A DNA stretch of 64,000 bases. It comes from a bacterium. Lineage in GTDB: Bacteria; Patescibacteriota; Patescibacteriia; JACPHY01. Positions within the stretch are counted from its first letter, which is position 1. Every line of letters begins with the position of its first letter. Where the stretch lies: the NCBI GenBank assembly GCA_030647005.1, contig JAUSKG010000021.1, positions 27,105 through 91,104 on the forward strand, written 5' to 3'. The notes beneath the pieces are model-generated. The model was not told where the DNA came from, made no database searches, and saw nothing but the letters and a program-made list of their open reading frames with translations. A program made the translations under genes and the position numbers. Shown one piece after another: positions 1-64,000 of this stretch.

Positions 1-7
1 GTGCATT

Positions 8-83
8 CGGGCTATAGCTCAGTTGGTAGAGCGCTTGCATGGGGTGCAAGAGGCCGTCGGTTCAAGTCCGGCTAGCCCGACCA
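8..83 (+). tRNA. tRNA-Pro (anticodon GGG), CCA encoded
   Basis: Cloverleaf readable: acceptor cgggcta/tagcccg, D-arm gctcagttggtagagc, anticodon stem cttgc/gcaag with loop atGGGgt, T-arm ggttcaagtccggc; loop identical to E. coli tRNA-Pro(GGG). Confidence 0.9.
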
Positions 84-117
84 AGTTACAACACGAGCGT
101 GTAGCATTTTTTCGTTC

Positions 118-190
118 GTCATTGCGAGGAGTCCCGAGGCAAGCTCGGGATTCCGGCTTGCCTCCATCTCGCAACGTCGGAGTCCGCGCT
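118..190. repeat. Degenerate copy of palindromic 'GTCATTGCGAGG...GGCAATCCCGG' element (family B)
   Basis: tcgtcattgcgaggagtcccgaggcaagctcgggattccgg... matches left arm of the 38704 and 60555 copies; directly downstream of tRNA-Pro. Confidence 0.5.
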
Positions 191-199
191 TCGCGAAGG

Positions 200-355
200 A
201 GGGTAGCTTTGAGCGAAGGAGGAAGTCGAGAAATCTCACTTCCCCCCTTCGTCATTTCGAGCGAGTCCGCGAGTCGAGAAATCTCGTTGAGCAGGAGGAC
301 GTCGCTCGTGCTGTTGGACGAGATCTCTCCACTCGTTCGAGGACTCACTCGGTCG
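200..355. repeat. Family A dispersed repeat cluster (CGTCATTTCGAGCGAGTCCGCGAGTCGAGAAATCTC unit)
   Basis: 36-nt unit present here and, in either orientation, at 36262-36400, 47283-47467 and 47764-47995. Confidence 0.65.
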
Positions 356-468
356 CAATGACGGAGAGGGAGGAGAAGGGGGAAGAGGGGTGTGATGATC
401 CAAAAAGAAGAGACCCGCCAGAGGTCCCCAAGGACATGGCGGGTCAGTTGAAGTGTCGTGCGTGCAGT

Positions 469-750
469 TCACGCCTTGGAGGCGTTCACCGCGGCGATGA
501 TCAGCTCGGCATCTGCGCGCGACGAAGTGCTCGCGACGAGATCGCCAAAGCGATCCAGGACTGCAAAGTCGCCACGACCGAGACCTCGATCACGGAAACC
601 GAGCTCCCATGGACGAGGATGGGCTGTGAAGTAGCCCTTGCGTTCCAGCAAATCGTGTGCTTCTGCGGGCGTCACGTTCCCTTCCGCTTGCATGGCCTCC
701 AGGAGCGGCGGCCTTCGTCTGTCCACGTACGATTCCGGTGCGTCCTGCAT
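469..750 (-). CDS. hypothetical small protein (93 aa)
   Basis: ATG at 750 preceded by strong SD gggaggtg 7 nt upstream on minus strand; compositionally protein-like; overlapping + strand ORFs judged spurious. Confidence 0.5.
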   Translation of the reverse strand: MQDAPESYVDRRRPPLLEAMQAEGNVTPAEAHDLLERKGYFTAHPRPWELGFRDRGLGRGDFAVLDRFGDLVASTSSRADAELIIAAVNASKA

Positions 751-889
751 GGTCCCACCTCCCGATTTCTTACATTTTTCGTGTGTTCCCTGGACTCGCA
801 TCAAGAATAACAGATACGAGCATGAAAGTCAATAGCTGCATTGAGAAGTTGACTATGCGATGGAGAATTCGCTCAGCTCATGCACTCGG

Positions 890-918
890 TTGACACCGCG
901 GTCTGTTTGTGGTATGGT
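890..918 (+). promoter_or_regulatory. sigma70-like promoter (TTGACA-17-TATGGT) upstream of 1002..1859
   Basis: ttgacaccgcggtctgtttgtggtatggt read directly; followed by SD gaaggagg and ATG at 1002. Confidence 0.4.
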
Positions 919-1001
919 GAATAGTGATCTTTGTAAACGGCGGCCGCCTCCTGCGCATGGTGCGTGAGGGTGCGAAAACCAAGACCGAAGGAGGTATTAT
1001 C

Positions 1002-1859
1002 ATGGCGGCATCGCGTTTTGCTGTCGACGGTGATACGTATTGGAAGATCCGTGGAAAGATGTTGGATATTGAGCGACAGGTGCGGCAGAAGGGTGGATGT
1101 CCGCTCAACCCGCGGCAGTTGCTCGGCGCATTGCAGGCGATTGGTGAGGGTCGCTTCGCACAAGATCCCGCCTCCGCCCTCGTCCTCCCCCAGCGCCCCC
1201 CGCTCATCCACGGAATGTTCGCCAATCTGGAAACCCAGATCGCGAACATGCGAAAGTGGAACGAGCGGCGGAGATGGGGATTCACGTCAGCGGACTTTGT
1301 GCTCGGAGACCCGCCCGCATGGCCAGACGACCGTCTCGTCGCCGTAGTGCTGGTACCCTACCTCCCGGACCACAAGGGAGTAACCGGTATCCAGCGCACC
1401 TTCGACGAGCTGTGGGAAGTTACCTCCCGTCGTCAGCCCAATCGGGACCGATGGAGTGAAGTTCGATCCGACCCGCAGCATCTGACGCTGCTGGACGGCA
1501 TTACCCACACCCCCGGCCTCCGCTGGGAGGTCATTGACCTCGGTGCCAACTGGGACAAGCAGAACGGCATTGCTCCCAACACCGTCCGCTCCCCAGCGTC
1601 ATCTCCCCACGCCGGCATCCTCGCCGCCACAGCCCATCATCCCCGGTGGGTGCGGAAGATGGACAGCACCACCGTTCCATTCGTGTGGGCCCCGGGCTAC
1701 CGCTTAGCGGTTCCCGGCCGCGTTCCCCGCGTGCCGATCGTGGGCTGGAGCCGCGACGAGCGGCTGGTGCACCTGCGCGCGCTCTGGGACGACCGCCGGG
1801 TGCCGGACTACGCTGTTCCCCGTTTTCGTTCGCCGTCTCTCGCAGGGAGTGGCACTTAG
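1002..1859 (+). CDS. hypothetical protein (285 aa)
   Basis: ATG with SD aggagg 7 nt upstream; long high-GC ORF; no family recognised. Confidence 0.55.
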   Translation: MAASRFAVDGDTYWKIRGKMLDIERQVRQKGGCPLNPRQLLGALQAIGEGRFAQDPASALVLPQRPPLIHGMFANLETQIANMRKWNERRRWGFTSADFVLGDPPAWPDDRLVAVVLVPYLPDHKGVTGIQRTFDELWEVTSRRQPNRDRWSEVRSDPQHLTLLDGITHTPGLRWEVIDLGANWDKQNGIAPNTVRSPASSPHAGILAATAHHPRWVRKMDSTTVPFVWAPGYRLAVPGRVPRVPIVGWSRDERLVHLRALWDDRRVPDYAVPRFRSPSLAGSGT

Positions 1860-2097
1860 CCCTTGGACTCTCGGGACTCGGAATACCTTGGCTTCTCTGG
1901 CCTTGGTACTTCCGGGTCCCGTTTCTTTTGCTACCATGGTGATGTGGGAGAGTACGCATATACGCTGCTGTCCACGGATAGCAGTCGCGGAAATCCTTTC
2001 GACACCTCGCATGGAGCAGCCAGAGTTCCATCATTGCCCGTGCGTAATGGAAGCGTGCGGAGCGAGGCGGTCGAGCACTCCGTGCGTTCCTTTGGAG

Positions 2098-2145
2098 ACA
2101 GCGGCCGACTCCAATCGCGCCTTCGCGCACTTCGCGTGGTGATCG
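2098..2145 (+). other. Duplicated fragment of rpsG 3' end (encodes ...[12 protein letters not shown] like the true S7 C-terminus at 6298-6343)
   Basis: 41/44 nt identity with 6301-6343 including stop codon; preceding ORF sequence is not S7-like. Confidence 0.6.
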
Positions 2146-2158
2146 CACTCGTTGGCTA

Positions 2159-2956
2159 GTGCCTATGGTCAATCAACAACTGCTTGAGTATATCAAGCAA
2201 TCAATACAACAGGGGGTGAGTCGTGAGCAGATCAAAAGCACGCTTATGGCGAACGGGTGGCAAGCGCAGGACGTTGAAGAAGGATGGAATAACGTTCATG
2301 CTCCCAGCGTGTCGCGTGCGCATTCGGTAGCCCCCATGAGCACATCAAGCAATACACTGAAAGTGATTGTAGGCATTATGACGGGCATCGTTGTTGTAGG
2401 CGGTGGAACGTATGTGGTCAGTCAAACAATTTTTAAGTCAGAAAAAATGTCCGACGTTTCTCCTGTCGTTGCGCAGCAGCTACCAACCGAAACACCTTTC
2501 GCAATACCCATCCCTCCTCCACCATCTGAACCAGCACCAACTCCTCCTCAACCATCTGAACCAATACCCACGCAAGTGACATCGCAAAATCCTGAGGTGG
2601 TCTTTGCTGATGCATTGCGTTCTTGTACAAAGCATCGCATGACATTTGAACACCCCTTTACGGGAGAAATGTTAGAAAAAGAAATTTTGGGATTCATGAA
2701 CGAAACGTGCAATTATACTGAGCAAATGCCGAATGGCGGAAAAATGGAGTGTCAATATTCCGAGAGCGAGAGGATTGCTGTCGCTCAATATTACAGAGAC
2801 GTTGCAATAGCGGAATCTGTTGGTACAAGTTTGCGTGCTGATCTCGGAAGCGGTGAACAGCAAACGACCTATACTATCAATGGCAAGGTGGTTGATAATC
2901 CCCTGCAAGAAGCAATGGATAGCGGTGCTTGCGTGATCTCGGGTTACGAAAGTTAA
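2159..2956 (+). CDS. hypothetical single-pass membrane protein, Pro-rich linker, Cys-containing extracytoplasmic domain; low-GC gene
   Basis: ~45% GC vs ~65% flanks; cytoplasmic N-domain, TM (IVGIMTGIVVVGGG), PPPPSEPAPTPPQPSEP linker; GTG 2159 or ATG 2165. Confidence 0.6.
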   Translation: MPMVNQQLLEYIKQSIQQGVSREQIKSTLMANGWQAQDVEEGWNNVHAPSVSRAHSVAPMSTSSNTLKVIVGIMTGIVVVGGGTYVVSQTIFKSEKMSDVSPVVAQQLPTETPFAIPIPPPPSEPAPTPPQPSEPIPTQVTSQNPEVVFADALRSCTKHRMTFEHPFTGEMLEKEILGFMNETCNYTEQMPNGGKMECQYSESERIAVAQYYRDVAIAESVGTSLRADLGSGEQQTTYTINGKVVDNPLQEAMDSGACVISGYES

Positions 2957-2960
2957 TATC

Positions 2961-3569
2961 TTGCTTATGAGGATTGTGCAAGAGCATCCGTCGGTCATGA
3001 TCCTGAAAGATAGCAATGTCATTGCCTTTGCTGCTGGAACATTTTTTCTTTTGGTCGGCATTATCGTGATTGTTGAACCAGATCTTTTTACAAACCAACC
3101 TCCTTTTTGGTTGGGATTTGTTTTCATGCTTTTTGGTGGCGGTATGGTCGTTGGGGGAAAAATAATTACGGTGTATCTTGATAAATCGGCGAATAAGCTC
3201 ATTTTTGTGCAAAAGGGACTGAGTGGACGTAAGCGCAAGGAGTACGATCTCAGTCAAATAAAAGAAGTAGAATTATCCGTAGCATACAATGCTGCAAGCA
3301 AGAGCAAGGGCGGCGGACATTCTTATCACGTCGCATTTGTATGCAAGAGCGGCGAAATAATCCAGCTCAATCCCGGTCATGCGTCTGTCCGAAGATTCAT
3401 GGGACGACAGATCATTCCAGAAAAAATCCTTGGTGTAAGGATTGCCGCCTTTTTAGGTGTTCCATTTCAAGAAAGACGACCCCCGACCGTGCAGGAGACC
3501 TTATCAGCCGTCACTTCTGCAATACAGAACGTGGCCGAGCAAGAGGTGACACAACGAAAAACGTTGTGA
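2961..3569 (+). CDS. hypothetical membrane protein, two N-terminal TM helices plus possible bacterial PH-like domain; low-GC gene
   Basis: Low GC, tightly linked to 2159..2956 (5-nt gap); hydrophobic segments FAAGTFFLLVGIIVIV and FWLGFVFMLFGGGMVVGG; PH-like call is weak. Confidence 0.55.
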   Translation: MLMRIVQEHPSVMILKDSNVIAFAAGTFFLLVGIIVIVEPDLFTNQPPFWLGFVFMLFGGGMVVGGKIITVYLDKSANKLIFVQKGLSGRKRKEYDLSQIKEVELSVAYNAASKSKGGGHSYHVAFVCKSGEIIQLNPGHASVRRFMGRQIIPEKILGVRIAAFLGVPFQERRPPTVQETLSAVTSAIQNVAEQEVTQRKTL

Positions 3570-3732
3570 TGTTTGATTGACAGCGGCGCGCGGGAAGCTG
3601 GTAGGCATGTCGAGATGTCCTATTGTTTTGCTTCGACATGTTGACGAAAAACGGCGAGCTCGATTACGCTGGAGAGAGGATCGTGCGCTACGGGAAGCGT
3701 AGGCGCGTTTTTCGTTCTTTCACCCGAGACGT

Positions 3733-4323
3733 GTGGAGGATTCCGTGCAAGAGCATGCTGATGGGAAGCGGAAGCGTGTACCGGTACCAATGCGCGTTGG
3801 GAAGATGCTCACCCTCGTGAACGTGACGTACCAGCGAAGCTGGGATGCGGGCGCGGGTGTGTACCAGTCGCGTGCGGTCGTCGTGCTCCACATGGTTGGA
3901 CACGAGGATATGCTCTGTCACGGGATCGGCAGAGCACCTGCGGGGACGATCACCGCCATCGAACTCGCGCTGCGCGATGCGATCAGCAGAGCCAGTGACA
4001 TCGCGGTGCCACCCCCCGAGCTCCTCGCGTTCGAGATTCACGTCGCGTCCGGCAACACCGAGCCGAGTGCTCCGGCGAACGCGACTGCGGAGGTGAGCGT
4101 GGCGGGCTGCAAGCGGCGCGTGCAGATTGACCACCCCGACGGTGCGACCGCTGGCGCACTCCTCCTTTTCGATGTCTACGATCTCCACCTCTTCGAGCGC
4201 TGGAGTACCCTCCTCAAGGGCGCGCACGTCGATCCCCATGAGGTCCTCGAGCGTGTTCGTACGTATCGCAACCGTCCCGTCGCCGGAGATGGGGTGGGGT
4301 TCCCATCCTCCGACCCTCCGTGA
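3733..4323 (+). CDS. hypothetical protein; start uncertain (GTG 3733/3745 with SD ggagga, or ATG 3790)
   Basis: High-GC ORF followed by a clear hairpin terminator; the overlapping minus ORF 3688..4506 is Arg/Ser-rich antisense-like and was rejected. Confidence 0.4.
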   Translation: MEDSVQEHADGKRKRVPVPMRVGKMLTLVNVTYQRSWDAGAGVYQSRAVVVLHMVGHEDMLCHGIGRAPAGTITAIELALRDAISRASDIAVPPPELLAFEIHVASGNTEPSAPANATAEVSVAGCKRRVQIDHPDGATAGALLLFDVYDLHLFERWSTLLKGAHVDPHEVLERVRTYRNRPVAGDGVGFPSSDPP

Positions 4324-4352
4324 TCGCACTCGCGAGCCCCACGAAACGAAAA

Positions 4353-4386
4353 CCGCTCCGATGAACATCGGAGCGGTTCTCTCTTG
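4353..4386. terminator. Bidirectional intrinsic terminator between convergent genes
   Basis: ccgctccgatg-aac-catcggagcgg followed by ttctctctt on + and a T-rich tract on -. Confidence 0.5.
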
Positions 4387-4396
4387 CGCGTTCTTC

Positions 4397-4591
4397 CTAC
4401 GCCTTTGCCTGCGCCTCCGCGAGGTGCTTCGCGCGCGTACGGAGACAGCTCGTGCAGACGCGCGTGCGCACGCCGTCGAGTCGTTTGCGCACGAGGTTGA
4501 TGCCAAACGTTCGTTTCGTCTTGATGTTTGAGTGGCTCACCGTGTGCCCATTCCCGGAACCACGGCGGCAGACCTCGCATCGCTTCGCCAT
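4397..4591 (-). CDS. rpmB: 50S ribosomal protein L28
   Basis: [38 protein letters not shown]...VCTSCLR matches L28 signature (MAKxCxVC ... VCTxCLR). Confidence 0.8.
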
Positions 4592-4675
4592 ACAGGAGGA
4601 GTACCAATATCCAGCTTCCATCTCCAATGGTCCTACGGTATCATACAGGGAAACGTCGTCAAGTCGGACTGCTCT

Positions 4676-5314
4676 ATGCCCATCACCCTTATCTTCAACC
4701 AGCCAGCAGTTGGTCTCGCGTGGGTCGCAGCCATCCTCGTGGCGCTCGCCATCCATGAGTACGCCCACGCGCTCGTGGGATCATGGCTCGGTGACTCCAC
4801 GGCGCGACACGAGGGGCGACTCACGCTCAACCCGCTCGCGCATGTGGACCCCTTTGGGTTCCTCATGCTCCTCCTTGTGGGATTCGGGTGGGGAAAACCC
4901 GTCCCGTTTGATCCGTCGCAGCTGAAGTACCGCACGTGGGGCCCGGCCATCGTTGCGCTCGCCGGCCCCGCGATGAATCTCATCGGGCTCACGACCGCGG
5001 GTATCCTCCTCGGGGTGCTCGATCGCGTCACCGCGCTCCCGCCGAACAACCTCCTCGTGCTCACCCTCGCGTTCGTCTTCCAGATCAACCTCGTCCTCAT
5101 GCTCTTCAACCTTATCCCCATTCCGCCGCTCGATGGGTCAAAGTTGCTCCTCTCCGCGCTCGCGCACCCTCGATACGACCATGCGCGCTTCGTCCTCACG
5201 ACGCGCGGCCCGATCATCCTCCTCGGTATCATTATCCTCGATCGCGCGATGGGTGGTCTCATCTTCGGTCGTCTCTTCCAGGGCGCCATGGAGCGGATCA
5301 TCGGGTTGTTCTAA
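4676..5314 (+). CDS. site-2 protease family (M50) membrane metalloprotease
   Basis: HEYAHAL (HExxH) in TM helix and [10 protein letters not shown] motif; start by first in-frame ATG, possible upstream non-ATG start. Confidence 0.8.
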
Positions 5315-5455
5315 TCGCTACCGCAGGGCGCACCCCCTTGTGGGTGACCACGCTTGACGGAGAAAACGGCTGTTGCTACAGTAGTTCCTGAAGGCATGAG
5401 GCACTGCCCTTTGGCGTGCTTCCTTTCATTTGCGGGTACTCCAGAATCCTGCGGT

Positions 5456-5872
5456 ATGCCGACGACGAACCAACTCCTCCGCTACGGACGGAAGGCAAAA
5501 TCGAAAAAATCCAAGGCACCGGCGATGCAGTACGTGTTCAACTCCCTGCGCCGCCTGCGGACCAACCTCCCGAAGGGGAGCCCGTTCAAGCGGGGGGTCT
5601 GCCTGAAGGTGACGACGATGACGCCAAAGAAGCCCAACTCCGCGATCCGCAAGATCGCGCGTGTCCGGTTGTCGAACGGTCAGGAAGTGACGGCGTACAT
5701 TCCGGGCATCGGCCACAATCTTCAGGAGCACTCCATCGTGCTCATTCGTGGTGGCCGCGTGCGTGACCTTCCGGGTGTACGCTACCACATCGTCCGCGGT
5801 GTCTACGACTCCACCGGTGTCGAGAATCGCAAGAATAGCCGGTCACTGTACGGCGTGAAGAAGAGCACGTGA
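5456..5872 (+). CDS. rpsL: 30S ribosomal protein S12
   Basis: [13 protein letters not shown]... PNSAIRK ... conserved S12 sequence. Confidence 0.95.
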
Positions 5873-5875
5873 TCT

Positions 5876-6343
5876 ATGCGAGGGAAACAAGCACCACGAC
5901 GCAGCATCACTCCGGATCCGAAGTACGGATCGGTGACGCTTGCGAAGTTCACCAACTACATCATGAAGCGCGGCAAGAAGACCGTTGCGCAGGGGATTGT
6001 GTACGCGGCGTTCGAGGACGTCGCGAAGCGGAGCGAACAGGATCCGCTTGACGTGTTCGCGCGCGCGCTCAAGAACGTCGCACCGGCAATGGAGGTGCGC
6101 TCGAAGCGCGTGGGTGGCGCGAACTACCAGGTGCCCTTCCCCGTACGCGGTGATCGCCGGCAGTCGCTCGCGTTTCGCTGGCTCCTCGGAGCCACGCGGC
6201 AGCGGAAGGGGAAGTCCATGGCGGCACGGCTCGCGGATGAGCTCCTCGCCGCATCGCAGGGCGAGGGTGCTGCCGTGAAGAAGCGCCAGGACGTCCAGCG
6301 CATGGCCGACTCCAACCGCGCTTTCGCACACTTCGCGTGGTGA
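5876..6343 (+). CDS. rpsG: 30S ribosomal protein S7
   Basis: [19 protein letters not shown]... ending [13 protein letters not shown]. Confidence 0.95.
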
Positions 6344-6386
6344 TGACATTCGGTGTTCGCTCCTAGCCCCCTCCTCCCCGTCCCCT

Positions 6387-8474
<2,088 letters not shown>

Positions 8475-8537
8475 GTCAAAAGCGAGCGCGCGGGAGACAC
8501 GCACTTGACGGCCCTTATCCACACCGTATTGTAGACC

Positions 8538-8906
8538 ATGTCAGGACCCACCTCTATGGACCCATCCATGTTCCAGCACCTCTTCGCACTCATCGAGCGC
8601 ACGGGCGACCGGTTGGTTGTCGTAGACCCCGCATCGCGGAAGCCCTATGTGGTCATGGGGCTCGCGCAGTATGAGCAGCTCGTTTCCCCACCATCGCCGA
8701 AGCCGGCTTCGGCGTTCCTCGCGAGCCAGCAGAACTCCGCAAACGAGGATATCGCGGTGTGGCGGGCCATGCAGGAACCGGATGTCGTTGCGCCGGAGGA
8801 GGCGGTAGCGAGCATCCCGATTGGCATGATGGGTAGTTTTGTCCCGGAGCCACTCCAAGCGGCGATCCCGGACGATGACCGCTTCTACGTGGAACCCATC
8901 GAGTGA
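8538..8906 (+). CDS. hypothetical small protein between fusA and tuf; N-terminal part faintly Phd/YefM-antitoxin-like
   Basis: ORF in operon gap; no SD; LVVVDPASRKPYVVMGLAQYEQL pattern; weak call. Confidence 0.35.
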   Translation: MSGPTSMDPSMFQHLFALIERTGDRLVVVDPASRKPYVVMGLAQYEQLVSPPSPKPASAFLASQQNSANEDIAVWRAMQEPDVVAPEEAVASIPIGMMGSFVPEPLQAAIPDDDRFYVEPIE

Positions 8907-9107
8907 GGGGGCTTTGGACAGGGTATCGCTTGGGGAAAATCCCTGGACAGTGCCGGTCCTTGCGCGTTTTTTGGGATGTGCTACGATAGTTTTGACACGC
9001 AATTCTTAAAGGTGGAATCGCTTTTTTTATTGCAACTAAGCCAAGAGTCGGACAGTGGTGTCATCAGCGTCATTGCTGCTGCGCCATGAACGTCACCTAT
9101 TCGAAAT

Positions 9108-10298
9108 ATGGCCGAGAAATTTGAGCGAACAAAGCCACACGTGAACGTCGGAACGATTGGTCACGTGGACCACGGAAAGACAACACTCACCGCAGCGCTC
9201 TTGGCGGTGCTTCGTGCGTCGGGACACCGTGCGTCCGACAAGGGTGTTGATGCGATTGACGTTGCACCCGAAGAGAAGGCGCGCGGGATTACGATCAACA
9301 CGGCACACGTCGAGTACGAGTCCGATGCGCGTCACTACGCGCACATTGATTGTCCCGGACACGCGGACTACGTGAAGAACATGATCACGGGTGCCGCACA
9401 GATGGACGGCGCGATCCTCGTGGTGTCCGCCGCGGATGGTCCCATGCCGCAGACGCGCGAGCACATCCTCCTCGCCCGACAGGTTGGAGTTCCGCAGATC
9501 GTCGTCTTCCTCAACAAGGTAGACCAGGTGGAAGATGCCGAACTCATTGATCTCGTCGAGGAAGAGGTGCGCGACCTCCTCAAGAAGTACGAGTACGACG
9601 GCAATGCCGTCACCATCGTGCGCGGTTCGGCACTCCAGGCGCTCGAAAATCCGACGGATGCAGTGAAGACGAAGCCGATCTTCGATCTCGTTGCAGCACT
9701 CGACACGAAGATTCCGAATCCGGTGCGCGAAGTGGAAAAGCCCTTCCTCATGCCCGTTGAAGACGTCTTCTCCATCGAGGGTCGTGGCACCGTTGCAACG
9801 GGCCGCATCGAGCGCGGACAGGTGCACATCAACGAGGAGGTGGAGCTGATTGGTGTTCGGGCAACGGCGAAGACGGTCGTCACCGGTATCGAGATGTTCA
9901 ACAAGATGCTCGATGAGGGTCTCGCGGGTGACAACGTCGGACTGCTCCTCCGCGGTGTGAAGAAGGAGGACATCGAGCGCGGGCAGGTCATCGCGAAGCC
10001 AGGCAGTGTGACGCCGCACACGGAGTTCGAGGCAGAGGTGTACACGCTCACGAAGGAGGAGGGTGGCCGTCACAAGCCGTTCCTCAAGGGGTACAAGCCA
10101 CAGTTCTACATCCGCACGACGGATGTGACGGGCGAGGTGACGCTGCCCGAGGGGACGGAGATGGTCATGCCGGGTGACACGACGAACCTCAACGTGAAAC
10201 TCCTCGTTCCGGTTGCACTGGAGGAGCGACAGCGCTTTGCGATTCGCGAGGGTGGTCGCACGGTTGGTGCCGGTGTCGTCACGAAGATTCTTGCCTAA
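9108..10298 (+). CDS. tuf: elongation factor Tu
   Basis: [25 protein letters not shown]; 396 aa. Confidence 0.97.
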
Positions 10299-10366
10299 CA
10301 ACGCTGTTCCTCGGTGGGCGCGCAGCGCGCCCACCGCAGGGATGCACACGTACCTTCCTCCCACGC

Positions 10367-10729
10367 ATGCCGAAAGCAAAAGACAAGAAGCAAGCGGCCA
10401 CGACGGCGAGCCCCGAGCGAGAAGAAACATCGCGCATTCGCATCAAGATTCGTGCCTACGATCACAAGATCATTGACGAGTCGGCGAAGACGATCGTGGA
10501 GACCGCGAAGCGCTCCGGTGCGTTGGTGCGCGGGCCTGTGCCGCTGCCGACCGAGCGTCGTCGCTACACGGTGAACCGTTCGCCGTTCAAGCACAAGCGC
10601 GCGCGCGATCAGTACGAGATGCGTATCCACAAGCGCCTGCTCGATATCATGCAGCCAACCCCGAAGACCGTCGAGGCGCTGACGACACTCAACTTGCCGG
10701 CAGGTGTGAATATTGAGGTGAAGATGTAG
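10367..10729 (+). CDS. rpsJ: 30S ribosomal protein S10
   Basis: [40 protein letters not shown]... Confidence 0.95.
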
Positions 10730-10980
10730 GTGGGAGGAGTGAGTATTCGAGTGTGTGAGTATGCGAGTGGTAGGGAGGTACGCTCCCGACCGTTGGCACG
10801 CTCACATACCGAGTGATCGCGCACGACAGGAGATCGAAGGAAGGATTGAGTGGACCCCGTACGGGCACGCCGCTTGAAAACCGCTTCGATCCATACGTAC
10901 ACGTAGCGTTACCAACTTGCAACGGAGACAAAGACCACGAACAGCACCGCGGAGGAGTTCCCTGTTCGTGATGGAGTCGC

Positions 10981-11037
10981 GCGGGACGGATCCGGAGATA
11001 CTTCGGATCGGTCCCGCGGGCCTCCATCGCGTTTTTT
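10981..11037 (+). promoter_or_regulatory. Strong hairpin (13/14 bp) followed by T6 run in the rpsJ-rplC spacer; candidate attenuator/leader
   Basis: gcgggacggatccg-gagatactt-cggatcggtcccgc then gcctccatcgcgtttttt; an in-frame ATG with SD ggaggag lies at 10971. Confidence 0.4.
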
Positions 11038-11066
11038 CGTTCCACGAAGGCCCGTGGTCGGATCCT

Positions 11067-11684
11067 ATGCAGTTTCTCCTCGCACGAAAACTCGAGATGA
11101 CGCAGCGCTACGACGGTGATCGTTCGGTTCCCACCACGATCCTCGTCGTTTCGCCGTGCACCGTCACGCAGGTGCGGACGGAGAAGAAGGATGGGTACGC
11201 GGCGGTCCAAATCGCATCGGGGGTGCGTCGGCATGTGACGAAGGCGCTCCTCGGTCACTTTGGCGGACTGCACCATCGTACTGCGCGTGAGCTGCGGACG
11301 GTTGGTGTCCCTGATGTCAGCGTTGGCGATGTCATGGGTGTCTCCGTGTTCGCGCCGGGTGATCGGGTGAACGTCGTGGCAACGTCAAAGGGGAAGGGGT
11401 TTGCCGGCGTGGTGAAGCGCCATCATTTCCACGGACACAACGCGACGCATGGAACGAAGGACCAGGTCCGCATGCCGGGGTCAATCGGTGCGGGCGGTGT
11501 CCAGCACGTCTTCCGCGGGAAGCGCATGGCGGGCCGAATGGGTGGGGATCGGATCACGGTGAAGAACCTCGTCGTGGTGGCGGTGGATGCTGAGCGACAG
11601 ACGATCGAGCTCCGGGGCGCTGTGCCTGGCGCGCGCGGAGCACTCGTGGAAATTCGCCCCTACGCGGGGTATTGGAAGAGCTAA
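11067..11684 (+). CDS. rplC: 50S ribosomal protein L3 (start at MQFLL...; an upstream in-frame ATG at 10971 would add 32 aa)
   Basis: L3-like body incl. ...FAPGDRVNVVATSKGKGFAGVVKRHHF... Confidence 0.88.
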   Translation: MQFLLARKLEMTQRYDGDRSVPTTILVVSPCTVTQVRTEKKDGYAAVQIASGVRRHVTKALLGHFGGLHHRTARELRTVGVPDVSVGDVMGVSVFAPGDRVNVVATSKGKGFAGVVKRHHFHGHNATHGTKDQVRMPGSIGAGGVQHVFRGKRMAGRMGGDRITVKNLVVVAVDAERQTIELRGAVPGARGALVEIRPYAGYWKS

Positions 11685-11775
11685 CGCAAGACGTATGCGC
11701 GCGTGCGGATCGTGGGGCCGGAGGGCCGCCTGACGACCGGCATGCGCACAGACGGGAAGCGCGTACAGGAGAGAT

Positions 11776-12426
11776 ATGCTGCAAGCAGCGGTATACAACC
11801 AGGCGGGCGAGAAGACGGGGGCCATGGAACTCCCCCCGCAGGTGTTTGGCGTTGCGCCGAGCTCCGCAGTTCTCCACCAGGTCATCGTTGCCCAGGAAGC
11901 AAATGCGCGTCACGCGATTGCACACACGAAGACGCGCGGCGAGGTCTCTGGCGGCGGCAAGAAGCCGTGGAAGCAGAAGGGGACGGGTCGTGCGCGCGCG
12001 GGCTCCACGCGTTCGCCGCTCTGGGTAGGAGGCGGAACCACGTTCGGCCCACGATCCGTGCGAAACTTTGCGCTGCGCATCAATACGAAAATGCGACGCC
12101 AGGCCGTGCGCATGGCGCTCTCGGATAAGGTTTCTGCGGAGCGGTTTCTCATCGTGGAGGAGTTTACGCCCGTTGCGGGCAAGACGAAGGAAGCAGCAGC
12201 GATTCTTCACGCGCTCAGCGCAGTGGTACCAACGGAGCGTCGTGCTCCATCCGTTCTCGTCGTACTCGATCAGTCGCAGCGGGGTGCCGCGCGGAGCATG
12301 CGGAACCTCCCGCGTACGTCTGGCATTGATGCGGCGCACCTCAACACGCGAGACATCGTGAAGCACGATCTCATTGTGGCAACACGTGAGGCGGTTGCAA
12401 CGATGATCGAGCGACTCAACCCGTAG
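11776..12426 (+). CDS. rplD: 50S ribosomal protein L4
   Basis: GGGKKPWKQKGTGRARAGSTRSPLWVGGGTTFGP. Confidence 0.93.
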   Translation: MLQAAVYNQAGEKTGAMELPPQVFGVAPSSAVLHQVIVAQEANARHAIAHTKTRGEVSGGGKKPWKQKGTGRARAGSTRSPLWVGGGTTFGPRSVRNFALRINTKMRRQAVRMALSDKVSAERFLIVEEFTPVAGKTKEAAAILHALSAVVPTERRAPSVLVVLDQSQRGAARSMRNLPRTSGIDAAHLNTRDIVKHDLIVATREAVATMIERLNP

Positions 12427-12427
12427 T

Positions 12428-12826
12428 ATGGCATTCCTCAAGCGCAAGCACACTGCAAAAGATGTCGTGACGCAGCAGGCCTCTGCACCGACACCGCCTG
12501 CTCCGGCGAGTGCTGCGACGATCGCATCGCGCCCGTCGAACGTGTTGCCGTACCCGGTACTCCTCGAGCCCTACCTGACCGAGAAATCGAGCATCCTTGC
12601 GGAGCTGGGACAGTACACGTTCCTCGTGCATGGGAAGTCGGAGAAGGTGCAGATCGCGCGTGCGATCGCGGATCGGTACCATGTGCATCCTGTGCAGGTC
12701 CGCATCATGCGTACGACGGGGAAGCGTGTCCAGCACGGTCGGACCACCGGTTGGCGCAGCGGGGTGAAGAAGGCGGTCATTACCCTCACGGCCGGTGAGA
12801 CGATGCCGTTTGGTGTGCGCACGTGA
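12428..12826 (+). CDS. rplW: 50S ribosomal protein L23 (with ~45-aa N-terminal extension)
   Basis: ...EKSSILAELGQYTFLVHGKSEKVQIARAIADRYHVHPVQVRIM... Confidence 0.9.
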   Translation: MAFLKRKHTAKDVVTQQASAPTPPAPASAATIASRPSNVLPYPVLLEPYLTEKSSILAELGQYTFLVHGKSEKVQIARAIADRYHVHPVQVRIMRTTGKRVQHGRTTGWRSGVKKAVITLTAGETMPFGVRT

Positions 12827-12845
12827 CGCAGCATTCTCGAACACT

Positions 12846-13688
12846 ATGCCCCTCGTCATCTACAAACCAACGAGTGCAGCGCGACGGAAGACCTCCATCG
12901 TGCGTGGTGAGGTGGATACACGGAAACCGGAGAAACGGCTGCTCATCACCAAGAAATCCACCGGAGGGCGAAACGCCCAGGGTCGCATCACCGTCCGCCA
13001 TCGCGGCGGAGGCGTGAAGCGTCGCATCCGATTGGTGGACAACAAGCGACTGCGTTTCCACGATCCGGCAACGGTGATCGCCATTACGTACGATCCGAAC
13101 CGCAATGCACGCCTCGCGCTCGTTTCCTATAAAGATGGCACGAAGTCGTACATCATTGCGCCACATACGATCGAGGTGGGTATGGAAGTGCTCTCCGCAG
13201 CGGAGAAGATCGCCATCCGCGTTGGGAATCGTATGCCGCTCGAGCATATCCCGACGGGGATGCTCGTCCACGATGTCGAACTCCAGCCGATGCAGGGAGC
13301 GAAGCTCGCGCGCGGTGCGGGCGTTGGTGTGCAGCTCATGGCGATTGAGGGGAAGTACGCGCAGCTCAAGTTGCCGTCCGGCGAGGTACGCCTCGTCCCC
13401 AAGACGTGTGCCGCAACGATTGGGCAGGTCGGGAACCCGGATGCGCGTCTCGTGCGCACGGGGAAGGCCGGCCGCACGCGACGGCTGGGCATTCGTCCGA
13501 CGGTCCGCGGGAAGGTCATGAACCCGGTGGACCATCCCCACGGCGGCGGTGAGGGTCGCAACTCCATCGGTCTCACGCACCCGAAGACGAAGTGGGGGCG
13601 ACACGCACTGGGCGTGAAGACGCGCCGGAAGAAGAAGTGGAGCAGCGTGCTCATCGTCAAGCGTCGGAAGCCGAAGAAGCGCAAGTAA
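12846..13688 (+). CDS. rplB: 50S ribosomal protein L2
   Basis: YKPTSAARRKTSIV ... HPHGGGEGRNSIG. Confidence 0.95.
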   Translation: MPLVIYKPTSAARRKTSIVRGEVDTRKPEKRLLITKKSTGGRNAQGRITVRHRGGGVKRRIRLVDNKRLRFHDPATVIAITYDPNRNARLALVSYKDGTKSYIIAPHTIEVGMEVLSAAEKIAIRVGNRMPLEHIPTGMLVHDVELQPMQGAKLARGAGVGVQLMAIEGKYAQLKLPSGEVRLVPKTCAATIGQVGNPDARLVRTGKAGRTRRLGIRPTVRGKVMNPVDHPHGGGEGRNSIGLTHPKTKWGRHALGVKTRRKKKWSSVLIVKRRKPKKRK

Positions 13689-13776
13689 GCTGCAAGCCGA
13701 CAGCTTCAAGCTCCAAGTCAGGAATGCGGTACGACGTCGTTCTGAACTTGCAGCTTGCAGCTGACCGCTGCAGCAC
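13689..13776 (+). repeat. Structured intergenic repeat copy 1 (CAAGC-repeat arm / loop / GCTTG-repeat arm) between rplB and rpsS
   Basis: gctgcaagccgacagcttcaagctccaag...acttgcagcttgcagctgaccgctgcagc; homologous to 16238-16326 and 17803-17895; ends 5 nt before rpsS ATG. Confidence 0.7.
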
Positions 13777-13781
13777 CCCCT

Positions 13782-14069
13782 ATGTCTCGATCCCTCAAGA
13801 AAGGACCGTTCACGGATCCCAAGCTCATGAAGAAGGTTGGGAAGCTCAAGGTTGGTGATCACACGATCATCAAGACGTGGGCTCGTGCGTCGACGATCAC
13901 GCCGGTCATGGTGGGCTTCACGTTCGCCGTACACGATGGTCGCAAGCACGTTCCCGTGAAGATCTCGGAGCAGATGGTGGGGCACAAACTTGGAGAGTTC
14001 GCATCAACCCGAACGTTCCGCAGGCACGGAGGGAAGCTCGTGAAGGCCGAGGCGCAGCAGAAGAAGTAA
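13782..14069 (+). CDS. rpsS: 30S ribosomal protein S19
   Basis: [19 protein letters not shown]...HDGRKHVPV. Confidence 0.95.
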
Positions 14070-14073
14070 CGAT

Positions 14074-14643
14074 ATGCAGGTCACCGCACATCTCAGCCGA
14101 CTCCGCATGTCACCGCGCAAGGTTCGCCTCGTTGCGAATCTCGTGCGTGGTATGGACGTTGTGGAGGCAGATGCACAGCTCGCGAATCTCGCGAAAGCCG
14201 CAGCGCGACCCATGCGGAAGCTCGTTGCTTCCGCGGTAGCGAATGCGGTGCACAATTTCGCGTTCGATGCGGGGAATCTGTTCATCGAGAACGTGCTCGT
14301 GGATCAGGGTCCGACGCTGAAGCGCTTCCGCGCTCGCGCGTTCGGGCGCGCTGCAACGATCCGCAAGCGGACGAGCCACATCACGGTCGTCCTCGGTGAA
14401 CGCACACCGACATCGCCGGAGTCGCGGCCGACTCCTGCGGGCAAGCAGCGGGCCACGCCGATCACCCCAACGATGGTCGCCGATCGCGCGACGGCAGTCC
14501 GTGAACAGGCGACATCTGCAGAGGAGGACGAAGCGGGTGGCGCGCCCACCGCGAAGACCTGGAAGCAGGATGCAGGCAAGAGCGTCGGCAGGCAGCGCGG
14601 GTTCTTCCGTCAGTTCATGAATCGTCGTTCCGGCGAGCGGTAA
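14074..14643 (+). CDS. rplV: 50S ribosomal protein L22 (with ~80-aa C-terminal extension)
   Basis: L22 core MQVTAHLSRLRMSPRKVRLVANLVRGMDV... then low-complexity tail. Confidence 0.92.
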   Translation: MQVTAHLSRLRMSPRKVRLVANLVRGMDVVEADAQLANLAKAAARPMRKLVASAVANAVHNFAFDAGNLFIENVLVDQGPTLKRFRARAFGRAATIRKRTSHITVVLGERTPTSPESRPTPAGKQRATPITPTMVADRATAVREQATSAEEDEAGGAPTAKTWKQDAGKSVGRQRGFFRQFMNRRSGER

Positions 14644-14658
14644 GTGGAACCGAAAGGT

Positions 14659-15345
14659 ATGGGAAAGAAAGTTCACCCAACGGCATTCCGACTTGGTATT
14701 CTCACGACATGGTCGTCGCGTTGGTTCGCCGACCGTCGGTCCTACCGCACGTACCTCGAGCAGGACGTGGGAATTCGTACGATGATCAAGTCGCGGTTCC
14801 GTGAGGCGGGTATCGCGGATGTCGTCATCGAGCGCAACGCGAAGAACATCGCGGTGACGGTTCACGCATCACGCCCCGGTGTCGTCATTGGGCGCGGTGG
14901 ACAGGGCGCAGAGAAGCTCAAGCAGGATATCCGCACGAAGTACTTCGTCGGTGCCGACTCCTCGGTGCTCCAGCTCAACATTGTGGAAGTCGAGCGCGCT
15001 GCGCTCAGTGCGCCCGTCGTTGTGCAGCAGGTGATCCAGGAGATCGAGCAGCGTATGCCATTCCGTCGAGTGCTTCGGCAGGCGTTGGGTCGCGTGGAGC
15101 GTGCCGGCGCGCTCGGTGCACGCATCCAGGTCTCCGGACGCCTGAACGGCGCTGAAATCGCACGGCGGGAGTCGGTGCGTGTCGGATCAGTCCCACTCCA
15201 GACCCTCCGTGCTGATATCAGCTACGCGCAGGACTTCGCCAAAACGATCTACGGTTCGATCGGCGTGAAGGTGTGGATTTACCGTGGCGAGGTGTTCGAG
15301 GAGAAGCGAGGAGAGCACCGTCGCGCTCCTCTTGCACGGAAGTAG
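14659..15345 (+). CDS. rpsC: 30S ribosomal protein S3
   Basis: MGKKVHPTAFRLGILTTWSSRWFA... KH domain. Confidence 0.95.
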   Translation: MGKKVHPTAFRLGILTTWSSRWFADRRSYRTYLEQDVGIRTMIKSRFREAGIADVVIERNAKNIAVTVHASRPGVVIGRGGQGAEKLKQDIRTKYFVGADSSVLQLNIVEVERAALSAPVVVQQVIQEIEQRMPFRRVLRQALGRVERAGALGARIQVSGRLNGAEIARRESVRVGSVPLQTLRADISYAQDFAKTIYGSIGVKVWIYRGEVFEEKRGEHRRAPLARK

Positions 15346-15355
15346 TCCATCATGT

Positions 15356-15766
15356 ATGCTGATGCCGAAGAAGCTCAAACACCGGAAGTTGCACAAGGGC
15401 CGCGGTCGCCGTATGCACCCTGCATCGCGGAAGACGACCGTCGCGTTCGGCGAGCTTGGACTCAAGTCGCTCGGGGAGCACTGGGTGACTGCACGACAGA
15501 TTGAGGCCGCACGTCGTGTCATGAGTCGTGTGACGCGCAAGGGCGGCAAGCTCTGGATTCGCATCTTCCCCGACCATCCGGTGACGGCGAAGGGCAACGA
15601 GGTTCCCATGGGTGGAGGGAAGGGGAATGTGGATCACTACGTCGCGGTGGTGCGTCCGGGGATGGTACTCTTTGAGATTGGCGGGGTCAGCGCAGAGGAG
15701 GCCCGCATGGCCCTGCGACTCGCCGGTCATAAGCTCCCCATGAAGACGAGGGTCGTTGAACGGTAG
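15356..15766 (+). CDS. rplP: 50S ribosomal protein L16
   Basis: MLMPKKLKHRKLHKGRGRR... Confidence 0.93.
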   Translation: MLMPKKLKHRKLHKGRGRRMHPASRKTTVAFGELGLKSLGEHWVTARQIEAARRVMSRVTRKGGKLWIRIFPDHPVTAKGNEVPMGGGKGNVDHYVAVVRPGMVLFEIGGVSAEEARMALRLAGHKLPMKTRVVER

Positions 15767-15781
15767 CGCGACGCGTACGGT

Positions 15782-15988
15782 ATGGATATCAAAACAATTC
15801 GTGAAAAATCAGACGCAGAGATTGTGACGCTGCTCGACGAGTATCGCACGAAACTCGAGGAACTTCGCTTTCGCGTCCGTGCTCGTGAGCTGAAGAACGT
15901 CCATGAACTCCAGCATACTCGACGTGCAATCGCGCGTATGCTCACCGTGCGCAACGAGCGCACGCGTGTCGTCGCCTCACCGGTGTAA
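15782..15988 (+). CDS. rpmC: 50S ribosomal protein L29
   Basis: Short helical protein between L16 and S17: MDIKTIREKSDAEIVTLLDEYRTKLEELRFR... Confidence 0.9.
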   Translation: MDIKTIREKSDAEIVTLLDEYRTKLEELRFRVRARELKNVHELQHTRRAIARMLTVRNERTRVVASPV

Positions 15989-15992
15989 CCCT

Positions 15993-16235
15993 ATGGAGAA
16001 GTCCACGAGTACCCTGCGAAAGCTCGAGGGAACCGTCGTCTCGACGGCGATGGAAAAGACGTGCGTCGTTCGCGTTGATGGTTTGAAGATGCACCCGAAG
16101 TACCAGAAGGCATACCGCGTGAAGCGGAACTACCACGTCCATGATCCGGAAGGCCGTGCGCAGGTCGGCATGGTGGTTCAATTCATTGCCTGTCGCCCCA
16201 TTTCGAAAACGAAGCGTTGGCGACTCCTCGCATAA
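15993..16235 (+). CDS. rpsQ: 30S ribosomal protein S17
   Basis: [41 protein letters not shown]. Confidence 0.93.
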
Positions 16236-16237
16236 GT

Positions 16238-16326
16238 AGCTGCAAGCCGACAGCACCAAGCTCCAAGCTCGGAAGACCGTCCGTAGATTCCGTACTTGCA
16301 GCTTGCGGCTGTCAGCTTCAAACTCG
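16238..16326 (+). repeat. Structured intergenic repeat copy 2 between rpsQ and rplN
   Basis: agctgcaagccgacagcaccaagctccaagctcgg...acttgcagcttgcggctgtcagcttcaaactc; ends 4 nt before rplN ATG. Confidence 0.7.
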
Positions 16327-16330
16327 CCGT

Positions 16331-16702
16331 ATGATCCAGCATCGAACAATGGTGAAGAGTGCGGATAACACCGGAGCGAAGAAGCTCCAGTGCATCCGCG
16401 TGCTCGGCGGGTACCGGAAGCGCACCGCACGTCTTGGCGATGTGGCGACGTTTGTCATTAAGGAAGCGACTCCGCATAGCGGCGTGAAGAAAAGCGACAT
16501 CGTCCACGCGGTGCTCGTGCGCACGAAGAAGGAGACCCGGCGGCAGGATGGGAGCTACGTGCGCTTCGACGAGAACGCCGTCGTCATCGTGGATAAGAAG
16601 TCGAAGGAACCGAAGGGGACGCGCATCTTTGGCCCGATTGCCCGTGAGTTGCGCGGACAGGGATTTCAGAAAATCATCTCACTGGCCCCCGAGGTGGTGT
16701 GA
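16331..16702 (+). CDS. rplN: 50S ribosomal protein L14
   Basis: [27 protein letters not shown]. Confidence 0.95.
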
Positions 16703-16722
16703 TACGCTTACAGCCCACGCAT

Positions 16723-17034
16723 ATGCGCATCAAAAAAGGCGACACCGTGACGATTCGCACCGGACGTGACCGCGGGAAGGCGGGGAAGGTGCTCCGTACC
16801 ATTCCGGGCCGCAGCGCGGTCGTCGTGGAGGGGTTGAATGTGCTCGTGAAGCACCTCCGTCCACGCAAGCAGGGCGAGCACGGACAGCGCGTGCAGTTTC
16901 CGGCACCGCTCCCCGCATCGCGTGTGATGCTCGTTTGCCCCAAGTGCAGTGGGTCAACGCGGATCGGCATGCGGCGGTTGGAGGATGGATCGCGGCAGCG
17001 GCAGTGCAAGAAGTGCGCGCAGACGTTCGCCTGA
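16723..17034 (+). CDS. rplX: 50S ribosomal protein L24 with C-terminal CxxC...CxxC extension
   Basis: KOW-like MRIKKGDTVTIRTGRDRGKAGKVL...; C-terminal CPKCSGSTRIGMRRLEDGSRQRQCKKCAQTF. Confidence 0.88.
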   Translation: MRIKKGDTVTIRTGRDRGKAGKVLRTIPGRSAVVVEGLNVLVKHLRPRKQGEHGQRVQFPAPLPASRVMLVCPKCSGSTRIGMRRLEDGSRQRQCKKCAQTFA

Positions 17035-17053
17035 AGGACTAGTCACTACTGTT

Positions 17054-17590
17054 ATGACCCTCAAGGAACGCTACCACAAGGAGATTATTCCGAAGCTCAT
17101 GGCAGAGCTCGGCACGCCGAACCCGATGGCCATCCCGCGCATCGAGAAGGTTGTATTGAATTCTGGAACGGGCGGTCCGGCGCGCGGTGACAAGATTGCG
17201 GACATCGCGGCGCAGACCCTCGAGCGCATCTCCGGCCAGCACCCCGTTCGGACGATGGCTCGGAAGTCCATCGCGGCGTTCAAGATTCGCGAGGGGAACG
17301 CCGTTGGCGTTATGGTGACGCTCCGCGGGCAGCGGATGTGGGATTTCCTGGAGAAGTTTATAACGGTTTCCCTCCCGCGCGTTCGTGACTTTCGTGGGCT
17401 CTCGCCAACGAATGTTGACACGCAGGGGAATTGTTCGGTAGGATTTCGAGAGCACGTCATGTTCCCGGAGGTGGCGTCGGATGCGGTGGACCAGATCCAC
17501 GGTTTGCAGGTGACGATCGTGACGAGTGCACACGATCGGAAACGCGGCCTCGCGCTCTTCAGCGCACTGGGGTTCCCCTTTCGGTTGTAA
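17054..17590 (+). CDS. rplE: 50S ribosomal protein L5
   Basis: [20 protein letters not shown]... Confidence 0.95.
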
Positions 17591-17600
17591 TACTCCTCAT

Positions 17601-17795
17601 ATGGCTCGAACAGCAATCATCGTGAAGGCCGCGCGCTCCCGTGTGAATCCCAAGTTCTCGTCGCGCGTCCTGCGTCGCTGCTGGCGGTGTGCCCGAGGTC
17701 GCGGGTTTATGCGCGATTTCGAGCTCTGTCGCATCTGCTTCCGCGAACTCGCGAACCGTGGTGAACTTCCGGGAATTAAAAAGGCAAGTTGGTGA
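17601..17795 (+). CDS. rpsZ: 30S ribosomal protein S14, zinc-binding type (64 aa)
   Basis: [13 protein letters not shown]... [23 protein letters not shown] (C4 type-Z S14). Confidence 0.9.
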
Positions 17796-17802
17796 ATTGT
17801 AA

Positions 17803-17895
17803 GCAATAAGCTGACAGCCACAAGCCACAAGCGAGGAACCGTGGACGGCCGAATACACTCCTCACTTGAATCTTGCAGCTGTCAGCTTGCAGCTC
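17803..17895 (+). repeat. Structured intergenic repeat copy 3 between rpsZ and rpsH
   Basis: aagctgacagccacaagccacaagcgagg...cttgaatcttgcagctgtcagcttgcagctc; ends 6 nt before rpsH ATG. Confidence 0.7.
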
Positions 17896-17901
17896 ATACG
17901 T

Positions 17902-18321
17902 ATGATGACCGACCCGATTGCTGACATGCTCACCCGGATCCGGAATGCACAGTCCGTTGGAAGGCCAACGGTGCAGCTTCCGGCGTCCAAGGTGAAGCGC
18001 GCCATTGCGGAGCTCCTCGCACGCGAGGGGTGGCTTGCCCGCGTGGACGTGCGCACGCCATCTACCGGGAAGCGTGGCGAGCAGTCACCGCATCACGAGC
18101 TCGTCCTCACGCTGCGCTACCGTCGGCCTGGAGAACCACAGATTCAGTCCATTCGTCGCATCTCACGGCCGGGTCATCGCGTCTACGTCAAGCATGGAGC
18201 GATCCCGACGGTGAAGCGTGGAGCTGGTATGGCAATCCTTTCCACCCCACAGGGGATTGTGACGAACCGTGAGGCGAAGGTCGCGGGTATCGGCGGCGAA
18301 CTCATTTGTGAACTGTACTGA
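17902..18321 (+). CDS. rpsH: 30S ribosomal protein S8
   Basis: MMTDPIADMLTRIRNA... Confidence 0.95.
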   Translation: MMTDPIADMLTRIRNAQSVGRPTVQLPASKVKRAIAELLAREGWLARVDVRTPSTGKRGEQSPHHELVLTLRYRRPGEPQIQSIRRISRPGHRVYVKHGAIPTVKRGAGMAILSTPQGIVTNREAKVAGIGGELICELY

Positions 18322-18368
18322 AGGAGCCCGTGTGCGTCGCCGTTCGTCAACCGTATACCCACCAACGT

Positions 18369-18917
18369 ATGAGTCGAATCGGGAAACAACCCATCCGCAT
18401 TCCGGACCAGGTCACCGTTACACGGGGAGATGGTCGTGCGGTCGTGCGTGGACCAAAGGGTGAAGTCCTCGTACCAATTCACCGCAACGTGATGGTGGAC
18501 GAGCAGGGAGGAGTGCTCACCGTCACCGTCGTGCGACCGAACGTCAAGGATGATCGCGCGCTCTGGGGGCTCACGACGCGACTCCTCACGAACGCGATCC
18601 TCGGTGTCACCGTTGGCTACACGAAGCGGCTTGAGGTTCATGGCGTTGGTTTTCGCGTGACGGCGAAGGGGAGTACACTCGAGTTCCTCCTTGGATACTC
18701 GCATCCAGTCCCCTTCGAGCTGCCGGACGGCGTGACGGCGACCATCGAGAAGAATACGGTGACCGTTTCCGGTATTGACAAGCAGCTCGTCGGCGAAGTC
18801 GCGGCGAAGATGCACGCGCTCCGGAAACCCGATGCGTACCACGGAAAGGGCGTGCGGTACTCTGGCGTGATCCTGAAGCTCAAGCCCGGGAAGGCCGCGA
18901 AGGGAGCCGGAGGGTAG
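18369..18917 (+). CDS. rplF: 50S ribosomal protein L6
   Basis: MSRIGKQPIRIPDQVTVT... Confidence 0.93.
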   Translation: MSRIGKQPIRIPDQVTVTRGDGRAVVRGPKGEVLVPIHRNVMVDEQGGVLTVTVVRPNVKDDRALWGLTTRLLTNAILGVTVGYTKRLEVHGVGFRVTAKGSTLEFLLGYSHPVPFELPDGVTATIEKNTVTVSGIDKQLVGEVAAKMHALRKPDAYHGKGVRYSGVILKLKPGKAAKGAGG

Positions 18918-18944
18918 GCGTTCACCATTTGTACACTGATACGT

Positions 18945-19310
18945 ATGTCCAAGCGTTTCATCATTCGCATGTCACCGCGAGCACGTCGCCACCGACGCGT
19001 GCGTGCGCGTATCATCGGTACCGCGCAGCGGCCGCGGCTTTCGGTTTTTCGTAGTGCGAAACACGTGTACGCGCAGCTCATTGACGATGCTGCCGGCCGC
19101 ACCGTTGCAGCCGCATCTGATAGCGATGTCTCCGTGAGCGATACCGCATCACGGAAGACCGCCATCGCGCATGCGGTCGGGGGTGTACTCGCGAAGCGTG
19201 CAGTGGCACTCGGGGTCTCTGCGGTGGTGTTCGATCGTGGCGGGTACACGTACCACGGCCGTGTGCAGGCAGTCGCAGACGGCGCGCGTGAGGGCGGTCT
19301 CACTCTGTAG
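18945..19310 (+). CDS. rplR: 50S ribosomal protein L18
   Basis: ...[20 protein letters not shown]... Confidence 0.93.
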
Positions 19311-19335
19311 GTGGCGTTGAGCACCAAATACAACG

Positions 19336-19908
19336 ATGCGTATGCCAGGAATAAAGGACAAGAAGACCGAGGCGCGACCGTCGGGAGCGCGTGGTCGCGG
19401 TGCCGCAGGGGGGCGGGGACGCCCCGATGGTCGCGGGCGCGGGCCACGTCGTGGTGAGCACGAGCGCGAGAAGGAGGAGTTCGAGCAGAAGATTCTCGAC
19501 CTCGCGCGCGTCACACGCGTGACGGCAGGCGGCAAGCGCATGCGTTTCCGTGCGTGCGTTTGCTTGGGTGACAAGAAGGGCCGCGTTGGTATCGGTGTCG
19601 CGAAGGGTGCCGATGTCTCCACCGCGATCTCGAAGGCGACCACGCGCGCGAAGCGGGAGATTATCACCGTGCCGATGGATCGCGAGACCATCCCCCATGA
19701 CATCGAGGTGAAGTTTAAGGCCGCGAAGGTCCTCATGAAGCCCGCACCGAAAGGGAGCGGCATCATTGCCGGTGGTGTGGTGCGGCTCGTCCTCGATCTC
19801 GCAGGCGTGTCGAACGTCTCCGCGAAAATGCTCGGATCATCGAACAAGGTATCCAATGCGAAGGCGACCATGCTCGCGCTCTCCTCGCTTCGTGCTCGCA
19901 CGCGTTGA
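19336..19908 (+). CDS. rpsE: 30S ribosomal protein S5 with RG-rich N-terminal extension
   Basis: S5 core (VTRVTAGGKRMRFRACV...GIGVAKGADV...); N-term RGRGAAGGRGRPDGRGRGPRRG. Confidence 0.93.
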   Translation: MRMPGIKDKKTEARPSGARGRGAAGGRGRPDGRGRGPRRGEHEREKEEFEQKILDLARVTRVTAGGKRMRFRACVCLGDKKGRVGIGVAKGADVSTAISKATTRAKREIITVPMDRETIPHDIEVKFKAAKVLMKPAPKGSGIIAGGVVRLVLDLAGVSNVSAKMLGSSNKVSNAKATMLALSSLRARTR

Positions 19909-19918
19909 GCTCCCACCT

Positions 19919-20368
19919 ATGTACTCCCTCCACACGCTCAAGCCATCTCCGAAGAGCACCCACACGACGAAGCGACTTGGTCGCGGTCATGGTTCTGGTC
20001 GCGGGAAGACCGCAGGGCGCGGCACGAAAGGACAGAAGGCCCGCAGCGGCGGTCGCGGCGGTCTCAAGCGACTCGGCATGCGTCCGATGCTCCTCCAACA
20101 GCCCAAGAAGCGCGGGTTCCGGAGTCCGCACGAGAAGTGCGCTTCGGTGAACATTGGTGATGTCGCCGCTGCGGTTGCCGCGGGGACAACCGTCACGCCA
20201 AAGATTCTCGTCGGTGTGCGGCTCATCGCGCACCGCCGTCACGGCGCGAAGGTACTCGGTGGTGGCACGTGCGACAAGCAGTTGGTCTTCAAAGGCCTCG
20301 AGGTCTCCGCGAGTGCAAAGGCGAAGATTGAAGCAGCGGGCGGTAGCGTCATCACGGAAACGCGTTGA
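19919..20368 (+). CDS. rplO: 50S ribosomal protein L15 (follows S5 directly; no L30 gene)
   Basis: MYSLHTLKPSPKSTHTTKRLGRGHGSGRGKTAGRGTKGQ. Confidence 0.93.
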   Translation: MYSLHTLKPSPKSTHTTKRLGRGHGSGRGKTAGRGTKGQKARSGGRGGLKRLGMRPMLLQQPKKRGFRSPHEKCASVNIGDVAAAVAAGTTVTPKILVGVRLIAHRRHGAKVLGGGTCDKQLVFKGLEVSASAKAKIEAAGGSVITETR

Positions 20369-20402
20369 GCACACGTCGGTGATGCCGACGCGTGCAGGAG
20401 TT

Positions 20403-21686
20403 ATGCTCGATACGCTCAAGACCATGTGGAAGGTGCGCGAGGTCAGGAACGCCATCCTGTTCGTCTTGGGCATGCTCGCCATTTTCCGATTCCTCGCGCA
20501 CATTCCGGTGCCCGGTGTTGATGTTGCAGCACTCGAGCAATTCTTCGCGTCGAGCGCAATCCTCGGACTCCTCAACGTCTTTTCCGGAGGCACCATGGAG
20601 AACTTCTCCATCGTCGCGTTGGGTGTAGCACCGTTCATCACCGCGTCCATCATCTTCCAGCTCCTCGGGATGGTCATTCCGGCGATCGAGGAACTCCAGA
20701 AGGAGGGCGAGTACGGTCGGCGGAAGATCAACCAGTACACGCGTCTCCTCTCCATCCCGCTCTCCATCATGCAGGGGTTTGGACTCATGACGCTCGTGCG
20801 CCAGTCCAATGCGGCAATCCTCCCGGACCTCAGCATCATGCAGACCGTCATGCTCCTCACGACGGTGACCGCGGGCACGGTATTCCTCATGTGGCTCGGC
20901 GAGCTCATCTCGGAGAAGAACGTCGGCAACGGCATTTCGCTCATGATTTTCGCTGGCATCATCTCGATACTCCCGCAGGCCGTCCAGCAGACGGCACTCA
21001 CGTTTGATGTTTCGCGGCTCGTACAGCTCCTCGTCTTCGTCATACTCGCGATCGTGACGATCATTGGCGTGGTCGCGCTCACCGAGGCACAGCGGAACAT
21101 CCCCGTCTCCTACGCGCGGCGCGTTCGCGGGATGCGCATGGTGGGGGGGTTGAACACGCACCTGCCATTGCGCGTGAACATGGCCGGTGTTATCCCCATC
21201 ATCTTCGCAATCTCCATCATCCTCTTCCCACCGCTCCTCGGGCAGTTCTTCATCCACGCGAAGACCGCGTGGATCGCGCGCGGTGCCGAGCTCATGATCA
21301 CCATCTTCCAGAACCAAGTGTTCTACGGCATCGCGTACTTTTCCCTCGTGTTCATCTTCACGTTCTTCTACACTGCCGTCGTGTTCCACCCACAGCAGAT
21401 TGCGGAGAATCTTCAGAAGCAGGGTGGTTTCATTCCAGGCATTCGGCCTGGCCGCGCGACAGCCGAGTATCTCCAGTTCGTGACGAATCGTATCATCTTC
21501 TTTGGCGCGGCATCCCTCGGTCTCATTGCCATCCTCCCGATCCTCACCCAGCCGCTCATCCCGGGCGCCGCGCAGCTCACGACGATCGTCGGCGGCACCT
21601 CACTCCTCATCATCGTCTCCGTCGTCATCGAGAGCGTGAAGCAGGTGGGGAGTCAGCTGACGATGCGCGAGTACGAGGGACTGTGA
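20403..21686 (+). CDS. secY: preprotein translocase SecY
   Basis: 10-TM protein downstream of L15 with SecY-typical pattern; start by first plausible ATG (alt. 20382). Confidence 0.93.
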   Translation: MLDTLKTMWKVREVRNAILFVLGMLAIFRFLAHIPVPGVDVAALEQFFASSAILGLLNVFSGGTMENFSIVALGVAPFITASIIFQLLGMVIPAIEELQKEGEYGRRKINQYTRLLSIPLSIMQGFGLMTLVRQSNAAILPDLSIMQTVMLLTTVTAGTVFLMWLGELISEKNVGNGISLMIFAGIISILPQAVQQTALTFDVSRLVQLLVFVILAIVTIIGVVALTEAQRNIPVSYARRVRGMRMVGGLNTHLPLRVNMAGVIPIIFAISIILFPPLLGQFFIHAKTAWIARGAELMITIFQNQVFYGIAYFSLVFIFTFFYTAVVFHPQQIAENLQKQGGFIPGIRPGRATAEYLQFVTNRIIFFGAASLGLIAILPILTQPLIPGAAQLTTIVGGTSLLIIVSVVIESVKQVGSQLTMREYEGL

Positions 21687-21725
21687 GGAAACGCAGAATG
21701 AAGAACGTAGAATGCAGAACTGAGG

Positions 21726-21758
21726 ACCCCCGCGGCAGATGCCGAACGGGGGTTTGGT
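21726..21758 (+). terminator. hairpin terminator after secY
   Basis: cccccg-cggcagatgccgaa-cggggg then tttggtat. Confidence 0.45.
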
Positions 21759-21790
21759 ATACTGCGGGGGATGAGAGACGATAGTGTACT

Positions 21791-23191
21791 ATGGCCATCG
21801 CCATCGCGACGTTCGTCATCGCCTACCTACTCCTCATTGATGGGTACTATCGTCGTACCGCTGTGGTGCTCGTCGCGTCGGTCTTCCTGTTGCTCACGGG
21901 GATCGTCACGCCGCTTGTCGCGTTTCGGTCCATCGCGTGGGATGTGCTCGGCGTGTTCTTCGGGATGCTCGTCCTCTCGGACCTCTTCGTGGAGTCGCGG
22001 ATGCCGGCGGTGATCGCCGCGTGGATCAGTCGGAAGACCGCGAGTGTCGCCGGTGCGATTTTCGGACTCGCGGCGTGCGCGAGCGTGCTCTCGTTGGTCC
22101 TCGAAAACGTCGCGGTAGTGCTCATTTTTGCACCGGTTGCGCTCGCACTCGCAAAGCGGCTTGGCACGAGCGCAGCGCCGTTGCTCATCGGCATCGCCAT
22201 TGCAGCGAACCTCCAGGCCGCGGCACTGATGGTTGGCGATCCTCCCGCGATGTACCTGGGGACATACGCCGGACTCTCATTCAATGATTTCCTCTGGCAC
22301 GATGGCAGGCCTGGGATCTTCTTCGCCGTTCAACTCGCGACGATGGCCGCGCTCGCGATGTTCTGGTTGCTCATTCGCAAGCATCGTGCAGCCGTCCCTT
22401 CGTTTCCCGTTGAGGTACCAAGTACCGTGATGCCGACGGTGCTGCTCGTGGGTGTTATGGTGGCACTCCCGCTCGTGGTGCTGCTCGCGAGTGGTACGCC
22501 GCACGTCACGACGTACACGGTGCTGACGTTCGCCGCGGTGGGGTGGCTCTGGCACCTCGCGCGACATCACCTGCGAGCAGCGAACGGCAATGAGGGTGGG
22601 CTGGTGCACACGCTCTTCTTCCACCGTATGCCGCGTGCGTCGGAGGTAGGCGTTGCGCGCCCGCTCTCGCAGCTCCAGCGGCGTTTTCTCTCGATACGCG
22701 ATCGGTTCGGTGGTGGTCACCGGCTGCTGCGTGAACTCGATTGGGAGACGATGCTCTTCCTCATCGGCGTGTTCATCCTCGTTCAGGGATTGGTGACCAC
22801 GGGCGCAATTGATGCGCTCGCGGGATGGCTGGCGCACGTCGCGGGCACGAGCACGCTGCGTACGTACGTCCTCCTCATCGTGTTCGCGGTGGTGGTCTCT
22901 GCGTTCGTGGATAACATTCCGTTCATTGTCGCGATGCTGCCGGTCGCTTCCCACCTCGCGCTCGGCCTCGGCATTGATCCCTTCCTCCTCTATGGAGGGC
23001 TGCTCCTGGGCACGTCCGTGGGTGGAAACATCACCCCGATCGGCGCGAGCGCAAACATCGTCGCGTTCCGTTGGCTCCAGCGGTACGCGGATGAGCCGAT
23101 ATCGTTTGGCGGGTTCGTGAAGTTTGGGCTCCCCATGACGCTCGCCGCCATGATCGCTGCCGGTGTCTTTGGCTGGTTCGCGTGGCAGTGA
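21791..23191 (+). CDS. ArsB/NhaD-superfamily anion permease (YbiR/CitMHS-like)
   Basis: ~12 TM; SVGGNITPIGASANIV motif region typical of ArsB/NhaD permeases. Confidence 0.7.
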   Translation: MAIAIATFVIAYLLLIDGYYRRTAVVLVASVFLLLTGIVTPLVAFRSIAWDVLGVFFGMLVLSDLFVESRMPAVIAAWISRKTASVAGAIFGLAACASVLSLVLENVAVVLIFAPVALALAKRLGTSAAPLLIGIAIAANLQAAALMVGDPPAMYLGTYAGLSFNDFLWHDGRPGIFFAVQLATMAALAMFWLLIRKHRAAVPSFPVEVPSTVMPTVLLVGVMVALPLVVLLASGTPHVTTYTVLTFAAVGWLWHLARHHLRAANGNEGGLVHTLFFHRMPRASEVGVARPLSQLQRRFLSIRDRFGGGHRLLRELDWETMLFLIGVFILVQGLVTTGAIDALAGWLAHVAGTSTLRTYVLLIVFAVVVSAFVDNIPFIVAMLPVASHLALGLGIDPFLLYGGLLLGTSVGGNITPIGASANIVAFRWLQRYADEPISFGGFVKFGLPMTLAAMIAAGVFGWFAWQ

Positions 23192-23239
23192 GTAAGTACG
23201 TGCTAGAGTGAGAGAGAGTAGGTTATTGTCAGAAACGTT

Positions 23240-23881
23240 ATGATCTATCGTATTGCTATGCTCGGTCCCCAGGGGTCTGGGAAGGGGACGCAGGCCCGCT
23301 TGCTCGCCGCAGAGCTCGGCGTACCCGTCGTTGCACCCGGGAAGATGTTCCGGCAGGAGATCGCGCGCGACACGGCACTCGGGAGGCGTGTGGCACCGAT
23401 GATCGAGCGCGGGGAGATGGTCCCGAACGCGATTACGAACACGATGGTGCGGGAGCGACTCGCGCAGTCGGACACCGCCGGCGGGTACATCCTCGATGGT
23501 TACCCCCGCGATCGCGAGGAGCTCGAGGCGTACGACGGTTTCGCGGAACCCTTCACGCACGTCGTCCTCCTTGATCTCGACGACGCAACAGCGGTCGAGC
23601 GCCTCGCGCACCGGTGGATCTGCATCTGCGGAGCGCCGCACTCCGATCGGGAGCTCACGCTCAGCCAGGGCGCGGAAGCCGCATGCGCGGCGTGCGATGG
23701 GACGCTCGTCCATCGGAGCGATGACGAGCCGGATGCCATTCGCCGTCGCCTCCGCACGTACCACGCGGAGACCAAACCCGTCCTCGTAGAGGCGCGTGCG
23801 CGGGGCGTGCTCGTGGAGATTGATGGGAGCGGGACGATCGATGAGGTCTTTGGAGTCGTGAAGAACGCACTCGGTCTATGA
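23240..23881 (+). CDS. adk: adenylate kinase (zinc-lid type)
   Basis: GPQGSGKGTQ P-loop; CICGAPH...CAACDG lid cysteines. Confidence 0.95.
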   Translation: MIYRIAMLGPQGSGKGTQARLLAAELGVPVVAPGKMFRQEIARDTALGRRVAPMIERGEMVPNAITNTMVRERLAQSDTAGGYILDGYPRDREELEAYDGFAEPFTHVVLLDLDDATAVERLAHRWICICGAPHSDRELTLSQGAEAACAACDGTLVHRSDDEPDAIRRRLRTYHAETKPVLVEARARGVLVEIDGSGTIDEVFGVVKNALGL

Positions 23882-24657
23882 TCGCACGCAACGCAGAGGA
23901 TCGGAAGACGCTCCGCGAGGGCGGCAAGCGGCTTGGCCGCGTGCTCGCCGCGTGCGCGGCGGCCGCGGTTCCCGGTGTGGCGATCGCAGAGCTTGATATG
24001 CTCGCCGAGCGCCTCATTCTGGAGGCCGGTGGGCGTCCAGCGTTCAAGGGGTACCGCCCGAGCCGTACGTCCGCGCCGTTTCCGGGGACGCTCTGTGTCT
24101 CGGTGAACGACGAGGTGGTCCACGGCGTTCCGACGCGCAGCATCACGCTCGCGGAGAGAGATCTCGTGGGGCTCGATATCGGAATGCAGTGGCCAAGCGC
24201 GGGCGGACTCTACACCGATACCGCGCTGACGGTGTGCGTCGGTGGTTGCACACCGGAGCAGCAACGCCTCGTGGAGGTAACGGAGCGCGCGCTCGCCGCA
24301 GGCATTGCCGCTGCCGCCGTCGGCAGTCGCATATCCGATATCGCGCGCGCGATTCAGGAGATCGTCGAGCCGGCGGGTTTCGCGATTGTCCGCGATCTCG
24401 TTGGTCACGGCGTCGGTGGTGCGGTGCACGAGGACCCGCAGGTTCCCAACTACTGGGACGCGCACCAGGTGGACACGGAGCTCCTCGACGGCCATGTCCT
24501 CGCGCTCGAGCCGATGGTGACGGCAGGTGGGTGGCGCGTCGTAGTGGACGAGGATGCGTGGACGATTCGCACGCAGGATCATTCCCTCGCCGCACACGCC
24601 GAACACACGATTCTCATTACGAAATCCGGTACGGAAATTCTTACCCGCGCCGCGTGA
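23878..24657 (+). CDS. map: methionine aminopeptidase type I
   Basis: pita-bread metalloprotease motifs ...HGVGGAVHEDPQVPNY... Confidence 0.95.
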   Translation: MIARNAEDRKTLREGGKRLGRVLAACAAAAVPGVAIAELDMLAERLILEAGGRPAFKGYRPSRTSAPFPGTLCVSVNDEVVHGVPTRSITLAERDLVGLDIGMQWPSAGGLYTDTALTVCVGGCTPEQQRLVEVTERALAAGIAAAAVGSRISDIARAIQEIVEPAGFAIVRDLVGHGVGGAVHEDPQVPNYWDAHQVDTELLDGHVLALEPMVTAGGWRVVVDEDAWTIRTQDHSLAAHAEHTILITKSGTEILTRAA

Positions 24658-24665
24658 CCGCAGGT

Positions 24666-25043
24666 ATGGTTATCCTCGGCGTTGACTACGGATCGGTGAA
24701 GGTGGGGTTGGCGATCGCTGCGGGTCTGGTTGCTGCCCCGCTGCGCGTCGTCCCCGCACAGGATGCCCGTTTCCTTCGCGAGGAGCTCCGGCGCGCCATT
24801 GTGGAGTACGACGTGGGGATGGTCGTCGTCGGGATGCCGAAGGAGGACCGCGAGCGCGTGGAGGCGTTCGTCGCATGGCTCCGGCGCGAGCTCACGCAGC
24901 CGGTTGTCGTGGAGGACGAGCAGCTCACCACCCAGTTTGCCAAGCGGCTCATGCGCGGTTGGAAGGGGAAAGCCGAAGACGACGCGATCGCCGCCGCGCT
25001 CATCGCTCAGACGTACATCGAGCGGAGCGCGGAAGGAATGTGA
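24666..25043 (+). CDS. ruvX: Holliday-junction resolvase-like RuvX/YqgF
   Basis: MVILGVDYGSVKVGLAIAAG...; long ORF 24189.. begins upstream in GC-rich read-through. Confidence 0.85.
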   Translation: MVILGVDYGSVKVGLAIAAGLVAAPLRVVPAQDARFLREELRRAIVEYDVGMVVVGMPKEDRERVEAFVAWLRRELTQPVVVEDEQLTTQFAKRLMRGWKGKAEDDAIAAALIAQTYIERSAEGM

Positions 25044-25074
25044 GAGATATGAGAAAGCGTGCTTCTCTCTTCGT

Positions 25075-25809
25075 ATGACCTACGCCGCAACCGCCATCAT
25101 CCTCCGGCGGCAGGATGCGCATGAGTGGGATCGCCTCTACACCGTCTACACTCGCGAGTACGGGAAACTCCTGCTCGTGGGGAAGGGGACGCGACGTCCG
25201 CGTGCAAAACTCGCGAGTCACCTCGAGCCATTCGGCGAGACGGAGATCGAGGCCGCGCGTGGGCGTCAGATTGACCGCGTCACCTTCGCTCGTGCCATCC
25301 GAACAAACGATGTGTTCGCTTCGTCCCATGAGCACCTCGCGTGTGCGTCGTTCCTCTGCGAGTCCGTGGACGTCCTCACGAAGCAGGGCCATCCCGACCT
25401 CGCCTGCTACGATCTCCTCCGTGAAGCGCTCCTTCTGCTCCCGACGCTCCCCGCGGGAGATCGCGGTATTATTCCCGCGTTCATCCTGCGTCTCATGAGT
25501 ATCCTCGGCTACGCACCCGCGCTCGCTTCGTGTATCGAATGCCGTGCGACGCTGGCGCAGCAGACCGCTGTCGCGGTGCCTCATCGCGGAGGCGTCCTGT
25601 GCGAGCGGTGTGCACCGCCAGCGGAGCGCGTGCTGCTCCCGCCACGCGACCGCACCGTCATCGAGACGCTCTGCCGTTCCCTCCTTCCGATGCCCGTGAG
25701 CAGTGCCGTTGCCGCGTTCGCCACGGACCTCCTCGCGGCGCACCTCCCGTACGCCATGCGGACGCCCTTGACGGGCGCGACGGGCTCTGCCACAGTGGCC
25801 ATGTCGTGA
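25075..25809 (+). CDS. recO: DNA repair protein RecO
   Basis: N-terminal OB region, C-terminal CIECRA...CERC zinc finger. Confidence 0.85.
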   Translation: MTYAATAIILRRQDAHEWDRLYTVYTREYGKLLLVGKGTRRPRAKLASHLEPFGETEIEAARGRQIDRVTFARAIRTNDVFASSHEHLACASFLCESVDVLTKQGHPDLACYDLLREALLLLPTLPAGDRGIIPAFILRLMSILGYAPALASCIECRATLAQQTAVAVPHRGGVLCERCAPPAERVLLPPRDRTVIETLCRSLLPMPVSSAVAAFATDLLAAHLPYAMRTPLTGATGSATVAMS

Positions 25810-25914
25810 GCGCAGGGAGCGCGTCCCGCTTGTCGGGAGGCGCTCTTCTTTTGTGCGCTGTCCACCACCGCTGACAACTTGCGCGCTTCCTCCAATGGGA
25901 TACGATAGCGTTCT

Positions 25915-27285
25915 ATGCAAGAAACACTTCGCATCGTTGACGTGCCGCAGCAGGTTGGCACAGACGTGACCATTGCCGGTCGGGTCGCATCGCGGCGGGA
26001 CATGGGGAAGATCGTCTTCCTCGACGTTCGCGATCGGTACGGGCTTCTCCAGGTTGTCCTGACACCGGACGTCCCCGTCGAGGATCGCCACGCGCCCCAC
26101 CCGAGCGTTCCCGGGACACCGGTAACGCAGAAGGATGTGCGCGAGGGCTCCTACGTCCGCATCACCGGACGCGTGAAGCAGCGCGGTGAGAAGTACGTGA
26201 ACCCGAACATCGCGACGGGCACCGTGGAGATGGAGGCGGGTCAGATCACGATCATCGCCACATCGCAACCCTTCCCCTTCGATCCCCAGGACGATCTCCA
26301 CATCGACACGTACCTCGATCACCTCCCATTCACGCTCCGTACCGACCGCGGGCGCGCGATCTTCCGCGTGCAGGCCGCTATCGTCGAGGGCTTCCGAAGC
26401 GCGCTCACGAAGCGCGGCTTCACGGAGTTCCACGCGCCGAGCATCGTCGGCGGCTCCACGGAGGGCGGGGCGAACGTCTTCACCATTGACTACTTTGGCA
26501 AGCCCGCGTTCCTCGCGCAGTCCCCGCAGTTCTACAAGCAGATCATGGTCGGCATCTTCGAACGCGCCTTCACCGTCGCCACCGCGTTCCGCGCCGAGCT
26601 CCACGCGACGAGTCGTCACCTCAACGAGTACTGCTCGCTCGACTTTGAGTTTGGCCCCATCACCGACCACCGCGATGTCATGCGCATGCAGAACGACATG
26701 CTCATTGATCTCGTCGCACACGTGCGCGCGGTCTGTGCGGACGAGATCGCCGTGCTCGGTGCCACGCTGCCGGAGGTGCCACCGACCATCCCATCGCTCA
26801 AGCTCCGCGAGGCGCAGGAGGTGCTCAAACGCGAGTTCGGCATGGATTGCGTCGGCGAGCCGGACCTCGAGCCCGAGCACGAGCGCAAGCTCTGCGAGTG
26901 GTCCGCACGGGAGCACAGCTCGGACTTCCTCTACGTCACGCACTACCCCACAGCCAAGCGTCCGCTCTACACCATGCCCGACCCCGAGGACCCCGAGTTC
27001 ACACTCTCCTTTGATTTGCTCTTCCGCGGCGTCGAAATCACCACTGGCGGCCAGCGCATCCACGACTACGAAATGCTCAAAGGCAACATCGTGAAGTGGG
27101 GCCTCGATCCTGCTAAGTTCACCTACTACCTCGAGGCCTTCCAATACGGCATGCCCCCCGAAGGCGGCCTCGCCATCGGCCTCGAACGCCTCACCCAGAA
27201 GCTCCTCGGCCTCGACAACGTCAAACTCGCCACCCTCTTCCCGCGAGACATCGGGCGCATTGATGATCGGCTGTCGGCGGGATAG
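25915..27285 (+). CDS. class IIb aminoacyl-tRNA synthetase, archaeal-type AspRS or AsnRS (456 aa)
   Basis: QSPQFYKQ, FRAE (motif 2), GGLAIGLERL (motif 3), N-terminal OB fold; Asp vs Asn not resolvable by eye. Confidence 0.85.
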   Translation: MQETLRIVDVPQQVGTDVTIAGRVASRRDMGKIVFLDVRDRYGLLQVVLTPDVPVEDRHAPHPSVPGTPVTQKDVREGSYVRITGRVKQRGEKYVNPNIATGTVEMEAGQITIIATSQPFPFDPQDDLHIDTYLDHLPFTLRTDRGRAIFRVQAAIVEGFRSALTKRGFTEFHAPSIVGGSTEGGANVFTIDYFGKPAFLAQSPQFYKQIMVGIFERAFTVATAFRAELHATSRHLNEYCSLDFEFGPITDHRDVMRMQNDMLIDLVAHVRAVCADEIAVLGATLPEVPPTIPSLKLREAQEVLKREFGMDCVGEPDLEPEHERKLCEWSAREHSSDFLYVTHYPTAKRPLYTMPDPEDPEFTLSFDLLFRGVEITTGGQRIHDYEMLKGNIVKWGLDPAKFTYYLEAFQYGMPPEGGLAIGLERLTQKLLGLDNVKLATLFPRDIGRIDDRLSAG

Positions 27286-27317
27286 TGTGTTCGTTCAGGA
27301 GAACATGCAATCACTCT

Positions 27318-27938
27318 ATGGTTATTACTGATCCGCCATCAAACGAAGGGGTTATGGTTCAGCGTGGTTGGGGATGGGTGCTCGCGTCTAGCGATAACGT
27401 CCCTCACGATCCCAGTGAGCATTGTCCAACACGGGATGTGTTTACGGGTCGGTTAGATCATGCCCGCATTCTTCTCGAGCGAGCACCAAAATTTCAGATG
27501 ATAGCATCGGAGCTCATCGCTGCGGTCGGAGAGATTGGGAACAACACGTTTGATCACAACATTGGACAGTGGCGAGATGTTCCAGGGTGTTGGTTCGGGT
27601 GGATGCTTGGAGATGGACATTGGACAGCGGTGATCGCCGATCGCGGCCAGGGTATTCTTGCAACATTGCGTCGTATTCGGCCGGAGCTCCATGATGATAT
27701 GGAGGCGCTTCGTGTTGCGTTCCGCGAGGTGATTTCTGGACGATCTCCCGAGCAGCGGGGGAATGGATTGAAGTTTGTTGCATCCGTCATCGGGCAACGC
27801 GGGGATCGGCAGCTTGAATTTCATTCTGGAGCAGCACAAGTCGTTCTGACATCTCCTAGAAAAGGACGGCACGAGGAATGGTCTCCATCTGTACGGGTGC
27901 TCCCGGGAACCCTTGCCATCCTTTCGGTTATGGTGTAG
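27318..27938 (+). CDS. minimal GHKL-superfamily ATPase, RsbW/SpoIIAB (anti-sigma serine kinase)-like
   Basis: N-box EIGNNTFDH, G1 VIADRGQGI (DxGxG), G2 GRSPEQRGNGLKFV; gene lies at edge of low-GC island; start ATG 27318 (alt GTG 27285). Confidence 0.7.
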   Translation: MVITDPPSNEGVMVQRGWGWVLASSDNVPHDPSEHCPTRDVFTGRLDHARILLERAPKFQMIASELIAAVGEIGNNTFDHNIGQWRDVPGCWFGWMLGDGHWTAVIADRGQGILATLRRIRPELHDDMEALRVAFREVISGRSPEQRGNGLKFVASVIGQRGDRQLEFHSGAAQVVLTSPRKGRHEEWSPSVRVLPGTLAILSVMV

Positions 27939-27953
27939 TATTTTGGTACAACT

Positions 27954-28244
27954 ATGAGAATTGCATTGAGTAAATTTGGGCCCATGTTGGTCTCCCGTCC
28001 CGCAGGTCGTGATGCCCTGTTGATTGCTTCTGCATACCTTACGCCCGTATCGGAAACCGAGTCGATCGAGATCGATTTTACCGGCGTGCATGTACTCACT
28101 CCCTCATGGGCAGACGAGTTTGTTACCGGACTCCGTAAGAAATACGGAGATCGGCTCGTGTTGCTTCCCTCCGATAATGTTTCCGTAAAGCTTACCCTTG
28201 CAACGATCGGTCAATCTCCGAAAACCGGACCTGACGCGGTTTGA
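27954..28244 (+). CDS. small STAS-like protein, DUF4325-type (96 aa)
   Basis: ...SIEIDFTGVHVLTPSWADEFVTGL... pattern of the STAS-like DUF4325 family (assignment from memory, not searched); 16 nt after the ATPase. Confidence 0.6.
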   Translation: MRIALSKFGPMLVSRPAGRDALLIASAYLTPVSETESIEIDFTGVHVLTPSWADEFVTGLRKKYGDRLVLLPSDNVSVKLTLATIGQSPKTGPDAV

Positions 28245-28254
28245 CACGTTCTGT

Positions 28255-28360
28255 GGAAAAAATCGGACCTGACACGATTACCTCTCACCATCTCGTTTTC
28301 ATAGCCCTCCCACACACGGCTGGGCGTTAGAAAAAAATCGGACCTGACACGATTACCGTT
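28255..28360 (+). repeat. Two direct copies of gaaaaaatcggacctgacacgattacc (GACACGATT family)
   Basis: Exact 27-mer at ~28255 and ~28331. Confidence 0.7.
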
Positions 28361-28389
28361 TGCTCGTCGAGAATTTAAAATAGAAACGT

Positions 28390-28584
28390 ATGCTGGACCT
28401 CAAACGCACTCTACTTGCAAAGGAGTTATTTCTGGCTGCCATTATCTTCTATGCCATGGCATGGTTGATCGGAGGTATTTTTGGAGACGCGCTGAAGCTA
28501 ATAGGGTTCATTGCCCTGGCCATGGCAATTATTGCTGCGATTCGTGAAGTCAGGAGAGAGGCAGCAGACAAATCAAAAAAATAA
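28390..28584 (+). CDS. hypothetical 64-aa protein with two TM helices and charged C-terminus
   Basis: MLDLKRTLLAKELFLAAIIFYAMAWLIGGIF...IGFIALAMAIIAAIREVRREAADKSKK; low-GC island. Confidence 0.45.
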   Translation: MLDLKRTLLAKELFLAAIIFYAMAWLIGGIFGDALKLIGFIALAMAIIAAIREVRREAADKSKK

Positions 28585-28602
28585 GGTAAATATAGATAGG
28601 AT

Positions 28603-28836
28603 AATGGTAGGATAATGGTGTCAGGTCTGATTGTCCGTTAAAAAGCGGACCCGACACGATTACTCTTGGGCGGTGGCGGATGTGACGCCGTGATATGATG
28701 ACCGCATGAAACCGGCACAGAGCAACATCGCTCACCTCGACGGCGCGAACGGAACGGAAGGTGCGAGCGATGGGAAAAAGAATCAGACCTGACATCATCA
28801 TCCTTGCTTTCTTCCGCTTGACACCATTATCCTCCA
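28603..28836. mobile_element. ~230-bp GC-rich insert bounded by inverted repeats (aggataatggtgtcaggtctgatt ... aatcagacctgac ... ttgacaccattatcct)
   Basis: Inverted 13-16-mers read directly; internal segment ~62% GC inside ~35% GC surroundings. Confidence 0.4.
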
Positions 28837-28844
28837 CTAAAAAT

Positions 28845-29417
28845 ATGGATAAACTAGAAAATATTTTTATTGGTTTTAGAAATAGTTCATTTGATGAAAT
28901 AATCAAGTTAAATCTTAACCACACTATTTCAAACAAGGAAAAACTAATTTTTAGAACTATTTTTGAAAATTCTGCAAATTTAATTGCTTCGTTTATCAAA
29001 GAAATAAAAGCAAGTAAGTCAATAGAGGAAAAAGATTTTGACTGGATGATGCTACTTTATGTTTTTGTTTGTGTTCAAGAACTTCATGACATACTAGATC
29101 GGGTAGAGAAAACAGACGATGCTCATATAAAAAATACACTGGATGTTAATAAACAAGATTTGATAAATCATCTTAAGAAAATATTAGGTGGTAAAGATAT
29201 GGGTAGTGTTGTGGATAAAACGTTTAATCACATAGAATCTTCTGATAAGGAATCGGGTAATTACAATGAATTTGTTGTTGGAAGAACTTATGTAATTTTT
29301 AGTATGTTAAAAGAAAATCAAGTTAATATTGAAAATATGTCAAGTGAAAAATTACTACAAATTTCAGAAGAAAATTATAAAAATAGTATAGTAAATTTTG
29401 TAAAGATTTGTGTCTAG
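28845..29417 (+). CDS. hypothetical protein, very low GC (~28%), 190 aa
   Basis: ATG 28845 (track ORF starts 28761); Lys/Asn/Ile-rich; no recognisable domain. Confidence 0.5.
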   Translation: MDKLENIFIGFRNSSFDEIIKLNLNHTISNKEKLIFRTIFENSANLIASFIKEIKASKSIEEKDFDWMMLLYVFVCVQELHDILDRVEKTDDAHIKNTLDVNKQDLINHLKKILGGKDMGSVVDKTFNHIESSDKESGNYNEFVVGRTYVIFSMLKENQVNIENMSSEKLLQISEENYKNSIVNFVKICV

Positions 29418-29526
29418 TAAAGAGAGCAAGGTAGAAAAAGGGAAAAAGGAAAGGGGAGATAAAGAGAGATAAAGTGAAAAAATGGACTTGACCCCTTTCT
29501 TGTCTTTCTTGCATTTGCTGCTTTCT

Positions 29527-29583
29527 TGACACTATAAAATCGGACTTGACACGATTTCCGTGGACATGACACGATTTCCGACA
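29527..29583 (+). repeat. Three tandem GACACGATTTCC copies (GACACGATT family)
   Basis: aaaatcggacttgacacgatttccgtggacatgacacgatttccgacacgatttcc immediately upstream of ATG 29594. Confidence 0.7.
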
Positions 29584-29593
29584 CGATTTCCAT

Positions 29594-29899
29594 ATGTGGG
29601 AGGATCTCGACAAAAAAGAAAAAGGGGAAGTCGTGAATTTGGGACTGGCTATTTTGGTCGGCTTGCTTTTCTTGACATATTTTATTCGGGGCGTGAGAGA
29701 TGCTCCTCATGTAGCTGACTACCGTGAGCAATTCAGTGACTGTATGGAGGGTGCAAAGAATGGTCAGGAGCGCTATTTTTGTAAGGAGCATTTTGGTGAA
29801 CCAATGCTTTGGTTACAATTCAAGGAATGCAAGAAGGACCAAAAAAATAAAGTATGTAAAAAAATATTAAATGAACAGCTAATGGATCTTTACAAATAA
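29594..29899 (+). CDS. hypothetical 101-aa protein, N-terminal TM anchor, Cys-rich ectodomain
   Basis: VVNLGLAILVGLLFLTYFI then CMEGAKNGQERYFCKEHF...KECKKDQKNKVCKK. Confidence 0.5.
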   Translation: MWEDLDKKEKGEVVNLGLAILVGLLFLTYFIRGVRDAPHVADYREQFSDCMEGAKNGQERYFCKEHFGEPMLWLQFKECKKDQKNKVCKKILNEQLMDLYK

Positions 29900-29902
29900 T
29901 TT

Positions 29903-29965
29903 GCAGAAATCGTGTCAATGCAGAAATCGTGCGAAAAACCGTGTGCCAAATCGTGTCAGGTCTGC
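29903..29965 (-). repeat. Three inverted-orientation copies of the GACACGATT motif
   Basis: cagaaatcgtgtcaatgcagaaatcgtgcgaaaaaccgtgtgccaaatcgtgtcaggtctg. Confidence 0.65.
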
Positions 29966-29977
29966 TCTGTTAATAAA

Positions 29978-30110
29978 GGGGTCAAGTCCATTTCTTCGAT
30001 GATGACGGCTATAGGGAGCACGAGGTGATCGAGTGCACAGATAAAGGGGTCAAGTCCATTTATTTGACGATGACGGCTATAGGGAGCACGAGGTGATCGA
30101 GTTTGGCCCA
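29978..30110 (+). repeat. Two tandem ~68-bp units (ataaaggggtcaagtccattt...gatgacggctatagggagcacgaggtgatcgagt) plus partial third
   Basis: Near-identical units at 29978-30045 and 30046-30113. Confidence 0.7.
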
Positions 30111-30197
30111 TTTCCCTTTCATAGAGGGAATACGAAGTGATCCAGAGCACTGCTTGGGGGGGGGTAGAGAAGGGTTGATCGAACGCGGCGTGCCGTC

Positions 30198-30659
30198 TCA
30201 TTGCATCGAGCAGAGGGTTGAGAAATCCGAGACCGAGAGCTCCGGGATTGGCGATGTCGTAATGGCAGCGCAATGACGCTTGTCCCTCGTGAAGCGTGCG
30301 AGGTAGAAGGAGCAGCTCCCGCGCTCGCCGTCGTTTTGTTGCTGTGCACACGTTTGCACGGCGTTGGCAGCGTCATTGAGGTCGCAGCGTTCCTCGATAT
30401 CCGCTGGACATGGTGCGTTGACGCAGACAAGTTGGTGTTCCACAGCGCTGTAGGAGCCGTTGAGTTTTCGACACCACTCCTCGGTGCGGCCGGTGACCTC
30501 GTACTGTCGCGCTGCCTGGGCAGGATCATCTGGCCATGCGGCATCATATGCCGCTCGACGTTGATCATCCGCTGCACGCCGCGCAACTGCCATGACAACG
30601 ATCGCGACAACAAGCGCAGCAATGGCGAGGAGTGCGATAGTTTGGTTGCGACGCGACAT
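30198..30659 (-). CDS. hypothetical secreted/membrane-anchored Cys-rich protein (153 aa)
   Basis: N-terminal TM IALLAIAALVVAIVVMAV; 10 Cys; overlapping + ORFs judged spurious. Confidence 0.55.
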   Translation of the reverse strand: MSRRNQTIALLAIAALVVAIVVMAVARRAADDQRRAAYDAAWPDDPAQAARQYEVTGRTEEWCRKLNGSYSAVEHQLVCVNAPCPADIEERCDLNDAANAVQTCAQQQNDGERGSCSFYLARFTRDKRHCAAITTSPIPELSVSDFSTLCSMQ

Positions 30660-30732
30660 ACGAGCTGGTGAGGGCCGATGCTTGAGTTTAGTTTCTTATC
30701 CCGTTCAGTATAGCACGAAAATCGAAGGTGGA

Positions 30733-30822
30733 TAAAGGGGTCAAGTCCATTTCTTTGACGATGGCGGCTATAGGGAGCACGAGGTGATCCAGTGAAAAAT
30801 GGACTTGACCCCTTTCTCCTTT
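30733..30822. mobile_element. MITE-like ~90-bp element with perfect 19-bp terminal inverted repeats (aaaggggtcaagtccattt / aaatggacttgacccctttc)
   Basis: Same internal sequence as the 29978 tandem units; solo right-end copies at ~29468-29496 and ~30823-30850. Confidence 0.6.
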
Positions 30823-30917
30823 CTTTCCGACATTGACCCCTTTCTTTCCGACAGCATCTGGACGCGGTGCTGCTCGTGTGCCATACTGCATGGAGGTCTT
30901 TAGACAAGGAGGAGCTC

Positions 30918-31154
30918 GTGGGAAGAATGATGTACAGGGTGCTTGGTATCTCGGGCGCGATGCTTTCGCTCGCGCATGCTGATCCCGGACTCGTGGCTGC
31001 GGATCCCCATATGAGGGTCAGTCCGGCGAGCCAGTGGATGTTCTTCGCCCTCCTCGTCGCAGTGCTGGCCTTCGTCGCGTTCGTCGAGTACGTTTGCGAA
31101 CGTCTCTCGTACTGGTGGGCGGGTCGCAGTCGCGCAGGCCATCGCCAGGCGTGA
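30918..31154 (+). CDS. small membrane protein upstream of P-type ATPase (signal peptide + TM)
   Basis: SD aaggagga then GTG 30918/ATG 30927; MMYRVLGISGAMLSLAHA...FFALLVAVLAFVAFVEYV. Confidence 0.45.
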   Translation: MGRMMYRVLGISGAMLSLAHADPGLVAADPHMRVSPASQWMFFALLVAVLAFVAFVEYVCERLSYWWAGRSRAGHRQA

Positions 31155-31226
31155 GCAACATCGCGCAGCACCCCGCTCCTCATCGGAGTGGGGTTTTTCG
31201 TTGTGGGTTTGGTACGATAGAGGACT

Positions 31227-33812
31227 ATGGAGGCAAAACAACAAACCCTGAACGATGTCCTCGCGGCACTCGGTACGGATGGGAGCGGCCTCACCGAGGG
31301 CGAGGTCATTCGTCGTCGGCAGCGATTTGGGTGCAACGTGCTGTCGGAGCGCGCGCGGCCGGGTGCGCTCGCGCACGCGGTTCATGAGCTCAAGAACCCC
31401 ATTCTCATCGTGCTCGCGGTAGCGGCGATTGCCGCGATCGCGTTCGGCGAGCGGGTGGATGGTCTCTTCATCCTCGCCACACTCGTGATCACCGCGGGGT
31501 TTGGTATGGTCATGGCACTCCGTGCGGAGCGCGCGCTCGATGCACTCCGGGGATTCCTCCACCCGAAGGCGATCGTGGTGCGGGGTGGTCACGAGGTCGC
31601 GGTGGACACGGAGGAGCTCGTGCCGGGCGACCTTCTCCTCCTGCGGCGCGGGATGCGCATTCCCGCGGACGCGCGCACCATCGAGGCGCGATCGCTCGAG
31701 GTGGATGAATCCATGCTCACGGGAGAGAGTGTGCCGGTACAGAAGACGACACTCGGCGGAACAGGGGAGCACGAGACACTCTCCCAGGGCACCCTCGTGG
31801 TTGAGGGGCAGGGCGTTGCGGTGGTGACGGCGATCGGGGCGGAGACGACATTCGCGAGTATTGCCGCATCGCTCACCGAGGAGCGCGAGCGCACGCCGCT
31901 CCAGGAGCAGCTTGCACAGTTCGCCCGCGTCGTCGCCATCGTCGTGACGGTCGCGGCGGTGACGCTCTCCGCCATCGGCATCGCGCGGGGGCTCGATGCA
32001 GGTGAGATGCTCGCGACGGCGATCGCGGTCGCAGTTGCCGCGGTGCCCGAGGGCCTCGCGGTTGCCATCACCGCCATTCTCGCGGTGGGGACCGTCCGCC
32101 TCGCGCGCAAGCAGTGCCTCGTGCGACGCATCATCGCGGCTGAGACGCTGGGGTCGGTCACCATCATCCTCACGGATAAGACAGGGACGCTCACCGAGGG
32201 TCGCATGCGCACCGTGGCGGTTCACCTCGTGGACGGCGGCGTGGGCGAGGTGCGCGTAGAACCCGGCATGGCGTGCGTCGAGGCGTGCGAGCGCATGATG
32301 GTCGCTGCGGCGATCGGCACCGAGGTGTCCATCGCAAACCCTGAGGCCGCGCCATCGGACTGGGAGTATTTGGGGTCTTCCACCGAGGCCGCACTCGTCA
32401 GTGCCGCAGGTACGGCGGGGGTTGATGTGTTGCGCACGCGCGCGGCGACGACCATCCTCGATCGCCTCCCGTTCTCCGTCGAGCGGAAGTACTCGGCAAC
32501 ATTGATCCAGCGCGCGAGCACGGAGCTCATCATATTGGGCGCGCCAGAGTACGTCACCCACGCACCGCTCCCGCAGCGCATCCTCGAGGAGCTCGACGTG
32601 CGTGCGCGCGAGGGCTTCCGCATCGTCGCGGCTGCGGGCACGCCGGTGTCCAAAAAAATGACGCGCATCGCGGACCTCGGTGACGATCTCGTGGACGGCG
32701 CAGTGCTCCTCGGCCTCTTCTTCATCCGCGATCCGCTTCGGCAAGATGCTGCCCGTGCGATTGCCGCGGCGCAGCAAGCGGGCGTGCGGACGATCATGGT
32801 GACTGGAGATCACCCCGCCACCGCGAAGCGTATTGCCGAGGACGCAGGCCTTGCGGCCGGTGAGCCGGTCGTCATGACCGGCACAGAGCTCGAGGGGCTC
32901 TCCGATACGGCACTCCACGAGCGCATCGCATCGGTGGATATCTTCGCGCGGACGTCGCACGCGCAGAAGGCGCGGCTCGTTGCCGCCTGGCGTGCGCGTG
33001 GCGAGGCGGTCGCGGTGACCGGCGACGGTGTGAACGATGCTCCAGCACTCGCGGCGGCGGACATCGGCATCGCGATGGGGTCGGGCACGGATGTCTCCCG
33101 CGAAGCGGCGGACCTCGTCCTCCTCGACAACAAGTACGAGACCATCGTCGAGGGTATCCGTGGCGGGCGCGCGATGTGGGACAATATCCGGAAGACGGCG
33201 AACTACCTCCTCATCTCCGGCTTCACCGAGCTCCTCCTCGTGGGCGTGTCCGTCTTCACCGGTTTGCCGCTCCTCATACTCCCCGCGCAGATCCTCTGGG
33301 TGAATCTCCTGGAGGACACCCTGCCGGCGGCGGCGCTCGCGTTTGAGCCACCCGAGTCCGGCATCATGGACGAGCCGCCGCGCAAGCGATCCGCGTCGCT
33401 CTTTGATCCCGAGATGCGCGCGTTCGTGTTCGGCGTGGGCCTGGTGACCGACATCTTCCTCATCGGCGCAGGGTTCGCGCTCTACCACATCACCGGTGAC
33501 CTCGATCTCACGCGCACGATTGTCTTTGGTGCACTCGCCGCGAATTCCCTCTTCGTCATCTTCGCGGTTCGGTCGCGTCGTCGCCCGATCTGGCGCACGC
33601 GTCCCTGGGAGAACCCCGCGCTCCTCATCGCGATTGCCATTGCGATTGCACTCCTTCTCTTTGGGCTCCTCGCGCCTGCGGTTCGGCCGCTCTTGCGTAC
33701 GGTGCATATTCCCCTTTGGGGGTGGGGTATCATCATCGGCCTCAGCGTCGTAAACCTCGTTGCCGTGGAGGCAGTGAAAGCAGTATTCCGTATGCGTCGC
33801 TCTCCCGTATGA
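31227..33812 (+). CDS. cation-transporting P-type ATPase (P2-type, Ca2+/Mg2+-like)
   Basis: DKTGTLT phosphorylation site, TGDHPATA, GDGVNDAPALAAADIGIAMG, N-terminal cation-ATPase domain. Confidence 0.93.
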   Translation: MEAKQQTLNDVLAALGTDGSGLTEGEVIRRRQRFGCNVLSERARPGALAHAVHELKNPILIVLAVAAIAAIAFGERVDGLFILATLVITAGFGMVMALRAERALDALRGFLHPKAIVVRGGHEVAVDTEELVPGDLLLLRRGMRIPADARTIEARSLEVDESMLTGESVPVQKTTLGGTGEHETLSQGTLVVEGQGVAVVTAIGAETTFASIAASLTEERERTPLQEQLAQFARVVAIVVTVAAVTLSAIGIARGLDAGEMLATAIAVAVAAVPEGLAVAITAILAVGTVRLARKQCLVRRIIAAETLGSVTIILTDKTGTLTEGRMRTVAVHLVDGGVGEVRVEPGMACVEACERMMVAAAIGTEVSIANPEAAPSDWEYLGSSTEAALVSAAGTAGVDVLRTRAATTILDRLPFSVERKYSATLIQRASTELIILGAPEYVTHAPLPQRILEELDVRAREGFRIVAAAGTPVSKKMTRIADLGDDLVDGAVLLGLFFIRDPLRQDAARAIAAAQQAGVRTIMVTGDHPATAKRIAEDAGLAAGEPVVMTGTELEGLSDTALHERIASVDIFARTSHAQKARLVAAWRARGEAVAVTGDGVNDAPALAAADIGIAMGSGTDVSREAADLVLLDNKYETIVEGIRGGRAMWDNIRKTANYLLISGFTELLLVGVSVFTGLPLLILPAQILWVNLLEDTLPAAALAFEPPESGIMDEPPRKRSASLFDPEMRAFVFGVGLVTDIFLIGAGFALYHITGDLDLTRTIVFGALAANSLFVIFAVRSRRRPIWRTRPWENPALLIAIAIAIALLLFGLLAPAVRPLLRTVHIPLWGWGIIIGLSVVNLVAVEAVKAVFRMRRSPV

Positions 33813-34303
33813 ATCACCCCAATCCCTACGCGTGCATTGTGGCCAAGCTCGAACGTGCAGGTGTGACGTTCAAGCAGCACGAGCACGCGCCGGTGCGCAC
33901 CTCGCAGGAGGCCGCAACGATCCGTGGTACGAGCATTGAAGAAGGTGCGAAGGCACTCGTGTGTCATGTGGATAAGTCACGCTACGTGCTCGCGGTGCTC
34001 TCCGCCGCGTTCCAGGCGGACCTCCCCGCCCTCCGGCGGAAGCTCGGGGCGAAGAAGCTCGCACTCGCGTCGCCAGAGGAGGTGCTGCGGGAGACGGGGT
34101 GCGAGGTGGGTGGCGTGCCACCGTTCGGTTCGTGTATCGGTCTCATGACGTACTGTGACCCCTCACTCCGCGCGCACGAGCATATCTCCTTCAACGCCGG
34201 CCTCCGGACGCACTCCATCGTCATGCGTTTTGTGGATTACCTCGCCATTGAACAGCCCACCGTCACTCCATTCGCCAAACAGGTGCCTGGCGCGGTACAA
34301 TAG
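33809..34303 (+). CDS. YbaK/ProX-family aminoacyl-tRNA deacylase
   Basis: ...ETGCEVGGVPPFG... signature of YbaK/ProX editing domain; ATGA overlap with ATPase stop. Confidence 0.8.
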   Translation: MNHPNPYACIVAKLERAGVTFKQHEHAPVRTSQEAATIRGTSIEEGAKALVCHVDKSRYVLAVLSAAFQADLPALRRKLGAKKLALASPEEVLRETGCEVGGVPPFGSCIGLMTYCDPSLRAHEHISFNAGLRTHSIVMRFVDYLAIEQPTVTPFAKQVPGAVQ

Positions 34304-34327
34304 AGTCCAGTTCTTCTCCCACCATCT

Positions 34328-34921
34328 ATGATCTCCAAACGTCTTCTCAATCACCTCGATAAGCGGGGTATCGCCTATGCGGTTGTGCCGCACCGGAAGG
34401 TCTTCACCGCGTTTGATCTGGCGCAGACCTTGGATGCGGATCCCAAGCACGTCGCGAAGACCGTCCTCGTCCGCGCGGATCGTGACCTCGTGCTCGTGAG
34501 TGTTCCGGCACACAGTCGGTTGGACTTCGCGCGGATGAAGAAGGTGCTCGGCGCGAAGCAGGTGACGCTCGCGTCGGAGCGGGCGATGGAGCAGCTGAAG
34601 ATCAAGGAGGGGACGACACCACCGTTCGCATCGTTCTTCAAGATCGCCTGCGTGCTCGACAGCGGATTGGCGAAGTGCAAGACGATGCTCTGCCGATCTG
34701 GCAGTCACACGGAATCGCTCGACTGCTCCGTTGCGAACTACATTGCGAGCGAGGAACCGACGATTGCGAAAGTGAGCGAGCGCGCGAAGCGAGCACCGGC
34801 GAAGCGGCGTGCGCCTGTAAAAGCGAAGCGTGCACCGGCGAAAGCGAAGCGGACGACCGCGAAGCGTCCCACGAAGCGGAAGGCGGTCCGCAGGAAGCCC
34901 GCAGCGCGGAAGCGGTCGTAG
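34328..34921 (+). CDS. divergent YbaK/ProX-like deacylase with C-terminal Lys/Arg/Ala-rich (KAKRAPA-repeat) tail
   Basis: Parallel architecture to 33809..34303 (…IKEGTTPPFASFF…), then RAKRAPAKRRAPVKAKRAPAKAKRTTAKRPTKRKAVRRKPAARKRS. Confidence 0.65.
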   Translation: MISKRLLNHLDKRGIAYAVVPHRKVFTAFDLAQTLDADPKHVAKTVLVRADRDLVLVSVPAHSRLDFARMKKVLGAKQVTLASERAMEQLKIKEGTTPPFASFFKIACVLDSGLAKCKTMLCRSGSHTESLDCSVANYIASEEPTIAKVSERAKRAPAKRRAPVKAKRAPAKAKRTTAKRPTKRKAVRRKPAARKRS

Positions 34922-34933
34922 TACGCGGGACGC

Positions 34934-35641
34934 ATGCGCCCCGCGCTCCAGCCATTCGACGGGCCGCTCGACCTCCTCCTGCGCCTCATTGAGCAGGAGG
35001 AGCTCGACATCACCACCGTGGCGCTCGCTGGGGTGTGCGAGTCGTACCTCGCGCACCTCAAGCAGGTGGAGCAACGGACGCCGGAAGCCGTGGCGGATTT
35101 CCTCGTCATTGCGGCGAAGCTCCTCTACCTCAAGTCGCTCGTCCTCCTGCCCGAGGCGGAGGGCGACGCGGAGGAGGACGAGACGGGACTCGCGGCGCAG
35201 CTCCGCATCTACCGCGCGTTCGCGGAGGCGGCAACGGGTATCGCCGAGCAGTTCAGCGTGTCTCCACGGATGCACCCGAGCGCGCGGGTGCCGGTGATCG
35301 TACCATCATTTCTCCCGCCGAAGCGCGTTGACCTCGCAATGCTCGGGCAGGTCATGGTGCACCTCATCGCGGAGCTCGAGCCCATCGTGCGGATCCCGAA
35401 GGCGACGATCGGTCGCACCATCTCCATTGAGGATCGCATTGCAGAGTTGCGGGCGCTCGTCGCGGCGCGTTCCCGCGTGACACTCCACGACGTGCTCCGC
35501 GGGCGAACGGGACGTCGGGAACAGATCGTCTCGTTCCTCGCGGTTCTTGAGCTCGTCCGGCAGCAGGAGGTTGTCGCAATCCAGTCCTCGCAGTTCTCCC
35601 CGATTGCCATCGAGCGTTCCTCGGATGGACGCTCGCGTTGA
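34934..35641 (+). CDS. scpA: segregation and condensation protein A
   Basis: MRPALQPFDGPLDLLLRLIEQEELDITTVALAGVCESYL... Confidence 0.85.
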   Translation: MRPALQPFDGPLDLLLRLIEQEELDITTVALAGVCESYLAHLKQVEQRTPEAVADFLVIAAKLLYLKSLVLLPEAEGDAEEDETGLAAQLRIYRAFAEAATGIAEQFSVSPRMHPSARVPVIVPSFLPPKRVDLAMLGQVMVHLIAELEPIVRIPKATIGRTISIEDRIAELRALVAARSRVTLHDVLRGRTGRREQIVSFLAVLELVRQQEVVAIQSSQFSPIAIERSSDGRSR

Positions 35642-35643
35642 AC

Positions 35644-36258
35644 ATGGCCATAGCTATGTCGAAAGATACCGCACCCACCATTGACCTCCACCGCGCGCTC
35701 GAGACCATCCTCTTCCTGTCCGGCAAGCCGCTCACGATGAAGAAGATCGCGGTGCTCCTCGGGAGCGATCTCCAGACCGCACGGGATGCCGTCGCTGCGT
35801 TCCAGACGACATGGAATGCGCGCGGCGGTGGAACGATGGTCGCGGCGACGGAGGAGCAAGTGCAGCTCGTCTCCCACCCGGATTGCCAGGCCATCGCGGA
35901 GACGATAGCGAGCGACGAGGTGCGCGGTGAGCTCACCCGTCCGCAGCTCGAAGCGCTCACGGTCGTCGCGTACCGCGGCCCGATCACGAAGGCGGAGCTC
36001 GAGCACATCCGCGGTGTCCACTGCGGACTCATCATCCGAAACCTCCTCATGCGCGGACTCATCGTGAGCGCGCGCGATCGCGCACGTGGCGAGGATATCT
36101 TCACGGTGTCGATGGATTTCCTCCGTCACCTCGGCATCGCGGATCTCCGCGAGCTCACGGACTACGAGCGGCTCCACAACGACGCGATCATCCGCGAGTA
36201 CCTCGCCATGGCGCACGGCGAGGAGGGCGGTGAAGTGGTCGCGGCACCGCCGGTCTGA
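35644..36258 (+). CDS. scpB: segregation and condensation protein B
   Basis: ScpB winged-helix pattern; follows scpA with overlap. Confidence 0.85.
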   Translation: MAIAMSKDTAPTIDLHRALETILFLSGKPLTMKKIAVLLGSDLQTARDAVAAFQTTWNARGGGTMVAATEEQVQLVSHPDCQAIAETIASDEVRGELTRPQLEALTVVAYRGPITKAELEHIRGVHCGLIIRNLLMRGLIVSARDRARGEDIFTVSMDFLRHLGIADLRELTDYERLHNDAIIREYLAMAHGEEGGEVVAAPPV

Positions 36259-36261
36259 GCT

Positions 36262-36400
36262 CCATCTCCCTCTCGTCATTTCGAGCGAAGTGAGCGCACG
36301 GGCGAACGAAGTCGAGAAATCTCATATGGAGATCTCTCCGCTCTCTGTTGCGGAGCCTGCCCTGAGCGAGTCCGCGAGTCGAACGGGGTCGAGATGACGA
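36262..36400. repeat. Family A repeat copy between scpB and dacA
   Basis: tcgtcatttcgagcgaagtgagcgcacgggcgaacgaagtcgagaaatctc...gagcgagtccgcgagtcgaacggggtcgagatgacg. Confidence 0.65.
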
Positions 36401-36454
36401 AATATAGTGGACGATAAAATAGGAACGCGTAAACGATGCTCGTGATGCTCACCT

Positions 36455-37390
36455 ATGGGTCTCTTCTTCGCCATTCTCTTTGTCGCATTCAGCTCCTGGA
36501 GTGCGCATCCGGCGCTCGCAGAGCCCCTGTCCGTAGGACCTGCTCCTGCGATCGTTGCGACGAGCCCACGCATCCCGACGCGGATCGCGGCGGCGAACGG
36601 CGAGCCGGAGGAACTGGGCCCGGTGCTCACCGCGCAGAGTGCGGCGGTGCTCGATGCGGACTCCGGCGTGCTCCTCTGGGGCAAGCAGCCGTACGCGGTG
36701 CGCCCGCTCGCGAGTATCACGAAGCTCCTCACGGCGATCGCGTACGTCGAGGTACGCGACGATCGCGACGGCGTGTCGCAGGTACAGATCGTCGCTGACG
36801 ACATTCCAGAGGAAGGGAACACCATCGTGGAGTCGGACGACATCTTTGCGGTGCACGACCTCCTGGCTGCGATGCTCATCCGTTCCGACAACGGCGCGGC
36901 GCGTGCGCTCGCGCGGAGCGACGGCGCGTTGGTGTCCGGCGATGCGCAGGAACGCACCGCGCGACGGCTTGGCCTCCGGTCGGTGCGCGTCACCGATCCC
37001 GCAGGCCTTCGCTCCGACAACCGCGGTACCGCAGTGGATGCCGCGCGCCTACTCGCTGCTGCGCTCGCGGAGGACCCCCTCCGATCGCTGCTCGCGACCG
37101 CACGGACCACCGTTGACGCGCATCGCGATGGTCGTCGCGCGTTGCCAATCGTCACGACGAACGCGCTCCTCACGGACGGCCGCGAGCACTCCTATACGCT
37201 CATCGGCGGAAAGACCGGCTACCTCGACGAGGCGGGGTACAATTTTGTCATCGAGGTGGAGCGCGATGGCGCGACGATCGTCGTCGCGGTGCTCGGTGCC
37301 GCGACGCACCTCGATCGGTTTCGCGACGTCGGCGTGCTCGCGGACTGGATTTTTCAACATTTCGACTGGTCGGAAGCACAGCCCGGGTAG
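36455..37390 (+). CDS. dacA: D-alanyl-D-alanine carboxypeptidase (PBP5-like serine peptidase)
   Basis: signal peptide; SITKLLT (SxxK) motif. Confidence 0.85.
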   Translation: MGLFFAILFVAFSSWSAHPALAEPLSVGPAPAIVATSPRIPTRIAAANGEPEELGPVLTAQSAAVLDADSGVLLWGKQPYAVRPLASITKLLTAIAYVEVRDDRDGVSQVQIVADDIPEEGNTIVESDDIFAVHDLLAAMLIRSDNGAARALARSDGALVSGDAQERTARRLGLRSVRVTDPAGLRSDNRGTAVDAARLLAAALAEDPLRSLLATARTTVDAHRDGRRALPIVTTNALLTDGREHSYTLIGGKTGYLDEAGYNFVIEVERDGATIVVAVLGAATHLDRFRDVGVLADWIFQHFDWSEAQPG

Positions 37391-37399
37391 CGCGAGCGT

Positions 37400-38041
37400 A
37401 TGGACATCCTTAACCTCATCACCGGTGCCGGCCTCATCGGCATTACCCTCGTGATCTTCGCGGAGTCCGGACTCCTCATTGGGTTCTTCTTCCCGGGGGA
37501 CTCGCTCCTGTTCACCGCGGGCGTCCTGGCATCAACCGGCGTGTTCAGCATATGGTGGTTGCTCGCGCTCGCGACGGTCGCGGCGATCGTCGGTGACAGC
37601 GTAGGGTACGCGTTCGGCCGCCACGTTGGCGCGCGACTCTTCACGCGTCGGCACTCAATTTTTTTTCACCCGGAACACATCGAGCGTTCCAAGCGTTTCT
37701 TTGAGAAGCACGGGTCGAAGGCCATCGTCCTCGCGCGCTTCATGCCCGTCGTACGCACGTTCACGCCGATGCTCGCTGGTGTGGGTCGCATGCGCTACCC
37801 GACGTTCCTCCTCTACAATGTCATCGGTGGCATCATCTGGGCGACCGGTGTGCCGTTTGCCGGATACGCCCTCGGGCAGCGTATTCCCAACATTGATCAC
37901 TATCTCGCCCCCATCGTCATCGCGATCGTCCTCGCGTCCATTGCACCCGCTGCGTGGCACCTCCTCCGTGATCCCGCCGAGCGCGCGAAGGCGGCGGCGG
38001 GTCTCCGTGCCATTCGCGCGCGTATGCGGCGACGGGCTTGA
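37400..38041 (+). CDS. DedA/SNARE-associated family membrane protein
   Basis: FFFPGDSLLF...ARFMPVVRTFTPMLAGVGRMRYPTFLLYNVIGGIIWA. Confidence 0.85.
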   Translation: MDILNLITGAGLIGITLVIFAESGLLIGFFFPGDSLLFTAGVLASTGVFSIWWLLALATVAAIVGDSVGYAFGRHVGARLFTRRHSIFFHPEHIERSKRFFEKHGSKAIVLARFMPVVRTFTPMLAGVGRMRYPTFLLYNVIGGIIWATGVPFAGYALGQRIPNIDHYLAPIVIAIVLASIAPAAWHLLRDPAERAKAAAGLRAIRARMRRRA

Positions 38042-38109
38042 CGATGGGAGACAGTGGTGGTACGCTCTACGGGCGTGCTGCGTGCATGCGAACAACGGAG
38101 GAGGACGGC

Positions 38110-38322
38110 ATGGCATTTGATTGGAATCGGAAGGAGTTCGATCTCTTTGATGACTTCGGTCTTGGTGAGGAGGGCATTCGTGCGCTCGATCCCGGAGACA
38201 TCCTCGCAGCCCCCACGGCGATTCGTATCACGAGTGGCGGGAAGACCGTCGCCTGGGGTGAGCTCATCGAGGTGAACGATGAGACCTATCTGCGCGTGAC
38301 GCAGATCATCGGCCAGGAGTGA
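38110..38322 (+). CDS. hypothetical small acidic protein (70 aa)
   Basis: SD ggagga 6 nt before ATG 38110. Confidence 0.4.
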   Translation: MAFDWNRKEFDLFDDFGLGEEGIRALDPGDILAAPTAIRITSGGKTVAWGELIEVNDETYLRVTQIIGQE

Positions 38323-38433
38323 CGTTCCCAGCAGGGAGGGCGCAACGCGCCCTCCCATTCCCTTCTCCAGTGGTGCGATAGTTGACAAGATTGGTGCAAT
38401 CATCCACACTACAAGCATGGAGGATCGCTGTAG

Positions 38434-38507
38434 AGCGGGGTGGAGCAGTTTGGCAGCTCGCCAGGCCCATAACCTGGAGGTCGTCGGTTCAAATCCGACC
38501 CCCGCCA
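38434..38507 (+). tRNA. initiator tRNA-Met (CAT); no encoded CCA
   Basis: Acceptor, D and T arms nearly identical to E. coli tRNA-fMet (GCGGGGTGGAGCAG...GGTCGTCGGTTCAAATCCG); 1:72 A-C mismatch; anticodon loop cCCATAA. Confidence 0.85.
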
Positions 38508-38584
38508 TGAAAAGTGCCCCACTTCGCGTGGGGTGTTTTTCGTTGTTGACGCACCATGTATCCTATGGCATCGTAAATGACTAC

Positions 38585-38656
38585 GGCGGGGTAGCTCAGT
38601 GGTAGAGCAGCGGACTCATAAGCCGTTGGTCGCGGGTTCAACCCCCGCCCCCGCTA
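38585..38656 (+). tRNA. tRNA with CAT anticodon (elongator Met or lysidine-dependent Ile)
   Basis: ggcgggg acceptor, D-arm tagctcagtggtagagca, loop ctCATaa, T-arm gcgggttcaaccccc. Confidence 0.8.
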
Positions 38657-38703
38657 GTTTGTAGCATCCGACAGGTTATATCGATGGTGCCTCTATAAAA
38701 GTG

Positions 38704-38791
38704 TGTCATTGCGAGCCGAGTCCTCGAGGCGCGGCAATCCCGGCCACTTGGTTCTGCGGGATTGCCACGTCGAGGACTCCTCGCAATGACA
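38704..38791. repeat. Family B palindromic MITE-like element (perfect ~40-bp arms tgtcattgcgag...ctcgcaatgaca)
   Basis: tgtcattgcgagccgagtcctcgaggcgcggcaatcccggcc | ggccgggattgccacgtcgaggactcctcgcaatgaca; directly after tRNA pair. Confidence 0.75.
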
Positions 38792-38824
38792 GCAAAAAAA
38801 TCCGCAGAGGTCCCCGATTTTTCT

Positions 38825-39313
38825 ATGCTCCTCACCATGCACGCGGCAACTGGTGCGCTCGCCGGTGAACTCTCCCCCAATGCGCTCACTGCGTTCGCGC
38901 TTGGATTCCTGTCGCACTTCCTCCTGGACATGTTCCCGCATGGCGATCGTGGGATTGCGCATGCGACGAAGGCAACGGGGAAAGCGCGACGATTCTACCT
39001 CCTCCTCGCGGTGGACATCGGCGCGAGCATCGCCATCTTCTTCCCTGCGTTCGCGCTGGGGAAGTTTGAGCACCCGCTCTACGCGTACATCGGCATGCTC
39101 GCGGGGCTCCTCCCCGACCTCATCGTGGCCATCCCTGAGTACGCGCTCTACGTGAAGAAGGAGTACCGCGTGCGCCTCCACTGGTTCTACAAGTTCCACG
39201 TCTACGTCCACGATCAGCTCATCAAGCATTTCAACGGCATGCCACTCAAGGTGGGCATCGCATTCCAAGTGGTGCTCCTCGTCCTCATCTGGAAGTACTG
39301 GCCATCGTCGTAG
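38825..39313 (+). CDS. hypothetical integral membrane protein, possibly membrane-bound metal-dependent hydrolase-like
   Basis: 4-5 TM segments, HFLLDMFPHGD motif; track ORF start 38762 lies inside the palindromic repeat, ATG 38825 preferred. Confidence 0.55.
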   Translation: MLLTMHAATGALAGELSPNALTAFALGFLSHFLLDMFPHGDRGIAHATKATGKARRFYLLLAVDIGASIAIFFPAFALGKFEHPLYAYIGMLAGLLPDLIVAIPEYALYVKKEYRVRLHWFYKFHVYVHDQLIKHFNGMPLKVGIAFQVVLLVLIWKYWPSS

Positions 39314-39365
39314 CGTGGGTATTTTCGGTAACGCAAAACACTCCCATCAGCGGGAGTGTTTTGCA

Positions 39366-39449
39366 TGCCGCGGGAGGGGATCGAACCCTCATGACCTTGC
39401 GGCCACAGGAGTTTGAGTCCTGCGCGTCTGCCGGTTCCGCCACCGCGGC
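39366..39449 (-). tRNA. tRNA-Leu (CAA), type II with long variable arm
   Basis: Reverse complement: gccgcggtggcggaaccggcagacgcgcaggactCAAactcctgtggccgcaaggtcatgagggttcgatcccctcccgcggca. Confidence 0.85.
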
Positions 39450-39519
39450 GTAGCGTTATTGTACCAGAGTGCCACGATCCATGGTACGATGGATATCTCG
39501 CATACGCTTGCAGCTCACT

Positions 39520-40281
39520 ATGGCACAGGTCGTCGCGATCGTCAATCAGAAGGGTGGGGTGGGGAAGACGACAACCGCGCTCTCCCTCGCGAGCTTCCTC
39601 GCGGAGCACGGGAAGTTCGTTCTCCTCATTGATATGGACCCGCAGGCCAATGCCGCCTCGGGCTTGGGCATTGACTACCGGAGCGTGTCGCGCGGCGTCT
39701 ACGAAGTCCTCTCGGGGGACTGTCGGCCGCGGGAGGCCGTTGTTGTGACAGCGCAGGAGGGGCTCCACTGCATGCCGTCATCGCCCGCGCTCGCGGGGGC
39801 GAACATCGAGCTCGTCTCCGTCGAGCGGCGCGAGTTTCAGCTCGCCGACGCGCTCGTGGAGCTCCGCAATAGCTACGACATCATCCTCATTGACTGCCCG
39901 CCGTCGCTTGGCCTCCTCACGCTCAACGCCCTCTGCGCGGCAGATCAAGTTCTCATTCCGGTGCAGGCCGAGTACTACGCGCTCGAGGGGTTGGGGCAAC
40001 TCATGGAGACGATCGAGCTTGTGCGCAAGCAGCTCCGGCCGGAACTCCGCGTGCTCGGTGCCGTCATTACGATGTACGAGGGACGCCTCCGCCTCTCGAA
40101 CGACGTCCTCGAGGAGCTCTACCGACACTTCCCGAACCGCGTCTTCCGGTCGGTCATCCCGCGGAACGTCCGCCTCGCCGAGGCACCGTCCCACGGGCTG
40201 CCGATCACGCGGTACGATCCTCGTTCGCGCGGGGCGCGGGCGTACGAGAAGCTGACGGAGGAACTGTTGCAGTGCCTGTGA
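39520..40281 (+). CDS. parA: chromosome partitioning ATPase ParA/Soj
   Basis: VVAIVNQKGGVGKTTTALSLASF deviant Walker A. Confidence 0.92.
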   Translation: MAQVVAIVNQKGGVGKTTTALSLASFLAEHGKFVLLIDMDPQANAASGLGIDYRSVSRGVYEVLSGDCRPREAVVVTAQEGLHCMPSSPALAGANIELVSVERREFQLADALVELRNSYDIILIDCPPSLGLLTLNALCAADQVLIPVQAEYYALEGLGQLMETIELVRKQLRPELRVLGAVITMYEGRLRLSNDVLEELYRHFPNRVFRSVIPRNVRLAEAPSHGLPITRYDPRSRGARAYEKLTEELLQCL

Positions 40282-40371
40282 GGAGATCGCTGCGCAGATC
40301 GCATAGATGATGCGCTGATGATAGCACTTGAGAATTGAGATTGCGAGCGTCGCTCGCCTGTTGTACGAGGT

Positions 40372-41256
40372 ATGACCATCCGTCAACGTGGGCTCGGCAG
40401 AGGACTCTCTGCGCTCATCCCCAGCGTTCCGCCAGCGGCCTTAGAACCGCAGCAGCGCAGCACCTCGGGCATGCTCGTGGTGCCGCCGGAGCAGATCCTC
40501 CCCAACCCCATGCAGCCGCGGCGGGATTTCCCACCCGCGGAGCTTGACGCACTCGCAGCGTCCATCCGCGCGCACGGCATCCTCCAGCCGCTCGTGGTCT
40601 CTCGACGCACCGATGGCCGGTATGAGCTCATCGCGGGGGAACGTCGCTTGCGCGCATCGCGGCGCGCGGGACTCGTCACCGTCCCCATCGTTATCCGTGA
40701 CGGTGTCGTAGATGACCGGACGAAGCTCGAGCTCGCCATTGTGGAGAACGTCCAGCGCGAGCACCTCAACGCGATTGATCGCGCGCTCGCGTACGAGCAG
40801 CTCGCGGAGGAGTTCGGGCTCACGCACGAGCAGATCGCCGAGCGCGTCGGCGTTGCACGTCCGAGCATCACGCACGTCCTCCGGCTCCTCGCGCTCCCCG
40901 AAGATATGCGGCAGGCGGTGCGCGACGGGCGGGTCTCCGAGGGGCACGCGAAGGTGCTCCTCGGCATCGCGGACCCCGCGGAGCAGCGCGCGTGGTTCCT
41001 CCGCATCCTCGAGGGTGGACTCTCGGTTGCACAGGCGGCACGGGAGACGCCGCGCAAGCGGCTAGCCCCGCGATCTCCTCGCGCGGCGACCGGTACGGCA
41101 TCCGATCCCAACCTCCGCGCGAAAGCGCTCGCGCTCCAGCAACGCCTTGGCGCGAAGGTGCGCATCGAGGCGAACGCGAGCGGCGGCGGGACGATTGCCA
41201 TCACGTACACCGACCGTGAGGAGCTCGACGGTATCGTCCAGACCATCACCGCATGA
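40372..41256 (+). CDS. parB: chromosome partitioning protein ParB/Spo0J
   Basis: RGLGRGLSAL, GERRLRASRRAGL, HTH region. Confidence 0.92.
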   Translation: MTIRQRGLGRGLSALIPSVPPAALEPQQRSTSGMLVVPPEQILPNPMQPRRDFPPAELDALAASIRAHGILQPLVVSRRTDGRYELIAGERRLRASRRAGLVTVPIVIRDGVVDDRTKLELAIVENVQREHLNAIDRALAYEQLAEEFGLTHEQIAERVGVARPSITHVLRLLALPEDMRQAVRDGRVSEGHAKVLLGIADPAEQRAWFLRILEGGLSVAQAARETPRKRLAPRSPRAATGTASDPNLRAKALALQQRLGAKVRIEANASGGGTIAITYTDREELDGIVQTITA

Positions 41257-41326
41257 GCACGCAGCGAATACGTCGCGCCGAACGGCGCGACGTATTCGCA
41301 TGTCAGTACTGCGGTGGAGTGGCATC

Positions 41327-42841
41327 TCACCGCGCGGCGTGGTGGCGGAGTTGCACGCGGAGTGCCTCTTTGATCTTCGAGCGCGCGTGCGTCGTGCGCA
41401 CGATGTGGAGCCAGTCCTGGCTCGGCCCCTTGCGCTTGGGGTCGGTGATGATCTCGACGATGTCGCCGCTGTTGAGTGGTCGGTCGAGGGGGTGGAGCGC
41501 GGCGTGTCCGTTGACGCGCGCGCCGATTGTGCGGTTGCCGACGTCGGTATGGATTTGGTACGCGAAGTCGAGTGGCGTCGCTCCCTCGGGGAGGTCAATG
41601 ACATCGCCGCGGGGTGTGAAGAGGAGGATGCGATCGCGGAAGACCTCTGTCTTGAGACCGGCGAGGAAGTCGTGGGGATCGTCCACGGATCGCTGCCAGT
41701 GGATGAGGGAGTCCACCCACGCGACCTGCTTGTTCGGCGCGTGGTACGTGCCGCGCTCGTGGTACCTCCAGGCCGCCGCCGCGCCCCACTCCGCCTCCTC
41801 GTGCATCTGCGGCGTTCGGATTTGGAACTCGACATACGCGCCGTCATCGGTGACGACCGTCGTGTGGATGGAGTGGTAGCCGTTCATTTTTGGGTTCGCG
41901 ATGTAGTCCTTTATGCGCCCCCTCACCGGCTTCCAATGCTGGTGAATCGCGCTGAGGACGGCGTAGCATGTCGTGATATCCTCAATGATCACGCGGAGTG
42001 CGACTATGTCATAGATACGCGTGATGTCTCGCTCGTGGAGTTGGAGTTTTTTGTATAAGCTATACTTCCCTTTCATGCGTGCGGAGGTCCCAATGATGCG
42101 AATGCCGCCCTGCGTGAGGAGCTCGGTGAGCGTCGTGCGGAGCGCGGTGCACTGCGCGCGTCGCTCATCGTATGTTTCTGCGATGAGCGTGTTGACCCAC
42201 GCGGCATCGTCTGGTGCGATGAACGGAAACGCGAGGTCCTCGAGCTGTGTCTTGATTTCCATCATGCCGAGCCGGTTCGCAATCGGCGCATGAATCTCCA
42301 AGCTCTCCTGCGCAATGCGGAGCCGTTTGTGCTCGGGGACGTATGTGAGAGTTTCGAGGTTGTGGATGCGGTCGCAGAACTTAATGATGATGACGCGGAT
42401 GTCCTGCGCCATTGCGACGAACATCTTCCGGAGGTTCTCGATGTAGCGCTGCTCGCCATGGAGACGCACCGTGCCGATTTTCGTGACACCGTCCACGAGG
42501 AAGGCGATGTCTTCTCCAAATCGTTCGCGTACGCGCGCGATCGGTATGCCCGCGTCCTCTACGACATCGTGGAGGAGGCCGGCAGCGATGATCGTCGCGT
42601 CGAGTCGCATTTCCGCAAGTTGCTGGGCAGCACCGATCGGATGGATGATGTAGGGATCGCCAGAGCAGCGTTGCTTCCCCGCGTGTGCCGCTGCGGCAAA
42701 GGCGTACGCGCGCTCGATGAGCGCGGTAGCTTCCGGCGTGCAGTACGCGGCGACGGTCGCGCGGAGCTTCGCGAGGTCGCCGCGCTCGACCGGGCGTGCA
42801 GGCGTGGGTGTCGGCACGTTGGAATCAACCATGTACCGCAA
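41327..42841 (-). CDS. rel: bifunctional (p)ppGpp synthetase/hydrolase Rel (short, 504 aa)
   Basis: HD hydrolase (HDVVEDAGI) and synthetase motifs (DIVALRVI, NGYHSIHTTV, EFQIRT). Confidence 0.92.
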   Translation of the reverse strand: MRYMVDSNVPTPTPARPVERGDLAKLRATVAAYCTPEATALIERAYAFAAAAHAGKQRCSGDPYIIHPIGAAQQLAEMRLDATIIAAGLLHDVVEDAGIPIARVRERFGEDIAFLVDGVTKIGTVRLHGEQRYIENLRKMFVAMAQDIRVIIIKFCDRIHNLETLTYVPEHKRLRIAQESLEIHAPIANRLGMMEIKTQLEDLAFPFIAPDDAAWVNTLIAETYDERRAQCTALRTTLTELLTQGGIRIIGTSARMKGKYSLYKKLQLHERDITRIYDIVALRVIIEDITTCYAVLSAIHQHWKPVRGRIKDYIANPKMNGYHSIHTTVVTDDGAYVEFQIRTPQMHEEAEWGAAAAWRYHERGTYHAPNKQVAWVDSLIHWQRSVDDPHDFLAGLKTEVFRDRILLFTPRGDVIDLPEGATPLDFAYQIHTDVGNRTIGARVNGHAALHPLDRPLNSGDIVEIITDPKRKGPSQDWLHIVRTTHARSKIKEALRVQLRHHAAR

Positions 42842-42884
42842 GGATACCGCTCGACGTGCGACCTGTCAAAGTGTCGCGCGTGCA

Positions 42885-42918
42885 TGAAAACGCGGGACGA
42901 TAGGAGTATCGTCCCGCG
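42885..42918 (-). terminator. intrinsic terminator after the RSH-like gene (perfect 12-bp stem)
   Basis: cgcgggacgata-ggag-tatcgtcccgcg; T-run on minus strand (complement of atgaaaa). Confidence 0.5.
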
Positions 42919-42929
42919 TTGCGTGCATC

Positions 42930-44135
42930 TCACCCATTGATGTGTCCGCGGCGTACCTTGAGGAGGTGCTGTTGACAGAGTCGTGCGGCGTGTTTCCAGT
43001 CCACGCCGGTATGCTCCTTTGGGAAGCAGTGGCGGAAGAAGAGCGCGATGAGCTGGCGGAGGCGATAGAGGTACCAGTTCTCCGAGCCCTTCGAGCACCA
43101 GAGGTTTACGAAGTCCGGCGCGTCCATGAGTTGGAACTCCCACCGTGCGCCGGCGATGTCCGCGCACCACATGGTCACACGAAAGTTTCGCGCCGAGTAC
43201 TGGTTCGGTCGTCGCTCGTTCGTGTGACCGTAGCGATCGAGGTACTGCGTGCGCGTGCGTTCGATGACCGGAAGTCGGTCGTAGAGATGCTGCTCGAACG
43301 CGCGCCGGTCATGCGACGAGCAGCACACGAAGCGGAATCCGAAGGGATCAGGAATCCGCATGGCGTTGAGCGTCCGCTCGCGGAGCATACGGAGGTAGAT
43401 CGAGAATGGTCGCTTCACGCGGATGAAGACACCGACGGGCACCACGCGGTCCGCGAGCTGCACCGCCCGCATCGGCACATCCGGGAACGACTCGCTGATT
43501 GCGTGCGGGTGCGCTGCGACGATGGCGGGATCGAATCCCGCGGCGATGCACCGTTCGTGCCCGTTTCGGTTGCGTGCGTAGTGCAGTGGTAGGTGTTGCT
43601 CATCGGTCTCGAAGCACGGGTGTAGTGCTTTGAGTGCCGCGATGCGTATGAACTCGCGCTCCTCATACGACCACCCAAGTTCGTTGAGTCCCTGGATGAT
43701 CTGCGCGAGGGAGAACACCTGTCTCGCGAAGGCGACATCACGCGCGCGGCTTGCGCGCTCGAGGATCCACGGGATGAAGCTCCCAATTTGCGTTGGCATT
43801 TCGGCGAGTCCTCGTGGTATGAGTTGCCGCTGAAGTTCGCGCGGGAGGTAGTCCGCGCAGACCTGCATGATCTCCGTGTGTGCTTCCTTCAGCGCTTGGT
43901 CAGCGATGGTCTCCGGCAGTCCCATTGGGATGCCGAGGAGTCGCTGGAAGACCTGCGGCGTTGTGTGAAGCTGATCGTTGCGCGGTGCACACATTTCCTG
44001 CGCGACCACGCCGATCGTTCCCATTCTCGCGGGTGGTATGCGGTGCGGCGTGATCGCTGCGTGCTCGAGCGGGTGCTCCGATGCCACGTCCAGTGGCCCG
44101 GCCGCATCCCGCGGACTCGAACCCTGTTGTGTCAT
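42930..44135 (-). CDS. divergent RelA/SpoT-homolog: C-terminal synthetase-like nucleotidyltransferase domain with unknown ~200-aa N-terminal domain
   Basis: SD gaggag 6 nt before ATG 44135; motifs FIRVKRPFSIYLRM (cf. RxKxxxSIYxK), DPFGFRFV (cf. DxxAxR), NQYSARNFRV...EFQLMD...W.YR (cf. NGYQSLHTTV...EVQIRT...HW.YK). Confidence 0.65.
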   Translation of the reverse strand: MTQQGSSPRDAAGPLDVASEHPLEHAAITPHRIPPARMGTIGVVAQEMCAPRNDQLHTTPQVFQRLLGIPMGLPETIADQALKEAHTEIMQVCADYLPRELQRQLIPRGLAEMPTQIGSFIPWILERASRARDVAFARQVFSLAQIIQGLNELGWSYEEREFIRIAALKALHPCFETDEQHLPLHYARNRNGHERCIAAGFDPAIVAAHPHAISESFPDVPMRAVQLADRVVPVGVFIRVKRPFSIYLRMLRERTLNAMRIPDPFGFRFVCCSSHDRRAFEQHLYDRLPVIERTRTQYLDRYGHTNERRPNQYSARNFRVTMWCADIAGARWEFQLMDAPDFVNLWCSKGSENWYLYRLRQLIALFFRHCFPKEHTGVDWKHAARLCQQHLLKVRRGHING

Positions 44136-44647
44136 CGTTTTCTCCTCTCGATCGTGGCACGTTCCTTCGTGTCGATGAGTGTGCGCGGATCCTTTGCCCT
44201 GTTCGTTGGTCGGGTTGTGAAGGTACGGTGCGCACCATGTTTTTCTTCCGCACGTTCTCCCTCCAGTGGGATGACTTACGTCATTTGTTTGTTTGAAGTA
44301 TAGCTCAATCCAGACGCCTGTCAAGTATGCGCAAAAAATGTCGTGACTCCTGTCGTATCGCTCCATAGTGGGGAGGTAATCGCCTGAAATAACCGTGTGA
44401 ATGCTCAGGGATATGCAAGAGTGCTTGACGGGGTCAAGACCCCCCCCTGCATGGAAGGGGTCTGACCCCGTGGGACTTAACCCCCATTATCCGTTCGTCG
44501 AGGCGCGCACCACCTCGCGCAAGCGTCCTAGCGGCTACACGAAACTTTTTATGGGAACGGGAGTGGTTTTCACGTTGTTGCTTGACGCAGTATCGGGGGG
44601 GTACTGTGGAAGTGTCATGGGGCGTATTCATCAACATGGAGGGATCT

Positions 44648-45586
44648 ATGGGAGAACGATTCTTACCGCAGCATCTGGATAGCGAGGCGAAGCGCACGCA
44701 GACCGCGGGGTTGCCGCTCTTTGAGTGGGCACGATCCGAGCGCGTGCGCAAGGAGGGTAAGGAAGCGATTGCTTCCGAGATTGCTCATGATGAGCCGGAT
44801 TACCGATACATTGCGGATACTGCGGCGATCCTCGCGGAGCGCGTGCCGATGATGCACGCAGAGGAGTCGGGGACCATTCCGGAGCAGGGTGTTGAGCCCG
44901 CGGAGACGCGCACCGTACGCGAGGATATTCGCGCACTCGTGGGTGACGAGGATTGGCAGTATTACGCATCGCATTTCCAGCAGGGTTTTTACGGCCCGCT
45001 CGACGATATTGCTGCTGCAGCGTTGCGTACCATTGATCCGGAACGATTTGATCGCGAAGTGTCTCCGAATGATCGCGAGCGATTGTGGGACGCGGCTCGG
45101 CATGACCTCGATGATCGTGTGGGTATGTCGCCCGGAGTGCGGATCGCGACGCTCCAACGGCTATGGCAGCTCGATTCCGATCGGTTTATGCGAGAGGTCA
45201 ACGCCGATGGCAAAGAGTTTGATGACGCGCGTGATGCGATCGGTGCAGTGCTTGCAAATGAGCGTCCCTCATACATCCTTTCCTGTCTCGCTACGGCGAA
45301 GCGCATCTTTGGGCCGGAGGTGCTCGCACCACACGAGGAGACCATTCGCGCTCGTTGGGGCGAGTGGATGAACAATGCGCAGCGCATATATCAGAGCCAT
45401 GCTCCTGAGGGAATATGGCAGATGGCATTGCTCCAGCAGATTGCACCGGAGGGGCACGAGCGACCTCATCCTTCGCGTGCGGCGTGGGAGCGGGCTCGAG
45501 AAGATCTCTCACATCGACCGGCGGCCTCGTCCATGGTTGATTTGATACACCTCATGACACTCGTTGATCTCGAATTTGGCGAGTGA
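44648..45586 (+). CDS. hypothetical protein (~312 aa)
   Basis: SD ggaggg before ATG 44648; no family recognised. Confidence 0.5.
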   Translation: MGERFLPQHLDSEAKRTQTAGLPLFEWARSERVRKEGKEAIASEIAHDEPDYRYIADTAAILAERVPMMHAEESGTIPEQGVEPAETRTVREDIRALVGDEDWQYYASHFQQGFYGPLDDIAAAALRTIDPERFDREVSPNDRERLWDAARHDLDDRVGMSPGVRIATLQRLWQLDSDRFMREVNADGKEFDDARDAIGAVLANERPSYILSCLATAKRIFGPEVLAPHEETIRARWGEWMNNAQRIYQSHAPEGIWQMALLQQIAPEGHERPHPSRAAWERAREDLSHRPAASSMVDLIHLMTLVDLEFGE

Positions 45587-45828
45587 GCAGTATGTGATGG
45601 TGTGGTACAGAGAAGCACCTCGGTTCATATGGGCCGAGGTGTTTTCTTTCCTGCGGTCTGCGTTGCTATGGGTGAGGTCCTTCGGCTTCGCCTCAGGACG
45701 ACGCGGAGGAGGGAGCAGGGCGAAGGAGAGGGTGGCGAGGTGGGTGATGGTCGGGTACAAGTCCTGGTATGCAATGTCAATCAAAGTCATCCCCGATCCG
45801 TGGATCGGGGATGTACGCGTTGTGTGGT

Positions 45829-46383
45829 TTATGTCGGGCGCGTGAGCGCGCGGGCATCGGAGGGGCTGCGTGCGAGCACTCCGTCGCAGGTCGCGTGTTC
45901 GAGCGTGCGTACCATGCAGAGCAGGCCGAACGTCCCGGCGCGGATGCGCATTGCGACGATGCACTGCACGATGTCCAGCAGTGCGGCGTTGAGTATGTGC
46001 GCGAGTGCACGATCGTTCGGGGCGCGTTGTGCGATGCGCTCAATACAGTTCGGCACATCGGTGGATTCGTTCGGCACAAGCAGCGTGCGGAGTGTCTGCG
46101 CGTAGGTGCGCAGGGGCTCATCGAGGTTGCGGAGCAATGATGCGCGCGCACGCTCCGTGATCGTGAAATGTTGTCCGCAGGCGACGAGCTGCCCGTGCAT
46201 CGCATCGAGGCAGTGGGCCTCGATGTCCGGGGTGAACTCGAACAGAGACGCAACGTTGAGCCCGCCATGTTCGGCTGCGTGCGCAGCGATCGTGCGGCCA
46301 CGCGCGATTCCCGCCTTCACCACTTGCGCAACGCGTTCCGCGTTCTCCAGCGTCACACTGCCAGGTCTCGTACTCGTTCCGTG
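45829..46383 (-). CDS. hypothetical protein; boundaries uncertain (possible TTG start at 46383)
   Basis: Only the 3' ~550 nt of minus ORF 45829..46815 look protein-like; upstream part overlaps a better + strand gene. Confidence 0.3.
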   Translation of the reverse strand, partial: HGTSTRPGSVTLENAERVAQVVKAGIARGRTIAAHAAEHGGLNVASLFEFTPDIEAHCLDAMHGQLVACGQHFTITERARASLLRNLDEPLRTYAQTLRTLLVPNESTDVPNCIERIAQRAPNDRALAHILNAALLDIVQCIVAMRIRAGTFGLLCMVRTLEHATCDGVLARSPSDARALTRPT

Positions 46384-46554
46384 CAAGTTTCCTCCTCGCC
46401 ACAAAGGGCTGTGGTCTATGGCAAGTATCGCTCGCGGAGCAGCGAACGTCAACCCCACTGGACATTGCACCTCGCGTGTGCTACATTGTGCCCGTGCAGC
46501 ATTGACGCGGTTTTCGGTCGCACATTTCCAAAACCAAAAGCAAGGGAGAAGTCC

Positions 46555-46803
46555 ATGAAGCGGATGTTTGTGGTGTTGTATGTGGTGATGCTTGCGCTCT
46601 TCGCTGTCGGATGTGACACGCGTTCGCAGAAAGATAGGCTTCGTGAGTGGGAGAAGGAGCAAGGGAACTTGGTGGTGGCCAACATGCACTATATACAGGA
46701 CGCGCGTACCGGTTTGTGCTTCGCCCACGTCTTCAGAGAGTGGTCTCTCGCGACCGTTCCCTGCGAGGCGGTCCCTTCCCACCTGCTGCTCGTGGTGAGG
46801 TGA
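46555..46803 (+). CDS. small lipoprotein (82 aa)
   Basis: SD aagggaga; MKRMFVVLYVVMLALFAVGC lipobox-like LFAVGC. Confidence 0.55.
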   Translation: MKRMFVVLYVVMLALFAVGCDTRSQKDRLREWEKEQGNLVVANMHYIQDARTGLCFAHVFREWSLATVPCEAVPSHLLLVVR

Positions 46804-46809
46804 ATTGCC

Positions 46810-47239
46810 ATGCAATCAGCCCTCCTCGTCTCGGCGGCGATGCTGCTCTACGCGGTGCAGAACGTGGTCATCGAGCAGAAGTTCGTGCGGGTGCCGGTGG
46901 TAGTGCTGCTCGTCATCTGCTACGCGGTGATGCTGCCGCTCGCGCTCCTGCGCTTCTGGCATCTCAGGGGTGTTGCCGGTGCCGCAACGTTGCCAACTGG
47001 CACGCTCCTCGCGCTCGCGCTTGGGATGGGTGTCGTGTTGTTCCTCGCGGACTACTGCTCCATGGGCCTACGCCGCAGGCGGATCGCTCATGTCCATCAC
47101 GGTCATCGCGATCCTGTTGCCGGTGTTCGCATCCATCGCGAAGTTCGCGTGGACGCATGAGCTGCCGAACGGCTACCAGCTCGCCGGCTACGCGCTCGCG
47201 GTCATCGCGATCGTTCTTGTTGGCAAAGGCGACGCGTAA
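46810..47239 (+). pseudogene. small DMT/EamA- or SMR-like 4-TM transporter split by a +1 frameshift near 47060-47075
   Basis: Frame-1 ORF 46810..47160 and frame-2 ORF 46970..47239 each carry two TM-like halves; C-terminus GYALAVIAIVLVGKG. Confidence 0.5.
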
Positions 47240-47282
47240 CGCACGAAAGAACCTCGGTCTTCGGACCGAGGTTCTTCCTTTT

Positions 47283-47467
47283 GAGGGGGGGTGTTGAGGG
47301 GGATGAGATTTCTCGACTCGCGGACTCGCTCGAAATGACGAGGGAGGATAGGACTCGCTCGAAATGACGAAGGAAGGTGGAACCCGCTCGAAATGACGAA
47401 GGAAGTTTGTTCCACCTCATTTACCGTCATCTCGACCAAGCGAGTCCTCGAGCGCGTGGAGAGATCT
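47283..47467. repeat. Family A repeat block incl. 3 tandem ~29-bp units (cgctcgaaatgacgaaggaag) and 70-nt direct repeat shared with 47868-47940
   Basis: Read directly; repeat overlaps 3' end of GIY-YIG gene. Confidence 0.7.
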
Positions 47468-47469
47468 CG

Positions 47470-47763
47470 TCAGCACAGTTCGGGGTACAAGTCGCGCAAT
47501 GCGGGGTTCGTGGCTCTGATGAGTTCCAGCTTCTTAATCCTGCTCCAGCGTTTGAGCTGCTTCTCGCGCTCGATAGCATCCATGGCGGTCGCGTACTGCT
47601 CGTAGTAGATGAGGACAGTGCAGTGGTATCGCTCGGTAAACCCTCTGACAAATTTTTCCTGATGCTCCCAAACGCGGCGGATGAGGTTGTTGGTGATACC
47701 GATGTAGAGGACGGTGCGTTTGACGTTCGTGAGAATGTAGACGTAGTAGTGGCGCTCGTCCAT
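47470..47763 (-). CDS. GIY-YIG domain nuclease, small stand-alone type (97 aa)
   Basis: YYVYILTNVKRTVLYIGITNNLIRRVWEH ... ERE ... KKLELI (GIY-YIG/URI signature). Confidence 0.85.
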   Translation of the reverse strand: MDERHYYVYILTNVKRTVLYIGITNNLIRRVWEHQEKFVRGFTERYHCTVLIYYEQYATAMDAIEREKQLKRWSRIKKLELIRATNPALRDLYPELC

Positions 47764-47995
47764 AGCGTGAGATCTCTCGACTTCGCTCCGCTCCGCTCGA
47801 GATGACGGGGGGGCAGGAAGGGATCGCTCGAGATGACGAGAGTGGGATTGCTTTGTGTTTCATTCCTCGTCATCTCGACCAAGCGAGTCCTCGAGCGCGT
47901 GGAGAGATCTCGTCAGCACAGTTCGGGGCGCATTTCGCGTAGCGCGACAAGATTTCTCCGCTCGCGGACTCGGTCGAAATGACGGAGGAGGAGAG
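47764..47995. repeat. Family A repeat block upstream of GIY-YIG; contains second copy of 70-nt direct repeat incl. a remnant GIY-YIG 3' end (…PELC*)
   Basis: cgtcatctcgaccaagcgagtcctcgagcgcgtggagagatctcgtcagcacagttcgggg repeated at 47425 and 47868. Confidence 0.7.
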
Positions 47996-48001
47996 GTCCA
48001 C

Positions 48002-50368
48002 TCACTTTTTTCGCTTCCCTCCCCACTTCCTCCCGGGCCCGCGTGCGCGTTTTTTCGTGAGGAGCTCCATCGCCGCTTCGAGTGTGATGTCCTCGACGGA
48101 GGACTTCTTGGGGATGCTCGCGTGCGTGGTGCCGTCCGTCACGTACGGGCCAAAGCGGCCGTCCTTCACCTGGATTGGAGTATTCGTGGCGGGGTCCTCG
48201 CCGAGGGTGCGCAAGGGTTCTGCTGCTTTGCGCTTGCGCTCCGTGGCCTCTGCGCAGAGCGTGATAGCGCGCTCGAGCGCGATCGTCGTGGGGTCCTCGC
48301 CTTCGGGAATAGTCGCGTTGCGTGTGCCGCAGGAGACGTACGGGCCAAAGCGTCCGAGGTTCGCGGTCACACGTTCGCCGTCGTGCTCGCCGAGGTCGCG
48401 CGGGAAGTTGAGGAGTGCGAGCGCCTGGTCGAGCGTGAGTGTGTCGCGATCCTGTCCCTTGAGGAGCGATGACGACTTCGGCTTCTGTCGCTTCGGCTTG
48501 GCCTTGGACGGCTTGCCGGACTTCAGCGGCTTCGGCGGGATCATCGGCATGTCCTCGAGGCGGCCGAGCTGCACGTACGGCCCGAAGCGACCGAGGCGCA
48601 CGAGGATGGGGAGACCGGTTTCTCCATCTTCGCCGAGTACGCGCTCCTGCGAGACATCGGCTTTCGTGAGTGCTTCCTGCTTCTCTTGGACTTCTCGCGC
48701 GAATGGCTCCCAGAAGCCCTTGAGGAACGCGACCTCTTCCGTTTTTCCTTCGGCGATATCGTCCAAGTCCTCCTCCATCTTCGCGGTGAATTGGAGGTCA
48801 ACGATGTTCCCGAAGTGCTCGGCGAGGAGGTCGTTCACCATGAACGCGACATCCCCCGGGATGAGCTGCTTGCCGTCGCGTTCGATGTACCCGCGCGCCT
48901 GGATCGTGGAGATCGTGGGCGCGTACGTGGACGGGCGACCGATACCCTCCTCCTCGAGCTTCTTCACGAGCGATGCCTCGGTGTAGCGCGGTGGCGGTTT
49001 CGTGAAGTGCTGTTCCGGGGTGAGTCCGTCAAGCTCGCACTGCTCTCCCTCGCGGAGCGGTGGCAGGAACTTCTCACCCTCGACGTCGTCCTGCTCGCGT
49101 GCGGGCTCGTCTTCATCGCGTCCCTCCTGGTACGCGCGGAGGAACCCATCGAAGATGATGGTCTGTCCGGTGGCGCGGAATGTGTACATGATTGCCGATT
49201 TCGCCTCGATGTTGACGCCCACGCGCTTGAGTTTGGCATCGGGCATCTGGCAGGCCATCGTGCGCATCCAGATGAGTTCGTAGAGCGCGCGCTGCTTGTC
49301 ATCGGCAACCGTGAGCGACGATGGCGTGTGCGTGGCGTCGGTGGGTCGGATGGCCTCGTGCGCCTCCTGCGCGCCCTTCGCTTTCGTCGTGAACGTCCGC
49401 GGCGCGGGGAGGACATACGCGGGTCCGAACTGTTCGCCAACCTGCTTTGTGATGGTCGTGATGGCTTCTGCAGCGATGTTGACCGAGTCCGTTCGCATGT
49501 AGGTGATGTGACCGGTCTCGTAGAGCTTCTGCGCGAGTATCATGGTCTGGCGCACGCCGAAGCCGAGTTTTCGTGACGCCTCCTGCTGGAGCGTCGAGGT
49601 CGTGAACGGTGCGGCCGGTTTCCGTGATGCCTCCTTCTCCTCGACGTTCGCGACCGTCCACGTCGCATCGCGACACGCGCGCACGACTGCGTCCGCCTCC
49701 GCCGCGTCCTTCGGCACGAACTTTTCGTCGTCGCGCTGCTTGAGCGATGCGGAGAACGATTGCTGCGCGCTCGCGTGGAGCATCGCGTCCACGCTCCAGT
49801 ATTCCTCCGGCGTGAACGCCTTGATCTCGCGCTCGCGGTCCACGATGATCTTCACCGCGACGGATTGGACGCGGCCAGCGGAGAGTCCGGGGCCCACCTT
49901 GCGCCAGAGGAGCGGGGAGAGTGTGTAGCCGACGAGCCGGTCGAGGATGCGCCGCGCCTGCTGGGCGGACACGAGCTTCATGTCAATCGAGCGGGGGTGC
50001 GCGAGCGCACGCTCGATGGCCGACTTCGTGATCTCGTGGAACACGATGCGCTTCGTGCGCTCCGGCGGGAGTCCGAGCGCCTCGGCGACGTGCCACGCGA
50101 TGGCCTCTCCCTCGCGGTCTTCGTCGGACGCGAGGATGACCTCATCGGCTGCTTTTGCCGCCTTCTTGAGCGTGGCGACGTGCTGCTTGGAGTCCGGTGG
50201 GACTTCGTACGCTGGTGCGAAATCGTGCGCGACGTCCACGCCCATCTTGCTCTTCGGGAGATCGCGGATGTGCCCGAACGATGACTCCACGGTGAAGTCA
50301 CTGCCGAGGAATTTCTTGATCGTGCGCGCCTTCGTGGGGGACTCGACGATGACGAGGGTTTTTGCCAT
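48002..50368 (-). CDS. topA: DNA topoisomerase I with C-terminal GRFGPYV repeat domain
   Basis: MAKTLVIVESPTKARTIKKFLG...GHIRDLP; start set at internal MAKTLV (track ORF extends to 50476). Confidence 0.95.
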   Translation of the reverse strand: MAKTLVIVESPTKARTIKKFLGSDFTVESSFGHIRDLPKSKMGVDVAHDFAPAYEVPPDSKQHVATLKKAAKAADEVILASDEDREGEAIAWHVAEALGLPPERTKRIVFHEITKSAIERALAHPRSIDMKLVSAQQARRILDRLVGYTLSPLLWRKVGPGLSAGRVQSVAVKIIVDREREIKAFTPEEYWSVDAMLHASAQQSFSASLKQRDDEKFVPKDAAEADAVVRACRDATWTVANVEEKEASRKPAAPFTTSTLQQEASRKLGFGVRQTMILAQKLYETGHITYMRTDSVNIAAEAITTITKQVGEQFGPAYVLPAPRTFTTKAKGAQEAHEAIRPTDATHTPSSLTVADDKQRALYELIWMRTMACQMPDAKLKRVGVNIEAKSAIMYTFRATGQTIIFDGFLRAYQEGRDEDEPAREQDDVEGEKFLPPLREGEQCELDGLTPEQHFTKPPPRYTEASLVKKLEEEGIGRPSTYAPTISTIQARGYIERDGKQLIPGDVAFMVNDLLAEHFGNIVDLQFTAKMEEDLDDIAEGKTEEVAFLKGFWEPFAREVQEKQEALTKADVSQERVLGEDGETGLPILVRLGRFGPYVQLGRLEDMPMIPPKPLKSGKPSKAKPKRQKPKSSSLLKGQDRDTLTLDQALALLNFPRDLGEHDGERVTANLGRFGPYVSCGTRNATIPEGEDPTTIALERAITLCAEATERKRKAAEPLRTLGEDPATNTPIQVKDGRFGPYVTDGTTHASIPKKSSVEDITLEAAMELLTKKRARGPGRKWGGKRKK

Positions 50369-50406
50369 GGGGTGTGATCGCGGATGAAGAGATGTGCGGA
50401 TACCGC

Positions 50407-51498
50407 TCATGATCGAACGTAGCGGGAGCCGCCTACATCCCTCACCACACCATCGAGCTCCAGGGTTGTCAAGCAACTCGCGAGTTCGTGCGCGGGGGCG
50501 TTGACCACTGCGTGGAGGTCATCCACGTGGATGGGCTCGTGCGAGAGCGCGTCTACGATGCGGGCCGAGAGGCCGGTGAGGTGTGGCGCGGGTCTCGCTG
50601 CGGGGTGGAAGAGTTGGTCGAGGTGGAGGGCTTCCACGATGTCCTCCGCGCGCGTGATGGGCGTGGCACCGGACTTGAGCATGGCGAGCGGGCCCCGTGA
50701 CTCCTCCGCGGTGATCGGGCCGGGGACCGCGAAGACCTCGCGGCCAAAATCGAGCGCGAATCGCGCGGTGATGAGCGCGCCGGAATCACGCGGACACTCG
50801 ACGACGACCGTCCCCATCGAGAGGCCGGCGACGATGCGGTTGCGCGCGGGGAAGTGCATCTTGAGGCCCGCGGTGCCCGGGACGTACTCGGAGACGAGCA
50901 CTCCACCGGCGTCGAGGATGTCCCGCGCGAGCCCCCGGTGGTGGCGCGGGTAGATCGCGGCGTCATCAATGCCGGTACCGAGCACCGCGAGCGTGCGGCC
51001 ACCAACCTCGAGCGCCGCGCGGTGCGCAGCGCCATCAATCCCGAGCGCGAGGCCCGACGTGATCGTGAGGCCAGATCGCGCGAGCGGTCCAACGAGGAGA
51101 CGGGTTGCCGCGAGGCCGTAGTCCGTCGCGCGCCGCGTTCCGACGAATGCGATCTGCTGCGTGACGAGCGCGTCGGCTGCGCCGCGGACGAAGAGGACGA
51201 GCGGGGGATCGGGGATGGTCTTGAGGAGCGCGGGGTAGCGCGCGTCCGTGCGCGGGATGAGCACGATGCCGCCTGCGAGCATCGTTGCGGCGAGTGCGGG
51301 GACATCGATCGTCGGGCGTGCACCGAGGACGTTCGCAACGGTTTGCGGCATCATGCCGACCGCTTCAAGGTCTGCGCGGCGCGCTCCCCACGCTGCGGTG
51401 GGTGAGCCGCAGCGCTCGACGAGTCGCCAGAGGCGGACGCTCCCGATGATGTCGGTGAGCGCGGCGAGGCCGATCCAGGAAGTGAGCGTCGCGTCCAT
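50407..51498 (-). CDS. dprA: DNA processing protein DprA/Smf
   Basis: Rossmann-like DprA core ...GLALGIDGAAHRAALEVGGRTLAVLGTGID... Confidence 0.9.
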   Translation of the reverse strand: MDATLTSWIGLAALTDIIGSVRLWRLVERCGSPTAAWGARRADLEAVGMMPQTVANVLGARPTIDVPALAATMLAGGIVLIPRTDARYPALLKTIPDPPLVLFVRGAADALVTQQIAFVGTRRATDYGLAATRLLVGPLARSGLTITSGLALGIDGAAHRAALEVGGRTLAVLGTGIDDAAIYPRHHRGLARDILDAGGVLVSEYVPGTAGLKMHFPARNRIVAGLSMGTVVVECPRDSGALITARFALDFGREVFAVPGPITAEESRGPLAMLKSGATPITRAEDIVEALHLDQLFHPAARPAPHLTGLSARIVDALSHEPIHVDDLHAVVNAPAHELASCLTTLELDGVVRDVGGSRYVRS

Positions 51499-51539
51499 AG
51501 GGTGTGCAGCGTGCGAGGGGCGTGGTAAGATAGCGAGGT

Positions 51540-51947
51540 ATGAAACGTCAACATGAGTTCCCGTTTATGGGACAGGGCGAGGACGCTGCGGAACAACCGC
51601 CGCTGCACACGGATGCCGATGCGCCACTGGAGGACGAGGATGTCCCTCCACCGGAGTCGCCACGCGAGGTTGCTCGGCGCATGGTCGAGCGGGGCGTGAG
51701 TCGTGCGGCGATCCTCGCGCAAATCCGTGAGATTCGCGGGCTGCTCGAGGGACAGGGGCGCTCGTCGGTTCCCGGCACCGCACCACTCGTGGATACGTTC
51801 GAGCGCGCGCAAGCGGAAGCGCGTGACACAGCCGCCAAACGGGACACATCCGACTGGTCCACATCCCTCGATGAGATCGAGGGTATAGACGATGCGCGCG
51901 GGCAGTCCGATGCGGGCGTGGATGACGGGCGAACGGAAAGCCCTTGA
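51540..51947 (+). CDS. hypothetical acidic protein (135 aa)
   Basis: ORF with modest SD; no family recognised. Confidence 0.45.
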   Translation: MKRQHEFPFMGQGEDAAEQPPLHTDADAPLEDEDVPPPESPREVARRMVERGVSRAAILAQIREIRGLLEGQGRSSVPGTAPLVDTFERAQAEARDTAAKRDTSDWSTSLDEIEGIDDARGQSDAGVDDGRTESP

Positions 51948-52080
51948 CGCGCAGGTCTCCTTTCGGTAATATTTGCCTTATGGTGTGCGAGGCCTCCTCT
52001 TCGTGCACCTCCCTCTGAGGTTCGCGCCTCCAGAGGGAAGCCGCGCCGACCCCTGCCACGCGAAAACGTGGCGGGGGTTC

Positions 52081-52632
52081 TCATTGCGCATGAGCTGCAA
52101 TCGCGGTCACTGCAGCGGCGATGGCCTCGTCAATCGCCGGCCGTTCACTGCGTGCGATTTTTTGCAAGACGAATCGTTCCGCGGGAATTCGATGTCCGTC
52201 GCTCGTGGTGTTCGGTCCGATGCCGATGCGCACGCGGGTGAAGTCCTTGGTCCCGAGGTGGTTAATGGTGGACTGGACGCCCTTCTGTCCACCGCTCCTG
52301 CTGCCGACTCCGACGCGGATGTCGCCAACCGGGAGGTCGAGGTCGTCGTGGACTACGATGAGGTGCGCGCTGCTCACTTCGAGGCGCAGGTGTCGGACGA
52401 GCGCGGAGACGGCCCGACCACTCTCGTTCATGTACGTTGTCGGTTGTGCGAGGACGACGCGCTGCCCGTTCACCTCGCACTCGAGGATGCGCGCGTGGAG
52501 GAGCCGCTTCGTGCGCCACGTCGCTCCCGATCCCCATCGCGCCGCTATCGCATCGAGCACTTCCCACCCGACGTTGTGTCGGGTGTGTTCGTACTCCGTT
52601 CCCGGATTGCCGAGGCCAACGATGAGGATCAT
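52081..52632 (-). CDS. pth: peptidyl-tRNA hydrolase
   Basis: MILIVGLGNPGTEYEHTRHNVGW... Confidence 0.93.
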   Translation of the reverse strand: MILIVGLGNPGTEYEHTRHNVGWEVLDAIAARWGSGATWRTKRLLHARILECEVNGQRVVLAQPTTYMNESGRAVSALVRHLRLEVSSAHLIVVHDDLDLPVGDIRVGVGSRSGGQKGVQSTINHLGTKDFTRVRIGIGPNTTSDGHRIPAERFVLQKIARSERPAIDEAIAAAVTAIAAHAQ

Positions 52633-52647
52633 AGCGTGGTGGCGCAG

Positions 52648-53691
52648 TTACGGGCGGCGCGCGAGACGCTCGATGAGGCGGTCGATGACGGTGAACGCTT
52701 TGGTGTTGTCGTGACGGGGGTACCGCGCGAGGGCGTCTGCGTACCCATCCCCATTGTACAGGAATGCCTCGACGCGTTCGCGGTCGAGTGTTTCCCACAT
52801 CTTCCCATATCCGAGCTCCTCGAGGAGGAGCCCGTTTGCGATTTGCTCGAACTGGCCAGCGATCGGGTGGGCGAGGAGGGGTTTCCCAAAGTGGAGCGCC
52901 TCGGTCATGAGTGTGAAGCCGGCGGTTGCGATAACGGCGCGGCACGTCGCGAGGTCGCGGAGGAAGGTGGTGGGGTTCGGTCGCTTGGAGGTGATGTTCG
53001 CCGCACGGCGGCCACGCGGGATGCCGTACACGATGAAGTGCGCGCGCACGCGTTGGAGGACATCGAGGAGCTCGCGATCCGCAGACGTGCTGTACACGAG
53101 TACCGATCGCCCGCGTCGCGGGTGCTGTCGGAGGACGGCATCGCGGAGGAGCGGGGGGACGACGTGCGTGTTTGGCCGCGTTGGCATGAGCGGGGCGAAC
53201 GCTGTGACGACGTACGCATCGCTACCGGCGTTCACGAGCTCCGTGACGGTGCGCGCGGTGCGCGCGGCGAGGGTGTGTCGCGGGGGCACCGCGATGTCGG
53301 TGCGCGTGAGCGCGTGGATGTTGTCAATGGAGAGGAGTGGGCGGTGCTTGAGGCGCGCGATCATGCCGACGATCGGTTCGTAGTCCGAGCAGACGACCTG
53401 CGGGTCAAACGTATCAATAACCCTGCGAACGCGGTCAATGCTCCGCGTGTTCCCCGGTGCGCGGAGCGCGTTCGCGAACGCCGTGCGGATGATCTGCACG
53501 CGGTTTTCTGCGTACGCGATCTCGAGGCCGGTAATCCGCGTCGTCGGGAAGTCGTCGTGGAGGTGCGCGAACGACGCATCATGGGCCACGACGTGCACAT
53601 CGTGGCCCACGGCACGGAGGTGTTCGAGCACTGCACGCGACCGCGTCGCGTGGCCGCTCCCCTGACCGGCAACTCCGTAGAGGATACGCAT
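52648..53691 (-). CDS. GT-B fold glycosyltransferase (MurG-like/GT28-related family)
   Basis: N-terminal GQGSGHATRS glycine-rich motif, C-terminal ...ATAGFTLMTEALHFGKPLL... Confidence 0.75.
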   Translation of the reverse strand: MRILYGVAGQGSGHATRSRAVLEHLRAVGHDVHVVAHDASFAHLHDDFPTTRITGLEIAYAENRVQIIRTAFANALRAPGNTRSIDRVRRVIDTFDPQVVCSDYEPIVGMIARLKHRPLLSIDNIHALTRTDIAVPPRHTLAARTARTVTELVNAGSDAYVVTAFAPLMPTRPNTHVVPPLLRDAVLRQHPRRGRSVLVYSTSADRELLDVLQRVRAHFIVYGIPRGRRAANITSKRPNPTTFLRDLATCRAVIATAGFTLMTEALHFGKPLLAHPIAGQFEQIANGLLLEELGYGKMWETLDRERVEAFLYNGDGYADALARYPRHDNTKAFTVIDRLIERLARRP

Positions 53692-53762
53692 AATCTTCGG
53701 CGCTCCCGCGCCAGCTTCAGAGGGATGGAGGCCTGAAGGCCTCCGCTACACCATTGTTCTCT

Positions 53763-55148
53763 TTAGGCCTTCACGGCTTTCACGGTGACGATGAGCGGGG
53801 TTCCGGTGAAGTCCGCGTGCTCGCGGAGCGCGCGCTCGATGATGTTGGGGATCGCGCGGGGGAGCTTGACGTGGCGTCGTGTGCGGAGGAGGAATTGCGG
53901 TGGCGCGATGCCAACCTGATCGAGGTCTATCATGCGGATCTGTCGCTGCCCCTCGCGATCGCGCGGTGCCGGGATGCGGCTTCGCGCCGCAGCGTAGACC
54001 GCACGCAGCTCCTGGTCCGTGAGCGTCCGGCGCCAGTTCTCAAGCGCGTGGAGCGCGGCCGGCATGATGCGGGCCACCGAAGACCCCGCGGTGACCGAGG
54101 TCATGAGGACGGGTGCAAAGGTGAGGTGCGGGAAGAGTGCGTGAATCGCATCCGTGAGGTCGGGGTGCTCCTCGCCCTCGAGGAGGTCCATCTTGTTCAC
54201 GACGATGATGCAGGCGCGGCGGGTCTCCACGATGGTCTGCGCGAGTTGTCGAACATGGCGCGATGCGCTCCGTGTCGCATCGAGAACGAGCACCGCGACG
54301 TCCGCCCGCCGCACCGCGGCCATGCTCTTTCCCACGGATTCTCGCTCGATGCGGTCAATGCGTTTCTGGACGACCTTCTTCGTGCGCGTCGCAGCGCGTC
54401 GGATGCCTGCGGTATCCAGGAGGACGATGCGTCGCGTGCGTGCCGCGCGTTGCCGTCGCGGTGTGTACACGAACGTCACGTCGTGCACGTCGCGCGTCGT
54501 GTACGGTTCCGGTGAGACGACGGCCTCGTCGCGGCCGAGGATCGCGTTCATGAGCGACGACTTCCCGACGTTCGGTTCGCCGACAATGGCGATGCGTATC
54601 GCCGCAGGAGCATCGTCGGGCGGGAGCAGGAGCACCTCGCCGCTCGGCACATCGTGCACGACGACATCGAGGAGGTCGCCGACGCCCGCGCCGCTCTTCG
54701 CAGAGACGGGGATCGGATCGCCAAAGCCGAGCGTGAGGAACTCATGGCACGCGGCGCGGTGCTGCGCGGTCTCCGCTTTGTTGCACACGATGAGGACCGG
54801 CGTCCCGAGTGCGCGGAGGTGCTGCGCAATCGCGCGTTCACCCGGGAGGATGCCGTCGCGGACATCCACGACGAAGAGGAGGAGGTCTGCTTCGCGTACC
54901 GATCGCTCGGCTTGCTTGCGAATCTCTCCCTCGATGACATCTTCGCCATGCACATGACCGGTGAGCGTCTCGACGCCGCCGGTATCAATGAGGCGGAACG
55001 ACACGCCACGCCAGCCAGATTCGCCGATGTTGCGATCGCGCGTCGTGTGCGGCAGGGGAGAGGCGATGGCCTTCCCCTCGCCGAGGATGCGGTTGAAGAG
55101 CGTGGACTTTCCCACGTTCGTGCGGCCGATGATTGCGACGGTGAACAT
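53763..55148 (-). CDS. der: GTPase Der/EngA (tandem GTPase domains)
   Basis: GRTNVGKSTLFN and GEPNVGKSSLMN P-loops, KH-like C-terminus. Confidence 0.95.
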   Translation of the reverse strand: MFTVAIIGRTNVGKSTLFNRILGEGKAIASPLPHTTRDRNIGESGWRGVSFRLIDTGGVETLTGHVHGEDVIEGEIRKQAERSVREADLLLFVVDVRDGILPGERAIAQHLRALGTPVLIVCNKAETAQHRAACHEFLTLGFGDPIPVSAKSGAGVGDLLDVVVHDVPSGEVLLLPPDDAPAAIRIAIVGEPNVGKSSLMNAILGRDEAVVSPEPYTTRDVHDVTFVYTPRRQRAARTRRIVLLDTAGIRRAATRTKKVVQKRIDRIERESVGKSMAAVRRADVAVLVLDATRSASRHVRQLAQTIVETRRACIIVVNKMDLLEGEEHPDLTDAIHALFPHLTFAPVLMTSVTAGSSVARIMPAALHALENWRRTLTDQELRAVYAAARSRIPAPRDREGQRQIRMIDLDQVGIAPPQFLLRTRRHVKLPRAIPNIIERALREHADFTGTPLIVTVKAVKA

Positions 55149-55210
55149 AATTTACGATTTACGATTTTTGATTTGCATATCGTACATCGCAAATCATATT
55201 TCGTCCATTA

Positions 55211-56653
55211 TTACGATGCTGGCGTACCTTCCGGGCCGTTCGCCGCGCGGACAGACGTGCCGCCGAGGACGATGAGGATGTCCGAATCAATGGAGAGCGC
55301 GTCGAGCAGGGGGAACGTGGGAGAGGTGACGGCGTGGAACTGCTTCACGAGTTCGGCGATGGCGGTTGCGCGCAGGGCATCGTCGCTCTCGTTCCGGTAG
55401 TAGATGATGGTCTCGTCAATCGTGAGACGCGGGGCGTTGCCGATGTGGACGATCGCGAACTGTCGCTCATCGAGGAGTTTCGCGGTCTCGAGTGCGAGTC
55501 CGGCGACGCTCGTCCCGTTGAGGATCACGACGCGCAATCGCGTTGCAGGTGCGGGAGCGGAGGCATCGAGCGCGTGCGCGACGGTCTCGCGGAGGATGTC
55601 GTACGATCCGCCACGCGGACGGAGGACGTACGCACCGTTCCAGCGACTCGCGAGGAGCTCACCGCTCGCGGGATCGTCGGTGAAAACGATCTGCGTGATC
55701 GTTTCGAGCGGGATTGCGTCGAGGAGCTCCGCCATCCGGACGAGTTCCGGCGGGTCGAGGTTCGTGGCGAGGTGGTACTTCCACGTGTTGAGGAGCGCCT
55801 TCACGGTGCGTGCACGCGCGAGGATGCTGTCGTCCTGCGCGGCCGCGCGCACCGCGCGGAGGAGTTGCTGCTGTCGTCGCCCGCGCGCGAAGTCCGATCC
55901 CTCGCTCCCGCGCGCGCTCCGCGACCGCACGTACTTGAGCGCGAGTGCGCCGTCGAGGTGCTGGAGGCCGGCGGGGATGACGAGGTGCTCGTAGCGTTCC
56001 TCCCACGGCGCGTCCTCGTTCCCCGCGATGGGGTACGAGGGATCATCGAGCGTGTGGAGGACATCAACGTCCACGCCGCCGAGCTCATCCACGAGCCCGA
56101 CGAACCCGCGGAAGTCCACGCGAATGAAGTGCGGCACGTCAATGCCGAGCGCGACGTGCAGCGCATCGCGGAGTGCTTCGGCGCCACGCCGATCGCGGTC
56201 TTCCGCATACGCGTGCACCGCGTTCGCTTTCTCGAACGTTCCATCAGGGAGCGGGAGGAGGAGATCGCGCGGGACCGAGATGAGGACGGGGTGCGAGCCG
56301 TCGCGCTCGACGCTCGCAATGAGGATGGTGTCCGCGAGGAGCGGGCCCTCATGGCCAACGCCGCCCATGCCGATGAGGAGCACGTTGATGCGATCGTCGC
56401 CAGCACCCGCGAGTGCCTGCGTGGGATTCGTGATGAGCGAGCGGAGCGTCCGCACGGTCGCCGAGTCGCGCAGTGCGACGTACGGATTAGGATCGGACGA
56501 GCGGGTGGTCCAGGAAAGGACGAGGAAGCCCACGATGAGCGTAATAGCAACCGCGCGGAAGGTCCGGCGCAGCCGACGTCGCACACCGCCGGGGGGCTGG
56601 CGGTGTGGTGGAATCGCCTCGTCGAGGAAGTTGGGGGACGCGGCCGTCTGCAT
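55211..56653 (-). CDS. LytR-CpsA-Psr (LCP) family protein
   Basis: N-terminal TM; NVLLIGMGGVGHEGPLLADTILIASV...VPRDL. Confidence 0.85.
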   Translation of the reverse strand: MQTAASPNFLDEAIPPHRQPPGGVRRRLRRTFRAVAITLIVGFLVLSWTTRSSDPNPYVALRDSATVRTLRSLITNPTQALAGAGDDRINVLLIGMGGVGHEGPLLADTILIASVERDGSHPVLISVPRDLLLPLPDGTFEKANAVHAYAEDRDRRGAEALRDALHVALGIDVPHFIRVDFRGFVGLVDELGGVDVDVLHTLDDPSYPIAGNEDAPWEERYEHLVIPAGLQHLDGALALKYVRSRSARGSEGSDFARGRRQQQLLRAVRAAAQDDSILARARTVKALLNTWKYHLATNLDPPELVRMAELLDAIPLETITQIVFTDDPASGELLASRWNGAYVLRPRGGSYDILRETVAHALDASAPAPATRLRVVILNGTSVAGLALETAKLLDERQFAIVHIGNAPRLTIDETIIYYRNESDDALRATAIAELVKQFHAVTSPTFPLLDALSIDSDILIVLGGTSVRAANGPEGTPAS

Positions 56654-56663
56654 AGGTGAACGC

Positions 56664-56692
56664 TTGACACTACTGTAGCACGATGGTATCTT
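56664..56692 (+). promoter_or_regulatory. sigma70-like promoter (TTGACA-17-TATCTT) upstream of lepB
   Basis: cttgacactactgtagcacgatggtatctt; followed by a 7-bp hairpin catcggc-ggtg-gccgatg. Confidence 0.4.
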
Positions 56693-56783
56693 CAGTGCAG
56701 CTGTGGTATCTTAGAGGTGGTCATCGGCGGTGGCCGATGCTTCTTTATACCATAGGGTTTTTGGTGTTCTGGAGTTCTCGCGT

Positions 56784-57401
56784 ATGGGATTTGACGAGTA
56801 TCGTGGCAGTTTCGATCACGATGAGCCGGCGATGCGTCATCGGCTCCGGTCGTTCGGTGCGTACCTCCTCGAGGTGATCCGCGTGGTGGTCATCGCACTC
56901 GCGATCATCATCCCGATTCGGTACTTCCTCGTGCAGCCCTTCTACGTGAAGGGAGCATCCATGGAGCCAAACTTCGAGGATGATGAGTACCTCGTCATTG
57001 ACGAGTTGAGCTACCGCTTCCGCGAGCCCGTCCGGGGCGATATCATTGTCTTCCGTTACCCATTTGACCCCGGGCAGTTCTTCATCAAGCGAGTGATCGG
57101 GCTTCCCGGTGAGCGCGTGGAAATCGGTGGGGGGTCGGTGCGCATTGCGAATACCGAGCACCCGAACGGGTTCCAACTTGTGGAGTCCTACCTCCCGTCG
57201 GATCGCCAGACACCCGGACAGCGCATCGTTGTGCTCGGCGTGGACGAGTACTTCGTCCTCGGCGATAATCGAACGCAGAGCTTCGACTCGAAGGACTTCG
57301 GTCCCATCAAGCGCCATGCGATCATCGGTCGCGCCTGGCTCCGTGGCTGGCCGGTGACGAAGCTCGGCACGTTCGAGCAGCCAGTGTACGTTACGCCCTG
57401 A
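56784..57401 (+). CDS. lepB: signal peptidase I
   Basis: GASMEPNF (Ser box), VLGDNRTQSFDSKDFGPI; start among ATGs 56730/56784/56827. Confidence 0.85.
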   Translation: MGFDEYRGSFDHDEPAMRHRLRSFGAYLLEVIRVVVIALAIIIPIRYFLVQPFYVKGASMEPNFEDDEYLVIDELSYRFREPVRGDIIVFRYPFDPGQFFIKRVIGLPGERVEIGGGSVRIANTEHPNGFQLVESYLPSDRQTPGQRIVVLGVDEYFVLGDNRTQSFDSKDFGPIKRHAIIGRAWLRGWPVTKLGTFEQPVYVTP

Positions 57402-57439
57402 AGCGAGGAATCACGCGAGGTATAAAATAGTTTCGCACT

Positions 57440-58966
57440 GTGGCAACCCGAGAGACCAACAAGAAGCCGGAGAAGAAGGAGCACGAGAAAGAAGTCGTGG
57501 CGGTGCCGGAGAGTAAGCTCCACCTCCTTCGTGGCTTCAAGGACATCTTCCCGACCGATCAGCCGTACTGGGATCGCGTCCGCGCACTCGCGGATGCGTT
57601 GGCGACATCGTACGGCTACGAACGCATGGATACGCCGATCCTCGAGGAGACGGCGCTCTTCACGCGTGCGGCATCCACGAGTGCCGCGGGAGACGAGCAG
57701 CCCTTCTTTTCGTTCACGGAGTACGGTGGTGAGCAGGTGACGCTCCGGCCAGAAGGTCGGACGGGTGTCGTGCGTGCGTACATCGAGCACGGCATGGTCA
57801 ATCATCCACAGCCGGTGAAGCTCTGGTACCTCGGGCCGATGTTTCGATCGGATCGCCCACAGGCGGGACGGCTGCGGCAGTTCCACCAGTTTGGCCTCGA
57901 AGCACTCGGCGAGCTCCACCCCGCAGCGGATGCAGAGCTCATCGCGATTGCCGCGAGCTTCTTCCGCGACCTCGGGATCGCCATCGTCGCGCAGGTGAAC
58001 TCCATCGGGTGTAGTCAGTGTCGTGAAAAATATCTCGAGGAGCTCACGAACTACCTCAAGGTGCACCGCACGCAGCTCTCAGAAGCCGCACGCGCCATCA
58101 TCGGGCAGTCGCCGTTCACCGTCCTCGAGAGTCGCGCTGCCGAGGACCGCGAGGTCATTGAATCGGCTCCCCAGATGGTGGACTGGCTCTGTGAGCCGTG
58201 CAAGCAGCATTTTATCCGTGTCCTCGAGTACCTCGATGAGTACGATGTGTCATACGCGCTCGCGCCGTTCCTGGTGCGCGGCGTGGACTCGTACACGCGG
58301 ACGATTTTTGAGCTTCTGCCCGCGGAGGCCTTCACGGAAGGTAGCCCCCTCCCGATGCAGAACGCGCTCGCCGCGGGTGGTCGGTACGATACGCTCGTGG
58401 AGCGGCTTGGTGGCCGTGCGACTCCGGCGACGGGCATCGCGTTCGGGCTCGAGCGCATCGTGGCGAAGTACAAGGAGGCCATCGCCGCAGGCACCGCAGC
58501 GCCACCCGCGCCGCGCACGCCCGATGTGTACCTCGCACAGCTCGGCGACCAGGCCAAGCGTAAGGCCATGCGCCTCTTCGATGTGCTTCGGAAAGAGGAG
58601 TTCACCGTTGCTGCACACTTCTCGAAGGATGCGCTCAAGGCGCAGCTCGAGCACGCGAACCGCCTCCAGGCGAAGCTCACGCTCATCCTCGGCCAGAAGG
58701 AGGTCATTGACGAGACGATCATCATCCGTGAGATGAGCTCCGGTATCCAGGAGATCGTGCCGTTCAGCCGCATCGCGGAGGAGGTGAAGAAGCGCCTCGA
58801 GCACGATGAGGTTCATGAGACCGTTGATGAGACCCTCAAGGTGGCGGAGGAACGATCGCTGACGGAAGAGGAGGAGCGCGCACGCGTGCGCACACCGGAG
58901 CCAAAAGAGGAAACAGCAGAAGACGAGGAGGAACCAGGAGCAGGCGGTGAGGGATTCTCGTCGTAG
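57440..58966 (+). CDS. hisS: histidyl-tRNA synthetase with acidic C-terminal tail
   Basis: LRGFKDIFP, class II motifs, anticodon-binding domain; EE-rich tail. Confidence 0.95.
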   Translation: MATRETNKKPEKKEHEKEVVAVPESKLHLLRGFKDIFPTDQPYWDRVRALADALATSYGYERMDTPILEETALFTRAASTSAAGDEQPFFSFTEYGGEQVTLRPEGRTGVVRAYIEHGMVNHPQPVKLWYLGPMFRSDRPQAGRLRQFHQFGLEALGELHPAADAELIAIAASFFRDLGIAIVAQVNSIGCSQCREKYLEELTNYLKVHRTQLSEAARAIIGQSPFTVLESRAAEDREVIESAPQMVDWLCEPCKQHFIRVLEYLDEYDVSYALAPFLVRGVDSYTRTIFELLPAEAFTEGSPLPMQNALAAGGRYDTLVERLGGRATPATGIAFGLERIVAKYKEAIAAGTAAPPAPRTPDVYLAQLGDQAKRKAMRLFDVLRKEEFTVAAHFSKDALKAQLEHANRLQAKLTLILGQKEVIDETIIIREMSSGIQEIVPFSRIAEEVKKRLEHDEVHETVDETLKVAEERSLTEEEERARVRTPEPKEETAEDEEEPGAGGEGFSS

Positions 58967-58981
58967 CTCGCGCGCATCACT

Positions 58982-59314
58982 ATGGCGTGTCTCTTCTGCA
59001 AGATCGCCGCGAAGGAGATTCCTGCAACGATCCGCTACGAGGATGACGACGTCGTCGCGTTTGATGATATCCACCCGAAAGCGCCCACGCACGTGCTCAT
59101 TGTTCCGAGGCGTCACCTGGCACGCGTGCAGGACTTCGATGATGGTGCGATTGCCGGAGCGTTGTTCATTGCAGCGCGCCGCATCGCCATCTCCGCAGAT
59201 ATTGCGGAGACCGGGTACCGACTTGTCGTGAACAATGGCAGTGATGGCGGTCAGGAGGTGGAGCACCTCCACCTCCACCTCATCGGCGGCAAGAAGCTCG
59301 GTGCGATGGCGTGA
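58982..59314 (+). CDS. HIT-family (histidine triad) protein
   Basis: CLFCKI...HLHLHLIGG triad. Confidence 0.9.
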   Translation: MACLFCKIAAKEIPATIRYEDDDVVAFDDIHPKAPTHVLIVPRRHLARVQDFDDGAIAGALFIAARRIAISADIAETGYRLVVNNGSDGGQEVEHLHLHLIGGKKLGAMA

Positions 59315-59399
59315 CGTGGCACTTGACACGAGTGCCGCGTTGTGGTATCTTGTGACTATCGGTTTTTCTCATGCACAGTCGTTGCAAAGGAGGATAGTA

Positions 59400-59597
59400 A
59401 TGAAGGATATCTCGGAGCGTGAAATGTTGGCGTTCATGAGAGGCATGGAAAACATCCATCGGTCCATGGACCGCCTGGAGGAAGCAGGTCTTTGGCCTCA
59501 AGCGGCGTCGGAGCAGATCGAGAGGCGCGTCGCGTCCAAAGCACCTCCTGCGATTCCGGAAGACCCCATCCATGACGGAGGGAATCACGTCTTCTGA
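59400..59597 (+). CDS. hypothetical small protein (65 aa)
   Basis: SD aaaggagga before ATG 59400; followed by terminator. Confidence 0.45.
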   Translation: MKDISEREMLAFMRGMENIHRSMDRLEEAGLWPQAASEQIERRVASKAPPAIPEDPIHDGGNHVF

Positions 59598-59612
59598 CGG
59601 TCGCCTGTCATG

Positions 59613-59650
59613 ACACCCGCCTCCTCGGAGGCGGGTGTCCTATCGTTTGT
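59613..59650 (+). terminator. intrinsic terminator
   Basis: acacccgcctcc-tcgg-ggaggcgggtgt then ctatcgtttgt. Confidence 0.5.
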
Positions 59651-59671
59651 ACGCCGTCCGCTGCCATCGGT

Positions 59672-59700
59672 TTGACAGGAAAAAATGGCTACGGTACGGT
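59672..59700 (+). promoter_or_regulatory. sigma70-like promoter (TTGACA-17-TACGGT) upstream of rpsU
   Basis: tttgacaggaaaaaatggctacggtacggt. Confidence 0.35.
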
Positions 59701-59758
59701 GAGAGCGATAGGGGACCGCGGTCGGCAGGGCCGATCGTTCTTCATTCTCTCGATACCT

Positions 59759-60022
59759 ATGGCAGTTGATGCCCATCGTCGGCGCGGGGAATCGTTCGAT
59801 GCGTTCCTGCGTCGGTTCAGTCGGAAAGTGCAGATGAGCGGGCGCCTCATTCAGGCCCGCAAGATTCGGTTCTACGAGTCGCCGCCATCCAAGGGCGCAA
59901 AGCGCGTGGTGGCATTGCGTCGGGAGCAGAAGAAGGGGTACTTCGCGTACCTCGAGAAGATTGGTAAGCTCGATGAGGAGATTGAGAAGATGCGTGGTCG
60001 TCGTCGTGGGCGGAGGCGGTAA
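59759..60022 (+). CDS. rpsU: 30S ribosomal protein S21
   Basis: RRGESFDAFLRRFSRKVQMSGRLIQARKIRFYESP. Confidence 0.9.
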   Translation: MAVDAHRRRGESFDAFLRRFSRKVQMSGRLIQARKIRFYESPPSKGAKRVVALRREQKKGYFAYLEKIGKLDEEIEKMRGRRRGRRR

Positions 60023-60029
60023 GAGGCCT

Positions 60030-60476
60030 ATGGCAATGCTCGAGCGGATTCAGGGCGATCTCGTGCGTGCGATGAAGGCGAAGGAGGCGCAGCGCGTCTC
60101 CGTGCTCCGCATGCTCAAGGCCGCGCTCGATGACGCTGCACGCGAGGCGATGACCGCGGGCAAGGAGTTCTCGGACGATGCGGCGGTCGCGCGCATGCAG
60201 ACGGAAGCGAAGCGGCTCCGCGATGCCATGGCGGAGTTCCGCGCTGGCGGGCGCGATGATCTCGCCGATACGGCGGTCGCGGAGATTGCGATCATCGGGC
60301 AGTACCTCCCTGTACAGATGGCAGAGGATGCGATCCGTGCAGTGGTGATGGCCAAGCGCACGGAGATGGGCGAGACGGATCTCGGGCCGCTCATGAGTGT
60401 GGTGATGGCCGAGCTCAAGGGGAAGGCCGACGGCGGAACCGTTCGCAGGATTGTTTCCGAGGTGCTCGCGTCGTAG
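60030..60476 (+). CDS. GatB/YqeY domain protein
   Basis: SD aagagg; helical YqeY-like sequence downstream of rpsU (conserved rpsU-yqeY linkage). Confidence 0.85.
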   Translation: MAMLERIQGDLVRAMKAKEAQRVSVLRMLKAALDDAAREAMTAGKEFSDDAAVARMQTEAKRLRDAMAEFRAGGRDDLADTAVAEIAIIGQYLPVQMAEDAIRAVVMAKRTEMGETDLGPLMSVVMAELKGKADGGTVRRIVSEVLAS

Positions 60477-60496
60477 CGCGCGCGTCGGTCGTGGTG

Positions 60497-60527
60497 TGCG
60501 TCCCGCAAGCGGGGCGTTTTTTTGTTT
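60497..60527 (+). terminator. intrinsic terminator after yqeY-like gene
   Basis: gcgtcccgc-aag-cggggcg followed by ttttttt. Confidence 0.55.
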
Positions 60528-60554
60528 TGGGATTTTCGCATCTTTTCACTCTTT

Positions 60555-60677
60555 CTGTCATTGCGAGGAGTCCGCGACGCGGCAATCCCGGCCATACCTG
60601 CACGAGGTGAAGGCCTGGTGCACTGCATGACCGGGATTGCTTCGCCCCAACCAAAGCGTCGGGGCTCGCAATGACAG
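60555..60677. repeat. Family B palindromic MITE-like element (ctgtcattgcgag...ctcgcaatgacag) with ~35-nt central insert
   Basis: Arms gagtccgcgacgcggcaatcccggcc / ccgggattgc...ctcgcaatgacag. Confidence 0.75.
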
Positions 60678-60697
60678 GATAGTGTCGTATGGCTGTC

Positions 60698-60722
60698 GCC
60701 TCACGCAATCGAGGCGTTTTTT
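60698..60722 (+). terminator. intrinsic terminator
   Basis: cgcctc-acgcaatc-gaggcg then tttttt. Confidence 0.55.
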
Positions 60723-60757
60723 GTTGTGAGTGGTACAATGAATAAAACGCTATCCAC

Positions 60758-62773
60758 ATGGTGCATCTGCACGCGGACCGTTCCAAGCCACAAGCGCGAT
60801 GGAGTCGTTGGACGATGGTGAGCATCGCCCTCGTCGTTGTTGTCGGCGTGTGGGTGGCAATCGCACCGGTGCACGCAGTGGAGACCGGACTCGATGCGTT
60901 CGGGCAGGAGACGGTGCTCGGCGGGGAGGACATCCGCATCATCGTCGCGCGCATCATCCGCGGGTTCATCGGGTTGCTCGGTATCGTCGCGGTGGGCACG
61001 ATCCTCTTCGGCGGGTTCATGTGGATGACCTCGCAGGGAGATGAAACGAAGATCACGCAGGCGAAGCGCATCCTCATCAACGGTGCAATCGGTCTCGTCA
61101 TTATCCTCTCCGCGTTCGCGATCGCGCAGTTCGTGCTCTCGCGGCTCGTTGCGGCCGTCGGCGATTCCGGTGGTGGGTCCGGCATCGTTGGACCGTCGCC
61201 GCTTGAAGATGTCTCGCTCACCGGCGCGCTCGGCTCCGGTCCGGTTGCGGATCACTATCCTTCGCGCGATGCGACGGGCATCCCCCCGAACGTGCGCATC
61301 TTTGTGACATTCCGCGACACGCTCGAGGTGACGTCCTTCGTTGCGGATACGAACGGGAACGGCACGTTCGCAGCCGATGGTGACCGATCGCTCGACCTCG
61401 CGCTCGCGGAGGCGATCACCGTCACCCGCGTCGGAACAGATACCTCGACATCCGTTGGCGTGACGATCACCGAGGATCTCCGCACGTTCATTCTCACACC
61501 GGTGGAGCTCAATGACAACGGGACGGTGCGCGCGACCGCATCTGGCAATGCGGTGCGGCAGTGGCTCCAGGGCGACGCGCGCAACCCGCAGGCCTACATC
61601 GTGCGACTCACCAACGCGTTCCGATCGAGCGATGGTAAAGAACTCTTTACCGGTGCGTTCGCAGACGGGTACTCATGGTCCTTCACCGTTTCGGCGGATG
61701 CCGATCTCACGCCGCCAACGATTACGAGCGTCGTTCCGTTTCCGGATAGCGCGCAGGATGGCGCGCAGGTGACGGATCGTCCCGATGTCGCACGGAACGT
61801 CATCGTGCAGGTGAACTTCAGCGAGGCCATGGACCCCACAGTGACGAGCGGTACCTATCGGCAGAGCGAAACGACGCAGCGTTTTACGCATCTCGGCGTG
61901 GAGTATGTCACCGTGCAGAATACCACCGTGCGACTCGACGGAACCTTCACCATCGGCAATGGGTATCGTACCGCTGAGTTTACGACGTTTGTTTCTTGTG
62001 GTGTGAATTCGTGCGGCGGGACCGTGTACTGCCTGCCGGCCTCCGCTGCGTTGACCGCTTGGGCGGAAGCCGCTGTACTTGAAAACCCCGATGATCCTAC
62101 CGCCGTGCCATTCTCCGGCGTGATGGATGCGGCTGGGAATTCGCTCTCCGGTGATGGTGATGGTGTCGCAGAGGGTCCGGGCACACCGCGCTTCGATCGC
62201 CATCCCGACGCAACCAATACCAATGCATTCGACAGTGCGCAGTGGACGTTCTTCACGAACAATGCTATTGATCTCACGCCACCGGCGATCGTGAGCGTTG
62301 AGCACACCAGTCGTGATGACACAGCACTGACCTACGAGACGAACGACACGCTCGCGGATGTTCAGAATGTCTCGCCAACCGCGCCCATCGCCTTCCAGTT
62401 CTCCAAGCTCATGCGGAGCAATGCGACGACGGCATTCTTCTTGGAAGAAGCACTCTCCGGGTGCGATGCGGAAGGCAGCGGCGACGGGTGTTTCTGGCAA
62501 TATGGCCGTCTCGAGCACGTTCCGGCGGGAGCCCCGATCCAGAGTCGCGTGACCATCCACCACGCGCGACTGCTCGAGGTGCCGGAGGTTGAACCACCAC
62601 TACCACAACTACCACCGGCGGAGTACCTCGTGCGCGTGCGGTCGGATGCGCAGGACATCTACCAGAACTGCTTCTTCAATGTCGGTGCACCGCAGAAGGG
62701 ACCACAGGGCCCGAAAGGCGGAGAGGCGTGCTTCACGGTCGGCAATATCGAGACCTGCAACGTCATTCCCTAG
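60758..62773 (+). CDS. large secreted/surface protein with N-terminal TrbC/VirB2-like two-helix membrane domain
   Basis: Signal peptide then conserved ~90-aa module (DIRIIVARIIRGFIGLLGIVAVGTILFGGFMWMTSQGDETKITQAKRILINGAIGLVIILSAFAIAQFVL); true start probably at 60815. Confidence 0.8.
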   Translation: MVHLHADRSKPQARWSRWTMVSIALVVVVGVWVAIAPVHAVETGLDAFGQETVLGGEDIRIIVARIIRGFIGLLGIVAVGTILFGGFMWMTSQGDETKITQAKRILINGAIGLVIILSAFAIAQFVLSRLVAAVGDSGGGSGIVGPSPLEDVSLTGALGSGPVADHYPSRDATGIPPNVRIFVTFRDTLEVTSFVADTNGNGTFAADGDRSLDLALAEAITVTRVGTDTSTSVGVTITEDLRTFILTPVELNDNGTVRATASGNAVRQWLQGDARNPQAYIVRLTNAFRSSDGKELFTGAFADGYSWSFTVSADADLTPPTITSVVPFPDSAQDGAQVTDRPDVARNVIVQVNFSEAMDPTVTSGTYRQSETTQRFTHLGVEYVTVQNTTVRLDGTFTIGNGYRTAEFTTFVSCGVNSCGGTVYCLPASAALTAWAEAAVLENPDDPTAVPFSGVMDAAGNSLSGDGDGVAEGPGTPRFDRHPDATNTNAFDSAQWTFFTNNAIDLTPPAIVSVEHTSRDDTALTYETNDTLADVQNVSPTAPIAFQFSKLMRSNATTAFFLEEALSGCDAEGSGDGCFWQYGRLEHVPAGAPIQSRVTIHHARLLEVPEVEPPLPQLPPAEYLVRVRSDAQDIYQNCFFNVGAPQKGPQGPKGGEACFTVGNIETCNVIP

Positions 62774-62782
62774 CGTCACACC

Positions 62783-64000
62783 ATGTTTCCGTACACCGCA
62801 CCATCGCACCGATCTCGACGAACGCTCAAACGCGCGTTCGTGTGGTTCGTGGTGCCCGCAGCACTGCTCGCGGCGACCGCGCTGCCGGCACTCGCGGCGC
62901 AGGTGGATACCGGCCTTGATGTCGTTGGCGAGACCATCGGACTCTCGGCAACAGACCCACGCATCATCGTCGCGCGCGTCATCCGGACGTTCCTCGGTCT
63001 CCTCGGCATGCTCGGCGTGGGAATCGTGCTGTATGGCGGCGTCCTCTGGATGACCGCGAACGGCGACGAGACAAAAATCACCAAGGCAAAGCAGGTACTC
63101 ATCAACGGCGGCATCGGTCTCGTGCTCGTGCTTACATCGTTCTCCATCGCGCAGTTCGTCCTCACAAAACTCGTTGAGGCAACGGGAGAGGGTGGTGGCG
63201 GGACAACATCGGTTGCGGAAGTATGCGGGAATGACATTGACGATGATGGGGATGGTCTCATTGATGAGGGGTGCGCGGTCATCCCGCCACCATCCGGCTG
63301 CGCAGATCCGGGAGGAACGGATCCGCACATCTGTAGCATTGCACCAACGGAAGGTCCGAGCGGGACGTACGTCACGCTCCGGGGGTATCGGTTTGGTGCG
63401 TACAATGCCGATACTTCCATGGTGCGTTTTGACGACACACCGGCGGCGATCGTCGCGTGCGCAGGCGCGCCGAACTGGAGCGAAACGCTCGTCGTCGTCG
63501 AGGTGCCAGAGCTCGATCCCGCATCCTACACGGTGACACTCGAGCGCGGGGACGGCGCGAGTACGGTGTTCGGCGGTGCCGGACTCGCGAGCGGCTACAC
63601 TGTGACGGCAGGCGCACTCACCGCGCCGCAGATCGCCTGCGTGGTCCCGAACGAGGGTCCGGAAGGGCAGGAGGTGCGCATTGAGGGAAAGCGATTCAGG
63701 AATCCCACTCCCGTACTCGTGAACGGCGGCACGCCACCAGCCGTGCAGTGCGAGCCAGACGGGAGCAACAACTGCGGCATCGTGCGCTTCACCGGCGACC
63801 CGGATCGCGTGCCGGCGCAGACGACCGCGTGGAGCGATACCGAGATCACCGCGTCGGTTCCCGTCGGCGCGCTCGTGGGCGACGCGGATGTGACGGTTGA
63901 CACAAGCGCGTCCAACCCCTATCCGTTCCGTGTGACGTGCACGGCCGATGCACAGTGCGGCGTTTCCAATTGCTGCATCGCGAAAGCGTGCTACGAGGCC
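62783..64000 (+). CDS. paralogous large surface protein (partial, continues beyond window) with same N-terminal module then IPT/TIG-like repeats
   Basis: DPRIIVARVIRTFLGLLGMLGVGIVLYGGVLWMTANGDETKITKAKQVLINGGIGLVLVLTSFSIAQFVL; ICSIAPTEGPSGTYVTLRGYRFG and QIACVVPNEGPEGQEVRIEGKRF repeats; no stop before 64000. Confidence 0.8.
   Translation, partial: MFPYTAPSHRSRRTLKRAFVWFVVPAALLAATALPALAAQVDTGLDVVGETIGLSATDPRIIVARVIRTFLGLLGMLGVGIVLYGGVLWMTANGDETKITKAKQVLINGGIGLVLVLTSFSIAQFVLTKLVEATGEGGGGTTSVAEVCGNDIDDDGDGLIDEGCAVIPPPSGCADPGGTDPHICSIAPTEGPSGTYVTLRGYRFGAYNADTSMVRFDDTPAAIVACAGAPNWSETLVVVEVPELDPASYTVTLERGDGASTVFGGAGLASGYTVTAGALTAPQIACVVPNEGPEGQEVRIEGKRFRNPTPVLVNGGTPPAVQCEPDGSNNCGIVRFTGDPDRVPAQTTAWSDTEITASVPVGALVGDADVTVDTSASNPYPFRVTCTADAQCGVSNCCIAKACYEA

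Follow-up and report, generated by a model that had tools for sequence, protein, structure and literature searches.

A probable Ssn nuclease gene and its CGTC-tagged hairpin repeats in a Patescibacteria-like bacterium

We analysed a stretch of 64 kb (the window) and examined in particular a small GIY-YIG nuclease gene that lies among short repeats downstream of topA. In our judgement, it is quite likely that this is an Ssn/SRM locus, in which the 97-residue protein belongs to the Ssn family, whose members are endonucleases specific for sites in single-stranded DNA, the short repeats designated family A are its cognate SRM-variant repeats, and a duplicated segment at the locus has resulted from local rearrangement of the repeats. 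As judged from sequence, the locus is a probable new example of the pairing between an Ssn nuclease and hairpin repeats, found here in an uncultured Patescibacteria-like bacterium. This pairing was described by Chenal et al. (Nat Commun 2025), mainly on the basis of RefSeq proteobacteria (PMC11893778). The first-pass annotation had connected the dispersed family A repeats with GIY-YIG mobility. The connection between repeat and gene is correct but already published in 2025 (PMC11893778), and rests here on the CGTC hairpin type and on the flanks typical of the Ssn family. The mobility is not supported, as the gene displays stable synteny.

The GIY-YIG gene, its product and its surroundings

The intact gene, referred to here as ssn, occupies positions 47470..47763 on the minus strand and was recognized as an open reading frame with a PF01541 match (E=1.2e-13) and through alignment with its homologs. 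Its product (MDO8463147.1, from a 121-kb contig of a MAG) consists of 97 residues, of which residues 6-76 are covered by PF01541, and no second domain was detected. The homologs are 93-110 residues in length, and Y9, Y20, R30, H34, E67 and N86 are invariant in their alignment. SsnA from Neisseria meningitidis (NMV_0044/NMB0047) is a 94-residue single-domain GIY-YIG protein (CDD cd10448), in which Y6, Y17 and E64 have been mutated (PMC11893778). We assigned the window protein to the Ssn family using an NTS-flanked homolog from Collimonas (L012) as a proxy, together with the published residue numbers of SsnA. The Collimonas homolog shares 50% identity with the window protein (E=8e-37), and its Y6, Y17 and E64 align with Y9, Y20 and E67. 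The sequence CGTCATTCCCGCGAACGCGGGAATCCAT, which corresponds to the published NTS consensus except for the final base, is found 8 nt before the ATG of the Collimonas gene, and an inverted copy begins 1 nt past the stop codon. As in the Ssn family, the window protein thus comprises a single GIY-YIG domain of ~95 residues with the catalytic Tyr/Tyr/Glu at the positions mutated in SsnA.

Other GIY-YIG families were also considered. A PDB sequence search gave weak matches to UPF0213/YhbQ structures (E=0.08-0.09) and to SLX1, and membership in UPF0213/YhbQ was rejected at an E value of about 0.1. PHROG families annotated as homing endonuclease matched weakly (E=0.003-0.008), and searches with the window protein against NCBIfam and PADLOC returned no specific family and no defence family, respectively. 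The GIY-YIG homing endonucleases, such as I-TevI and the Seg proteins, share the catalytic domain with the window protein. However, these enzymes carry an added DNA-binding domain, cut double-stranded DNA and reside in introns or phage genomes, whereas the window protein is a lone domain encoded on a chromosome in a syntenic position.

The repeat mosaic that surrounds ssn is situated between topA (DNA topoisomerase I, identified with Pfam; 48002..50476, minus strand, stop codon 48004-48002) and a convergent membrane-protein gene. The former lies directly upstream of the mosaic on the same strand as ssn, and the latter is frameshifted at about 47060-47075, possibly owing to an error in the sequence. 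A sigma-70-like promoter was not found in the region 46700-48300. Three terminator-like sites were present, all on the plus strand near 47196-47271. Taking into account that none is located between topA and ssn, it is plausible that the two genes are co-transcribed. The closest homologs of the window protein are labelled Uhrbacteria and Patescibacteria, and on these labels we base the description of the host as Patescibacteria-like. In related lineages the neighbours of ssn are gyrA or uvrA, neither of which was found within the window.

A scan of a genome collection with the homolog alignment identified 80 loci from very diverse bacteria, with identities of 44-61%. Among the 77 homolog loci from GTDB genomes that were examined for repeat heads, 54 showed [CT]GTCAT in forward orientation no more than 150 nt upstream of the gene and 55 showed an inverted head downstream. 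Heads were present on both sides in 42 of the 77, compared with 0.5% of 1047 control windows. These figures mirror those published for bacterial homologs, in which at least one SRM was found beside the gene in 71% and SRMs on both sides in 42% (PMC11893778). Related heads and tails were also seen beside homologs in Bacteroides, Bifidobacterium, Clostridia and Cloacimonadota (CGTCATCCTGAGCG...GTCGAAGGATC and CGTCATATCGAGCGAAGTCGAGATATC). The window locus shows the usual layout of the family, with a forward unit, the gene and an inverted unit, and thus resembles described Ssn loci in that the gene is flanked on its 5' and 3' sides by oriented hairpin repeats in mutually inverted orientation.

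Structure and distribution of the repeat units

A short motif, CGCTCGARATGACG, occurs 18 times in the window when up to two mismatches are allowed, whereas 3.35 occurrences were expected and none of 100 shuffles gave more than 7. A family A unit opens with CGTC and the first strand of a 5-bp stem. GA precedes, and again follows, an interior that varies in length (~4-90 nt), and the complementary stem strand and C(T)C complete the unit. On the coding (minus) strand, every unit has the head CGTCAT(T/C)TCGA and the tail G(A/T/C)GGAGA(A/G)ATCTC, and the closing stem starts with A-T/T-A (or G-C) pairs. The interior varies strongly in length, and whole units measure 29-123 nt. A gathering-threshold Rfam scan of the whole window yielded only 4 tRNAs, and the repeats matched no RNA family.

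We examined the closing stem in 31 units taken from the window and five related loci. Pairing was observed in 142 of the 155 cells. In controls with shuffled tails, the mean was 120 and the maximum 132, and none of 5000 shuffles reached 142. The stems include the compensatory variants ATTTC/GAAAT, ATCTC/GAGAT, GTCTC/GAGAC, ATCCT/AGGAT, ATTCT/AGAAT, GTCCT/AGGAC and ATGCT/AGCAT. Folding eight single units as single-stranded DNA gave results no better than those of shuffled sequences (z from -0.95 to +1.2). It is the covariation of the short closing stem, and this only, that argues for a putative hairpin.

At least 14 units are distributed over the 64 kb in three intergenic clusters. Read on the minus strand from topA, the cluster around ssn begins 17 nt past the topA stop codon with a forward unit (47949..47984, minus strand) that has the T-type stem ATTTC/GAAAT and is the counterpart of the first unit after topA in the closest related locus, L083. 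A second 3' end of ssn, described below, follows, and then an inverted unit (47868..47911, plus strand), a 30-nt spacer and a head-only, 5'-truncated unit (47808..47838, minus strand) with a pyrimidine-rich stretch after it. The next forward unit (47769..47807, minus strand) has the C-type stem ATCTC/GAGAT, reads CGTCATCTCGAGCGGAGCGGAGCGAAGTCGAGAGATCTC and ends 5 nt before the ATG of ssn. On the other side of the gene, an inverted C-type unit (47425..47468, plus strand) starts 1 nt past the stop codon. After a 27-nt spacer, the cluster continues with two tandem head-only units with a 29-nt period (family D1; 47341..47398, minus strand) and a forward T-type unit (47305..47340, minus strand), and ends at the terminator hairpin of the membrane-protein gene. 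We describe ssn as sitting in a mosaic of full and truncated units that is similar to NIME and BIME arrangements.

The other two clusters contain no gene. One follows a tRNA-Pro gene (117..363) and consists of a unit with a long interior (117-237, plus strand), a unit at 250-285 (plus strand) and an inverted unit at 320-363 (minus strand). The unit at 250-285 is identical over its 36 nt to the one at 47340-47305, and the two are 47 kb apart. The other cluster is a dimer (36274..36399) in which a plus-strand unit (36274-36323) and a minus-strand unit (36329-36399) face each other with their tails across a 5-nt spacer. The window repeats thus share with those of the Ssn family a scattered occurrence in intergenic clusters remote from the one gene.

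The published SRM pattern, HGTCWYN(0-2)YYVSBRHN(0-5)WNVSBRGN(0-2)RNCYNB, had no match in the window (shuffle mean 0.7), nor in the related loci L081 and L082. The pattern misses the window units because their interior exceeds the length that it allows. On the other hand, the features of SRM and NTS are present in these units, namely the CGTC tag, the C straight after the stem and a fixed orientation. The published pattern is a search heuristic and not a definition, and the window units represent a repeat subtype that it overlooks rather than a different kind of element. As the long-interior subtype is missed, the counts of SRM-bearing genomes in print are probably underestimates. A metagenome scan for the subtype identified 179 units in 120 loci (815 kb). 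A high frequency of the repeats away from GIY-YIG genes had been named as grounds for refuting the proposed mobility, and the repeats did prove to be common there, in that the gene was absent at two of the three clusters in the window and at 118 of the 120 metagenome loci, the remaining 2 carrying ssn.

The duplicated segment and the second gene end

The first-pass annotation had noted a 70-nt sequence at 47425 and again at 47868. We confirmed the duplication and both positions, but the exact repeat is 61 nt long. The 61-nt string is present in exactly two exact copies in the 64-kb window, at 47425..47485 and 47868..47928 (both plus strand). With the flanks included, the repeat grows to 87 nt with 89% identity (47417-47503 and 47860-47946). 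An exact duplicate of 61 nt cannot have arisen by chance. The bulk of copy 1 is the inverted unit that adjoins the gene, followed by 1 nt and then by 16 nt (47470-47485) that comprise the stop codon of ssn, the P-E-L-C codons and one base more, so that this copy overlaps the C-terminus and stop of the gene, as had been proposed. Copy 2 contains the unit at 47868-47911 and the identical 16 nt at 47913-47928, and here, again in agreement with the annotation, only the last codons are encoded and the gene body is absent. The tract of 100% identity therefore consists of one inverted unit and the adjoining 17 nt, 16 of which belong to the reading frame. Both copies do lie in arrays of short repeats, the mosaic around them extending over 700 nt and containing at least 9 units.

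Adjacent to the unit of copy 2, we recognized what may be a relic of an ssn 3' end (47913..47948, minus strand), which reads ...A L R E M R P E L C *. Its first 16 nt do not differ from the gene. Of the 19 nt that follow, 12 agree with it when the register is kept fixed (binomial p about 8e-4). The differences from the gene are synonymous or conservative (GCA/GCG, TTG/CTA, GAC/GAA and TTG/ATG). Past these 19 nt, the two modules resemble each other just loosely. They nevertheless share the same order of components: a gene end, an inverted unit, a spacer of ~27-30 nt, one or more head-only units and a forward unit. A search of six-frame translations of the repeat clusters with the family HMM revealed no significant gene relic (best E about 1.4), and tblastn with the GIY-YIG protein against the 64-kb window found no second copy of the gene and matched the relic only weakly (E=1). 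The junction between repeat and gene edge was also sought in 219 loci and had no match. As the family HMM misses it, the relic was recognized by DNA identity alone, and the sequence is suggestive, but only that, of a diverged second copy of ssn.

We then compared the locus with its orthologs. In the closest relative, P0002 (L083), the ssn product is 72% identical to the window protein by global alignment (74% by BLASTP), and the gene lies directly downstream of a topA whose C-terminal region is 77% identical to that in the window. Its units are arranged as forward, forward, gene and inverted, and the extra module of about 145 nt is not present. In L082 and L084 (80% identical), ssn follows uvrA, and in L081, L085 and L086 (77%) it follows gyrA. 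The units beside the gene differ in orientation among these loci, with a forward unit, the gene and a dimer in L082 and with a dimer on each side of the gene in L084 and L081. Since the number and orientation of the flanking units vary between orthologous loci, individual units come and go, while the gene stays put. In addition, two homolog proteins that are identical across 14 and 12 contigs from many samples were each found in one gene context only. The stable synteny, the single contexts and the presence of the gene in so few repeat-bearing loci give a picture of a single-copy, vertically inherited gene and a dispersed repeat.

Taking into account these results, the most likely history of the duplicate, drawn from one locus and one ortholog, is a duplication followed by deletion and conversion. 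A module would have been duplicated in tandem, or produced by recombination among repeat units, at the locus itself. Most of the upstream gene copy would then have been lost, and the repeat would have been homogenized recently by gene conversion or re-copying.

The first-pass annotation had instead read the pattern as repeated, nested insertion of a small GIY-YIG unit into its own kind. In its broader form, this would be an autonomous transposon resembling an IS or MITE, in which repeat, gene and repeat move as a unit, gene-less dimers have arisen from it by deletion and the second 3' end marks the place where one copy inserted into another. The layout of forward unit, gene and inverted unit is indeed similar to that of an insertion sequence, as remarked in the Ssn paper (PMC11893778). 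The gene-less dimers with facing tails (250-363 and 36274-36399), the position of the relic between a forward and an inverted unit, and the occurrence of many homologs on contigs of ~1 kb, as expected of repeats that break assemblies, also agree with such an element. However, the relic is found upstream of the intact gene, and the 5' half that a disrupted copy would have left is missing from the locus, so that the geometry is tandem and not nested. No target-site duplication was visible at the unit ends of the window locus. The topA-ssn synteny is maintained in L083 without the extra module, and two other lineages maintain synteny of their own, at protein identities of 72-80% over the three. 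The differing orientation of the flanking units in L082, L084 and L081, the fact that identical proteins never occur in more than one context, and a permissive tblastn search against the 120 metagenome loci, in which no further ssn relics were found beside the 179 units, also speak against it. To our knowledge, GIY-YIG enzymes hydrolyse DNA, and strand transfer by such an enzyme is not known. With stable synteny, a single context and only one intact gene plus a relic of about 37 nt in the window, we rejected a classic transposon, insertion sequence or MITE. We regard an autonomous transposon as very improbable, and transposition of a GIY-YIG element is not a likely origin of the duplicate.

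Another possibility is a selfish gene of the homing type. Ssn would cut single-stranded dimers, and empty dimers would receive ssn, or no more than its edge, through repair from the gene-bearing one; an abortive conversion of this kind would account for the 61-nt tract. The gene takes up precisely the space between two tails, one of a forward and one of an inverted unit, which in gene-less dimers measures only 3-33 nt, and the identical tract runs from the repeat into the gene edge in the manner of a conversion tract. On the contrary, only one intact gene and one relic are present in 64 kb, the repeat-bearing metagenome loci rarely carry the gene (2 of 120) and never the relic (0 of 120), synteny is stable, and the gene of L081 and L084 is flanked by two complete dimers instead of being enclosed in one. 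We consider homing improbable.

As the source is a MAG and repeat arrays are hard to assemble, we also considered whether a repeat-induced mis-join had duplicated a repeat unit together with the gene edge; the frameshift in the neighbouring membrane-protein gene could likewise be an error in the sequence. The two copies have different flanks, which form a coherent mosaic with differing forward units, spacers and head-only units. The 19 nt past the identical tract are diverged, being neither identical nor unrelated, and similar mosaics are found in the independent assemblies L081, L082, L084 and L195. An artefact is unlikely for these reasons, the diverged but coherent flanks and the mosaics in independent assemblies, and we give it hardly any credence.

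Duplication with subsequent loss and conversion thus being the preferred history, there is a further reading of the tract itself. The 61-nt tract with its 16 nt of ssn coding sequence may be the footprint of an Ssn cut in single-stranded DNA, 5' of CGTC, that was mended by templated repair or by conversion. The head-only units stacked immediately 5' of full ones may have arisen likewise, and the repeats may still be copied in a manner that depends on Ssn. We regard this as doubtful. If true, it would provide the first sequence-level evidence of an Ssn protein propagating or homogenizing its own repeats, as is thought to be the case for RAYTs and REPINs, and the CGTC-tagged REPs would gain their missing mobilizing enzyme. 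For the manner in which the repeats spread, the second gene end and the arrays of head-only units offer minor hints that are not decisive by themselves.

Comparison with known repeat systems and possible function

SsnA binds the hairpin repeat NTS, CGTCATTCCCGCGMAVGCGGGAATCYRG, solely when the DNA is single-stranded; it cleaves upstream of the repeat at a distance of a few nucleotides, and the base most important for binding is the C directly after the palindrome (PMC11893778). The authors likened the NTS-ssnA-NTS arrangement to an insertion sequence and offered domestication and mobility only as hypotheses (PMC11893778). The window repeat has the same CGTC tag, AT-initial stem and C right after the stem as NTS and SRM. 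It differs from NTS, with its 8-bp stem and 3-nt loop, in that the closing stem measures 5 bp and the interior is long and of variable length. The window locus also differs from described Ssn loci in the arrays of head-only units and the second gene end.

The repeats also resemble the 'CGTC-tagged REPs' defined by Di Nocera et al. in 2013, which include dRS3/NIME of Neisseria and RPE-4/RPE-6 of Rickettsia (PMC3733652). The stems of these REPs open with A-T and T-A pairs and are followed by a short C-initial tail, and a dedicated protein was not found (PMC3733652). The unpaired CGTC (or TGTC) tag, the A-T/T-A first pairs, the C-initial unpaired tail and the intergenic occurrence in dimers and clusters are common to both. 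On the other hand, the CGTC-tagged REPs have stems of 8-9 bp and loops of 4-5 nt, whereas in the window units a large interior is closed by a short stem. Dimers of the former are mostly head-to-head, while those in the window have their tails facing each other.

A parallel can be drawn with the RAYT/REPIN (BIME) system, in which a nuclease gene, usually single-copy and vertically inherited, likewise lies between inverted copies of a dispersed hairpin repeat. Recognition of hairpins in single-stranded DNA may also be shared, presuming that the window protein behaves as SsnA does. RAYTs, however, are relatives of HUH/Y1 transposases of the IS200/IS605 type that form covalent intermediates, whereas the window enzyme would be a hydrolytic GIY-YIG nuclease, and the tag is GTAG in RAYT/REPIN and CGTC in the window. 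Membership in RAYT/REPIN was rejected, as the protein is of the GIY-YIG type and the repeats are CGTC-tagged, and the likeness is one of analogy only.

By analogy with SsnA from N. meningitidis, the window protein would bind the hairpin of the unit only in single-stranded DNA, which could be incoming transforming DNA or intermediates of replication and repair. Cleavage would take place in the pyrimidine-rich leader, a few nucleotides to the 5' side of CGTC. The effect would be to restrict or modulate recombination of single-stranded DNA bearing the repeats. In Neisseria, donor DNA with the repeats has been shown to transform less efficiently when ssn is expressed.

The locus extends the Ssn/SRM pairing to genomes that appear to be of the Patescibacteria (CPR) type. 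The points that are new are minor, and consist of the apparently Patescibacteria-like host, the long-interior subtype, the head-only arrays and the relic gene end. Any pair of Ssn protein and repeat is a potential new specificity for site-specific cutting of single-stranded DNA, and the present locus would offer a candidate enzyme together with two natural variants of its presumed substrate, those with the ATTTC/GAAAT and ATCTC/GAGAT stems.

Truncated repeat units and stem subtypes

Truncated, head-only forms of the hairpin repeat were found alongside full units. Each consists of the CGTCATYTCGAGCG head and a 10-30-nt tail, which is either pyrimidine-rich or a small hairpin. Tandem stacks of them, repeating every 29, 21 or 42 nt, lie just 5' of a full unit, and in 23 of the 53 head-only units the next head lay within 150 nt downstream. 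Examples are present in the window (47341-47398 and 47808-47838) and, among the comparison loci, in L081 (4060-4125), L155 (about 5060-5230, minus strand), L103, L138, L183 and L188. The stacks could have been left behind when DNA cleaved at the Ssn cut site was repaired.

We also noticed that one genome holds both stem subtypes, ATTTC/GAAAT (T-type; units at window positions 250, 36274, 47340 and 47984) and ATCTC/GAGAT (C-type; 36399, 47425, 47807 and 47868). The gene-less dimer at 36274-36399 pairs one unit of each. On its interior side, each stem half of the repeat units (5' and 3') is bordered by a conserved GA, and the two may form tandem G.A pairs that lengthen the stem.

Repeats and tRNA genes

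A repeat cluster lies directly after tRNA-Pro (GGG), at window 8-363. One of its units (117-237) is unusually long, with 121 nt between head and tail, and has an internal hairpin of its own. Two tRNA-Met (CAT) genes, 78 nt apart, are found at 38434-38656, with tRNA-Leu (CAA) on the opposite strand (39366-39449); no repeat units adjoin the tRNA-Met pair or tRNA-Leu in the window.

Genes neighbouring ssn

In three related lineages, of which one record is named Candidatus Uhrbacteria and the others are metagenome contigs, a DNA-topology or repair gene stands directly upstream of ssn. This gene is topA in the window (where it and ssn together span 47470-50476) and in its closest relative, L083 (2-966), gyrA in L081 (1038-4047), L085 (1-568) and L086, and uvrA in L082 (1-952) and L084 (3-750). 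These placements may reflect either three paralogs per genome or relocations.

Convergent with ssn in the window is a small membrane-protein gene (46810-47239, plus strand). A frameshift near 47060-47075 breaks it into two ORFs, 46810..47160 and 46970..47239. L084 (917-1318) has an ortholog of 133 aa (64-73% identity) that is intact and likewise convergent with ssn. The window gene is either a pseudogene or carries a sequence error.

Among the matches listed in the homolog search, a considerable fraction of the nearest GIY-YIG homologs come from contigs only about 0.6-2 kb long, which would fit assemblies that break at the repeat arrays on either side.
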